From Escherichia phage Ec_Makalu_003, in sequence record MN882349.1: 64,000 nucleotides of DNA; one strand, 5' to 3'. The notes beneath the pieces were generated by a model. That model had not been told where the DNA came from and searched no databases. It worked only from the letters and a program-made list of their open reading frames with translations. The position numbers and the translations under genes were made by a program. Below, in pieces: positions 1 through 64,000 of this stretch (positions within the stretch are counted from its first letter, which is position 1; each line of letters starts with the position of its first letter).

Positions 1-272
1 CGGTAAAGAAACGACGCTCACCCGACCAAAACCACACACCAGAACAACCAATAGGGGATTCTTTTAACGTCATAGAGTCGAAATTACTACCAATAATAGT
101 AATTTCTCTAACATCACCATCATCGTCAAGGTCTTCTACCCTAAACGGGCGACCAGCCAACAAGTCAACAATACATCTGTTAATAGACGACGAAAATTTA
201 GTCAGTTCGGCTTTCGACGCTTCGCATTCAATCTTGTAAGTTTTACCAACTTCCCATTCCATAATAATCACC

Positions 273-782
273 TCAAATAATTTTCACGGGAATACTATTA
301 ACAATCTTGTATTGTACTTGATTGTCAGACCCCCGCCACGGCTTCTTCGTTGGCATATCTTTAATATAACGCCCATCGATGAACATGTCAACCGATTCTA
401 CAATTTTTCTTTGCTCATCATTCAATTGGTCAAGGGTATAACCGGACCATAGCCAAATATCTTTATTTGGCATCCATGATTTTACTTCATCGATGATCCG
501 CTGTACACCCTTTAAATTGCGTTTATACAGCGGATCTCCACCTAAGAATGTTAGCCCCTGAATAAAATCAGGTCTAAGCAGATCCAGAATCAATCCCATT
601 GTATCATCGGTGAATGGTTCCCCGTTCTTAGGATTGAGTATACTGGAATTAAAGCAACCATCACATGCGTGTGAACATCCGGTAACGTAAAGGGAGACTC
701 TCACTCCCTCACCGTTAACCATATCACAATCTTTAATATCGGCATAGCGTAGTTTGCCGTATGTATCAGAACTCATATTCAA
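273..782 (-). CDS. nrdG: anaerobic ribonucleotide reductase activating protein (radical SAM)
   Basis: 169 aa; radical-SAM cysteine cluster in 'VTGCSHACDGCFN'; lies downstream of nrdD as in T4. Confidence 0.9.
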   Translation of the reverse strand: MNMSSDTYGKLRYADIKDCDMVNGEGVRVSLYVTGCSHACDGCFNSSILNPKNGEPFTDDTMGLILDLLRPDFIQGLTFLGGDPLYKRNLKGVQRIIDEVKSWMPNKDIWLWSGYTLDQLNDEQRKIVESVDMFIDGRYIKDMPTKKPWRGSDNQVQYKIVNSIPVKII

Positions 783-918
783 TTACCCCGAACTCGTTTA
801 CAATCTGCGCTTTATAGTAACCACCGCGAGATGCCAATAGATAAGCTGGGCTTAGGTATTCGTATTCACGGATTTCTACTTGTGCGTTTTCAGTTTCCCA
901 AATCAGTAAAGTCCACAT
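766..918 (-). CDS. small hypothetical protein (50 aa)
   Basis: Track ORF 766..993 trimmed to the ATG at 918, which follows RBS AGGAGAATCAAA; the longer N-terminus would overlap the promoter cassette. Confidence 0.4.
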   Translation of the reverse strand: MWTLLIWETENAQVEIREYEYLSPAYLLASRGGYYKAQIVNEFGVIEYEF

Positions 919-992
919 ATTTGATTCTCCTGTAAAGTTGTATCTCGTCTTGATGAATATAGTATAGGGGATCTCGCGATCCCCGTCAAGCA
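919..992 (-). promoter_or_regulatory. early promoter/stem-loop cassette (PeSL-like) copy A
   Basis: minus strand: TTGACG, 17-nt spacer formed by palindrome GGGGATCTCGCGATCCCC, TATACT, conserved leader, RBS AGGAGAATCAAA. Confidence 0.6.
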
Positions 993-993
993 T

Positions 994-1545
994 TTATTTA
1001 AATTTTTCGAGAGATTTCAACCACAGGCGGCCTGGTAGGTACTCTCCGGCAAACATGAAATTGTCATCTGGATAAGAACGCAGCATATTCAAAATAAACT
1101 TCCGGCACTCTTCGTAATCTTTACGTTTAAGATAAATCACATTCTCGCCAGTACCGATCACACCTTTGCTGTATCCATGCTCTTTACGCACAGACCATTG
1201 TACAGTATCCTTTTTAACCCGAATCACAACAGGTTCCCAATACCCAGCGCATCCGGCTACACCACACGAACAGGTGAGGAAGTATTGACCTTTTGCTTTG
1301 TTTTCCTCCCACCCGATATTAACCGGATGCCATTCGTGAAACAAGGCTAAAGCATCGTGTGTCTCTTCGATCTGTTTATTGTCAATTCTTACCGTAACCA
1401 TCCATACAGGGATCTTATTTGTTGGTTCATCATCATAACATGAATCATCATCAATATGTTCTAATGTCATATCAACATTAATTGATTTTGCGTGTTCCAT
1501 GTGTCGTTGTGCTTTACGTTTACGGTTTAATGATTTCATAGTCAC
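994..1545 (-). CDS. hypothetical protein
   Basis: 183-aa ORF; no recognisable motif. Confidence 0.5.
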   Translation of the reverse strand: MTMKSLNRKRKAQRHMEHAKSINVDMTLEHIDDDSCYDDEPTNKIPVWMVTVRIDNKQIEETHDALALFHEWHPVNIGWEENKAKGQYFLTCSCGVAGCAGYWEPVVIRVKKDTVQWSVRKEHGYSKGVIGTGENVIYLKRKDYEECRKFILNMLRSYPDDNFMFAGEYLPGRLWLKSLEKFK

Positions 1546-1556
1546 CTCACATTATT

Positions 1557-2099
1557 TCAAAGATCGCGATATTGTACATTATGAAAGTGAGAACTTGCAT
1601 TACCAATATTGTAGATAATAAATTCTTCATCCGGCGCTTGCGCTACAAATTGAGTATGAGCAACCGCCACAACCTTAAAAATACGATCCGTGATCTTGTG
1701 TTTAATTTCGGCTCCTACTTCCATAGGAACATATTCATGTGTTTCTGTTTCAGTCGCAAAAAAGCCATCTTCTTCATAAGCACGAACAAATCGATCGCAA
1801 TCAGTACGCTTAACAAATTCAAGAGTATACAATTCTCGTGAATTGTCGGTATATACCAATATAGAATTATTATGATAGCGAATCACATACAGGTTATTAT
1901 CATCGTCAATTACGCAAAAGCTACGGATTTGTGTTCCTTCTCCTTTACTCCAGCAGATATTAACTACCGTTCCTCTAATAAAAAAACTTTCCTTTAAATT
2001 AAAACTAGCCAATGTGCTAGCGTGCATTTTAACAACAACACCATCACCAATTTCCAGTTTACGAAGTTTAACTTCTTTGCTCAGTACACAAAACATCAT
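1557..2099 (-). CDS. hypothetical protein
   Basis: 180-aa ORF with promoter cassette directly upstream. Confidence 0.5.
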   Translation of the reverse strand: MMFCVLSKEVKLRKLEIGDGVVVKMHASTLASFNLKESFFIRGTVVNICWSKGEGTQIRSFCVIDDDNNLYVIRYHNNSILVYTDNSRELYTLEFVKRTDCDRFVRAYEEDGFFATETETHEYVPMEVGAEIKHKITDRIFKVVAVAHTQFVAQAPDEEFIIYNIGNASSHFHNVQYRDL

Positions 2100-2160
2100 A
2101 ATGTTGTCCTCTCTTTGTTTTCGATGTGAGCATTATACATGAGCTAATCATGTTGTCAAC
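2100..2160 (-). promoter_or_regulatory. early promoter/stem-loop cassette copy B
   Basis: minus strand TTGACA, 16-nt palindromic spacer (ACATGA..TCATGT), TATAAT. Confidence 0.6.
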
Positions 2161-2163
2161 ACC

Positions 2164-2196
2164 CCAAAACGAAAAGCCGACCCTTTCGGATCGGCT
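2164..2196 (-). terminator. rho-independent terminator after nrdD
   Basis: hairpin GCCGACCC-TTTC-GGATCGGC followed by U-tract on minus strand. Confidence 0.6.
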
Positions 2197-2201
2197 GAAA
2201 T

Positions 2202-4064
2202 TTACATGTGCTTAACGCGGTTTACCATCTCGGAGTGTTTCCCGTGGTTGAATGGACGCAGGTCAACAGATCCAAGATATCCACTAACGCGACGGATAAC
2301 ATTCATCTTTTCAAGATTGTCATTGCCACAATCAGGGCAAACAAAACCAGACTCGGTCGCTCTCATTTCCTTAGTAGATCCGCATACATGACATACATCA
2401 GAAGGAGTATTAACACCGAAGTAGTGCAATTTATCCATTGCATAGTCTACTACAGTTTCAAGCCCTTTAATGTTGTTTTTCATGTCCGGGAACTCAACAT
2501 AAGAGATCATACCACCAGACGCCAGCCAGTGATAGTCTTTCTCAAAGTCTATTTTCTCAAACGGTGTAACTTTCCGGTCTACGTCAATGTGGAATGAGTT
2601 GGTGTACCAGTCTTTATCGGTAGCACCCTTAACAATACCAAATTGCTCTCGGTCCAGTCGATTAAATCGATAACAAAGGCTCTCGGCTGGCGTGCCGTAA
2701 AGACTAAACCCAAGTCCGGTTTCGTCCTTCCATTTTTCAGTATAATGACGCAGGATTTTAAGAATATGTTTACCGTATCGCTGCGCATCTTCCGAATCAA
2801 ACGGATGAACACCAAACAGGACGCTCAACACTTCATGTAAACCAATATACCCAAGAGAGATACTAGCGCGACCATCTTTCAGCACTTCCAAAATTTCATC
2901 GTTTTGATGAATACGGAAAAATGCACCTTCGGTATACAGTACAGGAGCAACATTGGCTTTAGCCCCTTTTAAAGCGTCTACGCGACTCATGAGCGCATCA
3001 AAGCAAATAGGCAGACGATTAGCTAGCTCTTGTTCGAATAGCTCAATTCTGCGCATTACAGACGCTTTACCAGCACGACGCGCGGCAATAAGTGCAATAC
3101 GCGGAAGATTCAGAGTCACAACACCTAAGTTATTACGTCCGTCTAATACTTCTTCGCCTTTCTCATTATGCCACACACCCAGGAAGCTACGACAACCCAT
3201 CGGGCTAACCGGAACACTAGATCCAGTGATACTACGGTTATTCTTCGCAGAGATATAATCAGGGTAAAGACGCTTACTAGAACATTCCAATGCAAGTTGC
3301 TTAATGTCGTAGTTCGGATCTTCCGGTTTAAGGTTTAATCCTTCTTCTAAGAACATCACCAGCTTAGGAAACACCGGAGTTATACCATCTTTACCTAAAC
3401 CTTTAGTTCGAACTTTCAGGATCGCTTTCTGAATCAGTTTTTCTTCCCAGCTAGTACCCATACCAAAGGTTAAAGTCACAAAAGGTGTTTGACCGTTGGT
3501 AGAGAACAAAGTGTTGATCTCATATTCCAACGCCTGATATCCGTCTAGTGTTTCTTTTTCTGTCTTCTCTTGTGCATAGAGAGTATTAGCTTTGATTCCG
3601 TAGGTTTCGGCATCAGCAAGGTGTTTATGATATGTTTTCTTAACATACGGTGCTAACACCTGATCGATGTTTGCTATGGTAGTTCCGCCATATTGATGAC
3701 TTGCCACCTGTGCGATAATTTGAGCTGTTACAGCACATGCAACACCGATCGATTTAGGACTTTCGATTTGTGCGCTACCCAATTTAAAACCATTCTCTAA
3801 CATGTCTTTGAGATTAACAAGACAGCAGTTAGTAAACGGCATAGCGGGTGCATAATCCATATCATGATAATGAATATCACCGTCTACATGCGCTTTATAG
3901 ATGTGCTCAGGTAACACGGTTTTAGCAATCTGTTTAGACACAGCACCAGCAATCAGATCTCGACGTGTCGGGAATGTTCGCGCGTCTTTGTTCGCGTTCT
4001 CTTTGCTTACTTCGTTTTCTTTACCCGTTGCGATCTCTGTAATGTCTTTGATTAGTTTTTCCAT
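2202..4064 (-). CDS. nrdD: anaerobic ribonucleoside-triphosphate reductase (class III RNR)
   Basis: 620 aa; C-terminal glycyl-radical motif 'RVSGYLG' and Zn-ribbon 'CHVCGS..CPDCG'; uninterrupted, no intron. Confidence 0.95.
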   Translation of the reverse strand: MEKLIKDITEIATGKENEVSKENANKDARTFPTRRDLIAGAVSKQIAKTVLPEHIYKAHVDGDIHYHDMDYAPAMPFTNCCLVNLKDMLENGFKLGSAQIESPKSIGVACAVTAQIIAQVASHQYGGTTIANIDQVLAPYVKKTYHKHLADAETYGIKANTLYAQEKTEKETLDGYQALEYEINTLFSTNGQTPFVTLTFGMGTSWEEKLIQKAILKVRTKGLGKDGITPVFPKLVMFLEEGLNLKPEDPNYDIKQLALECSSKRLYPDYISAKNNRSITGSSVPVSPMGCRSFLGVWHNEKGEEVLDGRNNLGVVTLNLPRIALIAARRAGKASVMRRIELFEQELANRLPICFDALMSRVDALKGAKANVAPVLYTEGAFFRIHQNDEILEVLKDGRASISLGYIGLHEVLSVLFGVHPFDSEDAQRYGKHILKILRHYTEKWKDETGLGFSLYGTPAESLCYRFNRLDREQFGIVKGATDKDWYTNSFHIDVDRKVTPFEKIDFEKDYHWLASGGMISYVEFPDMKNNIKGLETVVDYAMDKLHYFGVNTPSDVCHVCGSTKEMRATESGFVCPDCGNDNLEKMNVIRRVSGYLGSVDLRPFNHGKHSEMVNRVKHM

Positions 4065-4065
4065 T

Positions 4066-4090
4066 GTATCACCTATGAAAAAGCGGGATT
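4066..4090 (-). terminator. hairpin/terminator between upstream gene and nrdD
   Basis: AGCGGGA-TTTTC-TCCCGCT hairpin followed by U-run on minus strand. Confidence 0.45.
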
Positions 4091-4109
4091 TTCTCCCGCT
4101 CGTTGATAG

Positions 4110-4604
4110 TTATTTTACCAGTTCTGCTAATTCTTTTTCTTTAGCTTCCAGTTCAGCCTTAAGCTGTTTAATCTCTTGTCGCTTCTTATTAGCGGCTTCC
4201 TGCTTACTATTTCGGATAATCTGATCTAGATACAACTCCCAATCCTGAATATTTTTGATAATATAACCGTCAACATTAATTGGTCGGATATTTAGTACAG
4301 CTTCCAGTTTAGTCGCAAAGACTTTAATTGCTGGGGTGAAGTATTCATATTCGTTATCTTCAAACCAATAACCTAGACTTGCATTATCAATACGAAGACG
4401 AAGTTCAAGATCAAGGTCTTTATCTTCGGTGTATAGGTCTTTTACACCCCCCATCGAACCAACAACAACTTTAAAACGAATTTTATCAACACCACCAAAC
4501 ACATCAGTAAGGATACCAGCAATTGAACTATTAGCGCAAGATTGGTCGCTGAATGCGTCAAGGTTTTCTTTAGTTACAGTATACCAAACATCTTGTACCC
4601 ACAT
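4110..4604 (-). CDS. hypothetical protein with C-terminal coiled coil
   Basis: 164-aa ORF; C-terminal K/E-rich heptad-like tail; promoter cassette upstream. Confidence 0.55.
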   Translation of the reverse strand: MWVQDVWYTVTKENLDAFSDQSCANSSIAGILTDVFGGVDKIRFKVVVGSMGGVKDLYTEDKDLDLELRLRIDNASLGYWFEDNEYEYFTPAIKVFATKLEAVLNIRPINVDGYIIKNIQDWELYLDQIIRNSKQEAANKKRQEIKQLKAELEAKEKELAELVK

Positions 4605-4662
4605 AATATAATCCTCTCGTTGTTAAGTGGGAGTATTATAGCATACTCCCTTCGCATGTCAA
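4605..4662 (-). promoter_or_regulatory. early promoter/stem-loop cassette copy C
   Basis: minus strand TTGACA-N16-TATAAT; palindrome GGGAGTA..TACTCCC encloses the -10. Confidence 0.6.
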
Positions 4663-5837
4663 GCACGAACTTTTTTCTTTACTGCTTTCACCTTCTGGCG
4701 AATTGCTCGAATCTCTTCGATCTCTTTTTCAGTCTCTTTAACAATTTCTTTGCGATTCTGAATATCTGTATCGAGATTATCATCAAGTTTAGGCAGCATG
4801 TCAATCAAGAACTTTTTAAAGTCTTTCAGGTTTCGGATAACCGCACCTTCACCCATTACCGCCACCCCTACACCATCCGGCAGATCACCAAACAGCTTAA
4901 CCAGTTCAGATAGATGATCATGATCCTCTAGTGCTTCTTCCGGTTCAGATGGCAGTTCAACAAAGTTATAACGTTCATCATTGCTGATCAGATGATACCA
5001 GCAAAGCCCGAAAGATTTAGGAGTATATTCTACACCATCAACTTCAACCGCGTCAACACTTCCGAAAGGATCTACTTTAGTTACCTTAAATCCATGTTCC
5101 AGCTTTTGAACAATTTCAATAACATGGCTGGATACGGTTTCAGTGTTAAACCAATGAGGCAAATTATGCTGATTTGGCTTGTAGCGTTCGCCTACTTTAA
5201 ATCGCTGACCTTCCGCTTGCATAGAATGAAATTGATGGTTGGTGATTTCCGCGAAGTATTCAAATTCGCCACCGTCAAACACACAAGCCCATTGATCACA
5301 AAAACGATCTGCCTTAACGGTTTCACCTTTCGCGGTGATCATGGTAGCTGATCCGTGCAATTCTTCTTCAACCAAAAAGCCATATTCGACAAAATCAGCA
5401 AGTTTCATGGCTTCTTTGTGTTCTGGGTCATGCTCTCCCCAGAATCGCTTAAATTCTTGCAAACCTTCTGGGGTAAACGAATAACATTTACCTTTTTCAA
5501 AGTAAGTCGGCATTGCATCCTCTTTCTTGTTCATCGCTTCGTATGCCTCTTTTGAGATACGTTTAAAGTATTTGCGCTCATTGTGCATAATCATAGTAGA
5601 CCAATAATAAACGATATCCTCAGCGGAATAAACTACATCTCCAGCTTCAATAGTAATAACATGACCGTGGTCATCTTTTTCTAATACTTTAAAGCCCTTT
5701 TCTACGATTTCAGCAACTCGAATATGACCACGGCGCGAAGCATCGGTCAGAATAATTGAATAGCGAGAAAAGTCTAGAAACTCATCTTTACCGCCTTCAC
5801 GGAATGCATAGTAATGACCTTCAAAGAATTTAGCCAT
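4659..5837 (-). CDS. hypothetical protein, paralog family member (two repeated domains)
   Basis: 392 aa; shares the 'GFKVL..NERKYFKRI(S/T)K' domain with the 5901..6479 and 6488..6748 products. Confidence 0.6.
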   Translation of the reverse strand: MAKFFEGHYYAFREGGKDEFLDFSRYSIILTDASRRGHIRVAEIVEKGFKVLEKDDHGHVITIEAGDVVYSAEDIVYYWSTMIMHNERKYFKRISKEAYEAMNKKEDAMPTYFEKGKCYSFTPEGLQEFKRFWGEHDPEHKEAMKLADFVEYGFLVEEELHGSATMITAKGETVKADRFCDQWACVFDGGEFEYFAEITNHQFHSMQAEGQRFKVGERYKPNQHNLPHWFNTETVSSHVIEIVQKLEHGFKVTKVDPFGSVDAVEVDGVEYTPKSFGLCWYHLISNDERYNFVELPSEPEEALEDHDHLSELVKLFGDLPDGVGVAVMGEGAVIRNLKDFKKFLIDMLPKLDDNLDTDIQNRKEIVKETEKEIEEIRAIRQKVKAVKKKVRA

Positions 5838-5897
5838 AATATAATCCTCTCGTTGTTTAGATGGGAGTATCTTACTACTCCCGTTTCATCATGTCAA
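5838..5897 (-). promoter_or_regulatory. early promoter/stem-loop cassette copy D
   Basis: minus strand TTGACA-N17-TAAGAT; palindrome GGGAGTA..TACTCCC. Confidence 0.55.
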
Positions 5898-5900
5898 GCG

Positions 5901-6479
5901 TTAAAGTGACTTTTTAATCTCTTTCAGTTCTTCCACTTTCTCGGCGCTGAATTTAGCGTAGGTATCATGTCGAATAATTTCACTTTCAAGAAAGGTTTCC
6001 AGTCGAGATCTATTTTCAATAAGGAACTCTTTCAGGTCTTCCGCGTTCTTGACAAAGATTTTATTGTCGGTAATGTCATCTTCAATCGCAAAGGAGATAG
6101 AGCGAACTTTACCAAACAAGTTAATCAGATCTTCCAGAGATTCTTCTTTCTTAACTGGTTTCATTTCTTCAAACTGCTTTTTAGTGATGCGTTTAAAGTA
6201 TTTGCGCTCGTTTGCAGCAATCAGAACAGATGCACCTTCATACCCATGAGTTTCTACCAGATACACACGCCCCATCGCATCAACAGTGAGAACTTTAAAG
6301 CCGTTACAAAGCACGTCATACAAGAACTTATTATGTTGCGGACATCGTTTGATAAATTCTGCGGCTGTTTCTGCACTACGGAAAGTGTAATAACGACCTC
6401 GTTCAAAAACAGCATCATTTGAAGACTTAGCCGGATACAATTTATACGTTTTCTGTACCATAATATAATCCTCTATCAT
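5901..6479 (-). CDS. hypothetical protein, paralog family member
   Basis: 192 aa; shares 'NERKYFKRITK' and an identical 20-nt DNA stretch with 4659..5837. Confidence 0.6.
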   Translation of the reverse strand: MIEDYIMVQKTYKLYPAKSSNDAVFERGRYYTFRSAETAAEFIKRCPQHNKFLYDVLCNGFKVLTVDAMGRVYLVETHGYEGASVLIAANERKYFKRITKKQFEEMKPVKKEESLEDLINLFGKVRSISFAIEDDITDNKIFVKNAEDLKEFLIENRSRLETFLESEIIRHDTYAKFSAEKVEELKEIKKSL

Positions 6480-6487
6480 TTCACTAA

Positions 6488-6748
6488 TTAAACAGCACGG
6501 AACAGAATGCGCTCACACGGAAGCAGCATAAATTCCCAACGCGGGTCAAAGTCTTTAGCGGTGTATGTTTTCCCATCAACCGCTATTTCACTTACATAAC
6601 CAACAGGTGACACTTTAAGAACAGTAAACCCATTCTTGATGACTTCGTAGGTATCTTTCACCCCTTCGTATTCATCATCTAAGAAGTCTTTATGTGCTTG
6701 CTCAGATTTAAAAACATAGGCCACACCAGCTTTAAACATCTTACGCAT
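6488..6748 (-). CDS. hypothetical protein, short paralog family member
   Basis: 86 aa; 'NGFTVLKV..DG..YT' resembles the repeated domain of its neighbours. Confidence 0.5.
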   Translation of the reverse strand: MRKMFKAGVAYVFKSEQAHKDFLDDEYEGVKDTYEVIKNGFTVLKVSPVGYVSEIAVDGKTYTAKDFDPRWEFMLLPCERILFRAV

Positions 6749-6808
6749 TGTTGATTCTCCTTCTTGATTAGATGGGAGTATTTTACTACTCCCATTTTAT
6801 GTTGTCAA
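6749..6808 (-). promoter_or_regulatory. early promoter/stem-loop cassette copy E
   Basis: minus strand TTGACA-N17-TAAAAT; palindrome GGGAGTA..TACTCCC. Confidence 0.55.
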
Positions 6809-6811
6809 CTA

Positions 6812-7300
6812 CTATCTTAATCTTTGTATGAATTGTTTCTTATACTTCTTCGTGATCTCTTCTCTTGTATCAGCGTCGCAGTAATCGAAACCTTCTGCGT
6901 CCATAATAGCAACCATCTCCGCGCGTGTCAAGCGTGAAAATCGTTTTACTTTATCAACGGCATATTGAGGATGTAAATGATTGTTGGTGTAGTCTCCTTT
7001 GATGTAATTAACGTAGTTTGTAGCCCAAACTACGAAATCAGCACCTAAAGCACCAACACCAAACCGCTTAAAGTCTCCGGTCAACGATCCTTCTAGGCGG
7101 TTGCAACACGAATGAAGCAATCCCCTTACGCGGCCTTGACCTTTCCCATCTAGGTCGTGATCATGGTCAAGATGATTTTTGCTCATATCCTCAAAAAGTG
7201 GTAATTGACAAAGGGGGCAAATGCCCCCTTGTTTTTCGAATAGTTCTTGTTTGTACTCTTTAGCACTCTTAGCAGTCAGTAACATAAATTCACCCTCCAA
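6812..7300 (-). CDS. 49: endonuclease VII (Holliday-junction resolvase)
   Basis: 162 aa; Zn-binding CPLC plus 'NHLDHDHDL..RGLLHSCCN' endonuclease-VII-type motif; position between nrdD and nrdC as in T4. Confidence 0.85.
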   Translation of the reverse strand: MEGEFMLLTAKSAKEYKQELFEKQGGICPLCQLPLFEDMSKNHLDHDHDLDGKGQGRVRGLLHSCCNRLEGSLTGDFKRFGVGALGADFVVWATNYVNYIKGDYTNNHLHPQYAVDKVKRFSRLTRAEMVAIMDAEGFDYCDADTREEITKKYKKQFIQRLR

Positions 7301-7309
7301 AGAAGGTAT

Positions 7310-7603
7310 TTAACCATTAATCTTGTTTTTGACTACAAAGGATCTGAACTCATCAAAGCCACCGATATAATCACCATTATAGAAAATCTGCGGCATGGTG
7401 GCAATAACTTCTACCCCTGCGCGATCCTGAATGTCGGCAATGATAGAATCAATCTTTACCGGACGACCGTTTTCGTCTACACCATCATTAACCGGAATGT
7501 AGATGTAAGGGATCTTACGCGATTCACAAAGGCGCTTTGCATTCTGGCAATACTTACAGTTGTAACCTTCAAAACCAAAAATTTCTACCATATTATACCT
7601 CAA
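7310..7603 (-). CDS. nrdC: glutaredoxin/thioredoxin (RNR reductant)
   Basis: 97 aa; CxxC active site 'CKYC'; 'NGDYIGGFDEF' end typical of glutaredoxins. Confidence 0.8.
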   Translation of the reverse strand: MRYNMVEIFGFEGYNCKYCQNAKRLCESRKIPYIYIPVNDGVDENGRPVKIDSIIADIQDRAGVEVIATMPQIFYNGDYIGGFDEFRSFVVKNKING

Positions 7604-8412
7604 TCTACGTTAGTTACATAAACTTCTTGCGTATCAGAAGACTTGCCACCTGAACGATCTAGGCAATAGGTCTTATTCAACAGGACGCAGTTTAGATCAT
7701 TCCGCTTGATAAAGTCAAGAAGATGATCATTTACCTTTCCCTTATGATGCGTGACATTACTGATACCAAACTGAAAACCACGCGCCATAATAGATTCTAC
7801 CCACTGATAGAATTTAATCTCTTCCTCGTCACTCCAGAACTTATTATATTCCGCAGAAGTGATAAGATACGGCGGGTCCAAATAAACGAAATCACCTGGC
7901 AAGATCTCGATCTCGTCATATCGTCCAGAAGTAAAAATGATTCGACCGTCTTTGTTTTCTTCCTTAAAATTCAGGACACGCTCTACCGCGTTTTCGTTAA
8001 AAGTCCGGCGACCAAAATTAGCATTAAATTCGCCCTTCCGGTTATGGCGGTTAATGTTGCTAAAACTATGCTGAATCAACACAAACAGCGATAGCGGATC
8101 TGGATTCTCGTTATACTTCTTACGGAATGTCATGTAAGCGTCTTTATCTTCGCGAGACAAACCATTTTCGGCAATAATCCGCTTGATCGTAGAAACCGGA
8201 TCAGGACACTCGTCAATGGCCTTGTAAGCGTCAATTAATTGGTGATCATAGTCATTAGCCAGCACATCACCTTCGACGTACAGAGACACGCTCAAGCCAC
8301 CACAAAAGGCATCAACAAAGCGTTTGTAGTGCTTAGGGAAATACTTACTAATTGTCGGTAATAACTTTTCTTTATTGCCAGTATAGGGAATTAAACCTAA
8401 TACTTTCTTCAT
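7600..8412 (-). CDS. dam: DNA adenine methyltransferase (Dam-type, alpha-class N6A)
   Basis: 270 aa; SAM motif 'FVDAFCGGLSV' and catalytic 'DPPY'. Confidence 0.9.
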   Translation of the reverse strand: MKKVLGLIPYTGNKEKLLPTISKYFPKHYKRFVDAFCGGLSVSLYVEGDVLANDYDHQLIDAYKAIDECPDPVSTIKRIIAENGLSREDKDAYMTFRKKYNENPDPLSLFVLIQHSFSNINRHNRKGEFNANFGRRTFNENAVERVLNFKEENKDGRIIFTSGRYDEIEILPGDFVYLDPPYLITSAEYNKFWSDEEEIKFYQWVESIMARGFQFGISNVTHHKGKVNDHLLDFIKRNDLNCVLLNKTYCLDRSGGKSSDTQEVYVTNVD

Positions 8413-8843
8413 TATCCCTTCCTCAAATAAGTTCTCTCAATCTCTACCAGTTCGAAAAATTCATCCCAATCACACGGAAAGTTACAGTTTCCAAAATGGT
8501 CTTCGTTGTAGAGTTCTTTACCGGATGGCAACTTAATATCTGTTACAGTATACCAACCGCAGCAATCGCAATCACCCTCAACAACAGAAACCTTCGTAGG
8601 AATTTGCATCATTGCCAGATACAAAGGTACGTCAGACTGTTCAAAGATCATGTAACCTTCATGGTCAAACGAGACAAAATTGTCATCACCCAAAAAAGGA
8701 ATGTAATGGTCATAATCGATGACAGGTTGACCGTGCAATTCCCATTCTACAATTTTAACAATACCACTAAACTTTATACCCATCATATCAACCATAAAAT
8801 GGGTATCATCAATGTAAATCTTACTAGGTGTTGGATAAACCAT
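8412..8843 (-). CDS. hypothetical protein
   Basis: 143-aa ORF. Confidence 0.5.
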   Translation of the reverse strand: MVYPTPSKIYIDDTHFMVDMMGIKFSGIVKIVEWELHGQPVIDYDHYIPFLGDDNFVSFDHEGYMIFEQSDVPLYLAMMQIPTKVSVVEGDCDCCGWYTVTDIKLPSGKELYNEDHFGNCNFPCDWDEFFELVEIERTYLRKG

Positions 8844-8853
8844 TATATAATCC

Positions 8854-9150
8854 TCATATCTCAGAGAATAGAATCTCTGTTAGCTTCACTGACTGCTCTC
8901 TGAATGTTAGCGTATACTCGAAAGGAAAGTCAACACCTAATTTCAGAAGAGAATAACCTACCGCCTCTTTATGCTTATCGGTTAGGGCGATCCTAACCAA
9001 TTCCCGTTGAATCTCTTTAGGCGGTGAATGGATAGTAACACGGGTATCATGTAATGTCCAGTCACCATTTCGAATTAAGATTAACGGTTTATCATCATTG
9101 AAGATCACCGACCCCTTTCCGGTCGGTGAATGTTTTATATTAATCATCAA
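8854..9150 (-). CDS. hypothetical protein
   Basis: 98-aa ORF. Confidence 0.45.
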   Translation of the reverse strand: MMINIKHSPTGKGSVIFNDDKPLILIRNGDWTLHDTRVTIHSPPKEIQRELVRIALTDKHKEAVGYSLLKLGVDFPFEYTLTFREQSVKLTEILFSEI

Positions 9151-9361
9151 ATTCTAAGAAATATTCTGGAACGATATAACCGTTAAAGTCATTGCACTTA
9201 TAAAAATGTGGTGCATTTAATGCTGGATGAGCATTAGTAAAGAGTTTACCCTCTAGAAACAGAATGTAATTAATCGGTCTAATACCGACAGAATCAGGGT
9301 CTAAACCTTTTTCTTTCAGTTCAGCCAGCGTTAAAACTCGTCCAGATCTTAACTTAGCCAT
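9140..9361 (-). CDS. hypothetical protein
   Basis: 73-aa ORF. Confidence 0.4.
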   Translation of the reverse strand: MAKLRSGRVLTLAELKEKGLDPDSVGIRPINYILFLEGKLFTNAHPALNAPHFYKCNDFNGYIVPEYFLEFDD

Positions 9362-9647
9362 GATTTACCCCCAATTCATCAAGATTATGTCGCAGCATTT
9401 CAGAGTATTTTTCTACTTCCTTAATCTTAGTGTGGATCTCCACGATCTCATCCACACTATCAGAAATTTTAATGGCATTCGCGAGCGTGCTTTTACCCGC
9501 TTTCACAGTCTCTTTCATTTCAACCAACATGTCCGCGTGTTTCAATAGTAATTCTTCACGTCGAACATAGGCGACGGTCAAAGCCTCATCAGCAAGTTCT
9601 AAAGCATTTTCAGCGACACCAACAACCATTTTACGAGTAGACAACAT
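9354..9647 (-). CDS. hypothetical protein
   Basis: 97-aa ORF. Confidence 0.45.
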   Translation of the reverse strand: MLSTRKMVVGVAENALELADEALTVAYVRREELLLKHADMLVEMKETVKAGKSTLANAIKISDSVDEIVEIHTKIKEVEKYSEMLRHNLDELGVNHG

Positions 9648-9661
9648 AAATTCACCTCACA

Positions 9662-9970
9662 TTATTTCACGTTAACGCCGTCATCAATCCAGCCGACGCT
9701 ATTTGGTTTAACAGTTTTACCATAGGATGCATACTTAATCAAGCATGGTTTAACATCATTATCAAATCTTCCTAAGCGCACTCCCAAATCAGGAATATCC
9801 ATGTATGCGGCTTTATATCCCCATGTACAATATTCAGCATCAATCTCAACCGGACGGCCTTTAAAAGCATATACTACACCGTAACGGTCAACAATAACAT
9901 AGCGATAGCCAGCCGGAAGATACACAGTTTCGCCGTAAACTTTAACTGGAGTAGCAGAAGAGATAAACAT
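9662..9970 (-). CDS. hypothetical protein
   Basis: 102-aa ORF with promoter cassette upstream. Confidence 0.5.
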   Translation of the reverse strand: MFISSATPVKVYGETVYLPAGYRYVIVDRYGVVYAFKGRPVEIDAEYCTWGYKAAYMDIPDLGVRLGRFDNDVKPCLIKYASYGKTVKPNSVGWIDDGVNVK

Positions 9971-10033
9971 AATATAATCCTCACATCGTTCATTTGATGC
10001 GGCTATTATAGGATAACCGCATTTTCATGTCAA
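9971..10033 (-). promoter_or_regulatory. early promoter/stem-loop cassette copy F
   Basis: minus strand TTGACA, imperfect palindrome GCGGCTAT..ATAACCGC enclosing TATAAT. Confidence 0.5.
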
Positions 10034-10039
10034 CTGTTT

Positions 10040-10414
10040 TTAAAAATCTTCTTCCGGTTTATATCGACCGTCGTCTTCTTGTTTTGGAGTAAATCCTGTA
10101 TGCTTGCGCGGCTTCGCTTCCGGTTTACCAGCAATCATCAAACCAAAACATTTCAGCCCCTTATAACACATAACAATATAAACTACTGTCCACGTTATAG
10201 GCCAGATGATTGCCGCAATACAAAATGCTCCTGTATCGACCTCTTTGGTGTCCTTGTCGAATCTGGCATACAAGCAGAATATAAGATACGAGATCATTGC
10301 ACCAGTAGGCCAAATATAAAGCACATTAACAATATCTTGTGTTGTCACATTATCCTCCTTACATGTCTTGCAGTGCGTAAAAGCATTTTTCTTCATAGTC
10401 ATAGAAAATGTCAA
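10040..10414 (-). CDS. predicted membrane protein
   Basis: 124 aa; two hydrophobic helices; charged C-terminus. Confidence 0.5.
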   Translation of the reverse strand: MTFSMTMKKNAFTHCKTCKEDNVTTQDIVNVLYIWPTGAMISYLIFCLYARFDKDTKEVDTGAFCIAAIIWPITWTVVYIVMCYKGLKCFGLMIAGKPEAKPRKHTGFTPKQEDDGRYKPEEDF

Positions 10415-10637
10415 AGTATGCTTTTTCTACATACTCGCCATTGATCCAAGCGGCAGTAACAATCAGAGTGGTCCAGTTAGATCCGCTCTCAACGGTAAAG
10501 GTTTTAATACCCAGCTTCACAGCAAGGTCACGCGCAAACTGGTCGCAACCACGGCAGGAAGTGATATTGGAAGTTTTGATTTTGATGCCACCGCGAGTTT
10601 TAGAAATTTCTACTTTAGCGAAAGACAGGTTGCTCAT
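10359..10637 (-). CDS. hypothetical protein
   Basis: 92-aa ORF with promoter cassette upstream. Confidence 0.5.
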   Translation of the reverse strand: MSNLSFAKVEISKTRGGIKIKTSNITSCRGCDQFARDLAVKLGIKTFTVESGSNWTTLIVTAAWINGEYVEKAYFDIFYDYEEKCFYALQDM

Positions 10638-10707
10638 TTTGATTCTCCTTAAAAAGTGTGTTTCGTTTTGATGTGTGTAGTATAGGGGATCGGCGATCCC
10701 CTGTCAA
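10638..10707 (-). promoter_or_regulatory. early promoter/stem-loop cassette copy G
   Basis: minus strand TTGACA-GGGGATCGCCGATCCCC-TATACT; the 17-nt spacer is a perfect palindrome with two GATC sites. Confidence 0.65.
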
Positions 10708-10723
10708 CAACTTTTTTATGATT

Positions 10724-11044
10724 TTAGTGAATTAACTCTACACCAAAATGAGGCACAGAGAACGCCTTACGAAACACATATTCATCATGTTTAGGAATCG
10801 CCCCTAACCGCTCTATTTCGCTCGCCATCACGATAAACTGTTTATCTGGTGCATATGCCTTGTGTGCTTCAACAACGCACGGAAAACGCGTTTTAGAGAG
10901 TTCTGGATAGTTTTCTGAATCCAGAAGGACAATGAATACCCTGTTACATTGATTGTAGAATCCTGTTTTTGATTTCATCAAGTTTTCTTCTATGTTCAAG
11001 TCGTGCAATCTTCTTTTCATGATTTCGTTGGTTCTTGTCTTCAC
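10724..11044 (-). CDS. hypothetical protein (true start may be an internal Met)
   Basis: 106-aa ORF overlapping the upstream ORF by about 100 nt in another frame. Confidence 0.35.
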   Translation of the reverse strand: MKTRTNEIMKRRLHDLNIEENLMKSKTGFYNQCNRVFIVLLDSENYPELSKTRFPCVVEAHKAYAPDKQFIVMASEIERLGAIPKHDEYVFRKAFSVPHFGVELIH

Positions 11045-11282
11045 AGTTTACCCACTCAACAAGATCTTTACCTAACTCAAAAGCCCATTCTCGGTCTTGC
11101 TTTACGTTTTGTAGGTATGGACTTTCCGACACTCGACGAAGTGATGTTGTCGTAACAAGAATGACCCCATGAATGGTCGGATGCTCCTTACCATATACAA
11201 TCGGACGGGAATCCCTTTCGACACCTTGTAAGAAGGTGTATCCTGAATCATTCAGCAACAAATACATTTTCGGTTCGTTCAT
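10944..11282 (-). CDS. hypothetical protein
   Basis: 112-aa ORF. Confidence 0.4.
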   Translation of the reverse strand: MNEPKMYLLLNDSGYTFLQGVERDSRPIVYGKEHPTIHGVILVTTTSLRRVSESPYLQNVKQDREWAFELGKDLVEWVNCEDKNQRNHEKKIARLEHRRKLDEIKNRILQSM

Positions 11283-11542
11283 TACAGCTTCCTCAACCAG
11301 TTATTAAAGCGAGCAAACAATGATGCTTTTCGTGCTTCTTCTTCGGCTTTGCACGCACGCAAACCACTGAAACACCATTCATAATCATCACTGAAACATG
11401 ATTCAACAGGAACACCCGCATTTCGTAGTTCTCTGGTCGTTATCATAAATCCTTGACATAATGGGCGACCTTCAACAATGATAGGAAGTTTAACTTTTTT
11501 CATGAAAGTATACCCAGCACGGTCAATAATTTCAATCTTCAT
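11282..11542 (-). CDS. small protein, 'GY(T/S)FMK..LPIIVEGRP' family copy 1
   Basis: 86 aa; paralog of 11561..11764 and 14117..14338. Confidence 0.55.
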   Translation of the reverse strand: MKIEIIDRAGYTFMKKVKLPIIVEGRPLCQGFMITTRELRNAGVPVESCFSDDYEWCFSGLRACKAEEEARKASLFARFNNWLRKL

Positions 11543-11560
11543 AATATAATCCTCAATTAA

Positions 11561-11764
11561 TTACACTGCCCAGGCTTCTTTGCTAAGAAAACACCATTTA
11601 TACTCAGGAGAATAACCTTTAATCGCTACGCCAGCTTTTTGCAATTCCTGCGTTTCAACAACATAATCAAGCCCATACGGTCGACCTTCCACGATGATAG
11701 GAAGTTCAACGCCTTTCATGAAAGAATATCCGCCATCGTCAAAAATTTCAATTTTAATTTTCAT
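11561..11764 (-). CDS. small protein, same family copy 2
   Basis: 67 aa; 'GGYSFMKGVELPIIVEGRP'. Confidence 0.55.
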   Translation of the reverse strand: MKIKIEIFDDGGYSFMKGVELPIIVEGRPYGLDYVVETQELQKAGVAIKGYSPEYKWCFLSKEAWAV

Positions 11765-12009
11765 TTTACATTATCTCCATAGATCTTTCCATCAATATCA
11801 ATTTCACCAGCGCGAACATCTAGGATAAGATGCGGTAGGTGTATGTAGTTTTCCCACCCTACGCGCTTCATTTCTTCTACGGTAACGTAAGCCCACCCGT
11901 TCGCTGTAATAAAGTCTACTTCAACCTTGAGAGGAAAGCAAGACTTTTCTATGTCTTCGAATCCGACAATATGTTTTGTTGTTGAATATGGAATATATCC
12001 GGTGATCAT
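11761..12009 (-). CDS. hypothetical protein
   Basis: 82-aa ORF. Confidence 0.45.
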   Translation of the reverse strand: MITGYIPYSTTKHIVGFEDIEKSCFPLKVEVDFITANGWAYVTVEEMKRVGWENYIHLPHLILDVRAGEIDIDGKIYGDNVK

Positions 12010-12440
12010 TTTGTGATCTCCTTATACTCAACACACCATAAGCGGGTAGCCCATGATAAACGCTCATAACGCTGGCAGAAATCGGACCATAGATATTGTG
12101 CACCGTTCGGCATAGTTGAAATATGCGTTTTCTCTCCAACTTTCACGAAAGAAGTGTTCGATTTTGTGATCTCGACCGGAGTATATCCGAAAGCGGGTTC
12201 CAAGCCAACATCTGAACTAAATGCCAATTTAACAGAATTTGTTTTTCTAACCGCTGTCCGGTTTCCTTCTGGGTATAGCACAGCAGGTTTAGCGCCTAAG
12301 CGGATAAACTCACTATTTTTAATAAACAGAATATCATGATAACCGTCATATTCCGACACTTCCATAGTAACAGGAAAATCGACATGTTCTAAACCTGGTA
12401 GATCTCGCATATCATGAAATGTAGCCATCAACTTTTTCAT
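12006..12440 (-). CDS. hypothetical protein, paralog pair member
   Basis: 144 aa; segment 'ITKSN(T/M)SFVKVGE.THI(S/T)TM' shared with 12451..12696. Confidence 0.5.
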   Translation of the reverse strand: MKKLMATFHDMRDLPGLEHVDFPVTMEVSEYDGYHDILFIKNSEFIRLGAKPAVLYPEGNRTAVRKTNSVKLAFSSDVGLEPAFGYTPVEITKSNTSFVKVGEKTHISTMPNGAQYLWSDFCQRYERLSWATRLWCVEYKEITK

Positions 12441-12450
12441 CTTGTATTCC

Positions 12451-12696
12451 TCACTCTTCTGTAATTACTTCATATTCAATTTTCCACACATCAATCGCCC
12501 AGCTTAAAAGCTCATACGATTTACAGAAAGATGACCAAATATACTGTTTTCCGTGCATCGTTGTTATGTGTGTATGCTCGCCAACTTCAACGAAAGACAT
12601 ATTTGACTTTGTGATAACTATAGGAATGTGACCGAAAGGAGGCGGTATTACTGATTCGTTGGTCTTCATTCTATATTCCTCACTCTTCTGTTTCAT
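12451..12696 (-). CDS. hypothetical protein, paralog pair member
   Basis: 81 aa; shares 'VITKSNMSFVEVGEHTHITTM..W..FC..YE.LSWA' with its neighbour. Confidence 0.5.
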   Translation of the reverse strand: MKQKSEEYRMKTNESVIPPPFGHIPIVITKSNMSFVEVGEHTHITTMHGKQYIWSSFCKSYELLSWAIDVWKIEYEVITEE

Positions 12697-12916
12697 TTCT
12701 TTTATATGGTACTATAACAGGATTAAGACAGCAAGCACCAATTGCGTTATGAGCACCACAATTTAAACATTTATAATCATGGAACTTATTAAGGAATCGA
12801 CCGAACTCATAACCGACTAACGCCGCGTGCACTTGAGTCTCGATCTCATCCATATCAGCCAATGTTTTAACCTTCATAATATAATCCTCAAAGGGTAGTT
12901 TTGCGAAGATGGTCAT
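12680..12916 (-). CDS. hypothetical Cys-rich small protein
   Basis: 78 aa; 'CLNCGAHNAIGACC'. Confidence 0.4.
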   Translation of the reverse strand: MTIFAKLPFEDYIMKVKTLADMDEIETQVHAALVGYEFGRFLNKFHDYKCLNCGAHNAIGACCLNPVIVPYKRNETEE

Positions 12917-13178
12917 TACATGCTTTTAATGCATCAGTCGCTGTGTCATAACGAGTATTATCATAGCACCAGTAACCATCTATCAACTGATAAATTAATC
13001 CATCCTTTTTAGCTTCGATGAAAGACAATTCTTTGAAAGTTTCTACTTTCTTTGCTGATAATCCACGATCACGGCGCTTATAGAGTTTAGCTAAAATGCG
13101 TTCAGCTTGTTCCTCTTTATCACCAGACAGATCCCAAATAATGTTGCGGATATGTTTGATTAATTGTTCAGTGGTCAT
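12888..13178 (-). CDS. hypothetical protein
   Basis: 96-aa ORF with promoter cassette upstream. Confidence 0.5.
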   Translation of the reverse strand: MTTEQLIKHIRNIIWDLSGDKEEQAERILAKLYKRRDRGLSAKKVETFKELSFIEAKKDGLIYQLIDGYWCYDNTRYDTATDALKACNDHLRKTTL

Positions 13179-13235
13179 CTTTGATTCTCCTTAGTTGGTA
13201 TGCGTGCATTATAGCACTATGATTTTCATTGTCAA
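13179..13235 (-). promoter_or_regulatory. early promoter/stem-loop cassette copy H
   Basis: minus strand TTGACA-N16-TATAAT; short GTGC..GCAC stem. Confidence 0.5.
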
Positions 13236-13240
13236 CAACT

Positions 13241-13272
13241 AAAAACAAAAAAGGCTACCCCGAAGGATAGCC
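13241..13272 (-). terminator. rho-independent terminator after glycine-rich gene
   Basis: GGCTACCC-CGAA-GGATAGCC hairpin plus U-tract on minus strand. Confidence 0.6.
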
Positions 13273-13279
13273 CATAAAA

Positions 13280-14059
13280 TTACACGCGAGCACCGTAGAT
13301 CGTGCCTACTTTATCCCAGCGAGGGGCATTGCCAGTAACAGCCTTACCAGCCGCCCCGCCATTATATTCCGATCCCTGTCCACGGATATTACATTTACCA
13401 CCAGCACCGCCAGCATCACCACCGTTACCGCCATTATATACACCGTTGACAGACCCTTTACCTGGCGCGGAAATAGTACCAGCAGTAGCACCCCGTTCCA
13501 TATTAGCAGACCCTCCAGCAGCACCAAACGGACGACCGCCGCCACCACCAAAGGTTAATTTCATTTGTGACATAGGAGACCAGTATCCGCCGCCACCGCC
13601 GCCACCGCCACCGCAAATAGCGCCGTTATTTGTGATGCGTAAGCGTGTGCCTATACCGTTGTTAATTGCATTACCACCAGCACCACCAGCGGAGTTATTG
13701 CCACCATTACCACCACGCCCCCAAACATGAACACCGGGGTTAATGATCAATGTTACATATTCGTTTGTTAACGAGCTAGGGAAGTCAAGACAAGGAACGC
13801 CAGTAGAATGGGAAACAATATTACCTGTGATAGTAATTACTACCGGAGTAGATCCTTGTGCTTTCATCCAGTTAATAAGAGTGTCTTTATTGTAAGAGTC
13901 ACTAGCGCCAATGCTATAATGAATCTCTTTAGAGCGTCCGACCATCGCTGACATATACGCCGGACGGCCTAAGCGTACAGCTTGCATTGCGGCGCTCATC
14001 CACCGTTGACCTGTTTCTGATACGGCAGATGAACCGACCCACCCAGAAGATATTGCCAT
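13280..14059 (-). CDS. glycine-rich low-complexity protein of unknown function
   Basis: 259 aa; structured N-terminal ~110 aa, then GG(N/A)GG repeats including a run of nine Gly; local GC content visibly above neighbours. Confidence 0.6.
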   Translation of the reverse strand: MAISSGWVGSSAVSETGQRWMSAAMQAVRLGRPAYMSAMVGRSKEIHYSIGASDSYNKDTLINWMKAQGSTPVVITITGNIVSHSTGVPCLDFPSSLTNEYVTLIINPGVHVWGRGGNGGNNSAGGAGGNAINNGIGTRLRITNNGAICGGGGGGGGGYWSPMSQMKLTFGGGGGRPFGAAGGSANMERGATAGTISAPGKGSVNGVYNGGNGGDAGGAGGKCNIRGQGSEYNGGAAGKAVTGNAPRWDKVGTIYGARV

Positions 14060-14065
14060 AAAATT

Positions 14066-14094
14066 TCCTCACAAGAAAAGCCCCAATTAAGGGG
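14066..14094 (-). terminator. hairpin/terminator immediately upstream of glycine-rich gene
   Basis: GCCCC-TTAATT-GGGGC followed by UUUUCUU on minus strand, ending a few nt before the RBS. Confidence 0.45.
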
Positions 14095-14116
14095 CATTGT
14101 TGATTGATAATATTAC

Positions 14117-14338
14117 TTAGATGATCTCAGCTTCACCATTCAGGAAGAAAGACCAAGTTTTGTTTGGGTAACGACGCGCCCATGATTCGGCGGTTTTAAC
14201 ACCAGCTTCGAACAATTGACGGCTGGTTACTTTAGCCATACCATCTTCGATGGCAACGTTTTCAATAATCATCGGGTACTTAGCGCCACGCATGAAACCG
14301 AAGCCAGCGGAAGATTTGATAATTTTAACAGTTGCCAT
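14117..14338 (-). CDS. small protein, 'GF(G/S)FM..PxII' family copy 3
   Basis: 73 aa; 'SAGFGFMRGAKYPMIIENV' is related to 11282 and 11561 products. Confidence 0.5.
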   Translation of the reverse strand: MATVKIIKSSAGFGFMRGAKYPMIIENVAIEDGMAKVTSRQLFEAGVKTAESWARRYPNKTWSFFLNGEAEII

Positions 14339-14408
14339 TTTTGATTCTCCTAGAAAGTGTATCTCGTTTCGATGGGTGTATTATGCAATAACACCGGATC
14401 GCTGTCAA
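14339..14408 (-). promoter_or_regulatory. early promoter/stem-loop cassette copy I
   Basis: conserved RBS and leader; -35 TGTCAA (rc) at 14403-14408. Confidence 0.55.
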
Positions 14409-14427
14409 CACTTTCTAAGAAAATTTT

Positions 14428-14712
14428 TTAAACTAATCGAAGATAGCCCAGAATTTCAGCACCTTTAGCCAGACCTAAAACTTCCCAATCAAGGTCGCCG
14501 TAGTCATAATTTGCAACCATCAGTTCACCATTTTTCATGCAGCAATCATGAGAGAAAATTTGCCCTGCATAAACTACGATAGTAATAAACTTTCCTGATT
14601 CTGGCGGTGTGGAAGACAAAGCGACCATATGACCATTCAGCTTAGTCACCAGTGACGGAACAATAAAATTCGGGCTTACCTGAATGCCGTTAAATTCGTT
14701 TGTGTCTTTCAT
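14428..14712 (-). CDS. hypothetical protein
   Basis: 94-aa ORF. Confidence 0.45.
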   Translation of the reverse strand: MKDTNEFNGIQVSPNFIVPSLVTKLNGHMVALSSTPPESGKFITIVVYAGQIFSHDCCMKNGELMVANYDYGDLDWEVLGLAKGAEILGYLRLV

Positions 14713-15059
14713 GCCATACCCCTTAAAACACTAATAGCATAATCATGCTGGTTATTCATAATATCAATTGCATTGTGATAACGAGCTAAACCATCAAGGA
14801 TAAATTCTTGTTTATCTTGTTTCAGCTTAGTATCACGCGCAGCCATAAGAGCATCGAGAACAGGTCCAAAGAGATTGTCCAATTCATCTTCGGTTGCAAT
14901 GTTTCCTATTGCCTCGTCGATCCGTGATTCTAATGCTTGCTTTTCGTTGATCACTTGCTGGGTGTATTCCAGAACATCAAGAATATCGCGGGTAACGTCG
15001 CCGTGATAAGGTATTCCCGCATGAAGATGATCAATTAATCGCTGAATATCAATGTTCAA
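14709..15059 (-). CDS. hypothetical protein
   Basis: 116-aa ORF. Confidence 0.45.
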   Translation of the reverse strand: MNIDIQRLIDHLHAGIPYHGDVTRDILDVLEYTQQVINEKQALESRIDEAIGNIATEDELDNLFGPVLDALMAARDTKLKQDKQEFILDGLARYHNAIDIMNNQHDYAISVLRGMA

Positions 15060-15394
15060 TTGTAGCCCTCCTCTGAAAGTACATCCCAGATCGTTGCGTC
15101 AAGGTGCATTAAATTCCACATAATAGAATCATAACTACCTAAGCCAGAAGTAAAAATTACATCACACTGGCGATAGGTCTTATGAAAATCGGTGGCTGTC
15201 TCGGCATCAATCGGCATATCGTCACCGGAAAGCACCAGACATTTAAGAATCATAACCCTGTTAGCCGTTGGCGCTTGCTTAGTCTTTTCAGCATATTTTT
15301 CGATGATCCGTTTTGCCTTCTCTTCTTTGATACGTCCAGACCAAATCCGGTTTCGGTATTGATTCATAATAATTTCAATCACATCATTTTGCAT
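15056..15394 (-). CDS. hypothetical protein
   Basis: 112-aa ORF. Confidence 0.45.
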   Translation of the reverse strand: MQNDVIEIIMNQYRNRIWSGRIKEEKAKRIIEKYAEKTKQAPTANRVMILKCLVLSGDDMPIDAETATDFHKTYRQCDVIFTSGLGSYDSIMWNLMHLDATIWDVLSEEGYN

Positions 15395-15593
15395 TCTTTA
15401 CAGTCTCCATAATTGTTTTGTAAGCCAGTTTAAGATGATCACCGAAAAACTTTGCGGTGTTACCTTTCGGATCGCGAAGCATGGTTTCTACGATCTCATC
15501 GGCAGTAACAATTTCTCCTTTCTTTGCTGCATGTTCTACCATATACTTCAAAGTTTCTTCGGAAGCAAGTGCTGCGGCTACTGGATTAATCAT
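15384..15593 (-). CDS. hypothetical protein
   Basis: 69-aa ORF with promoter cassette upstream. Confidence 0.45.
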   Translation of the reverse strand: MINPVAAALASEETLKYMVEHAAKKGEIVTADEIVETMLRDPKGNTAKFFGDHLKLAYKTIMETVKNAK

Positions 15594-15651
15594 TTTGATT
15601 CTCCTTTGTTGTCGATGTGTGCATTATGCTATACTATATTCCGGTTGTCAA
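15594..15651 (-). promoter_or_regulatory. early promoter/stem-loop cassette copy J
   Basis: conserved RBS/leader; -35 TGTCAA (rc) at 15646-15651. Confidence 0.5.
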
Positions 15652-15659
15652 CACCTAAA

Positions 15660-15692
15660 AACGAAAAAGCCACCCTTTCGGATGGCTTTTGA
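15660..15692 (-). terminator. rho-independent terminator
   Basis: AGCCACCC-TTTC-GGATGGCT hairpin with flanking T/A runs. Confidence 0.55.
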
Positions 15693-15921
15693 TTATATTT
15701 TATTCACGTCCATTTGTATAGTAGTGTTTGAATCGACCTTTGCTAAACTAGTTAAACATAGTAACCAATTCACCATCCCTTTCCAATGATAACCCTTCCT
15801 CGTCTTAGACGGGTCTTCCGATTCGGCAGTAATTGAACACGCGAAAGTATGAGGAAGCCAAATAGTTGTGTTAATGCTAGTATTCTTTTACTTCTGGTAT
15901 GCATCCACCCTGTGACTAACA

Positions 15922-16320
15922 TTAAGCTAGTCGAGTGAGTTTATAAATTGTTTTAAAGCATAGAATTTTGATATCGTCTAAAACGCTCTGTAACGAGCTA
16001 TCAACATCATTATAAATCTCACTAGCCATTTGCGTTAACTCTTGCAAATAGGCAATTTCGCTAATCTCCTTGCGGACGACCAACGTTGGCTGATAACGAC
16101 CAGTGATCCCAATATTGGTTTCAGTGAAATTATCAACCAATTCTTGCATTTCAAGATAGAACTCTTCTAGAGCCTTATGTTTTGCATAAGATCCAGGACC
16201 AGTTACCCCAAAATGCGCAGAATGCATATAAGTAACACTCATCAGACATTCACCGATAAAGCGGTCAACTTTATTAGCTTTCCCATCTTCGGACGTCTTT
16301 CGAAAATCACTGAATTTCAT
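15922..16320 (-). CDS. hypothetical protein, tentatively ferritin/Dps-like
   Basis: Start reassigned to 'MKFSDFRK' after a GGAGAATC RBS; 'HSAHFGVTGPG..HKALEEFY' resembles the Dps ferroxidase-site pattern as far as I recall it. Confidence 0.3.
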   Translation of the reverse strand: MKFSDFRKTSEDGKANKVDRFIGECLMSVTYMHSAHFGVTGPGSYAKHKALEEFYLEMQELVDNFTETNIGITGRYQPTLVVRKEISEIAYLQELTQMASEIYNDVDSSLQSVLDDIKILCFKTIYKLTRLA

Positions 16321-16609
16321 GTTCTCGATTCTCCACATTATGCAGCATAACAAATTGGTTTGCGGCATATTCCCCCATAATAAAACACTGCTTAGAATCC
16401 ATACATTTACTACGAGCATACATCTTCATAATATGGGCATGAAACTTCTGGCTGGTTTCAATGGAAGGTGATATTTTGTTTACATATACTATCATTGCAC
16501 CGTCGAAATAATCAGTAAAGTCACCAGTTGGATCATATTGATCAGCACTGACACTTCCGACCGCAGTCAAGCATATTGCCGCTGTTAGAGTTTTACGAAT
16601 AAATGACAT
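16307..16609 (-). CDS. exported small protein, rI-like (lysis-inhibition regulator) by position and architecture
   Basis: 100 aa; N-terminal signal or anchor segment; sits next to tk where T4 has rI. Confidence 0.4.
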   Translation of the reverse strand: MSFIRKTLTAAICLTAVGSVSADQYDPTGDFTDYFDGAMIVYVNKISPSIETSQKFHAHIMKMYARSKCMDSKQCFIMGEYAANQFVMLHNVENREHEIQ

Positions 16610-16642
16610 AAGTCATTCCCCCAGATTTAAAATATTCAGTTA

Positions 16643-16650
16643 TATTTATA
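16643..16650 (-). promoter_or_regulatory. late-promoter-like TATAAATA upstream of rI-like gene
   Basis: minus-strand TATAAATA about 34 nt upstream of the ATG, inside a stem-loop. Confidence 0.4.
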
Positions 16651-16677
16651 ATCTGGGGCTTTATTTATGATTAACTC

Positions 16678-17274
16678 TTAGTTGGTAGTGCCATCAATAA
16701 AATGTTTACGGCACACAGAGACATATTTATCCTCTGCACCAACTTCTATTTGAGCACCATCGCGAATAACATTACCCTCTTTATCTACACGAAGGACCAT
16801 TGTTGCTTTCTTGCCACAATGACAAATACCCTTCATTTCGACCAGTTTATCAGCAAATGCCATCAATGCAGCAGATCCTTCAAATAGATTGCCCTGAAAG
16901 TCAGTGCGAAGACCATAACACAGGACAGGGATATTTGCATCATCAACAAGCGCACACAAGCCTAAAACATGCTCTTTAGTCATAAATTGGGCTTCGTCTA
17001 CAAAAACTGCATCTGGACGCCATCGATCCGGTCTACGCTTACCTAACGATTCACGATAAACCAAGTCGAAAAGATCATCCGATTCAGTGAAGGTGATCGC
17101 TGGAGCACTTAGGCCAATTCGGGAAACAACTTCACTTTCTGAATCTCGATTATCAATCGCTGGCTTAAGAATTAATACTCGCATATCACGTTCGGTATAG
17201 TTATAAGCACTTTGTAACAGGGAAGTTGATTTGCCAGCGTTCATAGATGCATAGTAGAAATATAATTGCGCCAT
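16678..17274 (-). CDS. tk: thymidine kinase
   Basis: 198 aa; P-loop 'SMNAGKST'; C-terminal Zn-binding 'CHCGKKA..CRKH'. Confidence 0.9.
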   Translation of the reverse strand: MAQLYFYYASMNAGKSTSLLQSAYNYTERDMRVLILKPAIDNRDSESEVVSRIGLSAPAITFTESDDLFDLVYRESLGKRRPDRWRPDAVFVDEAQFMTKEHVLGLCALVDDANIPVLCYGLRTDFQGNLFEGSAALMAFADKLVEMKGICHCGKKATMVLRVDKEGNVIRDGAQIEVGAEDKYVSVCRKHFIDGTTN

Positions 17275-17567
17275 TAATTAATCTCCAAAAATCCAGCAAG
17301 ACCTAAGCCGATATAAGTCCAAATACAAAGTAAAAAGAAGCAAACACCCATAACAAAGATAAATCCGCGTAGTGTCTTTGGATAACCTACCCAATATTCC
17401 CGACCATCTTCTAACCGGATCAGCTTATTTCCTTGAGAGTCCATATCAATTACAACATGTTTATTTCTGGATTGTAAAAGATATTGCTTGACAATCTCAA
17501 TACCCGCCATAATAACAATAACGAAATTGAAAGTCCACATAACAAGGTTAATGATAGTCTCAAGCAT
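17274..17567 (-). CDS. predicted membrane protein
   Basis: 97 aa; two hydrophobic segments. Confidence 0.5.
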   Translation of the reverse strand: MLETIINLVMWTFNFVIVIMAGIEIVKQYLLQSRNKHVVIDMDSQGNKLIRLEDGREYWVGYPKTLRGFIFVMGVCFFLLCIWTYIGLGLAGFLEIN

Positions 17568-17802
17568 TTTCTATCACCTCCACCCAATCAGGGGTTTCCT
17601 GAAAGACTCCTTCGCCTTCATGATGGTCGCAACCTTTATTGCTGCAATACATCCACCAATCCCACATTCCCCACGGTAAACGCTGCATATCGTCGTTACA
17701 GCAAGTGAAGATGATAGGCCAACCACATCTAACACATCGGCAGTTTTCCTTCATGTGAGCGGTATTAGGCTTCTTCATAGATGACTCCAATATAATCGAC
17801 AT
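17560..17802 (-). CDS. Cys/Trp-rich small protein (putative Zn-binding)
   Basis: 80 aa; 'CRCVRCG..CCND..CSNKGCDHH'. Confidence 0.45.
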   Translation of the reverse strand: MSIILESSMKKPNTAHMKENCRCVRCGWPIIFTCCNDDMQRLPWGMWDWWMYCSNKGCDHHEGEGVFQETPDWVEVIENA

Positions 17803-18005
17803 TTACATGTAGGGCAATGCGGTTCTTTAATATAATACCCGTCTGTCTTTGGAACACTAACAGGAGCGGTTTTTATATTGTATTCAGTGAAACAACGAAA
17901 ACAAGTTACGTTTTCTACAGACTGACGTTTAACCCAATCGCCGGAATATAGATCATTTTTATTTGCCATATTCAACCACCACAATATTGATATCTGGAGT
18001 AGCAA
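17775..18005 (-). CDS. Cys-rich small protein (putative Zn-ribbon)
   Basis: 76 aa; 'CFRCF..CPTCKC'. Confidence 0.4.
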   Translation of the reverse strand: MLLQISILWWLNMANKNDLYSGDWVKRQSVENVTCFRCFTEYNIKTAPVSVPKTDGYYIKEPHCPTCKCRLYWSHL

Positions 18006-18414
18006 TATTAATGATTTCTTCTACGCATTCCCACTCAAGGCCACCGATACCGCAACCGATTTTAGGGATATAGAAAGGCTGTATAGCACCTTCAAAAACA
18101 TCATTGAGAGACTCAAATCCTTTCAGGATAGCACTATATTCAGCATTTGGACCAGGTCGGAATTGGGTATAGAGATTCACCCCGCACCAGTTATAACCAT
18201 TAACTTGATGAGTCCAGACACTAAACCCACCCAGCTTTTCTACCTTACCGCGAGAAGTTTGCTTGTCAATCTCTAACGCTTGCGGGAACTCTTTTGCGAT
18301 ATCCGCAGCAATACCAGCGCCCATAGTATGAAAACAATTACAACCATGAATTAAATGACCGTTTCCTTGTTTAAACAGGGCGATGAGATCGCCCTTTACA
18401 GTATCAATAATCAT
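17959..18414 (-). CDS. macro-domain protein (ADP-ribose binding/processing)
   Basis: 151 aa; 'HGCNCFHTMGAGIAADIAKEFP' and 'IPKIGCGIGGL' match macro-domain core motifs. Confidence 0.7.
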   Translation of the reverse strand: MIIDTVKGDLIALFKQGNGHLIHGCNCFHTMGAGIAADIAKEFPQALEIDKQTSRGKVEKLGGFSVWTHQVNGYNWCGVNLYTQFRPGPNAEYSAILKGFESLNDVFEGAIQPFYIPKIGCGIGGLEWECVEEIINIATPDINIVVVEYGK

Positions 18415-18429
18415 AATATAAACCTCTAA

Positions 18430-26625: not shown

Positions 26626-26844
26626 TTATTTATATCGCTTTCTCTCGCGACGTTTTTGATCTTCTTCCTTGATAGAGTTAAATGCATCAAAAAGACACAT
26701 GACACTAATAATAAACATAACCGTATTTTCTACGATATCCCACGGCTTCGCATCAGTACAGATCCCCCAAACGGTAAGAAATGCAAATAAGGCAGAAGAG
26801 ATCACAAGCATGATACTTGCTAAGATATAAAAGGTCATCTTCAT
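26626..26844 (-). CDS. small membrane protein
   Basis: 72 aa; two TM helices; basic C-tail 'KRRERKRYK'. Confidence 0.45.
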   Translation of the reverse strand: MKMTFYILASIMLVISSALFAFLTVWGICTDAKPWDIVENTVMFIISVMCLFDAFNSIKEEDQKRRERKRYK

Positions 26845-27035
26845 GGTTTTACCTCAATTCTTCGATATTCATCACACATCCACGCAGTAAGCAAGAATCC
26901 CAACACATAAGCAACAAAATACGTTAATGCTTCTTCTGGTTCGGTGCTATGCGCCATCATCAGACCAGCGAGAAAGGTCTTAACAATTACATTTAAAATA
27001 ATTAGCCACGCAAATAATTTCATCGTTTGCCCCAT
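26841..27035 (-). CDS. small membrane protein
   Basis: 64 aa; hydrophobic. Confidence 0.45.
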   Translation of the reverse strand: MGQTMKLFAWLIILNVIVKTFLAGLMMAHSTEPEEALTYFVAYVLGFLLTAWMCDEYRRIEVKP

Positions 27036-27259
27036 TTCGGTCGAGTCTTCTCAAACTTATACATTCCGTAACAATCTCGAATCATCCACGTAACAAGAGC
27101 ACCAGTCAACACAGACAATACACAGAAGAAGTAAAACGGTCCGGTTGCATTATCAACATGAGCAAGCCATGTAAAGAATACACATGCTAAGAATGTAAAG
27201 AACATCATAAAACACAAGAAAGCAAAATATTTTATGCTACTCATATCGCCACCATACAA
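27020..27259 (-). CDS. small membrane protein
   Basis: 79 aa; hydrophobic. Confidence 0.45.
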   Translation of the reverse strand: MYGGDMSSIKYFAFLCFMMFFTFLACVFFTWLAHVDNATGPFYFFCVLSVLTGALVTWMIRDCYGMYKFEKTRPKWGKR

Positions 27260-27347
27260 CAGATCATAAGAAACCCCAACGCAATAAGAATTGCATCAAA
27301 TTTAGTGAACTCCGGTCCACCTATCAACATCATTCGTTCCTGTTCAG

Positions 27348-27545
27348 TCATAGATCACAGATCCATCTAAAAGCACCACATACAGCGATCAGGAGTGTAG
27401 GAACACTTGAGAAGAAAACCAATGTACAAAAATCATCTAGTGTAATACCGGAATAACTACCTACTGCAATCACACCGATGATCAGACACAGAAAGAAAAC
27501 AAATGCAATCAGAAACAAAGTATTGCTAAACAGTTTAGTGATCAT
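27348..27545 (-). CDS. small membrane protein
   Basis: 65 aa; hydrophobic. Confidence 0.45.
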   Translation of the reverse strand: MITKLFSNTLFLIAFVFFLCLIIGVIAVGSYSGITLDDFCTLVFFSSVPTLLIAVCGAFRWICDL

Positions 27546-27739
27546 TAGACACCCCCACGACGGTCAATTTCAAAAACTTTCTTATCACAGACAAAGCAGG
27601 TCACTACAGCCTCATTGACTTCCGCAAATTGTTGTGTTACCCACTTAAGGTCAGAGCTAAACAATGTTTTGTTAATAACAAATGTTTTACCTTTCTTATC
27701 TTTACCCATAAATTTTGCGTTAACCATATCCAATTCCAT
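27545..27739 (-). CDS. hypothetical protein
   Basis: 64-aa ORF. Confidence 0.4.
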   Translation of the reverse strand: MELDMVNAKFMGKDKKGKTFVINKTLFSSDLKWVTQQFAEVNEAVVTCFVCDKKVFEIDRRGGV

Positions 27740-27748
27740 ATTATCACC

Positions 27749-27907
27749 TTATTTGCTAATCGCTAAACCTAATCCGAAGAGAGCACCAGACGCTACAGTA
27801 TACCCGAAAGTTTCAAAGGCAGTAAAGATATCCAACCCACCAGCTAACAGAGTTGCAGTAAACAGAGTACCAGCTACGAACATAAAAGTTTTACCGATAA
27901 ATTTCAT
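27749..27907 (-). CDS. small hydrophobic peptide (52 aa), absent from the ORF track
   Basis: Hand-translated as MKFIGKTFMFVAGTLFTATLLAGGLDIFTAFETFGYTVASGALFGLGLAISK; ATG follows the cassette RBS. Confidence 0.4.
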   Translation of the reverse strand: MKFIGKTFMFVAGTLFTATLLAGGLDIFTAFETFGYTVASGALFGLGLAISK

Positions 27908-27967
27908 TTTGATTCTCCTTTCGTTTGTTTGTGGGGGTATCTTACTACCCCCGTTTCATGTTGTCAA
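27908..27967 (-). promoter_or_regulatory. early promoter/stem-loop cassette copy O
   Basis: palindrome GGGGGTATCTTACTACCCCC, -35 TGTCAA (rc). Confidence 0.55.
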
Positions 27968-27974
27968 ACTGTTT

Positions 27975-28352
27975 TTAAGAATATTTTACTTCGTCTACAA
28001 TGTCTTTCATGACATTAATTTCCATTCCGGTCAGAACACGTTGGAACATGTGCTGCACATACGCTTTCAGGTATTCATTTGATGGCTTGCTATCAAAAGT
28101 CTTTTTAATGTAGTAGTCATCACCGAAAGCTACTGTAATTACATTTTCGTCGTCGTTCCAGGCAATATAAGCAAATTTTCCGTTATCCCAGAAGCGAGCA
28201 CTAATTGCTACTTTGGTTGAATCGAATCCGACTTCGCTGTGAGATTCAAGAACTACTTGCGTGCCCGTTTCTTTATGAATGTAGTAGCGGGATACTAAGT
28301 CAAAGTTACGGGTGTAGTGACATTCGAATTTATCTTTAAACATCATCATCAT
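27975..28352 (-). CDS. hypothetical protein
   Basis: 125-aa ORF with promoter cassette upstream. Confidence 0.5.
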   Translation of the reverse strand: MMMMFKDKFECHYTRNFDLVSRYYIHKETGTQVVLESHSEVGFDSTKVAISARFWDNGKFAYIAWNDDENVITVAFGDDYYIKKTFDSKPSNEYLKAYVQHMFQRVLTGMEINVMKDIVDEVKYS

Positions 28353-28420
28353 TTTTTGATTCTCCTAAGTGTGTTTCGTTTCGATGTGTGCATTATGCTA
28401 TATTCGTTTATGGTTGTCAA
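28353..28420 (-). promoter_or_regulatory. early promoter/stem-loop cassette copy P
   Basis: conserved RBS and leader GTGTTTCGTTTCGATGTGTG, -35 TGTCAA (rc). Confidence 0.55.
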
Positions 28421-28424
28421 CACA

Positions 28425-28456
28425 TAAAAACAAAAAACCCCGAAAAAAATTTCGGG
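28425..28456 (-). terminator. rho-independent terminator after 57B/acb1
   Basis: CCCCGAAA-AAAA-TTTCGGGG hairpin followed by a long U-tract on minus strand. Confidence 0.65.
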
Positions 28457-28464
28457 GTATAGAA

Positions 28465-28935
28465 TTACAGTTTGGTCGTCCACTCCAGGTCTAGATCTTC
28501 GACATATTCATGTGATCGGACAATCTCTAAATCGAACTCTAGGTCAGTGCCAAATTTACGCGCACCAACATCATAAGAAAGCGTGATATGCGGTACATAT
28601 TCAGGATAATCCCACGTCGCACCTAAAGCAGTGCCGATATCGTGTCTGAATTGCATGTAGTCGCTTTCAAATGCCAGCACAAGTGCATTAGTACCGGATT
28701 GAGTTTCAAACACTTTCAGATGGCACAGAGAGCCTAAGAACTTCTCTCCTTCTTCTGGGATAAACGGAACATAAACACGAGAATATAAGATCGTGCTATG
28801 AAGTTTATCACGAGGAACGGCATTAGGCAGATCGTAGAACTCCTGCAATTTTTCAATGCGGTCTAGTGTATCCTCAGTGAATTTAACCGCCGCATATGTA
28901 CCTTTAACGGATTCTCGAAACGGGGTCATAATCAA
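28465..28935 (-). CDS. acb1: 2H-phosphoesterase (gene 57B position; Acb1-type cyclic-nucleotide phosphodiesterase)
   Basis: 156 aa; two H-x-(T/S)-x motifs ('HSTILYS', 'HITLSYD') typical of the 2H/LigT fold; immediately upstream of 57A as in T4. Confidence 0.7.
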   Translation of the reverse strand: MIMTPFRESVKGTYAAVKFTEDTLDRIEKLQEFYDLPNAVPRDKLHSTILYSRVYVPFIPEEGEKFLGSLCHLKVFETQSGTNALVLAFESDYMQFRHDIGTALGATWDYPEYVPHITLSYDVGARKFGTDLEFDLEIVRSHEYVEDLDLEWTTKL

Positions 28936-29198
28936 GCCTCCGTGATCAGTTCTACTTCCTCGTCTGCTTCTTCTGCGTCTTCTTCTTTAGGGAGAAGTGC
29001 TTTCACTTCTTCGACAATCGCATCAAGGGAAACAGTGCCGTTTTCGTCTGGCTGAATACCCAGAATGCGTACCAGTTCCATCAATACACGCTCACGATCT
29101 TTCAGTTGGCCTTCTAAGAATGCGGCCTTTTCTTGAGTGTCAAACAGACGTACTTTCAGGACATTAATCATTTGTTCATGCTGATTGGACATATTCAC
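28932..29198 (-). CDS. 57A: tail-fibre assembly chaperone gp57A
   Basis: 88 aa; coiled-coil with acidic C-tail; position before gene 1. Confidence 0.75.
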   Translation of the reverse strand: MNMSNQHEQMINVLKVRLFDTQEKAAFLEGQLKDRERVLMELVRILGIQPDENGTVSLDAIVEEVKALLPKEEDAEEADEEVELITEA

Positions 29199-29224
29199 AT
29201 CTCCTACTTGTTGATAACTTTTTA

Positions 29225-29881
29225 TTAAATGTTCGCGAGAATCGCGCTTTCAAATTCTTCTAATGTACCATTATTTATGATAATGGTTTCACCGTCAATA
29301 GGCAAAATTCCTTTTTCGGTGGAGTGAGTCGATACAATACCAGTATCACGATGAATATGCAACACCTTTGCTCCCATAGCACGCATGAGAGCAATTTCAA
29401 TAGGCTGACGCACATCAACCACTACAAAATACCCTTCTTCATTTTTGCGCTTCATAAACTCATTCACGAAGAGATTACACCAATAAAGCGGATTGATCAA
29501 GTTAACCATTATATCAGTACCGAGAGTGGTTAACATGAGACGAATAGACCAGACGTTATTATGTTTTTCGCCAATCTCATTAACGACCTTGTAAATCTCA
29601 GACAGACGATCACAAGTAAAGGAACTACCGCCATACTTCGAATCTAGCATAAGCAGACACTGAATAAACCACTTATGCGCGGTATATGTATCAATACCTA
29701 GATCGGCTTCTCTGTCACGCCCTAACCCGTCAAAGTCAAGATAAGTCAGACCTAAGTCTGGTTGACATTCGCATAAGATTTCTTTGATCGGTGCTGCCAG
29801 TTGATAACTGTGTCCATCAATGATTAACGCGGCAGTGTCTTTTCCTACTCGCTTTTTACCACAAAGTGCAATCAATTTCAT
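29225..29881 (-). CDS. 1: deoxynucleoside monophosphate kinase
   Basis: 218 aa; P-loop 'CGKKRVGKDT'; canonical 1-3-2-4 order. Confidence 0.85.
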   Translation of the reverse strand: MKLIALCGKKRVGKDTAALIIDGHSYQLAAPIKEILCECQPDLGLTYLDFDGLGRDREADLGIDTYTAHKWFIQCLLMLDSKYGGSSFTCDRLSEIYKVVNEIGEKHNNVWSIRLMLTTLGTDIMVNLINPLYWCNLFVNEFMKRKNEEGYFVVVDVRQPIEIALMRAMGAKVLHIHRDTGIVSTHSTEKGILPIDGETIIINNGTLEEFESAILANI

Positions 29882-29896
29882 AATATAAGCCTCTTG

Positions 29897-30487
29897 TTAC
29901 TTTCTAAAAGCAGGGTGCATAGCTTTAATTCCTTCCACTCGCTGACGATCCGCCGCCTGAATTGCTGGGCGAGGAACGATCAGTTGACCATCACGTTCAA
30001 TGCTCATTGTTTTAAATGGAAGAATTGCAGTACACACCAGAGATTCATGCATATCATCGGTGTATGTTAACTCAAGTTCCCCCAATTGTGAACACCAACA
30101 ACCATAAAAGTTAAAGGTGCATACAATGTTACGGCGTTCATTGTCCATCATGTGAACTTGAACGGCTTCCGGCATTGAATCCTTCCACGCGGTGGAGTTA
30201 CCGTTATTGTAGTCTACTATAGAAAGCATCCATGTGTAAAGGTTTAGATAGCTTTCCAAATGCTCATCGACAATAAACCGGACTACCAGCGGGTCAAACT
30301 CTACATGACTGGAAGGATAATCAGCGACCGCCAAACCATATTGACCAGCAACTTGCTTAGTCGGTGGAATGGTTATAGCCGGAAGTGTAACACCTTGAGC
30401 ATTTAAAGTAAAGCCTTTTGTTAGTTGACCATCTGGAATACTGATCTGCCAGTTACTAGGGTTAGCATAGTTAAAGAGATTAGACAT
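29897..30487 (-). CDS. 3: tail completion / sheath stabiliser protein gp3
   Basis: 196 aa; position between genes 1 and 2. Confidence 0.75.
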   Translation of the reverse strand: MSNLFNYANPSNWQISIPDGQLTKGFTLNAQGVTLPAITIPPTKQVAGQYGLAVADYPSSHVEFDPLVVRFIVDEHLESYLNLYTWMLSIVDYNNGNSTAWKDSMPEAVQVHMMDNERRNIVCTFNFYGCWCSQLGELELTYTDDMHESLVCTAILPFKTMSIERDGQLIVPRPAIQAADRQRVEGIKAMHPAFRK

Positions 30488-30676
30488 TACTGATTCCTCA
30501 AATGAAAATATTTATTAACAATTGTCGCTTTGCGACGTGCCGTAGGCACTGACTACTTTTTAACCGAAACAATTTTTTATTATTCTAAAGATCTTTCTTC
30601 GTTTTGGTTATGTTTTAACCAATAACTATATTTTTATACAGTAATAAATAAAACGGGTACTATACGAGGACTTCTT

Positions 30677-30931
30677 ATGACAGAAGACATTTTGTTAAAA
30701 CTCTATGATCGTTTGGATAACGAATTAGCAACATTGCGGGGTGAAGTTCTCTATTTGTCTAAATGCAATACAGATCTGCTTAAGCAGATTGCAGAAAGGG
30801 ATGATCAAATAAAATCCCTTTCAGGTGCATTACGTGATCGCGACAAGGCATTAGAGATTTTACAGCGTGTTACCAATAAGGAAGAATTAAAAGACTTCTT
30901 ACATGGTTATGCTCATGCTATCGATCTATAA
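30677..30931 (+). CDS. small coiled-coil protein of unknown function (non-backbone insert)
   Basis: 84 aa; GAGGA RBS 7 nt upstream; ends 2 nt before a terminator hairpin; lies opposite to flanking genes 3 and 2. Confidence 0.5.
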   Translation: MTEDILLKLYDRLDNELATLRGEVLYLSKCNTDLLKQIAERDDQIKSLSGALRDRDKALEILQRVTNKEELKDFLHGYAHAIDL

Positions 30932-30958
30932 TAAAAAAAGCCCGTCATTGACGGGCTT
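30932..30958 (-). terminator. bidirectional terminator hairpin (after gene 2 and after the plus-strand ORF)
   Basis: GCCCGTCA-TTG-ACGGGC hairpin; U-tract on minus strand, weaker T-run on plus. Confidence 0.6.
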
Positions 30959-30962
30959 AATA

Positions 30963-31784
30963 TTATGCATCCTTCCAAACTTTCCTTGCGTCGTATTTCT
31001 TGCCTTTTGACATAAACTGATATGTAGGCATATAGATAATATTGCTCCAGTCTTTCGGGCTAATCTCAACAAGTTTTGTTTTAATGTGTCCCGGCAAGTA
31101 TGCTTTGATCATGTGATCACTTCCACGCATACCTTTTACATCGCTCCATTTGATTTTTAAGCGTGTTTTATTGCTCAAGGTAGGCGTAGATGCATATTGC
31201 TTTAAAAGTGCTTCCAGAAACTGCTGACGGGCTTTAGGCGTTACATAGTGTAAGTTAAGACCCAGCATTACAGTATTACCCGCCTTTGTCTTAGAATCAC
31301 CCAGACAAATGATCAGCGGGAAAACATCCCAATATGGCAAAGTGTCTTTATACTTCGCATCATACATAAAAGTATAGATTCGCCCTACTTGCGGTTTTAC
31401 AATCTGGTGTCCCTTTATTCCCGCTTTTATTGTTTTGGTAAACCATTCCTGTGATTTTTCTTTAGGACGACTCTTTGATACAGCACGCATAGACGCACGA
31501 AAATCATTAATCATCATCATTGCGCGTTGCTGCTTATTGAGACCCTTTGCACCTTTCCCTTTTAGTTTTTCAACTTCTATTGCTGTTTTAATTTCGCTGG
31601 CATAACGAGACATACTTTTAGTGAAAGTCGCATAGGCTATTCCCTTAGAATCTGCAAATGCTTTAGCTGTCATGCCTTTGGCTTTTGCTTTCGCAAATTC
31701 TACACCCAATTCGACCCACTGTTTAGACTTTCGCTTTTGGGGAGACGGCTTTTCGTCTTCTGTGATTATTTCAAATACGCTCAT
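30963..31784 (-). CDS. 2: DNA end protector protein gp2
   Basis: 273 aa; basic; canonical position. Confidence 0.8.
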   Translation of the reverse strand: MSVFEIITEDEKPSPQKRKSKQWVELGVEFAKAKAKGMTAKAFADSKGIAYATFTKSMSRYASEIKTAIEVEKLKGKGAKGLNKQQRAMMMINDFRASMRAVSKSRPKEKSQEWFTKTIKAGIKGHQIVKPQVGRIYTFMYDAKYKDTLPYWDVFPLIICLGDSKTKAGNTVMLGLNLHYVTPKARQQFLEALLKQYASTPTLSNKTRLKIKWSDVKGMRGSDHMIKAYLPGHIKTKLVEISPKDWSNIIYMPTYQFMSKGKKYDARKVWKDA

Positions 31785-31795
31785 AATATTATCCT

Positions 31796-32269
31796 CTATT
31801 TGTTAAGCCCTTTAAAGCCAAATACTTTCTTTAATGCATGTTCGGTTATGATCTTAAACTCCATGTTATGCTTTTGGCATAATTTCACGGCAGCTAACCA
31901 TTTTTCAGTATTTTTTGTGTACGTCCATACTTCATGCATATACCGTTGCTTTGTCTTCGCGGTCATTCTTTTTGGCTTTTCCGGTGGCCTTGTCTCTTTA
32001 GCTGGTTTAACTTCCCATAAATGCTCCTTGCCATCATCAAACTTAACGTAAAAATCCATAAAGTATCTGTGTCTTTTTCCATCTGTTGATGACTCATAAG
32101 GAATTACTACGGTCTCAGATCCCCATTTTGCAACTCTAGGATTGCGGTCTAGCCACTGCATGATCCATCTTTCCCAGCTTGAACGGTATGTGATTTTCCG
32201 TATATCCCCTTTATACTTTTCCTTATTCTCAGGAACATACTTGCCCTTATAAGTGTTAGATCCTCCCAT
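31796..32269 (-). CDS. 4: head completion protein gp4
   Basis: 157 aa; canonical position divergent from gene 53. Confidence 0.8.
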   Translation of the reverse strand: MGGSNTYKGKYVPENKEKYKGDIRKITYRSSWERWIMQWLDRNPRVAKWGSETVVIPYESSTDGKRHRYFMDFYVKFDDGKEHLWEVKPAKETRPPEKPKRMTAKTKQRYMHEVWTYTKNTEKWLAAVKLCQKHNMEFKIITEHALKKVFGFKGLNK

Positions 32270-32284
32270 TTTAGCACCCTTTAT

Positions 32285-32292
32285 TATAAATA
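32285..32292 (+). promoter_or_regulatory. late promoter (TATAAATA) for gene 53 operon
   Basis: exact TATAAATA about 33 nt upstream of the gene 53 ATG. Confidence 0.6.
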
Positions 32293-32324
32293 CATAATAC
32301 TATTTATCAATTGAGGGTGCTAAA

Positions 32325-32879
32325 ATGCTCTTTTCTTTCTTCCCTGCCATAGAATACAACGGCAAGATGATTACTGACATTGTGCGCAATTACCGCGCAT
32401 ATTTCAACGCAATAATTTCTGATTATAACATACAAACATATTACATTCAAGGTAGTCCACGACCGGAACAAGTTGCATATGAAGTATACGGAAACCAGCA
32501 ACTTTATTGGATCTTGCTGATGCTTAATGACGTATACGATCCGTTTCATGACTGGATCACCGATCAAGAGACAGCATATGAATCAGCCGAACAACGATAT
32601 GCAAATGTAGGAGGAAATCAAGTATTATATCACGTTGATATTGACGGAAACAAGTATTGGAATCTTACCGAATATCCGAAAGGGTCAAGCAATTGGTACG
32701 ACAAAGGGGATATTCATCACCGTCATTTGCAGTTTCATGGTGCACTGTCGGCTGTAGACACACTGGAAGATGCGATCCTCCGCAATGAGGAACGACGCAA
32801 GATCAAGATCATAGATCCTACACAAATTAAACAATTTATTAACGCATTCATTCGAGAAATGGAAAAGGCTGATGTGTAA
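32325..32879 (+). CDS. 53: baseplate wedge protein gp53
   Basis: 184 aa; position before gene 5. Confidence 0.8.
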   Translation: MLFSFFPAIEYNGKMITDIVRNYRAYFNAIISDYNIQTYYIQGSPRPEQVAYEVYGNQQLYWILLMLNDVYDPFHDWITDQETAYESAEQRYANVGGNQVLYHVDIDGNKYWNLTEYPKGSSNWYDKGDIHHRHLQFHGALSAVDTLEDAILRNEERRKIKIIDPTQIKQFINAFIREMEKADV

Positions 32880-32890
32880 GGTGATTAATT

Positions 32891-34690
32891 ATGCTAATGT
32901 TTAATAACTCCGTTAAATGGTTTACCGGAATTGTGGAAAATAGGGAAGACCCGTTAATGTTAGGCCGAGTTCAGGTCAGGATTCATGGTATACATCCTTC
33001 GCTATCCGCACACGGTGACATTCAAGGTCTTCCAACCGAAGATCTATTATGGATTACGCCAGTACAAGATATTACAAGCGCGGCGATCTCCGGTATAGGT
33101 CAAAGCCCTACTGGTATTGTTGAAGGTTCAATGGTATTTGGTTTGGCCTTAGATGAACGTTATTTAAACTGCGTTATTCTGGGTACTATTGCCGGACAAT
33201 ATACAGAGAAACCACTCACTACAGAAGGTTTTTGCGACCCTTCTGGTGCATACCCGCGCTATATTGGTAATGATGTTAATATTCTTGCCCGTGGCGGTAT
33301 TAACCCAGAAACCGGACAAACAACAAAACCTGATAGTGTCTATATTCGAGATGAAAACACTGGAGTTGCAGTAAATCCAGACGACGAGCCATTAGATCAA
33401 ATTCCGGTTGATGATAATCCTGATTTTACAATAGAAAAAATGCTGCGGGGAGATGAGGGATATCGCGAGAAATGGTATCTTGATTCAGAAGGATACCCGA
33501 CAATAGGCATCGGGCATTTGATCATTTATAAGAAAACCAGTGATCTGGGTATTATCAATAATGAACTTTCTAAGCTGGTAGGGCGTGAAGTTACAAACGG
33601 AAGACTTACCGCCGAAGAAGTTAGTAAGGTATTTGCTGACGATATAGAAAAAACTCGTCGTGATATGCGCAAACATCCACGAATTGCACCTGTCTATAAT
33701 AAATGTAATGCTTCTCGTCGTATGGCATTAGAAAATATGGCGTTTCAAATGGGTGTTGGTGGATTGGGTAAATTTAAGAATAGTCTTGCTGCGATGTTAG
33801 CGGAAGAATGGAAACAAGCCTATGATGGATTACGTCAATCAGTATGGGCTAATCAAACTCCGGGACGCTCCAGCCGTGTTTCTAAAATTATTCTTACTGG
33901 CAACTTAGAATCCTATGGCGTAATTGCTCCTAAGAAAGAGGAATCTGTTTCCGATGATCCGCGAGCACGTTTGAGAAATGCCCGTATTGCTGCCTATAAG
34001 ACGCAGAGAGCAGAAGAAGACCCAGAAGCACCGTTTACCCCACAAGACACACGAATCATGTTTAAAGAGCCTAAGAGTTCGTATTCTGCAAGGTATCCAT
34101 ATAACCATGTGTACGAATCAGAGAGCGGTCATATTATCGAGATTGATGATACTCCTTCTCATGAGCGTTATCATCGCAAACATCCTTCTGGTACATTTGA
34201 AGAAACCAGACCGGACGGAACGAGGGTAGAAAAGATTGAAGGCGATGATTATTTGATCGTTAAGCAAGGCCGCAAAGTCAACGTTAAGGGAAATCTGCAA
34301 GTTGTTGTTGAAGGTGACGCGCAAGTTTATTATATGGGTAATGTGATGCAAACCGTTGATGGTAACGTCACTGAATTTATTCGTGGTAATGTTAATCAAA
34401 CCGTTGAAGGTACAGCTAATATGCATGTTGTAGGTGATGTTACCGCACAACTTGACGCTAATTTGACGGCTAACGTCAAGGGTAATGCTGAATTAATGAT
34501 CGAGGGTAACACTACCGAGACAATTAAAGGAAACTATGATTTAACCGTTGAAGGTAATTTTAATATGACCGTCAATGGCACTAAATCAGATCAGGTTAAT
34601 GGTGACTGGTCCCGTAATTGTGGTGCAAGCGTTAAAGATATTGCATCGGGTACAGTTAAAATTGATGGTAGCCGTATTGATCTTGGGTGA
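32891..34690 (+). CDS. 5: baseplate hub + tail lysozyme gp5
   Basis: 599 aa; central lysozyme domain 'YLDSEGYPTIGIGHLI'; C-terminal VxGxxxxx beta-helix repeats. Confidence 0.9.
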   Translation: MLMFNNSVKWFTGIVENREDPLMLGRVQVRIHGIHPSLSAHGDIQGLPTEDLLWITPVQDITSAAISGIGQSPTGIVEGSMVFGLALDERYLNCVILGTIAGQYTEKPLTTEGFCDPSGAYPRYIGNDVNILARGGINPETGQTTKPDSVYIRDENTGVAVNPDDEPLDQIPVDDNPDFTIEKMLRGDEGYREKWYLDSEGYPTIGIGHLIIYKKTSDLGIINNELSKLVGREVTNGRLTAEEVSKVFADDIEKTRRDMRKHPRIAPVYNKCNASRRMALENMAFQMGVGGLGKFKNSLAAMLAEEWKQAYDGLRQSVWANQTPGRSSRVSKIILTGNLESYGVIAPKKEESVSDDPRARLRNARIAAYKTQRAEEDPEAPFTPQDTRIMFKEPKSSYSARYPYNHVYESESGHIIEIDDTPSHERYHRKHPSGTFEETRPDGTRVEKIEGDDYLIVKQGRKVNVKGNLQVVVEGDAQVYYMGNVMQTVDGNVTEFIRGNVNQTVEGTANMHVVGDVTAQLDANLTANVKGNAELMIEGNTTETIKGNYDLTVEGNFNMTVNGTKSDQVNGDWSRNCGASVKDIASGTVKIDGSRIDLG

Positions 34691-34695
34691 GGTAA

Positions 34696-35268
34696 TTGAT
34701 GGTTGAAATTCTTCCTATGAGTTCAAAATTGGAGGATATCAGCGAGCGAGAAATCTTTGAGGTGGTGTTCTCTTATAAGGCAACGCCACCTGATGAAAAT
34801 ACCACATACACGATTAAAGAGTTTAAGATCAGCGAGTATCGCCCTAATAAGGGCGTTACCGTTGAAGAAACTAAAATATCTGGTGAGTATCGGGATAGTT
34901 TTTCGCTTGGCGCGGATTCTCTTAAATATATAACGAAAGATCGAATTAAAAAATCTGCCGGAAGTTTTGATGATTTACCAGATCCAACTACAGCAGATCT
35001 ATATTATTTTAACGCTCCTACACGTCTACAGGAGGTTTATACTTATAAAGTAACCCTAACCTATATCCAATCTGTTTCAGAGTCTTCTGGTGGTTCAGGT
35101 GAAGGAAATAGTGGTGGTTCTAACAGTCGAGAGGGTGCTGGTGAAACTAATCCGCCTCCGGTAGTAACCGAACACACAATAGAGAAAGTTTATACTCAAA
35201 CTGTTTTTGGAAATTGGGATGTGTGGAGTAAACAGTTAAGAGATTATGTTAGAAGAAGTGAGGGATAA
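34696..35268 (+). CDS. hypothetical protein in gene 5-6 interval (T4 5.1 position)
   Basis: 190 aa; Ser/Gly-rich linker. Confidence 0.6.
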   Translation: MMVEILPMSSKLEDISEREIFEVVFSYKATPPDENTTYTIKEFKISEYRPNKGVTVEETKISGEYRDSFSLGADSLKYITKDRIKKSAGSFDDLPDPTTADLYYFNAPTRLQEVYTYKVTLTYIQSVSESSGGSGEGNSGGSNSREGAGETNPPPVVTEHTIEKVYTQTVFGNWDVWSKQLRDYVRRSEG

Positions 35269-35269
35269 T

Positions 35270-35809
35270 ATGATTGAAGTAATTCATTACACCAAAGAAG
35301 ATGAAATTTTATATAATAGACTACATGAACTATTTTATGAAGTTGATGGAAAGGTTTATAGAAGGTTCTCTCGTGGGCGTTCTAAAGCAGGAAGTCTAGT
35401 TGGTGGATTGAAGATAAATCCGTGTGGATATAGATATTGGAGACTTGCTGTTGATGGTAAAGAGTTTCAGAGGTCTCATGTTGTTTATCATATGCATCAC
35501 GGACACACTCCAAGAAAACCACTACAAATAGATCATATTAACACAAACTCCCTTGACGACCGAGTTAGCAATTTAAGACCAGCAACCGTTACTCAACAAA
35601 TGTACAACCAAAATAAACAATCCGATTGCACATCTTCATATATTGGTGTTAATTGGAATAAAAACTCCAAAAAATGGGAAGCTAGAATTAGAGTTAATGG
35701 AAAACGAATCCGTTTAGGTCTATTTGATAATGAAATTGACGCTGCGATTGCCTATAACACCGCTGCATTATCTAGAGATTCAAAAGTTAACAAATTAAAC
35801 GATGTATGA
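35270..35809 (+). CDS. free-standing HNH homing endonuclease with AP2 DNA-binding domain
   Basis: HNH motif 'HHGHTPRKPLQIDHINTNSLDDRVSNLR'; AP2-like 'YIGVNWNKNSKKWEARIRVNGKRIRLGLFDNEIDAAIAYNTAA'; AT-rich codon usage; start taken at the Met after GAGGGA RBS (track ORF begins 35246). Confidence 0.8.
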   Translation: MIEVIHYTKEDEILYNRLHELFYEVDGKVYRRFSRGRSKAGSLVGGLKINPCGYRYWRLAVDGKEFQRSHVVYHMHHGHTPRKPLQIDHINTNSLDDRVSNLRPATVTQQMYNQNKQSDCTSSYIGVNWNKNSKKWEARIRVNGKRIRLGLFDNEIDAAIAYNTAALSRDSKVNKLNDV

Positions 35810-35824
35810 ATATGGGGGTGTTTA

Positions 35825-36118
35825 ATGGCTGGATTATCCTACGATAAAGCTAAAACTACAGGGCACGGAAACTACCCACCTACGGTAATTAATGCAACTC
35901 AATCTAAGGTATTTGTTGAGGGTATCCCTGTATTAGTCGAAGGAGACCCAATTACACCACATACAAAAACAACAAAACCTTATGATACACACGGGGGAAC
36001 TACGGTCGCCAGTACCCCGAAAGTATTTGTTACCGGAAAGAAAGCAATTCAAATGGCAGATCGTATTAGCTGTGGCGATACCGTCGCTATGGCATCACCG
36101 AAGGTATTCATAAAATGA
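35825..36118 (+). CDS. 5.4: PAAR-repeat spike-tip protein gp5.4
   Basis: 97 aa; PAAR-type repeats. Confidence 0.8.
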
Positions 36119-38019
36119 CAAAGCAAAAGATTACACAAATTCCTGATATTTTTAATGCTGCTACATTCGATGAAATTAAAAGCGCATTAACCGACTGGAT
36201 GAGAAACCAGGAAGAATTTAAAGATTTTGATTTTAATGGTGCTGGTATTAACGTATTGATGGACTTGCTCGCATATAACACTCTGTATATTCAGCAATTC
36301 GCCAACGCCGCGCTATATGAATCTTTTATCAGAACGGCAATTAAGCGTAGTTCAGTTGTTCAAGCCGCGCAAGATTTAGGATATTTGCCAGCGAGTAAAA
36401 CTAGTGCATCGACTACAATTATGTTGCATGTTTCCCATCCACGAAATCCGGCAAGTATTCGAATCCCACGAGGGACTAAATTTATTGCAAGTGTGGATCG
36501 CCAGACTTCTTACCCATTTGTTACTACAGAAGACGTTGTGAGCGTTTTAGGTTCAAATGGTTTATATACGCCTATGCTTAAAGTCGCACAAGGTCGTATT
36601 GTTCGTACAGAAATGTTATTTGATCCGAAGAAACAAATTCTGATCCGTGACCCTGATATTGACCGCGCTCAGGTTAAATTGTGGGTGGACGGTGCTGAAT
36701 GGAAAGACTGGACACGAGAAAGTATTGTTAATGCAACTGGCGCAAGCAATATTTTCTATATGCGTGAAACCGTAGACGGACATACAGAAATTTTCTTTGG
36801 TGAAGGTGAATCAACCTTATCTGCGGCTGGCGGGGCGCTGGAAGCAAATTATATTGGTGGACTTAAGCCGTCAACTGGCGCTAATATTGTTATCGAATAT
36901 ATCAGCACTAAGGGCGCGGAAGCAAACGGTTCAGTTAATTTCACATACGCGGATACCCTTGCATCTATCTCTATTGTTAAAATTATTGAGAATCCGACAA
37001 ATGATCGTGATTATGTCGGTGCAGATGGTGGTGGTGATCCTGAATCAATCGAACGTATCCGTGAACTTGCTCCGGTAATGCGTGAATCTCAGCGTCGTTG
37101 TGTAACTGCTTCCGACTACGAGGCTTTTGTTTCTAGCCGTTTTGGTAGTATTGTTCAGGCGGTACAATGTTTCACCGACCGAGAGAAACCGGGTTATGCT
37201 TTTGTTGCTGTTAAGCCTAAATCTGGATTGCGCTTGACAACTGTTCAAAAAGAAGATATGCGCGATTATCTGGCAAAATATAATCTTGCCCCTATCACAC
37301 CGAGCATCATTGACCCTAACTATCTGTATATTAAACAGAATATTAAAGTTTCCTATTCAATCAACGACTTGTCAGAATCAGAGCAGTGGTTGCGTGGTGC
37401 GGTCATTGATCAGATTGATGCATATTACACCGACGAAGTGGAAATTTTTAACCAGACCTTTAGTAAGTCTAAAATGCTTGCGCGCATCGACAAAGCTGAT
37501 GTATCTGTGATAGGTTCTAGTGCAGAAATCGAGATGGTGCGAGAGATCGACAACTTCTATAAAGCACCGATGGCTGGAATCAAGTTTTTAAACCAGTATA
37601 AGAGCGGAATCAAGTCTAGTTCATTCAACTTCGAAAAGGACGACAAGCAATATCCGATCCATTATGTAAGTACAGAAATGAACAAAGAATCCGGTTTAGC
37701 TAAATTGCTGGTTGGACCTTTCCCTGTTGGTTCTGCAATCGCTTTACCGCACTATTCCGGCACTGATTTTGATAAAGAGGTTATCGACGGTGCGGACCTA
37801 TACTTTGAGGTTGGAGAGGTTCAGCATTATGACGACCTTATTTCATGGGATCTGGGTAAACTGAATATCAATAGCGATCGCTTTACTGGTTCATATATTG
37901 AGTTGACAGCTAAACCGATTGCTGATAACATCTTTACTAAAGACGGTTCTTTGATCGTGTTTGAAAACGATCTCCGTCCTCAGTACACAACTATTAGTCT
38001 GGAGGCAATTGCTCAATGA
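36115..38019 (+). CDS. 6: baseplate wedge protein gp6
   Basis: 634 aa; canonical order. Confidence 0.85.
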
Positions 38020-41000
38020 TTAAAGCGCCTAGTGTAACTAGCTTGACAATAGAAAAATTGTCTGCTAATCAGGCGTATATCACATGGGATGACGTAGGCG
38101 AAAACTTCTTTTATTTTGTAGAGTTAGCCGAAACCAGAACACGAGACGGGGAGATCATCCCCGTCGATGAGTTAAGCTGGGTAAACCTGGGATATACTGC
38201 CGATCAAAACTGGTTTGAGGATAAAAACCTTTTTCCAGAATATTATTACAAGTTTCGTGTAGCAGTAGCCGCAGAAGGATTCGAACAAAGTAAATGGATT
38301 GAAACCGAAGAGTTTCAGACATTTAAGACAAACGCATATAATTTTTCTATGATGCGAGAGTTCAACCTTGCAAACGAGTTTATAAAGGAAAAATTTACAT
38401 ACGATAATAGAGAGTATGTCAAGTTTAATACTGACCTGATTCAAGCATCATTGATGAAGGAAGATTTTGTCTTTAGTCCTGAATATGCAAACATGACCAA
38501 TATCTCAAACTACATTGTAGTTGATGAGAACTTTCATGAAATACAGGACCACATAGAAAAAGTTTGTACTGATATAAACCGCACGATGTTAGCGGAAATG
38601 AACGGTGTTTTGTACCTTTTCGAACGGTTCCAGCCGATCGTGAAAGTGTCAAATGATAAAGGTCAATCATGGAAAGCATACAAGGCTTTTAATGACCGTG
38701 TAGGCAATCCGGTTTCCCGTACATGCGTTTATCAGTCTAAAACCACTACTTACGTTTTAGGATATGACCGAATCTTTTACGGACGACAAGCGAGCGATAC
38801 TAGATGGAGCGCGGACGATGTTCGATTTAGTGATGATACGATCACTTTTGCAAAGGTTGGTGACGAAAACGACTTAGGGTTTGATGTTGAGGTCTTTGGT
38901 GTATTTTCCAGATTAACAGGTGATACCACAAAATACGCCGAAGCTATGGCGTGCAGTGATGACTATTTGTGGGTTGGTGCTAAGGATGTTATTCGCCGGA
39001 TTCGTCTTAAGAATACTCCAGTTGATACCGTTCAGGGTTCGCCTACATTTGGGGAAAAGATATTTGACCCTGATATTATCCGAGTAACAGGAAATGACAA
39101 AGCTGTTATTCAGAAAATGGATGTTGTTGACGGAAAATTACTGGTATTTGTTACGGGTGAAGTTAAACAGCGTTATCAAGATCCGACCAAACCAGAAAAC
39201 GTTGTACCGTCAGATGATGCTGGTGTATACTTAATAGGGAGTGATGGTCTGTCTTTTCAGAGAGTATTTGGCAACACTCCGCAGGAAAGGGAATATATTC
39301 AGCACGGGTTCAGTAATATGTCAACCAATGGTGATGAGGTGTTCATAAGCCATTATAATCATCACTTCGAAAGCATTTTACCTGATCCAGAAACTGCCGC
39401 AAAATATGAATTAGGCGAAGCTGTGAAATATTCTCAGGAGCCAACTTATCTAACTGATAAGAAAATACATCAAACGACTTTCAGAGCAAGTTATGATGAT
39501 TTGCGTATTTGGGAGTTAGGACCGCAAGCGTATTATAATGAGGCTGATTATACATGGATGCGTCGAAACGGTGTCCGTGTGTGGATCACAAATGATAATC
39601 GCCCGTTGGTTGTTTATCCAGAGGTTATCTATACCCAAGAAGTTGATACATCTGGCATTCTTGACCAAAATAGGGTCAACCGAGAAGTTTATGATAAAGG
39701 GACCGTGACCTGTTATCTTAACAATGTTAAATTTGAAGGGTTCAAACAATATGCATCCGGTGTAATGTTCCATAAAAACACGGGAGAGATCATTGGATTC
39801 TATCAATTTAATTATCGTGTTCGTGACCAAGTTGGTGTATATTGGAAACCTACAAATGTAGCATTTGTTGCTGAATTACAAAATCAGGTTCGAGAGGTTC
39901 CCTGGGTTCCTGTTCATTATGACAGAGAGCAAGACCCAGATTTACGGCCTTTACTGAATAAGATGACCCCGGATAGCTTTTTGCTTGAGAACGAAAATTT
40001 CAGAAAATTCTCTGAATATTATCTGCAATTCTTAAGTGATGGTTCAGGAACATATTATAATAAACTAAAAAATCTGATTAAAAACAAATACCCACGCGAG
40101 CAAGATGCATATGAGTATCTTTGGTCAGAGATGAACAAACGAAACATCTATGCAGATAAAAACAAGCGAGATGCGGTAGTAAGATTCTTCGAATCCCGCA
40201 AATCAGATTTTTATTCCACTAAGGGCGTGGAGGCTTCTTATAAGTTCTTGTTTAAGTTACTTTATAATGAAGATGTGGAAATTGAGGTTGAATCGCAAGC
40301 CGGACTAGAGTATGATATTGTTGTTAGTTCAACGAACATTGACGAGGATATCGTAGGTCGCACGATCTATACTCCAACCGGACGGGCTAACGTGACGTAT
40401 CTTGAAAGGGAATATGAAGGTGGTCGCCTACGCTGGCGAGTAACCATTCATAACCTGATCGGGCGGTTCGAAGAAGGTCAAGTGATCAAATCAGAGAAAA
40501 CAGCGTTTGAAGGGATGATCCTTGTTGGTGTACGTGGTAAAGAGTTGTTGAGTAGTTCAATCGACTATATCAACCGCTCACGAAGCCAATACACCATGAA
40601 GATTAAAAGTGCATTACCAGTTTCGCGCTATGCAAATGATGTAATGCGATTCGTTCATCCTGTCGGCTTTGGGTTTATCGGTGTTACCCTGCTTACGATG
40701 TTCATTAACAGCGGGTTGAGCATGAAGCACACCGAGACTATAATTCAATCTCTGAAAAATTATAAGTTTGACAGCGGATTGCCTAGCGTGTATCCTGATC
40801 GGGTGGCAGACCTTGACGTTGACGGAAACATTAAGAAAGACCCGCTTACCGGAAAAGCATTATATTTGACTTCACCTTTAATCGGTGAAGAATTTCCGGT
40901 TCCTCCTGAATATGATCAGGAGAACAGCGAATTGTTCCACGGACTTAAAGCAAGCGAACGAAGATTTGCAATGAGTCCACTGTTTGACCAGTCGGCGGTA

Positions 41001-41102
41001 TCATTCTCTATGTTCCGTGAACTTGTAGATAAACGGTTGAAGGATAATATAGGGAATCCACGCGATCCGAAGAATCCGACACAGAGGAAAATTAATGGCT
41101 AA
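38016..41102 (+). CDS. 7: baseplate wedge protein gp7
   Basis: 1028 aa (T4 gp7 is about 1032). Confidence 0.85.
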   Translation: MIKAPSVTSLTIEKLSANQAYITWDDVGENFFYFVELAETRTRDGEIIPVDELSWVNLGYTADQNWFEDKNLFPEYYYKFRVAVAAEGFEQSKWIETEEFQTFKTNAYNFSMMREFNLANEFIKEKFTYDNREYVKFNTDLIQASLMKEDFVFSPEYANMTNISNYIVVDENFHEIQDHIEKVCTDINRTMLAEMNGVLYLFERFQPIVKVSNDKGQSWKAYKAFNDRVGNPVSRTCVYQSKTTTYVLGYDRIFYGRQASDTRWSADDVRFSDDTITFAKVGDENDLGFDVEVFGVFSRLTGDTTKYAEAMACSDDYLWVGAKDVIRRIRLKNTPVDTVQGSPTFGEKIFDPDIIRVTGNDKAVIQKMDVVDGKLLVFVTGEVKQRYQDPTKPENVVPSDDAGVYLIGSDGLSFQRVFGNTPQEREYIQHGFSNMSTNGDEVFISHYNHHFESILPDPETAAKYELGEAVKYSQEPTYLTDKKIHQTTFRASYDDLRIWELGPQAYYNEADYTWMRRNGVRVWITNDNRPLVVYPEVIYTQEVDTSGILDQNRVNREVYDKGTVTCYLNNVKFEGFKQYASGVMFHKNTGEIIGFYQFNYRVRDQVGVYWKPTNVAFVAELQNQVREVPWVPVHYDREQDPDLRPLLNKMTPDSFLLENENFRKFSEYYLQFLSDGSGTYYNKLKNLIKNKYPREQDAYEYLWSEMNKRNIYADKNKRDAVVRFFESRKSDFYSTKGVEASYKFLFKLLYNEDVEIEVESQAGLEYDIVVSSTNIDEDIVGRTIYTPTGRANVTYLEREYEGGRLRWRVTIHNLIGRFEEGQVIKSEKTAFEGMILVGVRGKELLSSSIDYINRSRSQYTMKIKSALPVSRYANDVMRFVHPVGFGFIGVTLLTMFINSGLSMKHTETIIQSLKNYKFDSGLPSVYPDRVADLDVDGNIKKDPLTGKALYLTSPLIGEEFPVPPEYDQENSELFHGLKASERRFAMSPLFDQSAVSFSMFRELVDKRLKDNIGNPRDPKNPTQRKING

Positions 41103-42090
41103 TGAAAATAGTGTGATCTATCGCTCAATCATTACTAGTAAATTCAGAACGGAAAAACTTCTGAATTTCTATAATTCTGTAGGCGATGGGGCAAATCAAA
41201 TTACAATTTATGGAACGTTTGGACGTTCGGAGCCGTGGTCAGAAAACGAAAAAGAGGTGGGCTTTGCCCCACCTTATCCGACCGATTCAACGGCTGGTGT
41301 TGTTGACATGTGGACCCATATGATGGGGGCGGTTAAGATTAATAAATCACTTCTTGATGCGGTTATCCCTCGTAAAGATTGGGGTGATACCGGACAGGAT
41401 AACCCGCGCACATTCTTTATCAATGACATTGTTGTTGTCAACTCAGCACCATATAACCGAACTGATGTTGGTAGCGGCTGGATGGTGTATCGCGTAACCG
41501 ATGTTCCTGATCGCGGTTACTGCTCGATTTCAAGCATTGACGCTAAAGTCGAGTGTTTGAAGTTGGGCGGAAAGTGGACACCTACTCATGAATCAATCGC
41601 GCCACCTGTAGGAAAGGGCGATTCTATTGATATGGGTGATGGGTATCGTTGGGAATATCTGTACACAATTCCACCTGATGCGGCGATCAACCGTTGCACC
41701 AATGAACATATTGTTGTACCGTTCCCCGATGAACTGCGACAAGATCCGGCGCGCTGGGGCTACGACAATGTGATCACATGGTATAATGACTATAATCTGC
41801 TTTATCGGCTGAAAGTAGTAACTTTGCGTTTTCAGGCTTATATGGACTCTGCGCAATTCCCAACTACCGCGTTAGTGGGTAATACTGGTTTCCGTCAGTT
41901 AAGCATTATCCTTAACCCATTGGAAAAGAAAGCACGCCCTAGCGATCCAGACGTTAAAGCGGTTCAAGATAAGTACCGTCCGCAAGACTTAGAGCCACAC
42001 TCAGGCGAAATGATCTACATGGAAAACCGACAACCTATCGTTCGGTCATTAGATCAAACAGAACTTGTTTCTGTACTGTTTGAGTTCTAA
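41095..42090 (+). CDS. 8: baseplate wedge protein gp8
   Basis: 331 aa; canonical order. Confidence 0.85.
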   Translation: MANENSVIYRSIITSKFRTEKLLNFYNSVGDGANQITIYGTFGRSEPWSENEKEVGFAPPYPTDSTAGVVDMWTHMMGAVKINKSLLDAVIPRKDWGDTGQDNPRTFFINDIVVVNSAPYNRTDVGSGWMVYRVTDVPDRGYCSISSIDAKVECLKLGGKWTPTHESIAPPVGKGDSIDMGDGYRWEYLYTIPPDAAINRCTNEHIVVPFPDELRQDPARWGYDNVITWYNDYNLLYRLKVVTLRFQAYMDSAQFPTTALVGNTGFRQLSIILNPLEKKARPSDPDVKAVQDKYRPQDLEPHSGEMIYMENRQPIVRSLDQTELVSVLFEF

Positions 42091-42103
42091 GTGTATGATT
42101 TAA

Positions 42104-42131
42104 AAGCCAATTCGAGAGAGTTGGCTTTTTC
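42104..42131 (+). terminator. rho-independent terminator after gene 8
   Basis: AAGCCAA..TTGGCTT hairpin followed by TTTTT. Confidence 0.6.
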
Positions 42132-42142
42132 TATTTTGGGTG

Positions 42143-42170
42143 TTGACAATCTTGTCTGATAAGGTATAAT
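42143..42170 (+). promoter_or_regulatory. near-consensus sigma70 promoter driving the cassette
   Basis: TTGACA (42143-42148), 16-nt spacer, TATAAT (42165-42170); GGAGG RBS follows. Confidence 0.65.
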
Positions 42171-42199
42171 GCTCACATCTAAACAACGGAGGATAAATT

Positions 42200-42457
42200 A
42201 TGGCACGTCGTAAATTTACAGATAATTGTGAAGCAATTCAGGTATCCCCTTGCGGTTGGGATGTGATCGCGAAAGGTGAAAAGATCGGAGAGATCATCGA
42301 TCATACTCATTCATCACTAGCCGATTACACCGATGAACTGTGGGAGGGTATCAACTTCATGAATGACACTAAACGATTCAAGACTATCGACGAAGCTATC
42401 TATTTTGTGTATAATCCAACTTTCGGTATGTGGACTGATAGAAAATGGCACGCGTAA
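42200..42457 (+). CDS. cassette protein 1, unknown function
   Basis: 85 aa; begins MAR; ends '..MWTDRKWHA'. Confidence 0.55.
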   Translation: MARRKFTDNCEAIQVSPCGWDVIAKGEKIGEIIDHTHSSLADYTDELWEGINFMNDTKRFKTIDEAIYFVYNPTFGMWTDRKWHA

Positions 42458-42774
42458 ATATTAAACGGCATTATACAATGGGTAAACCAAAACATCCAAT
42501 GCATAAAGTGTTTTGGGGCTTACATCTTCAAGAAAAATGGCATGATAACTATTGGTTTTGTGACCATGATAAGAAGTGGCATTCTCAAGATGAAGTTAAT
42601 GCGATGATGGAACAGGGTATAAAGTTTAATTACTCTAATTATGACCATAGCATTACTTGTATTCGAAAATTGAAACGGTTTATTCGAAAGAATCCACAAT
42701 TTAAAAACTTTGTGTTCTTTATGTCTCATGTTTATTTGGGGCATAGCGTTACCGTAACAGCAAAGGTTAAATAA
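42445..42774 (+). CDS. cassette protein 2, Trp/His-rich, unknown function
   Basis: 109 aa; 'EKWHDNYWFCDHDKKWH' repeats the W..KWH motif. Confidence 0.55.
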   Translation: MARVNIKRHYTMGKPKHPMHKVFWGLHLQEKWHDNYWFCDHDKKWHSQDEVNAMMEQGIKFNYSNYDHSITCIRKLKRFIRKNPQFKNFVFFMSHVYLGHSVTVTAKVK

Positions 42775-43613
42775 TGGCACGACTTTCCAAACAAGAACAA
42801 AAATTACACGATCGGGCAATGGAGCTAATCAATTCAGACCGCCCATTGACATATGAAGAAAAGGAGTTTTGCTATAATAACTATCATGGAGATGGTCTAG
42901 GTGGTTCCGGTGCATTCTTTACCCCAGAGGGGCTTGCGTGGGATTTTACCATTGACGCACACTGCACCGGAAAAGTATTAGATTTGTGTGCTGGGATCGG
43001 TCGCTTATCTTTCTGTATGTTACATCGATGCAGACCAGAAAAGATCGTATGCGTCGAACTCAATCCAGAATTTTCGCGGATTGGCAAGCGACTATTACCG
43101 GAGGCAGAATGGATCACCAGCGATATATTCGAATTTGAGTCAAACGAAAAATTCGATGTGGTGATCAGCAATCCACCTTTCGGTAAAATCAATACAACCG
43201 ACACAAAGGATGTATTTGAATACACAGGCGGCGAATTTGAATTTAAGGTTATGACGTTAGGCCAGAAGTTTTCCGATGTAGGTTATTTTATTGTTCCTTC
43301 TGGTTCCGCTGGGTTTGCGTATTCTGGTAGACCTTATTATGATGGATCAGTGAAGTCTAATAAATATCTAAAGTGGAGCAAACAAACTGGCCTTGTGACT
43401 TATGCCGGATGTGGGATCGATACATCAATTTATCGCGATGAATGGCACTGCACCAACGTTTTAACAGAAGTGGTTGAGGTTCGGTATTACGAGAAAGAAG
43501 CCGTAGAAGCGCCTAAATCGCGTCCTAACGAACAAATAGAAGAAAGTAAGGAGATTACCTTACCAGAACAGGAAAGCGAGTCTGGGACGCTCTCAGACTT
43601 GTTTGACATTTAA
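42774..43613 (+). CDS. amino-methyltransferase, probably gamma-class N6-adenine DNA methyltransferase
   Basis: 279 aa; motif X 'FFTPE', motif I 'VLDLCAGIGRL', motif IV 'ISNPPFGK' in that order. Confidence 0.7.
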   Translation: MARLSKQEQKLHDRAMELINSDRPLTYEEKEFCYNNYHGDGLGGSGAFFTPEGLAWDFTIDAHCTGKVLDLCAGIGRLSFCMLHRCRPEKIVCVELNPEFSRIGKRLLPEAEWITSDIFEFESNEKFDVVISNPPFGKINTTDTKDVFEYTGGEFEFKVMTLGQKFSDVGYFIVPSGSAGFAYSGRPYYDGSVKSNKYLKWSKQTGLVTYAGCGIDTSIYRDEWHCTNVLTEVVEVRYYEKEAVEAPKSRPNEQIEESKEITLPEQESESGTLSDLFDI

Positions 43614-43616
43614 TTA

Positions 43617-43646
43617 AAAGCCGTCCTTGTGGGCGGCTTTTTTGTA
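43617..43646 (+). terminator. rho-independent terminator after cassette
   Basis: GCCGTCC..GGGCGGC hairpin followed by TTTTTT. Confidence 0.6.
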
Positions 43647-43653
43647 TGTATTT

Positions 43654-43661
43654 TATAAATA
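43654..43661 (+). promoter_or_regulatory. late promoter (TATAAATA) for gene 9
   Basis: exact TATAAATA about 28 nt upstream of the gene 9 ATG. Confidence 0.6.
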
Positions 43662-43688
43662 ATACATCATAACATGAGGAATTAAACA

Positions 43689-44543
43689 ATGGCACAAGTT
43701 CCAAAGAAAAGAATAGACACAGGTACTGTCGGCAATCCATCGACTGGCGATATCTTATATGATGGCGGTAATAAAATTAACGATAACTTTGATTCAATAT
43801 ATGACGCATTTGCTGATCAGCGGTTTAAAGACGTAGACCACGGCGTGGGAAGAATGGTTATTCATGCAACCGGATACTATCAGAAGCATCCACGTCAAAG
43901 CTACGCTGGTTCCGCTGTTGAGATTGGGAGTCTACACGATATCGATACAACTCAAGGCGCACTTATTGCTATTCTACCTAAAGCAAAGGTCGGCGAGGGT
44001 GTTGTATTCATAAATAGTAACGGTAGCCTTTCAACGACTACACCGCTCAATATTCGAACTCAAGCAGGTGATTCTATTAGCGGGTATTCTGGTGATGCTA
44101 CAATAACACAACCATTTTCAAAAGTCACTGTTTGGTGTACTGCCGTTGAAGGTAGTCGCGTAACGTGGCGATTGGGTATCGAAAGTATGTTTACCGATAC
44201 AACAACGCCATTGGATAAAACAGTTAACGTAACTGGAGTAGCAACAAACGTTGCTATTGCCGCAAAAACAGAATACGTTTCCATCAAATTATTAACTACC
44301 GCTAGCAATACATCCGGTTCAAAAATGCGTTCAAGTGAAACGCTACTGATGATTGATTCTAAAGCCGGAAAAGTTTATGCGACGGAATATGCAGTTTTGC
44401 AGAAGACAGAAGATGAACTATACACGGTTCGTTATTTCATCGGTTCCGGCGATAAAGTATATGCAGAGTATAAGGCTACTGGCGAAAATATTCGTTTAGC
44501 AGTTAAAGCCGTAGACACTATTAAAATCGGGGTTGCTACATGA
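43689..44543 (+). CDS. 9: baseplate wedge / long-tail-fibre socket protein gp9
   Basis: 284 aa; 'GNPSTGDILYDGGNKIN' N-terminus. Confidence 0.85.
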   Translation: MAQVPKKRIDTGTVGNPSTGDILYDGGNKINDNFDSIYDAFADQRFKDVDHGVGRMVIHATGYYQKHPRQSYAGSAVEIGSLHDIDTTQGALIAILPKAKVGEGVVFINSNGSLSTTTPLNIRTQAGDSISGYSGDATITQPFSKVTVWCTAVEGSRVTWRLGIESMFTDTTTPLDKTVNVTGVATNVAIAAKTEYVSIKLLTTASNTSGSKMRSSETLLMIDSKAGKVYATEYAVLQKTEDELYTVRYFIGSGDKVYAEYKATGENIRLAVKAVDTIKIGVAT

Positions 44544-46342
44544 AACAATTAATTAATATCGGTAACGTTGTTGATGACGGTACAGGTGATTATCTAAGAA
44601 AAGGTGGTCAAAAGATTAATGACAACTTTTCTGAACTTTATACTAAGCTGGGGGATGGTGATATCCCTCATGCATCCGGCGCGTGGAAAACTCACACACA
44701 ACCAGTATTAAAACCAAATTTTGGTGATGCATGGGCGATTAATACAACGAACAACGCTGTTTCTGTTGAATTGCCTAAAGGAAGCGCGAGTGATTATAAT
44801 AAAACAATTAAACTTCGTGATGTTTGGCGCTCATGGGCTGCACATAACGTAACGTTGAAGCCAGCACAAGGTGATACCATTAAGGGATCTCCAATCGACC
44901 GTGAGTTGTATAAAGATTTCATGGATGTTGAATTGGTTTATTGTGCGCCTGGACGTTGGGAATATGTCGAAAATAAACGAGTAGATACTATCACCACTTC
45001 CGATTTAAGCACAGTTGCCAAAGAAGTTTATATTGCAACCGAAGGACAAACAGACTTCCCTAATGTTTTTGGTTCCAATACTTACAATATTCGAAATGTT
45101 GAAGTGTATTATCGCGGTAACTTGCTTTATTATGGCAAGGATTTAACCGATGATTCTAACTATGGTTCAATCGGTGAAAACGGTGATATTGTTCCGCTGG
45201 ACGGTAAAAGCATTAAATTACGCTTCCCTTGTTCGGCTGGTGATACCATTCAAATCATAACTTATATGGACGGTATCGCATCCTTCCGGTCAAGCTATAT
45301 TACTCATACAATCCGCGTTTATGAAACAGGAATGACCACTTTGGAATCCATCCCCGGTGAAGTTTGGGTTGGTGAACTAGCTAATAAGAAAGAATTTACT
45401 AATGCTGAATTAGGCGTAAGTAAGCGAGATCTTATTAATCCAAATTCATTTGAATTGCTGATCAACGGCACACAAATGATTAAAGCGGGTGATGCGGATT
45501 TACCTTCCTTTATTTGTGAAGGCGCTGACGGTGAAACGGAAGAAACCTGCGTACTTGCTGGCGGTCAATGGGTGGAATCTGGGGAAGATTATTCATTGAT
45601 GTTCGACGAAAACAGCGTGGTGACTGGTATTAAATTATCTAAAGCACTAGATAACCGAGATACTATCACAATTCGCTGGTTTAATAATGATATCGGAACA
45701 TTAATGGAATGGGACGGTGTAGGCGGTATTAAAGAAAAAGCAGATAAAATCTATCTTAATAACGAAGATGAAGTTACTCTGACAAATCGAATTGAATATA
45801 CCGATTTCCAAAATCCAAGCCAAGCAACTAAACGCCCAATGGAAGATTATACAGGTCGTGTGATGGATATCTATTCCATATTCGATATTTTCTATCCTAT
45901 AGGCACAATTTATGAAAATGCGCATAACCCAGCTAACCCAGCGACATATATGGGATTTGGTACATGGGTACGTTATGCAGAAAAAGAATTTTTAGTTGGT
46001 TGGTCTTCTGACGCAAGCGATCAAAACTTCGCACTAAACAACAACGATCTTGATACACATGGTCAACCTACACACACCGCAGGTGGTAACGGTGGTGATG
46101 TTGCATACCAGATCAAGAAAAATATGATTCCTGAATTACAGAGCGACGTTCGGGTTCTTGTAAAAGATGATAACGGAAATATTATCATTGGTGGTTGTCA
46201 GGTAGACCCTGATGCAGTAGGTCCAGCGTTTACCAAATATCGAGAAGATAATGTTAAAGTTAATCAGGGAAATACCGACCCATCAATGATTGGTATTCTT
46301 CCTCCATACAGAACTGTCTATCGTTGGCTAAGGGTAGGTTAA
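44540..46342 (+). CDS. 10: baseplate wedge protein gp10
   Basis: 600 aa; canonical order. Confidence 0.85.
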   Translation: MKQLINIGNVVDDGTGDYLRKGGQKINDNFSELYTKLGDGDIPHASGAWKTHTQPVLKPNFGDAWAINTTNNAVSVELPKGSASDYNKTIKLRDVWRSWAAHNVTLKPAQGDTIKGSPIDRELYKDFMDVELVYCAPGRWEYVENKRVDTITTSDLSTVAKEVYIATEGQTDFPNVFGSNTYNIRNVEVYYRGNLLYYGKDLTDDSNYGSIGENGDIVPLDGKSIKLRFPCSAGDTIQIITYMDGIASFRSSYITHTIRVYETGMTTLESIPGEVWVGELANKKEFTNAELGVSKRDLINPNSFELLINGTQMIKAGDADLPSFICEGADGETEETCVLAGGQWVESGEDYSLMFDENSVVTGIKLSKALDNRDTITIRWFNNDIGTLMEWDGVGGIKEKADKIYLNNEDEVTLTNRIEYTDFQNPSQATKRPMEDYTGRVMDIYSIFDIFYPIGTIYENAHNPANPATYMGFGTWVRYAEKEFLVGWSSDASDQNFALNNNDLDTHGQPTHTAGGNGGDVAYQIKKNMIPELQSDVRVLVKDDNGNIIIGGCQVDPDAVGPAFTKYREDNVKVNQGNTDPSMIGILPPYRTVYRWLRVG

Positions 46343-46343
46343 T

Positions 46344-46988
46344 ATGATTTCGAAAACACGTTCAAAAGCTAGTGTATTTTCCAGCGATGCGGCGTTTATT
46401 TCATACGATCCAGGATCGAAAGATCCTGTTATCGGTGGTTCTCGTCCAATTGGTGGCGTTAATGTCGATCAATCAAGAAAAGGTTCCTATGTAAGCAACG
46501 TTCAATCTGCAATTGATGACCTTTATTCATTGTCAATGATCCGAATTGGTGATGTGTTGGTTACAACCAACTCAACTCCACCACAAGCCGCAGGACAGAT
46601 TGAAACTCTGTCATTTTCTGGTTCTGTTAACAATCAGCATAATCCAGACGCAAACAAAGTATTAATTGATGTTTTGGGTTATCCATTTATTGTTGATGTT
46701 GGTTCTTCCGGCGTTTCTCTATGTGAGAAAGTAACGGAAAAATTTACCGAACTAATGAATAAAAACATTATGTTCAAAGAAGTAAAAAGAAAAGGAAGTA
46801 GCAACGACCAATTAGAAATTCATTATATCGATTCTCTTGAACACCCACCAACCGATATTAACAAGTACGGAATTACAATCACAGGAAATGTTGATTCCCC
46901 TTCCCGTGTTGGTTATGGTTCATGGTCTCGCATGGGTACAGAAGAGAAATTTGGAACTACCCTATATTATTTCAAACGTATTGCATAA
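46344..46988 (+). CDS. 11: baseplate wedge protein gp11
   Basis: 214 aa; canonical order. Confidence 0.85.
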   Translation: MISKTRSKASVFSSDAAFISYDPGSKDPVIGGSRPIGGVNVDQSRKGSYVSNVQSAIDDLYSLSMIRIGDVLVTTNSTPPQAAGQIETLSFSGSVNNQHNPDANKVLIDVLGYPFIVDVGSSGVSLCEKVTEKFTELMNKNIMFKEVKRKGSSNDQLEIHYIDSLEHPPTDINKYGITITGNVDSPSRVGYGSWSRMGTEEKFGTTLYYFKRIA

Positions 46989-46999
46989 GGTGATGTATA

Positions 47000-48400
47000 A
47001 TGTCAAACAATACTATTAACCATGTAAAAGACGATGCTCAATACGTCAAGTTTAACCCTGTAAATGATTGGCCTCAAAGCATTACCAACGTACAAGCGGC
47101 TTTAGCCGCTATTAATGGCTTTGCCGTAAATGGATTACCGGACGCTACGGAAGATACAGCCGGGATCGCTGCAATCGCAACTCAGGAAGAAGTAAACGAC
47201 GGGGTAGTAGACAATAAGATCGTGACTCCAAAAACACTGGCTGTTAAAATGTCACGTCCAGATGCTACAAAAGAAGTAAAAGGCATTACCCGATTTGCCA
47301 CAATGGAAGAATCGCTGCAAGAGAGCAACGAGAACATGGCAATCGGTCCAGACACACTAAACCATTACTTCACCACTAAAAAGGCGTCAGAGAGCGTTCA
47401 GGGGACTATTAAGATATGTTCTCTTGAGGCGGCAAAGATTGGCAGTGATGACACAATGGCAGTAACACCGAAAAAGATGCACACTGCCATTGCACAGATT
47501 GTACCGGGATTAATTCCAGATCAAAACACAGCAACCGAAAGCGCACAGGGTTTAGTTCAGTTAGCAACCAGTGCGCAGGTTTTACAAGGCCAGATTCGAG
47601 AAGGTTTTGCAATTAGTCCTTATGCATTTGCAAATGCTCGCGCCAATGAGAATCAGGCGGGTACTGTTAAGATCGCCAGTCAGTCACAGATGAATGCTGG
47701 TTCAGATGATACTGTAGTTGTTTCTGCTAAGAAGTTTGCAAGCACTAAGGCAACAACGTCTCAATACGGTATTGTTAAACTACGAGACACCGTAGGAAGT
47801 GAGGCTAATGCTGCACTATCAGCAAATGCTAAGGTTCTTCCTAGCACTGGCGGTACGGTAAGCGGAAACGTCTATAAAGGTTCAAACTCAGACGGCAACC
47901 AGTTTGTTACTAAAAATGAATTAGCGAATCACGCAATGCCAATTGGTGGTATTATCCTTTCTGGATTCAATGCCGACCGAGGTGACTTTCTGATCTGTAA
48001 TGGTCGTTCACTGAATAAAAATCAATATCCGCAATTATTTTCTGCGATTGGTTATACCTTTGGTGGTTCAGGTGACAATTTTAACATTCCTGATATGCGC
48101 GGTTTAGTTGCTCGTGGTTGCGATCATGGAAGAAACCTTGATCCAGGTCGTCGATTTGGTTCTTATCAAGAAGACGCAATGCAGAGAATTACTGGTAAAT
48201 TCCCTGTAGCTGACCGCTGGCGCGGTTGGTATGGTGGCGCATTTACTGCACAGCGCGGTCAATGGAGCACGAACTATAAAAATGGTGGGGGTGATGATTG
48301 GGGTTCTACTGTTAACTTTGACTCAGGAAGATCCGTAAGAACGGCTAACGAGACTCGCGTCAAGAGTCTGGCATTAAACTATATCATAAGGGTGCGCTAA
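47000..48400 (+). CDS. 12: short tail fibre protein gp12
   Basis: 466 aa; N-terminus 'MSNNT..YVKF' and C-terminal 'NIPDMRGLVARG' region. Confidence 0.85.
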   Translation: MSNNTINHVKDDAQYVKFNPVNDWPQSITNVQAALAAINGFAVNGLPDATEDTAGIAAIATQEEVNDGVVDNKIVTPKTLAVKMSRPDATKEVKGITRFATMEESLQESNENMAIGPDTLNHYFTTKKASESVQGTIKICSLEAAKIGSDDTMAVTPKKMHTAIAQIVPGLIPDQNTATESAQGLVQLATSAQVLQGQIREGFAISPYAFANARANENQAGTVKIASQSQMNAGSDDTVVVSAKKFASTKATTSQYGIVKLRDTVGSEANAALSANAKVLPSTGGTVSGNVYKGSNSDGNQFVTKNELANHAMPIGGIILSGFNADRGDFLICNGRSLNKNQYPQLFSAIGYTFGGSGDNFNIPDMRGLVARGCDHGRNLDPGRRFGSYQEDAMQRITGKFPVADRWRGWYGGAFTAQRGQWSTNYKNGGGDDWGSTVNFDSGRSVRTANETRVKSLALNYIIRVR

Positions 48401-50169
48401 TGATTGAACAATTAAACATCCACGAGATCCCACATGTTGACGGTGTACCAAGCGAAGGACAGCACCGTATTAATTGGATCAAGAATGGCGAATGTTTAAG
48501 CGCAGCAACGACACAGACTGGCAATGACGGGACGCTTAACCGCGCCCCGGTTGCAATTCAAGAAAACGTTGCACGCGTAAACGAAAACGCAAAATCAACC
48601 GTCTCTAAAGTTAACGAGGTTGTAACGGCGGTTAACGATATTAAAACAACTTTAGGGGTAATTTCTGACGGAAGTATCATTGATGTGGTTAACCAGACTG
48701 TCGCAAAAGTTGAATCCGTCGAAGAGAACTTAGGAGAAACAGCAAGAACTCTGCAAACAACGGTAGACGCTGTATCAGAACTTAACATCAAGATTGGTGA
48801 TCGCCCCGCTGCCGATCCGAGCACAAGAACAATCTATGATGACATTTCTTTCATCAAACAAGAAATGGGTTCTTATCCTAACTTTAATATCAATGGTTCC
48901 CCTGATGCTGGCAGTTCCGGTTCTGGCATCAAATACCGAGTTATTCAGAATACCGCAGCATTAAATGACCACGGTCGCCGAATCGTTCAGCTTGAAAACG
49001 ACTGGCAAGATTCTGACGTAGGCGAGTTAACAAGACAAGTTAACAAAATGCGCAGTGAGATCGGCGACACGTCTCTTGCCACACAAGAAAATGTGTATGT
49101 TCGTCTCCGCACCAACGCAAGAAACATTGCTAACCTATCAAACGAAGTTCTAGAAGTCAAGAAAGCAATTTTGTTTGATTCAATCCCTGATATCGGGACT
49201 AAAGTCACTACGCTGGGCACTAATTATGAACTTCTAAACAATGATGTTAATGGTGTAGATTCCGGTATTCGTCCTCGTCTTCTGGCTGTCGAGAATAAGA
49301 TCGGAACGCCTCAATCGGCTGGAAGCATTGATTATCGATTAACCAACACAGAGCGAGAATTTTTAGATCTTAAACAGGTTGTTGGTGTAAGCGGTGCTGA
49401 CGGTTTGCGCGGTGAAGTTGTTCGACTTTCCAATGAGATTGGCACTGACAGCGATCGACATACTCTAGCCGGACGTATTAAAGTTGTAGAAAACACTCAG
49501 GGTCGGTTAGAAGCAAGCGTACAGGACATGGAGCAGATTGTAGGTGATCGCGAATCAGGTTTGACCGCTGGCGTCATTAAACTATCAAGTGATATCTATG
49601 GTGATGATGGTTCAGAAGATCCATTTACTCAGAAAGGCGTGATTAAAATCGTCAAAGAGCTACAAACATCTAACGGAAACAAAGTAGATGATGTACCTGA
49701 TGACGGTTTCCATTATCTGCGTAAGCGCGGAGAATGGGTGCAAGTTGCATATGCTGCTGGATCATTTAAAAATACCGCAGATATTACGGTTGAACTTGAC
49801 GAACAGGATGTTTATAAACAGATTCCACTTAACGACATGGCGGCAGAAGTTAATGCTCGTCAAATGGTGAAAAGTGAATCTGTTGTCACCGTTCAGGACA
49901 AAGGTTTATTCCGTTGTGTATTCCGTTGTGCTGTACAAGCTCAACATAATGCAACATTCACTGTTGCGATTTTCAAAAATGGACAGATGGTATATGAAGC
50001 GAAAAATGGTCATTACGGCACAGACGAATTGATCAGCTATTCTACCAGTGCTTTCCTAAATATTGAAAAGGGAGATCAGATTAACATCCGTATTAAGGGT
50101 GTATCTGCCGAAGCAGTAGCACAGCCAGTACAAATTAAAGAGTTCCTCTTTGGGATTTCTCCGGTATAA
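48400..50169 (+). CDS. wac: fibritin (whisker) with extra C-terminal domain
   Basis: 589 aa; 'DGVPSEGQHRINWIKNGE' N-terminus, coiled-coil body, foldon-like 'DDGFHYLRKRGEWVQV', then about 130 further residues. Confidence 0.85.
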   Translation: MIEQLNIHEIPHVDGVPSEGQHRINWIKNGECLSAATTQTGNDGTLNRAPVAIQENVARVNENAKSTVSKVNEVVTAVNDIKTTLGVISDGSIIDVVNQTVAKVESVEENLGETARTLQTTVDAVSELNIKIGDRPAADPSTRTIYDDISFIKQEMGSYPNFNINGSPDAGSSGSGIKYRVIQNTAALNDHGRRIVQLENDWQDSDVGELTRQVNKMRSEIGDTSLATQENVYVRLRTNARNIANLSNEVLEVKKAILFDSIPDIGTKVTTLGTNYELLNNDVNGVDSGIRPRLLAVENKIGTPQSAGSIDYRLTNTEREFLDLKQVVGVSGADGLRGEVVRLSNEIGTDSDRHTLAGRIKVVENTQGRLEASVQDMEQIVGDRESGLTAGVIKLSSDIYGDDGSEDPFTQKGVIKIVKELQTSNGNKVDDVPDDGFHYLRKRGEWVQVAYAAGSFKNTADITVELDEQDVYKQIPLNDMAAEVNARQMVKSESVVTVQDKGLFRCVFRCAVQAQHNATFTVAIFKNGQMVYEAKNGHYGTDELISYSTSAFLNIEKGDQINIRIKGVSAEAVAQPVQIKEFLFGISPV

Positions 50170-50175
50170 GAAATT

Positions 50176-50198
50176 AAAGGGGCGTTAAGCCCCTTTTT
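50176..50198 (+). terminator. rho-independent terminator after wac
   Basis: GGGGC-GTTA-AGCCCC hairpin followed by TTTTT. Confidence 0.6.
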
Positions 50199-50215
50199 CG
50201 TTTATAGGTGATATT

Positions 50216-51148
50216 ATGTCAGGATATGTAACCAATAACCCAAGAGAATTAAAAGACGCTATTCTGCGTCGTTTAGGCGCACCAGTGATTAACGTAGAAG
50301 TAACAGAAGACCAGATTTACGATTGTATTCAGAGAGCACTAGAACTCTATGGGGAATATCATTTCGATGGTGTGAATAAAGGATATAAAGTATTTCGTGT
50401 TAGCGCAGAGCAAGCACAACACGGGGTATTTGATTTAAGCGATTCTGGGGTATTCGCAGTAACTAAAATTATTCGAACAAACGTAGGTAGCGCGGCTACG
50501 ATGGATGGCACTGCCGTTTATCCGTGGTTTACCGACTTTCTGTTGGGTTTAGCGGGTGTAAATGGCGGTCTAGGATCTGGATGTAGTAAATTTTATGGTC
50601 CAAATGCAATGGGCGGTGATCTAGGATATTTCGAACAGCTTATGAGCTATCGAGCCACTATGCAAAATATGCTCAATCCGCTGCCAGATTATTGGTATAA
50701 CAGCGCAAACGGACAACTTAAGATAACAGGAAACTTCCGAGAAGGTGATCTCATTGTTGTTGAATTATATGTTAAAAGCTATGTAGACGTTCCTGATATG
50801 ATCGGCGCGGTTGCTGGTTATGCTCATGCGGGAGGATGTTCTACCGCTGGAGGAATTAGTGCCGTTTATGATAATCCAACTGCTGGTTTAAGCGGGATTG
50901 TTGCTGGCATGGGACCGATCAGTGAGAACAAGCAGGGCGCATATAATAACCGTTGGGTTAAAGACATGGCAACCGCTTTCACTAAGGAGGTGTGGGGGTC
51001 CATCATGGCTAAACATCAAGGTCTGCAATTACCCGGCGGTGTCACTGTTGATGGTATCCGAATCATTGAAGAAGCACGCGCCGACATTGAGAAATTGCGA
51101 CAAGAACTAGAATTATTAGATCCTCCGTTCGGCATCCTCATGATTTGA
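50216..51148 (+). CDS. 13: neck protein gp13
   Basis: 310 aa; canonical order. Confidence 0.8.
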
Positions 51149-51184
51149 TTTATTGGGGGAGTATTCCCCCATTTGGAGTAACAT

Positions 51185-51925
51185 ATGTTTAACAACACTC
51201 TTTTTGCTCGCCTTGAATCGCAAAAGGATTATGAGAATACACGACAAACCGAGATTCTCAATCCTTATGTGAACTTCAATAGGCATACTAATACCCAGAC
51301 GTTAGCCGACGTTATGGTCGCTGAAGCTATTCAGATGCGAGGTGTAGAATTATATTACATCCCTCGTGAATTTGTCAAACCAGACATGATCTTTGGCGAG
51401 GATGTTCAAAGCAAATTTACTAAAGCATGGAAATTTGCGGCTTATATTAACTCATTTGATGGGTATGAAGGAGCGGGGAATTTCTTCTCTAGTTTCGGTT
51501 ATCAAGCCAATGATGAACTAACTTTTACGGTTAACCCCAACCTATTCAAGCATCAAGTAGATGATCAAGAGCCAAAATCAGGTGACTTGATTTATATTCC
51601 AATGAGTAATGATTTATTTGAAATTAATTACGTTGAGCCATATCAGCCGTTTTTTCAGGCTGGCAAAAATGCTATGCGTAAAATTATTGCAGAGAAATTC
51701 GTGTATAGCGGTGAGGAATTGCGACCAGAATTACAACGCAACGAGGGAATTAATGTTGATGAGTTTGCGGATCTGGATCTTGCACCGATCACTAATCTGG
51801 ACGGGTTAACAGATATCAACTTAGATCAGTACAAAGAAGATAAGCAATTCAGAAGCGAAGGACAAGATTTTATTGATCCGTTTGATCCTATTAATGGCAA
51901 GGGTTCACCTTTCGCCGATTTTTGA
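51185..51925 (+). CDS. 14: neck protein gp14
   Basis: 246 aa; canonical order. Confidence 0.8.
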
Positions 51926-51953
51926 TAAATACTCATAAACAAGGGGGGGTCAA

Positions 51954-52787
51954 ATGTTCGGTTGGCACTATAATTCGTCAATTAGACGGTATATTGTATT
52001 GCTGGGTAATTTATTCTCCGGCGTACAAATTAAAAGGGTGCGTAGCGACGGTGAGCGTTTTATTAAAGTTCCTATCACCTACGCAAAGAAAGAAAAATTC
52101 ATGATGAGTCTGGACAAATATAACAATATCTCAAGTGAGGAAGACGTAGCAAAGGTAGAAACTATTTTACCGCGTATGTGTCTTTCTTTGATTGATATGA
52201 CATACGCCCAGAACTTTAAAACAAATATTGCAAATAAGACAGTACCAAAATATACGGCTGATGGAATCAGGAGCGTAACACAATATAATCCTGTACCATA
52301 TAAGTTTACTTTCGAGTTAGGGATTTATACGCGTAACGAAGATGATATGTTTCAGATAATTGAACAGATTCTTCCTTACTTCCAGCCTCATTTTAACTGT
52401 AAGATTAAAGAACTACACGGTAATGATGTATGGATTGATCGAGATATTCAGGTCACAATTAGTTCTATTACTCCAGATGAACAGGTAGGCGAAGATAAGT
52501 TTTCTCGTCGTCGTCTTGAGTGGACCATTATGTTCGAATTTATCGGATTTATATATCCTCCAGCTACCGACGTTAAAGGGGAAATTCGAACGATTTATCT
52601 TGATTTTCATGCCAATTCTCGTGAATTGAATCCTAGCGGTAATTTTGAATCAGTGGATCACGAGGTCGTTAAACGTGACGTCGAGCAAGAAGATTGGGAC
52701 GGAACTATCAAAGAATCATATTCTAGTGATATTCCAATACCAGTTGCACCGACTCCACCGGGTCCACGTAGTGTAAGAGAATTTTAA
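51954..52787 (+). CDS. 15: tail sheath stabiliser / tail terminator gp15
   Basis: 277 aa; canonical order. Confidence 0.8.
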   Translation: MFGWHYNSSIRRYIVLLGNLFSGVQIKRVRSDGERFIKVPITYAKKEKFMMSLDKYNNISSEEDVAKVETILPRMCLSLIDMTYAQNFKTNIANKTVPKYTADGIRSVTQYNPVPYKFTFELGIYTRNEDDMFQIIEQILPYFQPHFNCKIKELHGNDVWIDRDIQVTISSITPDEQVGEDKFSRRRLEWTIMFEFIGFIYPPATDVKGEIRTIYLDFHANSRELNPSGNFESVDHEVVKRDVEQEDWDGTIKESYSSDIPIPVAPTPPGPRSVREF

Positions 52788-52800
52788 GAGGTAATTTATT

Positions 52801-56114
<3,314 letters not shown>

Positions 56115-56145
56115 CGATAATGCATAAAAAGATGAGGAAATTCTA

Positions 56146-58146
56146 ATGACTCTATTATCACCGGGTTTCGAAACGAAAGAAACTACTCTCTCCACTACCA
56201 TTGTGCAATCTGCGACTGGTCGCGCGGCACTGGTAGGTAAATTCCAATGGGGTCCAGCTTTCCAGATTATTCAAGTAACTAATGAAGTTGAATTAGTTAA
56301 TAAATTTGGTCAGCCGGATAATAACACCGCAGACTATTTCATGAGCGGGGCTAACTTCCTCCAGTACGGTAATGATCTGCGTGTTGTTCGTGTATTGAAT
56401 AAAGAAAAAGCGAAAAACGCAACCGCACTGGCTGGTAACATCGAGTTTGAAATCACAAACGAAGGTTCAAACTATGAAGTAGGCGATACCATCAAGATTA
56501 AACATAACCGTCAAGATATTGAAACGGCAGGTAAAGTAACTAAAGTTGATGGTGATGGTAAAGTTAAGGGCGTATTTATCCCAACTGGTAAAATTATCGC
56601 TCACGCTAAAGCAATCGGTGTATATCCAGAACTTGATGGCGGTTGGACGGCAGAGTTCACTTCTTCGTCAGGTAACGGTAGTGCGGCGCTGTCAGTAACT
56701 AAAATTGTTACTGATTCCGGTCTTCTGTTAACGGATCTGGAAACTTCCCGCGCCAATATCACAAATCAAACTTTCTTGACTAAACTCCAGAAGTATGATA
56801 TGCCAGCGGTAAGCGCGATCTATGCTGGTGAGATTGGCAACTCGCTGGAAGTTGAAATTCTGGCACGTAGTGCGTTTAAGAACACTGCACCGGATCTGAC
56901 CATGTATCCTTATGGTGGCGAGCGCACCGCAGCACGCAACCTGATTCCATATGCACCGCAGAATGATAATCAATATGCATTTATTGTTCGTCGCGATGGT
57001 GTTGTGGTAGAATCCTATGTACTGTCTACTCTGAAAGGGGATAAAGACGTATACGGCAATTCTATCTACATGGACGACTTCTTTGCTCGTGGTTCTAGCC
57101 AGTACATCTATGCAACCGCTCAAGGGTGGGTAGATGGTTTCAGTGGTATTATCTCTCTTGCTGGTGGTGTTTCTGCTAACGAAGCAACGACTGGTGGAGT
57201 TGGTGCTGATCCGTTCATCGGTGCGATGATGCAAGGTTGGGATCTGTTTGCTGAACGTGAATCTATTCACGTAAACCTTCTGATCGCTGGTGCATGTGCT
57301 GGCGAAGGCGATGCGTTCTCTACCGTACAGAAACATGCTGTTTCCATCGGTGATGAGCGTCAGGATTGCTTAGTAATGGTTTCTCCGCCGCGTAGCACTG
57401 TTGTTAATATTCCGGTGACTACTGCAATTGATAATCTGATTGCATGGCGCGAAGGTTCAGGAAACTATAATGAAAACAACATGAACATTAATACCACTTA
57501 CGCGGTTATTGATGGTAACTACAAATATCAGTATGACAAATACAACGACGTAAACCGTTGGGTTCCGTTGGCTGCTGATATTGCTGGTTTGTGCGCTCGT
57601 ACTGATGCTGTATCCCAGCCGTGGATGAGTCCGGCAGGTTATAACCGTGGTCAGATCATGAACGTGGTTAAACTGGCAATTGAGCCTCGCAAGGCGCACC
57701 GCGATCGTCTGTATCAGGCCGCAATCAACCCGGTGATCGGTGCTGGTGGTGAAGGGTTTATCCTGATGGGTGATAAAACCGCTACGACTGTTCCCAGCCC
57801 GTTTGACCGCATTAACGTTCGTCGTCTGTTTAACATGCTGAAAAAGAATATCGGCGATTCAAGCAAATACAAACTGTTTGAAAACAACGATAACTTTACT
57901 CGCGCTTCCTTCCGTATGGAGGTTTCGCAATATCTCAGCACGATTCGCTCTCTGGGCGGCATTTATGACTTCCGAGTACAATGCGACACCACGAATAACA
58001 CGCCGGATGTAATTGATCGTAACGAATTTGTTGCTAGTATGTTCATCAAACCAGCAAAATCGATCAACTATATCATGCTCAATTTCACTGCTGTTGCAAC
58101 GGGTTCTGATTTTGACGAAATTATCGGTCCAGCTAATCAGGCATAA
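56146..58146 (+). CDS. 18: tail sheath protein gp18
   Basis: 666 aa; N-terminus 'MTLLSPGFETKETT' and conserved 'NRWVPLAADIAGLCARTD' region. Confidence 0.95.
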   Translation: MTLLSPGFETKETTLSTTIVQSATGRAALVGKFQWGPAFQIIQVTNEVELVNKFGQPDNNTADYFMSGANFLQYGNDLRVVRVLNKEKAKNATALAGNIEFEITNEGSNYEVGDTIKIKHNRQDIETAGKVTKVDGDGKVKGVFIPTGKIIAHAKAIGVYPELDGGWTAEFTSSSGNGSAALSVTKIVTDSGLLLTDLETSRANITNQTFLTKLQKYDMPAVSAIYAGEIGNSLEVEILARSAFKNTAPDLTMYPYGGERTAARNLIPYAPQNDNQYAFIVRRDGVVVESYVLSTLKGDKDVYGNSIYMDDFFARGSSQYIYATAQGWVDGFSGIISLAGGVSANEATTGGVGADPFIGAMMQGWDLFAERESIHVNLLIAGACAGEGDAFSTVQKHAVSIGDERQDCLVMVSPPRSTVVNIPVTTAIDNLIAWREGSGNYNENNMNINTTYAVIDGNYKYQYDKYNDVNRWVPLAADIAGLCARTDAVSQPWMSPAGYNRGQIMNVVKLAIEPRKAHRDRLYQAAINPVIGAGGEGFILMGDKTATTVPSPFDRINVRRLFNMLKKNIGDSSKYKLFENNDNFTRASFRMEVSQYLSTIRSLGGIYDFRVQCDTTNNTPDVIDRNEFVASMFIKPAKSINYIMLNFTAVATGSDFDEIIGPANQA

Positions 58147-58180
58147 TCAGTAAATTAGCATAGATTAAAAGTTAAATCAA

Positions 58181-58199
58181 GCGGGGAGAAAATCCCCGC
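58181..58199 (+). terminator. intergenic hairpin after gene 18 (attenuator/terminator-like)
   Basis: GCGGGGAGAAAATCCCCGC; near-identical hairpin recurs after gene 19. Confidence 0.4.
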
Positions 58200-58219
58200 T
58201 CTATTAAGGAATATCAATT

Positions 58220-58714
58220 ATGGCACTCGATTTGAATGATATTACACGCGGTTTCGAGTCTGGCGATTTTGCTCGTCCTAACCTGTTTGAAGTTGAGATC
58301 CCGTATCTGGGGCAAAACTTTAAGCTGATGTGTAAGGCTGCTACTGTCCCGGCTGCTACCGTAGAAAAAATTGCTGTAGGCTATCAAAACCGTAAAATTA
58401 ACATCGCTGGCGACCGTGTATACGACGACTGGACCATCACTGTATTCAACGATGACGCACACAAGATCCGTGATGCTATCGTTGCATGGAGCGATCAGAC
58501 ACATGGCACTGGTTCGGCGATCACGGGTGCAACTCCTGCACAATATAAGAAACAAGCTATTGTTCGTCAACTTAACCGTAACACCGAATCAACTAGCGAA
58601 AAAACATTGTACGGTATTTTCCCTACCAACGTTGGTGAAGTAACCCTCGATTGGGAACAAAACAACGAAGTTGAAACGTTTGAAGTTACTTTTGCTATCG
58701 ATTGGGTAGAATAA
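58220..58714 (+). CDS. 19: tail tube protein gp19
   Basis: 164 aa; 'FESGDFARPNLF' and 'NRKINIAGDR' motifs. Confidence 0.95.
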   Translation: MALDLNDITRGFESGDFARPNLFEVEIPYLGQNFKLMCKAATVPAATVEKIAVGYQNRKINIAGDRVYDDWTITVFNDDAHKIRDAIVAWSDQTHGTGSAITGATPAQYKKQAIVRQLNRNTESTSEKTLYGIFPTNVGEVTLDWEQNNEVETFEVTFAIDWVE

Positions 58715-58726
58715 ATATATTATCAT

Positions 58727-58745
58727 GCGGGGAGAAGTTCCCCGC
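58727..58745 (+). terminator. intergenic hairpin after gene 19 (attenuator/terminator-like)
   Basis: GCGGGGAGAAGTTCCCCGC. Confidence 0.4.
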
Positions 58746-58769
58746 CTAATTTCTCCCAATTCGAGGTGA

Positions 58770-60338
58770 ATGATGTTTAGTAGATTAAAAATGCTTGCGC
58801 GTTGGGCTGATTTTGACAACGACAAATACGAAGAACAAATTAAAGATAAAGCAGAGTCTATCGCCGCACCTAAAAACAATGATGGTGCTACGGAAGTAGA
58901 AATTAACGATAATTCACCTGCTAGCTCGTGGAACTCTCTTACCCAGCAATTTTACAGCACCGACCAGAAAATCAGCACAACTAAGCAATTAGTTAACACA
59001 TATCGCGGTTTGATGAATAACCATGAAGTCGAAAACGCTGTACAAAATATCGTTAACGATGCGATTGTATTTGAAGAAGGTCATGAAGTTGTTTCATTAA
59101 ATCTTGAGGCGACTGGCTTTAGTGAATCTGTAAAAGAGCGCATTCATGAAGAATTTAAAGATCTTTTAAACACTATCCAGTTTGATAGGCGCGGTCAGGA
59201 TATGTTCCGTCGCTGGTATGTCGATTCGCGTATTTTCTTCCATAAAATCATCGGCAAAAATCCAAAAGATGGTATCATAGAATTACGCCAGCTTGATCCA
59301 CGAAATCTTGAATATGTTCGCGAGATCATTACAGAAGACACACCGGAAGGTAAAATTTATAAAGCAACGAAAGAATATTTCATTTACACTGTAGGTAATA
59401 GCTCTTATTGCGCAGGTGGTCAAGTATTCTCTCCTAACAGTCGCGTTAAAATCCCGCGTAGTGCTATTACATACGCTCACAGCGGCTTGATGGATTGCGA
59501 TGATAAATATATCATTGGTTATTTGCATCGGGCTGTTAAGCCAGCAAACCAGCTTAAATTGTTGGAAGACGCGATGGTCGTTTATCGTATCACGCGTGCA
59601 CCGGAACGCCGAGTGTTCTTTATTGATACCGGAAACATGAACAACCGCAAGGCTGCACAGCACATGAACTCAGTGGCACAGTCTTTTAAAAACCGCGTTG
59701 TTTATGATGCATCGACTGGTAAACTTAAAAACCAGCAAGCAAATCTATCAATGACAGAGGACTACTGGTTACAGCGTCGAGATGGTAAAGCAATAACCGA
59801 CGTTACTACTTTACCTGGTGCATCCGGTATGAGTGATATCGATGATATTCGCTACTTTAACCGTAAATTGTATGAAGCGTTGCGTGTACCATTGTCACGC
59901 AGTAATCTCTCCGATGCTAATATGGTGATCGGTGGTGACGGTTCAGAAATTACTCGCGATGAGTTGGAATTTTCGAAATTCATTAGAACTCTGCAATCAC
60001 AGTTTTCGGAAGTATTGCGCGATCCTCTGAAATATAATCTGATTCTCAAAAATGTAATTACTGAAGATGATTGGGATCGTGAAATAAATAATATCAAGGT
60101 GGTTTTCCATCGGGACTCTTATTATACAGAAGTTAAAGACGCGGAAATTTTAGAACGTCGAATCGGTCTAATCGAACGTATTACACCTTACATTGGTAAA
60201 TATTTCTCTAACCAGACAGTGATGCGTGACATTCTGAAATATACCGATGACCAGATGGACACCGAGAAGAAACAGATCGAAGAAGAAGCGAACGATCCGC
60301 GCTTTAAACAAACTCCCGATGAAATAGAGGATTTTTAA
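58770..60338 (+). CDS. 20: portal vertex protein gp20
   Basis: 522 aa; canonical position. Confidence 0.9.
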   Translation: MMFSRLKMLARWADFDNDKYEEQIKDKAESIAAPKNNDGATEVEINDNSPASSWNSLTQQFYSTDQKISTTKQLVNTYRGLMNNHEVENAVQNIVNDAIVFEEGHEVVSLNLEATGFSESVKERIHEEFKDLLNTIQFDRRGQDMFRRWYVDSRIFFHKIIGKNPKDGIIELRQLDPRNLEYVREIITEDTPEGKIYKATKEYFIYTVGNSSYCAGGQVFSPNSRVKIPRSAITYAHSGLMDCDDKYIIGYLHRAVKPANQLKLLEDAMVVYRITRAPERRVFFIDTGNMNNRKAAQHMNSVAQSFKNRVVYDASTGKLKNQQANLSMTEDYWLQRRDGKAITDVTTLPGASGMSDIDDIRYFNRKLYEALRVPLSRSNLSDANMVIGGDGSEITRDELEFSKFIRTLQSQFSEVLRDPLKYNLILKNVITEDDWDREINNIKVVFHRDSYYTEVKDAEILERRIGLIERITPYIGKYFSNQTVMRDILKYTDDQMDTEKKQIEEEANDPRFKQTPDEIEDF

Positions 60339-60578
60339 ATGAAACAATTTATCGAAGCAATTAAAACTCGCGATCTAACGCTGATCGAAAAAGAATTTGA
60401 TAAGATCATGGAGGCTAAAAAAGCCCAGATCATCGAATCCCAGCGTGTCGAAATCGCATCCAGTATCATGATCGAAGGTGAAGAAGAAAAAGACCGCGAT
60501 GATGAAGAAGATATGGAAGATGAGGACGACGAAGACGAAGATCGCAAAGACGATAAAAAAGACAAAGAAGACGAATAA
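60339..60578 (+). CDS. 67: prohead core protein gp67
   Basis: 79 aa; highly acidic D/E tract. Confidence 0.75.
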   Translation: MKQFIEAIKTRDLTLIEKEFDKIMEAKKAQIIESQRVEIASSIMIEGEEEKDRDDEEDMEDEDDEDEDRKDDKKDKEDE

Positions 60579-60590
60579 TAGGAAGCCAAC

Positions 60591-60998
60591 ATGATTAAAG
60601 ATTTTACTCCTAAAGCTGACTTAGAAACTTTTCTGCCGGAAGCACAGGAAAAATTGGACATGTTGGCTATGTTTGAGTCAGAAGAACTGTTGAAAATCGT
60701 TGAAGGTATCGCCGAAGATGAGCCAGAATTGGCTGTAGCAATGTTGTCTATTATCGACGGAATTACTGTAAACGAAGCAATGGTTAAACATGTAAACGCA
60801 CGCGGGGAAGTTGCACGCAAGAAAGATCGCAAAACCCGTGAGCGTAATGCTTACATGACTACTGGCCTAAGCAAAGCTAAACGCCGTCAAATTGCCCGTC
60901 GTGCTGCAAAAACCAAACGCGCAAATCCATCTATCGAACGTCATGCGGAACGTAAGCGCAAAAAAGCAATGCGTAAACGTAAGGCGTTAGGATTATAA
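60591..60998 (+). CDS. 68: prohead core protein gp68
   Basis: 135 aa; basic C-terminus. Confidence 0.75.
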   Translation: MIKDFTPKADLETFLPEAQEKLDMLAMFESEELLKIVEGIAEDEPELAVAMLSIIDGITVNEAMVKHVNARGEVARKKDRKTRERNAYMTTGLSKAKRRQIARRAAKTKRANPSIERHAERKRKKAMRKRKALGL

Positions 60999-61009
60999 CA
61001 GGAAACAAC

Positions 61010-61705
61010 ATGGAAAAGAACGAATTACTGATCGAACAATGGGGCGTTCCTTGTGCTCGCGGTAGTTCGTCATTGCTTGAATCATTTGATGATAAGGCTA
61101 CAGGAAATCTCTATATTCAAGGGATTTTCCTGCAAGCCGAAACGGTAAACCGCAATAAACGCTGGTATCCTCGCAGTGTTCTAGAAAATGCGGTTACTAA
61201 ATACATACATGAACAAGTTGAGACACATCAAGCTCTAGGCGAACTTAATCACCCAGCAAGAGCAATGCCAGATCCATCTAATGCTTGCATCATAATTGAA
61301 AAATTATGGTGGGAAGGTAATAACGTGATGGGTAAAGCCCGTGTTATTGAAGGGGATAAAGGCGCAGGTGATAAACTTGCTGCACTGATTCGCGCTGGCT
61401 GGATTCCTGGCGTTTCCTCCCGTGGGTTGGGTCGGTTGAAAGACTCTGGTCGCGGATACAATATTGTACAGGAAGGTTTTGTGTTGACGGTTGGTGTTGA
61501 TGTTGTTTGGGGTCCAAGCGCACCAGATGCGTGGGTAACTCCTGTGGTTGAGTCAACGGATAGCGATTCTAGCGCGTCAGACGCACCAGAAAGTGATAAA
61601 ACCGAAAAAGTGACTAACCCTACAGCCTCACAACAAAACATCGTAGAATTGAATAATAGCGCGTTTATGGCGCTCGCAGAAGCGTTATCTAAACGTTATA
61701 AATAA
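61010..61705 (+). CDS. 21: prohead core scaffold protein and protease gp21
   Basis: 231 aa; 'ALGELNHP' and 'IRAGWIPGVSSRGLG' motifs. Confidence 0.9.
   Translation: MEKNELLIEQWGVPCARGSSSLLESFDDKATGNLYIQGIFLQAETVNRNKRWYPRSVLENAVTKYIHEQVETHQALGELNHPARAMPDPSNACIIIEKLWWEGNNVMGKARVIEGDKGAGDKLAALIRAGWIPGVSSRGLGRLKDSGRGYNIVQEGFVLTVGVDVVWGPSAPDAWVTPVVESTDSDSSASDAPESDKTEKVTNPTASQQNIVELNNSAFMALAEALSKRYK
61697..61704 (+). promoter_or_regulatory. late promoter (TATAAATA) for gene 22
   Basis: exact TATAAATA about 33 nt upstream of the gene 22 ATG. Confidence 0.55.
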
Positions 61706-61736
61706 TAACGTCGTTATCAACAAGAAGGTTATAACC

Positions 61737-62531
61737 ATGCTTAAAGAAATGCTGCTCGAAGAAGCAAAACAGATCACCGTAGACGTTGCTCTCGATGACC
61801 TGTTTGAATCCGTCGAACTGTCGCCGGAAGTAAAAGAAAATTTTGGTACTATCTACGCTCAGGCGGTAAAAGCTAATGCTGTTGCTCTGGCAGAAAGCCA
61901 CATTGAAAAAATCGCCGCTAAAGCCGATGAACTGGTAGAATCAAAGGTCGAAGAAGCACGTACCGAGATTGAAACCAAACTATACGAAGATGCAGATAAA
62001 TTCCTGAATCACTTAGGCGCTAAATGGCTGGCAGAAAATAAAGAAGCCGTCACCCGTAATATTAAAGCGGATCTGTGCGAATCCCTGATTGGTTCTCTGA
62101 AAGATGTTTTCGTTACTCACAATGTTGTAGTACCGGAAGAATCTGTAGACGTTGTTGCTGAACTTGACGAAGCACTCAAAGAAGAAAAAGAAAAAACCTC
62201 TGAACTCTTTGATGCCAAACTGCAACTTGAAAGCGAAATTCGTGGCATGAAGCGCGAACAAGCGATCAATGAAAGCACTCGTGATCTTTCCGATACTCAG
62301 AAAGAAAAAGTAACCGCGCTGATTGAAGGTCTGGAATATAGCGAAACTTTCGATAAGAAATTAACTGCAATTGTCGAAATGGTTGCTAAGAAAGAAGACA
62401 AACCAGCGAAGATTGAAGAATCACTAAATACTGATGCCGACAAGCTGAATGTTATTGCAGAAGCTGTCGAAGAATCAGAGAAAAAGGCAACTGTAGATTC
62501 CGGCGTATCCCGCTACCTGAATTTCATCTAA
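61737..62531 (+). CDS. 22: prohead core scaffold protein gp22
   Basis: 264 aa; acidic, helical. Confidence 0.85.
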   Translation: MLKEMLLEEAKQITVDVALDDLFESVELSPEVKENFGTIYAQAVKANAVALAESHIEKIAAKADELVESKVEEARTEIETKLYEDADKFLNHLGAKWLAENKEAVTRNIKADLCESLIGSLKDVFVTHNVVVPEESVDVVAELDEALKEEKEKTSELFDAKLQLESEIRGMKREQAINESTRDLSDTQKEKVTALIEGLEYSETFDKKLTAIVEMVAKKEDKPAKIEESLNTDADKLNVIAEAVEESEKKATVDSGVSRYLNFI

Positions 62532-62549
62532 TGTAATTCAAATCTACTT

Positions 62550-62557
62550 TATAAATA
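62550..62557 (+). promoter_or_regulatory. late promoter (TATAAATA) for gene 23
   Basis: exact TATAAATA about 34 nt upstream of the gene 23 ATG. Confidence 0.65.
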
Positions 62558-62590
62558 CTTTAGGTTAACAACAAACAAGGTTTAAAGAAC

Positions 62591-64000
62591 ATGAAAACTA
62601 CCAAAGAACTGATGGAAAAATGGTCCCCGCTGCTGGAGAACGAAAAACTGCCGGAAATCGCAACTGCGTCTAAGCAGAAACTGGTTGCTAAAATTCTGGA
62701 ATCTCAGGAAGCGGATTTTGCTGTAGACCCGATCTATAAGGATGAAAAAGTTGTTGAAGCATTCGGTGGCTTTATCGCAGAAGCCGAAGTTGCTGGCGAC
62801 CACGGTTATGATGCATCTCACATCGCGGCTGGTCAGACTACTGGCGCAATCACTAACGTAGGTCCGGCTGTTATCGGTATGGTTCGCCGTGCTATCCCTA
62901 ACCTGATCGCATTTGATATTTGTGGCGTTCAGCCGATGAGCACTCCGACTAGCCAGATCTTTGCAATCCGTTCTGTATATGGTGCTGATCCGCTGAAATC
63001 CGGTGCTCGCGAAGCATTCCATCCGATGTATGCACCTGATGCGTTCCATAGCTCTCTTGCTGCTAAAGGTGCAACGACTGTTTCTCCTACTGGTACTGCA
63101 TTCGCTAAACTAACTCTCAGTACTCCGATTGAAGCAGGTGATATTGTACACCACACATTCGCAGAAACTGGCATTGCATATCTGCAAAACGTAACCGCAG
63201 GACAAGTAACCCCGACTCAAGCTGGCAGCGAGTCAGATGATGAAGTTGTCATGAAGCTGATGGAAGAAGGTAAACTGGCTGAAATCGCTTTCGGTATGGC
63301 GACTTCCATTGCCGAAATTCAGGAAGGCTTTAACGGTTCCAGCAATAACCCGTGGGCTGAAATGTCAATGCGTATTGACAAACAGGTTGTTGAAGCGAAA
63401 TCTCGCCAACTGAAAGCCCGTTACTCTATCGAAGTTGCGCAGGATCTGCGTGCTGTACACGGTATGGATGCTGACGCTGAACTGAATGCTATCCTGGCTA
63501 ACGAAGTTCTGCTGGAAATCAACCGTGAAATCGTTGACGTTATCAACTTTACCGCACAGGTTGGTAAGACTGGTATGACTCAGACCGTTGGTTCTAAAGC
63601 TGGTGTATTTGACCTGCAAGACCCGATCGATACTCGCGGTGCTCGTTGGGCTGGTGAATCCTTCAAATCTCTGATCTACCAGATCGACAAAGAAGCTGCT
63701 GAAATCGCTCGTCAGACTGGTCGCGGTGCTGGTAACTTTGTTATCGCTTCCCGTAACGTTGTAAACATTCTGGCTTCTGCTGATCAGGGTATTAGTCTTG
63801 CTATGCAGGGTGCTGCAAAAGGTCTGAATACCGACACCACTAAAGCTGTTTTCGCTGGTGTTCTGGCTGGTAAGTACAAAGTATTCATCGACCAGTATGC
63901 TCGTCAGGACTACTTCACCGTAGGTTACAAAGGCGACAACGAAATGGATGCTGGTATCTACTATGCTCCGTATGTTGCTCTGACTCCGCTGCGTGCAACT
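62591..64000 (+). CDS. 23: major capsid protein gp23 (5' partial, continues past window end)
   Basis: Not in the ORF track because no stop is reached; translation reads 'MKTTKELMEKWSPLLENEKLPEIA..GPAVIGMVRRAIPNLIAFDICGVQPM..'; strongly biased codon usage. Confidence 0.95.
   Translation, partial: MKTTKELMEKWSPLLENEKLPEIATASKQKLVAKILESQEADFAVDPIYKDEKVVEAFGGFIAEAEVAGDHGYDASHIAAGQTTGAITNVGPAVIGMVRRAIPNLIAFDICGVQPMSTPTSQIFAIRSVYGADPLKSGAREAFHPMYAPDAFHSSLAAKGATTVSPTGTAFAKLTLSTPIEAGDIVHHTFAETGIAYLQNVTAGQVTPTQAGSESDDEVVMKLMEEGKLAEIAFGMATSIAEIQEGFNGSSNNPWAEMSMRIDKQVVEAKSRQLKARYSIEVAQDLRAVHGMDADAELNAILANEVLLEINREIVDVINFTAQVGKTGMTQTVGSKAGVFDLQDPIDTRGARWAGESFKSLIYQIDKEAAEIARQTGRGAGNFVIASRNVVNILASADQGISLAMQGAAKGLNTDTTKAVFAGVLAGKYKVFIDQYARQDYFTVGYKGDNEMDAGIYYAPYVALTPLRAT

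Follow-up and report, generated by a model that had tools for sequence, protein, structure and literature searches.

DNMT1 is a large C5-cytosine maintenance methyltransferase that carries a PCNA-binding motif in its N-terminal region. A short clamp-binding peptide brings it to newly replicated DNA via PCNA (PMC9690074). For the sliding clamp gp45 of T4-like phages, a review names as ligands the polymerase, the late-transcription factors and the clamp loader gp44/62, with no methyltransferase among them; it also describes a co-crystal of the clamp with the C-terminal peptide of RB69 gp43, and epitopes of gp43, gp33 and gp55 that are interchangeable and sit on variable linkers (PMC2988020). A 2024 review of beta-clamp ligands mentions no methyltransferase (PMC11139829). 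The literature covered, which included few subscription journals, yielded no account of a methyltransferase that binds the clamp, whether from phages or from bacteria, and an earlier description may exist.

We analysed a window of 64,000 nucleotides from Escherichia phage Ec_Makalu_003 (MN882349.1), a Krischvirus (RB49-like), in which a methyltransferase of 279 aa is encoded together with two small proteins between baseplate genes 8 and 9 (Table 1). This cassette was already annotated, and the new point is the clamp-type C-terminus of the enzyme, which is the most informative feature of the region and was missed in an earlier note on this DNA. The enzyme is a candidate phage counterpart of DNMT1, as a DNA methyltransferase recruited by a short clamp-binding peptide. 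In contrast to DNMT1, it is an adenine-type orphan whose candidate epitope is C-terminal and suited to gp45 (to the beta clamp in relatives), and it shows no sign of the hemimethylation preference of a maintenance enzyme. With gp43, gp33 and gp55, it has in common a hydrophobic-acidic motif at the extreme C-terminus of a variable unstructured linker, and it is a putative gp45 ligand.

The enzyme can also be compared with other methyltransferases. Like the Dam proteins of T4, RB49, T1 and P1, it is phage-encoded, has no cognate nuclease and is presumed to protect against restriction. It differs from the Dam of the window, which we take to be alpha-class, in having its NPPF motif in the N-terminal half, in a gamma-class arrangement, and no separate recognition domain. 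The RB49 Dam, whose annotated target is GATC, ends in VYVTNVD and has no clamp tail. M.TaqI, the HsdM subunits of Type I systems and Eco57I/MmeI carry or recruit a target-recognition domain or HsdS, whereas the phage enzyme stops about 100 residues past motif IV. Among small Rossmann cores with NPPF, METTL5 and PH1948 are the nearest both in sequence and in structure; these are, however, eukaryotic and archaeal RNA enzymes without clamp motifs, and only about 170 residues can be aligned.

Table 1. Positions of the features of the gene 8-9 junction, and of Dam, in the 64,000-nucleotide window.
Feature	Position	Strand	Evidence or remark
Dam	7600-8412	-	DPPY motif in C-terminal half
Gene 8, baseplate wedge subunit (gp8), upstream flank	41095-42090	+	Pfam PF09215 Phage-Gp8, E 2e-143; phrog_977
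First intrinsic terminator: 12-bp stem, 4-nt loop, T tract	42102-42134 (hairpin 42102-42129)	+	Sequence scan; RNA fold -15.6 kcal/mol, z -4.2
Sigma-70 early promoter TTGACA-N16-TATAAT	42143-42170	+	Consensus match 12/12
Shine-Dalgarno GGAGG for ORF1	42188-42192	+	Read from sequence; invariant in 4 relatives
ORF1, 85 aa, Krischvirus-only ORFan, dispensable	42200-42457	+	phrog_16603, PHROG 2e-59
ORF2, 109 aa, ORFan, invariant Cys/His/Trp positions	42445-42774	+	phrog_12630
Third ORF, 279-aa methyltransferase	42774-43613	+	
Methyltransferase catalytic core, aa 1-240	42774-43493	+	No separate target-recognition domain
Motif X GAFFTP, aa 46-51	42909-42926	+	
Motif I VLDLCAGIGRL, aa 68-78	42975-43007	+	
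Motif IV NPPF, aa 133-136	43170-43181	+	
Disordered acidic linker, aa 241-271	43494-43586	+	Hypervariable length and sequence among relatives
C-terminal octapeptide TLSDLFDI and stop codon, candidate gp45-binding epitope	43587-43613	+	
Second intrinsic terminator, closing the early unit	43616-43646 (hairpin 43616-43641 and T tract)	+	-17.7 kcal/mol, z -5.0
Gene 9 late promoter TATAAATA	43654-43661	+	Same arrangement in L020
Gene 9, baseplate wedge / tail fibre connector (gp9), downstream flank	43689-44543	+	Pfam T4_gp9_10_N, 1e-40

Organisation and conservation of the gene 8-9 junction

The earlier note had described about 1.5 kb intercalated at the gp8-gp9 junction, and this was confirmed: in other T4-type genera the two genes are adjacent, with the end of gp8 and the start of gp9 within a stretch of 300-420 bp. 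The terminators, the promoter, the reading frames, the late promoter and the methyltransferase motifs were likewise all found where that note had placed them. Both terminators are invariant across relatives, the first of them in RB49, GEC-3S and the relative L018; it is annotated in GEC-3S, as is the second terminator, which has an equivalent in the relative L020. Perfect matches to the sigma-70 promoter occur six times in the window (0.08 expected); the hexamers of the cassette copy are invariant across relatives and its spacer is variable. All three ORFs begin with ATGGCACG, as previously observed, and these starts account for three of the four occurrences of this sequence on both strands of the 64 kb. 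No non-coding RNA was found in the region above the gathering scores of Rfam.

Cassettes of the PeSL type, in which a stem-loop and a strong sigma-70 promoter flank non-essential genes, mediate modular shuffling in RB49, phi1 and JSE (PMC2839356, PMC4122927); promoter and terminator activity has been demonstrated experimentally for other PeSL copies, not for the copy in this cassette (PMC2839356). The 5' element described here has the same components, namely a stem-loop terminator, a strong sigma-70-like promoter, a Shine-Dalgarno sequence and a start codon, with other copies in the genome. It aligns with other such elements of the early region in the window, including the common TATAATGCTCACATC leader, and is thereby one member of a family of cassettes, each a terminator with an early promoter, that the phage itself carries. 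It differs from other PeSL elements in that its stem-loop lies 5' of the -35 box, and the cassette differs from other PeSL cassettes and morons in lying inside a conserved block of structural genes rather than in a hyperplastic region and in being fixed across the genus.

The early-type promoter and the terminators on both sides agree with the proposal that expression is decoupled from the structural genes. The region is best explained as an autonomous early transcription unit, moron or PeSL-bounded, within the late baseplate operon of Krischvirus. Late transcripts of genes 6-8 would be stopped at the first terminator, which is the stem-loop half of a composite terminator-promoter element. The consensus promoter would be read by unmodified host RNA polymerase directly after infection and would drive the two small ORFan genes and then the methyltransferase gene, and the second terminator would insulate gene 9, which has its own late promoter.

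The cassette was present in all 57 sound Krischvirus records. Skers, a partial record, was excluded from this set as a misassembly: the 5' end of its methyltransferase gene is fused to the terminase gene and genes 9-16 are absent, and it was rejected as a Krischvirus without the cassette. Given the uniform presence of the same three genes within the genus, an outcome that the earlier note had itself set as refuting its proposal, the cassette is a genus-wide trait and not a recent insertion, contrary to what the earlier note had implied. Nor could its description as a self-contained three-gene cassette be maintained, as each part has a history of its own. In a divergent relative with 64% identity, the junction holds the terminator, promoter, methyltransferase, second terminator and late promoter, without ORF1 or ORF2; ORF2 is found alone in unrelated rV5-like phages (77% nucleotide identity to phage FFH2); and ORF1 is frameshifted by an 11-bp deletion in RB49. 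The dS values of adjoining genes of the region differ several-fold, which shows separate recombination histories. The cassette is not one mobile unit and, in itself, is ordinary: it is genus-wide, was annotated before and is made of known PeSL-type promoter-terminator modules.

With regard to the two small proteins, neither had a match in Pfam, NCBIfam or PADLOC. In word-indexed homologue searches, ORF1 formed a single 90% cluster among 5.8 billion proteins, and ORF2 gave five clusters, all of close relatives; one ORF2 homologue (P0123, 68% identity) lies in a non-T4 context from which the methyltransferase is absent. The dN/dS was 0.14 for ORF1 and 0.25 for ORF2, the dS of the latter (0.69) being far higher than that of the adjoining genes. 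ORF1 is dispensable, being frameshifted in RB49, which is viable. The AF2 model of ORF2, made from a 6-sequence alignment, had a pLDDT of 55, too low for use of the fold. A W-x3-4-KWH motif had been reported as common to both proteins. BLASTP gave no significant match between the two (E=1.1), homologues of ORF2 do not keep its first KWH, and the terminal KWH of ORF1 was rejected as a shared motif because it is an artefact of AAATGGCAC, the overlapping start of ORF2 in another frame. The functions of ORF1 and ORF2 are probably unrelated to each other. RB43, KP27 and Aeromonas phage 65 also have small genes upstream of the methyltransferase gene, but no homology of these to ORF1 or ORF2 was found, and the DUF8046 neighbour in these phages is unrelated.

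The methyltransferase core

An alignment of 39 family sequences showed motifs X, I and IV to be invariant or nearly so. N133, P134 and F136 of the catalytic (D/N)PP(Y/F) motif were invariant and P135 was conserved in at least 90% of the sequences. The motifs follow one another in the linear order X, I, IV of the gamma class, in agreement with the previous reading, and the core has the catalytic-domain fold of gamma-class N6-adenine DNA methyltransferases. The strongest profile matches were to DNA methyltransferases (in PADLOC, mad2 at 8e-16 and Type II and orphan MTases; phrog_3820), and in Dickeya phage JA11 a homologue is fused to a PF01555 DNA methylase fragment and adjoins a complete DNA adenine methylase. 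The best reading of the third ORF is that it gives the phage, in addition to Dam, another methyltransferase for adenine in DNA, so that the suggestion made in the earlier note gains support.

No nuclease-like neighbour was found, either in the window or in a further 10 contexts, which comprised prophages, a plasmid-like contig, a temperate-phage contig and T4-like phages; the enzyme is an orphan and not half of a restriction-modification system. A C-terminal target-recognition domain is absent, as motif IV is followed by about 100 ordered residues and then by the disordered tail, and no HsdS-like specificity partner adjoins the gene in the window or in the other contexts examined. This lack of a recognition domain leaves the engagement and selection of DNA sites by the enzyme unexplained. 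Two identities given in databases were not borne out. Several GenBank records name the protein "release factor glutamine methyltransferase" (PrmC/HemK); it does not reach the NCBIfam TIGR03534 cut-off and lacks the PrmC-specific N-terminal domain. A note in RB49 calls it "similar to rRNA guanine-N2-methyltransferase" (RsmC/RsmD); the NCBIfam NF007023 cut-off is not reached.

In the Krischvirus TB34, which carries the cassette, no modified DNA was detectable by nucleoside HPLC-MS (PMC13390438), a measurement in which low-frequency m6A, such as that of Dam sites, was evidently also unscored. The DNA of RB49 is cut by DraI, HpaII and NheI (PMC4041780). Taken together, these data make dense or non-specific methylation of virion DNA unlikely.

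The C-terminal tail and clamp motifs in the family

The core is followed by a linker that is unalignable and ranges from 10 to 45 aa among relatives in the family alignment, as the linkers of gp45 ligands are variable and unstructured; the pLDDT is 51-56 over residues 251-279, which span the C-terminal part of the linker and the tail. The tail itself has the hydrophobic-acidic character of a gp45 epitope at the extreme C-terminus. RB49 gp43 ends in SLTDLFDI, the last five residues of which are identical to those of the methyltransferase, and this gp43 tail aligns to the RB69 gp43 tail ASLFDMFDF. The chance of a random protein ending in DLFDI is about 8e-7, and among 1738 six-frame ORFs a [hydrophobic][F/Y/L/M]-D-[hydrophobic] terminus was found only in gp43, the methyltransferase and the DNA ligase. 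The tail is conserved in relatives with 64-95% identity while the linker diverges; it reads TLTDLFDI in P0002, SLSMFDI in P0004 and TLDFVDFSEI in P0003. In the RB43 and KP27 lineages, where genes 41 (helicase) and 61 (primase) flank the gene, the methyltransferase ends in DLFTF(T/R)IE and gp43 in SLNDLFGDW, and the DLF core is all that the two have in common. As the tail of the methyltransferase is the same as the peptide by which gp43 holds the clamp, the replication fork is probably where the enzyme methylates the DNA of the phage. The last 14 nucleotides of the methyltransferase gene are identical to those of gene 43, which fits a copied segment and convergence alike.

In the wider family, clamp motifs of another kind were found. 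The canonical beta-clamp motif is Q-phi-x-[LM]-[FL], of the QLxLF type (PMC11139829), with Q-phi-x-[LM]-x-[FL] as a second form, and is often C-terminal. The form Q-phi-x-[LM]-[FL] was present in the last 12 residues of 23 of the 143 full-length representatives of 50%-identity clusters, exactly terminal in 10 of them, compared with 3 of 3067 internal control windows (0.1% background; binomial p ~1e-43). Two of the members with this motif come from a temperate-phage contig and a plasmid-like contig, with no DNA polymerase gene in the sampled flanks. The methyltransferase of the window has no beta-clamp motif and carries the gp45-type tail instead. Many family members, including enterobacterial prophage copies and that of Aeromonas phage 65, have no tail. 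Among 60 records sampled of 291 matches, Krischvirus, Pseudotevenvirus and Slopekvirus were represented and the classical T-even phages (Tequatrovirus/Mosigvirus) were not. Krischvirus and Pseudotevenvirus have no hmC genes (PMC12115623).

These distributions suggest a general reading, to which we would give an even chance: that this widespread orphan family on mobile elements (virulent T4-like and temperate phages, plasmids and integrated elements) consists of DNA enzymes with a C-terminal clamp peptide matched to the replicating clamp, a peptide like that of gp43 where the clamp is gp45 and QLxLF where it is the beta clamp of the host, and that the clamp tethers a core without a recognition domain for replication-coupled methylation of nascent DNA. 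Such a family would be the equivalent, in prokaryotes and viruses, of DNMT1-PCNA.

Possible roles of the enzyme

For the enzyme of the window, we consider it fairly probable that it is expressed early, acts as an orphan methyltransferase on adenine in DNA, is held at the clamp by its candidate tail and likely protects a genome of unmodified cytosine. A flexible acidic linker would join the gamma-class N6-adenine-type core to a copy of the clamp-binding tail of the phage polymerase. Through this tail, the enzyme would dock on gp45 loaded by the replisome on phage DNA; the docking would concentrate it on newly replicated DNA and allow it to track along the DNA; and nascent strands would be methylated at adenine before host restriction of the unmodified-cytosine genome. 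An anti-restriction role is plausible.

Other readings were weighed against this one. If the enzyme acted on RNA or protein, for example as a METTL5/RsmC-type rRNA m6A/m2G methyltransferase or as a PrmC-like glutamine methyltransferase remodelling host translation, the gp43-like tail would be irrelevant to its substrate. Such an activity would be in keeping with the database names quoted above, with the generic MTS domain as the best Pfam match and PrmC, PrmB and RsmC as the best NCBIfam matches, and with the absence of a separate DNA-recognition domain; moreover, the three nearest structures include the rRNA m6A methyltransferases METTL5 (the human protein was crystallised in complex with TRMT112) and PH1948. 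We nevertheless regard it as distinctly unlikely. It is unlikely, too, that the enzyme is a DNA methyltransferase whose tail has another purpose or none, be it competition for gp45 that times replication or late transcription, a signal for degradation or localisation, or a passive copy of the 3' end of gene 43, with methylation that is regulatory (marking, packaging, repair) and not protective. The competition of replication and late-transcription proteins for the same clamp through common epitopes (PMC2988020), the terminal nucleotides common with gene 43, the apparently functional tail-less homologues in prophages and the absence of heavy modification in virion DNA (PMC13390438) all speak for it. 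In contrast, the tail has been retained in several lineages despite strong divergence of the linker and takes a different form in RB43/KP27-type phages, and the independent beta-clamp motifs of distant relatives argue for selected clamp binding and against a passive copy; early expression and the placement among replisome genes in other genera fit an enzymatic role coupled to replication.

Finally, the three genes could form one co-functioning anti-restriction or host-interaction operon, with ORF1 and ORF2 as specificity, regulatory or inhibitor partners that a methyltransferase without a recognition domain might need. One promoter co-transcribes the three overlapping or abutting reading frames, which have the same start sequence, are all under purifying selection and occur together in 57 Krischvirus genomes. 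This is nevertheless very unlikely, since one relative has only the methyltransferase of the three at this site, rV5-like phages have only ORF2, RB49 is viable with a frameshifted ORF1, the genes that adjoin the methyltransferase in other phages show no homology to ORF1 or ORF2, the dS values point to separate recombination histories, and neither small protein matches a known family.

If the tail binds the clamp, phages and other mobile elements would have solved a problem of timing, as a protective methyltransferase on the replisome would close the gap of unmethylated DNA left by fast replication. Clamp binding would also add a new class of partner, the methyltransferases, to those of gp45 and beta clamps, and would account for the way in which so minimal an enzyme, lacking a recognition domain, could work on DNA. 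The names in databases, "release factor glutamine methyltransferase" among them, would have to be corrected. For the T4-like phages with unmodified cytosine (Krischvirus, Pseudotevenvirus and Slopekvirus), which are used in phage therapy, it would offer an account of how they cope with restriction.

Organization and history of the gp8-gp9 region

The phage is a Krischvirus (RB49-like 'pseudo-T-even'), and the 2.1 kb around the cassette match Escherichia phage Ec_Makalu_002 at 99.6% identity and RB49 at 95.6%. The terminators, promoter, three ORFs and late promoter described in the earlier note were all found in place, as was the intercalation of about 1.5 kb, which is real because gene 8 ends and gene 9 begins within just 300-420 bp in other T4-type genera. 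The promoter, described as near-consensus, is a perfect one. With six TTGACA-N16-18-TATAAT sites observed in the window against 0.08 expected, such sites constitute a genuine class of promoters in the phage. The sixth, on the minus strand within a plus-strand structural gene, may give rise to an antisense transcript or serve a small gene; the ORF at 51016-51198 is the sole minus-strand ORF of at least 60 aa downstream of it. The shared start ATGGCACG was also recovered, the start codons of the three ORFs accounting for three of its four copies in the window. The 5' element of the cassette aligns with other stem-loop and early-promoter elements of the early region, including the leader TATAATGCTCACATC, and by this resemblance is of the promoter-early stem-loop (PeSL) composite type, through which modules are shuffled in RB49 and phi1 (PMC2839356). 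Dense families of repeated PeSL-type elements separate small ORFs on the minus strand of window positions 1-32000, and the gp8-gp9 element is their plus-strand relative.

Features of the cassette region and of related loci
Feature	Record	Position	Remarks
gp8	window	41095-42090	
Stem-loop terminator	window	42102-42129	followed by T tract; -15.6 kcal/mol, z -4.2
Sigma-70 promoter	window	42143-42170	12/12 consensus positions
ORF1	window	42200-42457	85 aa
ORF2	window	42445-42774	109 aa
Methyltransferase	window	42774-43613	279 aa; ends ...ESESGTLSDLFDI
Second terminator	window	43616-43641	-17.7 kcal/mol, z -5.0
Late promoter	window	43654-43661	TATAAATA
gp9	window	43689-44543	
PeSL-type elements (examples)	window	2145-2191, 10651-10727, 14352-14428, 15605-15683, 26369-26445, 28364-28440	minus strand
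124-aa ORF	window	25060-25434	minus strand; ends ...GTENLDFLKTVSF
Sixth perfect promoter	window	51349-51378	minus strand; TTGACA-N18-TATAAT, within ORF 51185-51925
DNA polymerase gp43	RB49		ends ...YEKVASLTDLFDI
DNA polymerase gp43	RB69		C-terminus aligned to RB49 gp43 tail: YEKKASLFDMFDF
DNA ligase gp30 (gene 30)	RB49 (L022)	29127-30623	outside window; ends ...TVKEVFDV
'DNA packaging enzyme large subunit' CDS	Skers (L027)	3479-5296	starts with methyltransferase 5' end; ~9.5 kb missing
ORF2 counterpart	FFH2, KJ190158.1	12816-13149	
ORF2 counterpart	phage record L016	5001-5330	
Fused homologue	Dickeya phage JA11_233 (L026)	2501-3670	C-terminal beta-class N6_N4 fragment (PF01555 positions 170-216); one small ORF from complete PF01555 enzyme
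Acidic upstream protein	phage records L004 and L003	2673-3065 in each	
Acidic upstream protein	phage records L023; L024	9682-10038; 6986-7330	PF26219/DUF8046 (precomputed hits)

The cassette is a Krischvirus genus trait and not a recent insertion: the whole region lies at the same site in 57 of 58 matching phage records. In the exception, Skers (MW748999.1), the 5' end of the methyltransferase is fused to the terminase gene and genes 9-16 are absent, which is probably a misassembly in a record labelled 'complete genome'. Nor is the cassette self-contained, since its components have separate histories and do not form one mobile unit. In a metagenomic relative with a 64%-identical methyltransferase, ORF1 and ORF2 are absent and the order is terminator, TTGACA-N16-TATAAT, methyltransferase, terminator, TATAAATA, gene 9. 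An ORF2 homologue (68% identity) resides in an unrelated 138-kb phage contig lacking the methyltransferase, and ORF2 DNA is 77% identical to that of the rV5-like (Vequintavirus-type) phage FFH2, which suggests that unrelated coliphage groups have exchanged genes. ORF1 was found in Krischvirus only and is broken in RB49 by an 11-bp deletion. Divergence is also uneven: against the related record L018, dS is 0.69 for ORF2 and 0.11-0.32 for its neighbours, and against GEC-3S it is 0.26 for the methyltransferase and 0.02-0.05 for all its surroundings. With dN/dS of 0.09-0.25 against L018, purifying selection acts on each of the three ORFs.

In line with the earlier note, neither ORF1 (phrog_16603) nor ORF2 (phrog_12630) matched a family of known function among Pfam, PHROG, NCBIfam and PADLOC profiles. 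The W-x3-4-KWH motif thought to unite them did not hold up (BLASTP E = 1.1); in ORF1, KWH is what AAATGGCAC, the overlapping ORF2 start, encodes in another frame. Trp, Cys and His positions of ORF2 are invariant among homologues; its structure model (pLDDT 55) was unusable.

The methyltransferase core and its homologues

The proposed amino-methyltransferase motifs X, I and IV (GAFFTP, VLDLCAGIGRL and NPPF) are invariant or nearly so across the family alignment. An AlphaFold model (pLDDT 86) gives an ordered core of about 240 residues followed by a disordered tail, with no separate recognition domain; model and motifs therefore indicate an N6-adenine methyltransferase fold. Profile searches favoured DNA methyltransferases, with phrog_3820 'DNA methyltransferase' at 4e-115 and PADLOC mad2 DNA methyltransferase at 8e-16, and with Type II and orphan methyltransferases ranking next; Pfam matches were MTS (5e-9) and Eco57I (2e-6). 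The names PrmC and RsmC, used in some records, were rejected (scores of 35.6 and 27 bits, where the cut-offs are 199 and 295, respectively). As to substrate, the modelled fold alone cannot separate DNA from rRNA, and RNA enzymes of the METTL5 type lie just as close structurally.

The homologues are orphans on mobile elements. Enterobacterial prophages have them at the prophage edge, and in RB43, KP27 and metagenomic relatives they separate helicase gene 41 from primase gene 61. Aeromonas phage 65 also has one; that of Dickeya phage JA11 is fused to a PF01555 DNA methylase fragment beside a complete DNA adenine methylase. The family is present in Krischvirus, Pseudotevenvirus and Slopekvirus, and no classical T-even phage was found among 60 records sampled from 291 hits. 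In Pseudotevenvirus/Slopekvirus lineages, a 114-130 aa acidic protein, encoded directly upstream of and overlapping the methyltransferase gene, may be its conserved partner. Scanned directly against Pfam, the KP27 copy gave no match, and the protein is unrelated to ORF1 and ORF2.

A candidate clamp-binding tail

In the family alignment, prophage copies end at the end of the core, and many relatives have no tail; in T4-like phage copies the core is followed by an acidic linker, variable in length, and then by a terminal motif that is conserved. This tail resembles that of gp43, the phage DNA polymerase. According to a review of T4 late transcription, the clamp was co-crystallised with the last 11 residues of RB69 polymerase, and gp43, gp33 and gp55 have hydrophobic-acidic C-termini that can replace one another as ligands of the sliding clamp gp45, the gp55 epitope hanging on a divergent, variable-length linker (PMC2988020). 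The methyltransferase shares this architecture, with a candidate C-terminal epitope on a variable linker. In a six-frame scan of RB49 and the window, together a whole Krischvirus genome (1738 ORFs of at least 40 aa), only three ORFs end in [hydrophobic][F/Y/L/M]-D-[hydrophobic]: gp43, the methyltransferase and DNA ligase gp30, which may be a further clamp ligand. The chance of a DLFDI ending in a random protein is ~8e-7. The tail is kept despite a wholly diverged linker (TLTDLFDI at 67% identity, SLSMFDI at 65%, TLDFVDFSEI at 64%). In the RB43/KP27 lineages, the methyltransferase ends in (D/E/N)LFTF(T/R)IE and gp43 in SLN(D/T)LFGD(D)W. RB49 gp33 ends in ...NTLDI and gp55 in ...SLDQFYEIEN; a 124-aa ORF of the window carries a T4-type LDFL clamp motif near its C-terminus.

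When 1.84 billion cluster representatives were searched exhaustively with HMMER, 725 relatives emerged (178 with E <=1e-30), and the best 150 of these supplied 143 full-length representatives. The beta-clamp motif, Q-aliphatic-x-[LM]-[FL] or its hexameric form (PMC11139829), was present within the last 12 residues of 23 of the 143, against 3 of 3067 internal 12-residue control windows of the same proteins (binomial p ~1e-43), and a putative C-terminal clamp-binding peptide is thus a recurrent family trait. Ten of the 143 end exactly in the motif (...QLALF, ...QLTLF, ...QLGLF and similar), and [LMIF]F occurs in the last 10 residues of 50 (background 5.6%). Three motif-bearing members were checked for genomic context: one lies on a temperate-phage contig that also encodes DnaB, RusA and an S24 repressor, with no polymerase gene in the sampled flanks; another on a plasmid-like contig, alongside ParA, ParB and a relaxase; and the third in an integrated element in Pseudomonas. 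In the contexts examined, the type of peptide matches the clamp by which the element is expected to be replicated. This pattern across the family is the strongest argument for DNA as the substrate and for a functional tail in Krischvirus.

Proposed role in phage replication

The cassette, promoter, terminators and label 'DNA methyltransferase' are already in databases, GenBank annotating the last three here, and the regulatory element is of a described class. No description of a clamp-binding methyltransferase in phages or bacteria was found in the searchable literature, and a 2024 review of beta-clamp partners leaves methyltransferases unmentioned (PMC11139829). The nearest analogue of the candidate would be the eukaryotic DNMT1-PCNA pair (PMC9690074); its novelty depends on experimental confirmation.

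Any methylation must be sparse, because no modified nucleosides were detected by HPLC-MS in the cassette-bearing Krischvirus TB34 (PMC13390438) and RB49 DNA is cut by DraI, HpaII and NheI (PMC4041780). Krischviruses SAP and TB34, 99.96% identical, differ in cytosine hypermodification (PMC13390438); the cassette is unlikely to be the cause, since both carry it. We propose that host RNA polymerase would transcribe the unit early, insulated on both sides from late baseplate transcription, so that the methyltransferase would be at hand when replication starts. Its tail would then attach it to gp45 clamps that have been loaded onto phage DNA, and it would methylate the nascent strands. RB49 has no hmC pathway (PMC4041780, PMC12115623), and such replication-coupled methylation would suit phages with unmodified cytosine.

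Follow-up and report, generated by a model that had tools for sequence, protein, structure and literature searches.

A predicted C1q/TNF-type head follows an internal foldon hairpin in the fibritin of an RB49-like coliphage

The window analysed here is a stretch of 64,000 nucleotides from Escherichia phage Ec_Makalu_003 (MN882349.1), an RB49-like coliphage of the genus Krischvirus. Its wac gene (48400-50169, plus strand) encodes a protein of 589 amino acids followed by a stop codon, the fibritin of the neck whiskers and collar. The gene is located between those of gp12 (short tail fibre) and gp13 (neck), which is the position of a T4-type fibritin. The gap between wac and gp13 is 46 nt, without an intervening chaperone gene, and the same gp12-wac-gp13 order was found in distant relatives. 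The features of the locus are as follows.

47000-48400, plus strand: gp12 short tail fibre gene, upstream neighbour (Pfam Collar, E = 1.6e-16; gp12 annotation in RB49, JSE and others)
48400-50169, plus strand: wac, fibritin (PHROG 1056 'fibritin neck whisker', E = 8.7e-187, aa 1-581)
48400-48549, plus strand: N-terminal neck (gp13)-binding domain, approximately aa 1-50 (alignment to T4 fibritin fragments)
48550-49677, plus strand: fibrous shaft, approximately aa 51-426, homologue of the T4 segmented coiled coil (HMMER against T4 fibritin)
49678-49758, plus strand: foldon-like segment NKVDDVPDDGFHYLRKRGEWVQVAYAA, aa 427-453, internal and not terminal (T4 foldon alignment, end of Fibritin_C)
49759-50166, plus strand: C-terminal head, aa 454-589, predicted C1q/TNF-type beta jelly-roll (AlphaFold2, Foldseek)
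49825-50128, plus strand: distal part of the head, exchanged by homologous recombination among Krischviruses (breakpoints, dS)
50216-51148, plus strand: gp13 neck protein gene, downstream neighbour (gp13 annotation in RB49 and relatives)

HMMER aligned T4 fibritin (2bsg) continuously with Wac residues 6-426 (E = 1.7e-49), and the N-terminal T4 fragments 1ox3 and 2ibl with residues 7-83 (E ~1e-15). The N-terminal domain is the most conserved part of Wac among its relatives (mean entropy 0.70, omega 0.06), and domain III of gp13 is the binding partner of the fibritin N-terminus in work on T4 (PMC12929629). Residues 368-451 match Pfam Fibritin_C (PF07921) at 104.9 bits, above the gathering score of 21 (E = 2.6e-30), and the match spans positions 2-92 of the 93 in the profile. 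Judged from these alignments, Wac is a T4-type fibritin, but one without a C-terminus of the T4/JS98 type, since 140 residues lie beyond the foldon motif (aa 450-589, nt 49747-50166; stop codon at 50167-50169). The initial annotation had described about 130 such residues; the extension is real and its length was slightly undercounted. The interval first marked for it (49768-50169) is in frame, begins at residue 457, so that the first seven residues of the extension are left out, and takes in the stop codon.

The foldon is a widely used trimerisation tag. In Wac, the corresponding motif DDGFHYLRKRGEWVQV occupies residues 434-449 (nt 49699-49746). The T4 foldon aligned to the motif with a local BLOSUM62 score of 58, compared with 23.6 ± 3.5 for 5000 shuffles of the Wac protein, none of which (0/5000) reached 58. 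HMMER aligned Wac residues 425-449 to residues 456-480 of T4 fibritin; the foldon tags of engineered haemagglutinins were matched as well. According to the HMMER alignment, from which the T4 residue numbers were read, the T4 core residues P463, D465, G466, Y469, R471, K472, G474, E475, W476, and V477 are kept in Wac as P433, D435, G436, Y439, R441, K442, G444, E445, W446, and V447, while the flanks of the hairpin differ (GYIPE in T4 and NKVDD in Wac on one side, STFL and AYAA on the other). The AlphaFold2 model contains beta-hairpin strands at residues 439-442 and 445-448 (pLDDT ~65), and the pattern P-x-D-G-x-x-Y-x-R-K-x-G-x-W is preserved in the fibritins of Serratia, Erwinia, and Klebsiella phages. 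The foldon-like motif recognised in the initial annotation thus aligns to the T4 foldon far above the shuffled background and lies within the Fibritin_C match, and on sequence grounds the segment is a true foldon homologue. Two foldon-like matches on the minus strand of the window (6551-6601, score 45, and 6618-6668, score 42) were regarded as chance matches: the Trp hairpin is missing from both, and the frame of one is full of stop codons.

The head is all-beta in the AlphaFold2 model, with a block mean pLDDT of 84-97 (86.6 for the whole model) and approximately 11 strands after the hairpin. The beta-strand-like character and the added globular domain proposed from the letters alone were borne out, with a confident predicted fold in place of disorder. 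Foldseek returned 230 PDB matches at E <= 1e-3, C1q/TNF-like heads first, and these included BxpB, ExsFA, Cbln1/4, C1QL, collagen X NC1, EDA, and APRIL (E ~2e-6, probability 1.0); the target-normalised TM values of the top matches were 0.57-0.75. Structure prediction and Foldseek gave the same C1q/TNF-like outcome for a divergent homologue (P0020). At the profile level, Pfam BclA_C (PF18573) matched six of nine head sequences (best 2.7e-7) and C1q (PF00386) four of the nine, all under the gathering score: the window head scored 22.3 bits against 38 for BclA_C and 16.5 against 23.7 for C1q, and the best relative reached 27.9 bits. NCBIfam gave no match to the head, and the family profile searches turned up neither a lectin family nor a lectin motif in it. 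Searched against the sequences of the PDB, the head and its profile found nothing usable, and one match, to CTLA-4 (E = 0.56), was rejected. The head is predicted with confidence to be a compact C1q/TNF-type beta jelly-roll of 136-140 residues. The domain, its predicted folding and its fold class come from the present analysis, and no assignment of a C1q/TNF fold to the RB49-type fibritin head was found in the literature searched.

The window wac gene is 98.9% identical in nucleotides to that of RB49 over its whole length and 99.7% to that of Ec_Makalu_001, with 21 nucleotide differences from RB49 over the interval 48400-50300. The last 140 residues of Wac share 95.7% amino acid identity with RB49, whose gpwac (AAP04366.2) has the same length of 589 residues and the same position between gp12 and gp13. 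An RB49-type fibritin with an expanded C-terminal domain has already been published (PMC3797505; PMC9569957). Among the fibritins of T4, JS98, RB49, RB43, and AehI, only those of T4 and JS98 trimerise by the small foldon alone (Letarov & Krisch 2013, PMC3797505). Those of RB49, RB43, and AehI require, for folding and trimerisation, either extra sequences in an expanded C-terminal domain or a gene located downstream, and the complete fibritin is reportedly a trimer (PMC3797505). The need of the extension for folding and trimerisation is taken from this literature. The Wac C-terminus is of the RB49 type; an expanded end of this kind being already known, the finding is real but ordinary.

A comparison with the fibritins of related phages, put forward in the initial annotation, showed the layout of hairpin and head to be shared by RB49 and other genera. 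Fibritins of 588-591 residues with hairpin and head in the gp12-wac-gp13 slot were found on metagenomic T4-like contigs and in phages of Serratia (92A1, 4S, and PS2), Erwinia (Cronus), and Klebsiella (Jiaodavirus KP179 and JD18). In these Serratia, Erwinia, and Klebsiella fibritins, a foldon-like hairpin is followed by a beta-rich domain of approximately 140 residues that ends with an I/V-x-P motif, as in Wac, and the heads are only 20-30% identical. Searches with tblastn linked the heads of Krischvirus and 92A1 (3e-11), 92A1 and Cronus (2e-3), and Cronus and KP179 (4e-6), and hhalign aligned the Krischvirus-type heads in register with those of Cronus and Jiaodavirus (E = 3.3e-5, probability 72%). 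The link between the heads of the Krischvirus/Serratia and Cronus/Jiaodavirus groups is moderate, and they probably, though not certainly, share descent. The closest head outside Krischvirus is that of Serratia phage 92A1. A more speculative possibility is that fibritins of the Straboviridae originally ended in a hairpin with a head, and that the T4 foldon is the remnant after loss of the head.

The relatives of Wac were gathered with the full-length protein as the query and not with the head alone. Word-indexed homologue searches with the 140-residue head or its alignment returned only two fragments of 110 residues. An exhaustive phmmer search of 1.84 billion representatives, with the head as the query, yielded only two genuine matches (P0003 and P0019); seven others were long repeat proteins (NHL-like, cadherin-like), each matching over several short stretches, and were discarded as spurious. 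PF28231 is listed for some of the Wac relatives. Phage Skers was considered as a phage without wac; gp13 is missing there too and the record is approximately 10 kb short, so that it is probably incomplete.

The head is under purifying selection (omega ~0.15). Hypervariable loops were sought in it and none were found (entropy of 0.62 in loops versus 0.53 in strands). Among close relatives, identity is 83% in the head and 72% in the shaft, so that the head is no more variable of the two, and its second half is highly conserved. A stretch of 24 residues, NGHYGTDELISYSTSAFLNIEKGD (aa 534-557), which includes a predicted surface loop, is nearly constant down to an overall identity of approximately 60%, and this near-constancy suggests a functional surface. 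The low omega, the even variability and the conserved second half fit an invariant partner within the virion or a structural role.

Alleles of the head have been exchanged. ECD7 is window-like up to nt 49824 and then JSE-like from 49827 to 50128, and the switch point of Makalu_002 is between nt 49862 and 49869, which places the breakpoints at residues ~476 and ~489, inside the head. For the window phage and ECD7, dS amounts to 0.03 over the shaft and 0.68 over the head; for JSE and ECD7, the shaft gives 1.70 and the head 0.14. Recombination among Krischviruses has exchanged the distal two-thirds to three-quarters of the head. The gp12 and wac genes form one block with 55-84% nucleotide identity between Krischvirus lineages, compared with mostly 94-100% for gp13; across all 57 Krischvirus records carrying gp13, its nucleotide identity is 90-98%. 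The divergence of the gp12-wac block could alternatively mean that both proteins face the host.

Fibritin governs the attachment and deployment of the long tail fibres in T4-like phages, and the established C1q/TNF-type heads of trimeric fibres exist only as trimers, from which assembly of the fibre starts. The reading we favour, with moderate confidence, is that a trimeric head nucleates and caps the whisker and probably touches the long tail fibres of the same phage. We infer that three copies of the head, one per fibritin chain, would pack into the globular tip of each whisker or collar fibre. The hairpin and head would act as a C-terminal nucleus that sets the three chains in register, and the coiled-coil shaft would then fold from the C-terminus; the C1q-type heads of collagen VIII/X and of Bacillus BclA are analogous nuclei. 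In the assembled virion, the head would be the surface that the whisker offers to a partner, most probably the long tail fibre of the phage itself during attachment and retraction, as for the C-terminus of T4 fibritin. In T4, contact with the long tail fibre is ascribed to the fibritin C-terminus (PMC3797505), and covariance of gpwac with gp36 has been described (Letarov et al. 2005, as cited in PMC3797505 and PMC9569957).

Within Krischvirus, no co-variation was found between the head alleles and the knee proteins gp35 and gp36. Head alleles that are 20-25% apart are found in phages whose gp36 and gp35 hardly differ, the gp36 of the recombinants ECD7 and JK32 is 99.8% identical to that of RB49, and genus-wide identities are 86-100% for gp36 and 94-100% for gp35. 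Because gp35 and gp36 are near-identical despite the divergent heads, a contact of the head with gp35/gp36 has no support at the level of alleles. The gp36 of RB49 is unusually long (496 aa), and full-length matches to it were found only in Krischvirus, the Serratia phages 92A1 and WSPA, and one more record. Phage 92A1 combines such a match with the closest head outside Krischvirus.

The initial annotation had proposed a carbohydrate-binding or sensing module at the whisker tips. As a host-surface adhesin, the head would let the phage attach reversibly, at one more site, to LPS, O-antigen or capsule, which we regard as unlikely. The fold does occur in receptor-binding heads of phages, including 4rgg (receptor-binding protein of lactococcal phage 1358, GlcNAc-1P), 8ke9 (carbohydrate-binding domain of the short tail fibre of cyanophage A-1(L)), and 9eul (central spike knob of phi812), and many phage tail-fibre and collagen-repeat proteins in BFVD terminate in C1q-like heads. 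TNF-like domains are also among the recurrent C-terminal carbohydrate-binding modules of Klebsiella phage receptor-binding proteins (2026 preprint, 10.64898/2026.05.12.724579). Furthermore, wac shares its divergent, recombining block with the gene of the LPS-binding gp12, and host recognition was suggested for the AehI-type fibritin by Letarov & Krisch (PMC3797505). The low omega, the loops that are not hypervariable, a variability no greater than that of the shaft and the lack of any detected lectin family or motif argue against an adhesin. In addition, the host range of RB49-like phages is credited to the long-tail-fibre adhesin (PMC9569957), and the gp38 adhesin is present in the window. 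The published tie of the extension to folding and trimerisation (PMC3797505) also points away from a glycan-binding role. Glycan binding by the head, to which these observations lend no direct support, is a possible but unlikely function. It is improbable that the whiskers of RB49-like phages serve as auxiliary adhesins or surface sensors, with the C1q-like head as a second contact with the host that binds a bacterial glycan and with allele exchange alongside gp12 tuning adsorption or host range.

The head could also be a cap for folding and stability only, without a partner, in which case any contact with the long tail fibre would be made by the hairpin or shaft. The literature statement is limited to folding and trimerisation (PMC3797505), co-variation with gp35/gp36 is absent, and the chimeric heads with breakpoints inside the domain are evidently viable, which is easy to accommodate if only the fold counts. 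On the other hand, the near-constant NGHYGTDELISYSTSAFLNIEKGD suggests a functional surface, and the C-terminus of T4 fibritin is implicated in long-tail-fibre contact (PMC3797505); we give this explanation a low probability. That the extension is no real domain, but a product of read-through, of fusion with an ORF downstream, or simply disordered, can practically be dismissed. Nothing was found in its favour: the 589-residue frame is intact in all 57 Krischvirus records, the extension is under purifying selection, folding is predicted with pLDDT above 90, and length and position are conserved in other genera.

The basic picture is unchanged, the expanded C-terminus of RB49 and its folding role having been published before. 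Three points together offer phage structural biologists a concrete hypothesis of how non-T4 whiskers fold and which surface is exposed on them. The foldon hairpin of RB49-like phages, and probably that of many further T4-like genera, is just a connector to a C1q-type head; the bare foldon of T4 therefore looks exceptional; and the distal part of the head moves between lineages through recombination.

T4 fibritin (2bsg, 1aa0, and 1avy) ends a few residues past the foldon, whereas Wac continues for the 140 residues described above, and the RB49 protein, unlike that of T4, is unable to trimerise by the small motif alone (PMC3797505). The C-terminal moiety of RB49 fibritin has been termed 'unrelated' to that of T4 or 'alien' (PMC3797505; PMC9569957); contrary to this label, the window Wac keeps the T4 foldon hairpin, with the head appended to it. 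The heads of BclA, BxpB/ExsFA, collagen VIII/X NC1, C1q, and cerebellin have the same fold as that predicted here and are likewise C-terminal on a three-chain fibre. The stalk of Wac differs in being, by homology with T4, a coiled coil of alpha-helices that carries a foldon hairpin, and not a collagen triple helix.

The neck-whisker gene wac is located between the genes of the short tail fibre and a neck protein.

47000-48400: gp12 (short tail fibre), upstream of wac; 466 aa, matching a phage tail Collar domain and, weakly, the gp12 middle domain
48400..50169, + strand: wac, fibritin; one long ORF of 589 codons
50216-51148: neck protein gp13, downstream of wac; so annotated in every close relative

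PHROGs placed the 589-aa protein, along its entire length, in "fibritin neck whisker" (E = 8.7e-187), and T4 fibritin (2bsg, 3j2o) was aligned to aa 6-426 with HMMER (E = 1.7e-49). The identity of wac is 99.7% to Escherichia phage Ec_Makalu_001 and 98.9% to RB49, and all 57 matching phage records are from the genus Krischvirus (the RB49/JSE group).

The motif DDGFHYLRKRGEWVQV at aa 434-449 (nt 49699-49746) is followed by 140 more residues, designated here as the head. The initial annotation had described about 130 extra residues past a foldon-like motif. Its observation is confirmed with small corrections: the extension is present but is 140 residues long, and the delimited segment is in frame from aa 457 to the stop codon, inclusive. 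Four concordant results indicate that the motif is genuine. The local alignment of the 27-residue T4 foldon with the window protein scored 58, while shuffled sequences gave 23.6 ± 3.5 and none of 5000 scored as high. Pfam Fibritin_C, a profile that ends with the foldon, matched aa 368-451 (E = 2.6e-30, profile positions 2-92 of 93). In the HMMER search, T4 residues 456-480 aligned with aa 425-449, and the foldon tags of engineered haemagglutinins and spike proteins were matched as well. Finally, the hairpin core Y-x-R-K-x-G-E-W-V is kept, with P-x-D-G before it, and its strands were placed at aa 439-442 and 445-448 in the AlphaFold2 model.

This model covers aa 421-589 and was built from an alignment of 13 sequences in which the relatives are 18-96% identical. 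Its pLDDT averages 86.6 overall and 84-97 in ten-residue blocks from aa ~451 on. It has ~11 β-strands and one short helix and indicates a folded globular domain, not a disordered tail. A Foldseek search with this model gave 230 PDB matches at E ≤ 1e-3, headed by C1q/TNF-type jelly-roll heads (E ~2e-6, probability 1.0, target-normalised TM 0.57-0.75). The leading matches are Bacillus exosporium BxpB and ExsFA, cerebellins, C1q-like proteins, collagen X/VIII NC1, EDA, APRIL and 4-1BBL; a few phage receptor-binding or spike knobs (9eul, 4rgg) are also among them. Matches among predicted viral structures are rich in phage fibre proteins ending in the same fold, many with collagen repeats. The sequence profiles agree weakly with this assignment: Pfam BclA_C was detected on six of nine head sequences (best E = 2.7e-7) and C1q on four of the nine, always below the gathering score. 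Neither PDB sequences nor NCBIfam models match the head, and Pfam models do so only below threshold. The model of P0020, a metagenomic fibritin and the most divergent homologue (19% identity in the head), has the same fold and the same top matches, but since the same family makes up most of its alignment, it does not count as an independent test. Confident predictions together with consistent weak profile matches thus point to a C1q/TNF-type fold.

When 1.84 billion representatives were searched exhaustively with phmmer, the head was found only in the Krischvirus cluster and one metagenomic relative, and it appears narrow in sequence space. Seven other matches were repeat proteins and were rejected. 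Two homologous fibritins, P0019 (591 aa, 40% identical overall) and P0020 (588 aa, 29%), occupy the gp12-wac-gp13 slot of T4-like metagenomic contigs. The P0019 C-terminus matches fibritins from three Serratia phages (92A1, WSPA and PS2) and has a weak match in the fibritin of Erwinia phage Cronus. The 92A1 query recovered Krischvirus at 3e-11 and Cronus at 2e-3, and the Cronus query recovered 144 records at ~1e-5, mostly Klebsiella Jiaodavirus. All of these stepwise-linked fibritins are ~590 aa long, with the hairpin followed by a ~140-aa domain. The hairpin plus head therefore seems to be a common terminus of fibritins in Straboviridae, some Tevenvirinae included, and the bare foldon of T4 seems to be the exception. 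The deepest link between the two head groups is only moderately supported; their profile-profile comparison is in register (E = 3.3e-5, probability 72%). In Klebsiella phage KPV15 (KY000080.1, 1179-2944 of the extracted locus), the annotated fibritin is divided into two ORFs (421 and 159 aa), and the latter, an "uncharacterised protein", is the second-best BFVD structural match to the head. The frame changes at the junction and gp13 is likewise split, which suggests that frameshift errors, not a separate head protein, explain the split.

Regional dN/dS values (summed dN / summed dS, seven Krischvirus wac genes) are 0.06 for the N-terminal domain, 0.09 for the shaft, 0.07 for the hairpin and 0.15 for the head, and all four regions are under purifying selection. 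Within the head, predicted strands and loops are similarly variable (entropy 0.53 vs 0.62), and the most conserved part is the second half, including the stretch NGHYGTDELISYSTSAFLNIEKGD. The gp12 and wac genes (47000-50130) form a divergence island with 55-84% nucleotide identity between the RB49 and JSE lineages (JSE and KFS-EC alleles), while the adjacent gp13 is mostly 94-100% identical in the same comparisons and 90-98% identical to the window across all 57 Krischvirus genes. Up to nt 49824 the ECD7 wac is near-identical to the window, and over nt 49827-50128 it is near-identical to JSE; in Makalu_002 the switch falls between nt 49862 and 49869. JK32 combines an RB49-like gp12 with a third wac allele and a JSE-like last 100 nt. 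The mosaic breakpoints lie at nt ~49825, ~49865 and ~48400 in ECD7, Makalu_002 and JK32, respectively, and those of the head exchange fall inside the domain. Thus, at least two transfers between lineages have involved the distal two-thirds to three-quarters of the head. Letarov & Krisch (PMC3797505) argued that fibritins have long ceased to swap their C-terminal modules. Such cessation may hold for exchanges between fibritin types; within the RB49 type, the aligned alleles indicate that exchange is evidently ongoing.

A 187-aa homing-endonuclease-like ORF (35246-35809, +; HNH_3 and AP2) is flanked by the gene that follows gp5 (34696-35268) and by a PAAR-motif gp5.4-like gene (35825-36118), and this ~550-nt insert is absent in the closest relative, Ec_Makalu_001. 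Between gp13 and gp14, an extra ORF is present in ECD7 (annotated SegC), Makalu_002 (SegB) and KFS-EC (a same-sized "hypothetical protein"), and is absent from the window (spacer 51149-51184), RB49 and JK32; JSE has a homing endonuclease after gp14. Three genes (42200-43613, +), two small ORFs and a 279-aa methyltransferase (Pfam MTS, Methyltransf_25, Eco57I-like), are inserted between gp8 (41095-42090) and gp9 (43689-44543) of the baseplate cluster, also in Ec_Makalu_001. Three adjacent ORFs of 392, 192 and 86 aa (4659-6748, -) have no Pfam match and are apparent paralogues, seemingly with 3, 1 and 1 copies of a ~60-aa module judged by eye (G-F-x-V-L...G-x-V...G...Y...F...W). Tandem ORFs of 86 and 67 aa (11282-11764, -) have the common N-terminal pattern MKIxIEIxDxxGYxFMKxVxLPIIVEGRP; near 11537-11678 the window is ~214 nt longer than Ec_Makalu_001, suggesting copy-number variation of a small gene.

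According to work on T4, the fibritin C-terminus contacts the long tail fibre near the knee (PMC3797505), and the account of Letarov et al. given there states that new gpwac C-termini accompany new gp36 C-termini. Since the fibre genes are outside the window, RB49 queries were used. RB49 gp36 (496 aa; 25157-26647 of its fibre locus) is matched by Pfam Phage_T4_gp36 at aa 57-154 only, below threshold, which leaves the greater part of the protein without a family. Its full-length matches are Krischvirus, 92A1, WSPA and one further record. The closest non-Krischvirus head is that of 92A1, which agrees with gpwac-gp36 covariance, although the relatedness of these phages confounds the comparison. 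Among Krischviruses, head alleles did not covary with gp35 or gp36: identities are 86-100% for gp36 and 94-100% for gp35, and the heads of ECD7 and JK32 differ by ~20% from that of the window while their gp36 is 99.8% identical to that of RB49. Head-knee binding, if any, must therefore be through a conserved head surface. Escherichia phage vB_EcoM_Skers (MW748999.1, 154.8 kb) has Krischvirus gp35 and gp36 with wac and gp13 unmatched; the record is ~10 kb shorter than its relatives and is thus probably incomplete, not a whisker-less phage. The window also encodes a 259-aa gp38 tail-fibre adhesin (13280-14059, -; Pfam GP38 E = 5e-72, and Gp38_N) on the opposite strand among small genes of the early region, far from the position of gp34-37 in RB49 (about 145-155 kb in the RB49 genome).

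We infer that the head would be a C1q-type trimer that works together with the hairpin to set the register of the three chains and to cap the whisker; the conserved face of the head would then contact the phage's own long tail fibres. The proposed folding role draws on the published statement on RB49 and on the known behaviour of C1q-type heads in collagens and BclA. The main rival is a glycan-binding adhesin, which draws support from the use of this fold in phage receptor-binding proteins and from the co-divergence with gp12; the selection pattern and the absence of a lectin signature speak against this reading. A pure folding cap without a partner is the other serious rival to a cap that contacts the fibres. 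The initial interpretation is partly supported, as a globular domain, with carbohydrate binding or sensing as a candidate function.

The feature is the already known RB49-type fibritin C-terminus, one of eight types (Letarov & Krisch 2013, PMC3797505). Among the fibritins tested, the small foldon motif alone suffices for trimers only in T4 and JS98; others, including RB49, depend on extra sequences in the enlarged C-terminal domain or on a chaperone encoded downstream (PMC3797505). Therefore, the extra domain and its tie to folding are already published. In the literature searched, where the primary 2005 paper is represented by later citations, neither the foldon hairpin kept before the head nor the C1q/TNF fold was found. 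The modest additions here are the assigned fold, the broader distribution and recombination within the gene. In the T4 foldon, the residues flanking the hairpin help close a small hydrophobic core. The fibritin in the window keeps the hairpin core of T4, and the flanking residues on both sides differ.
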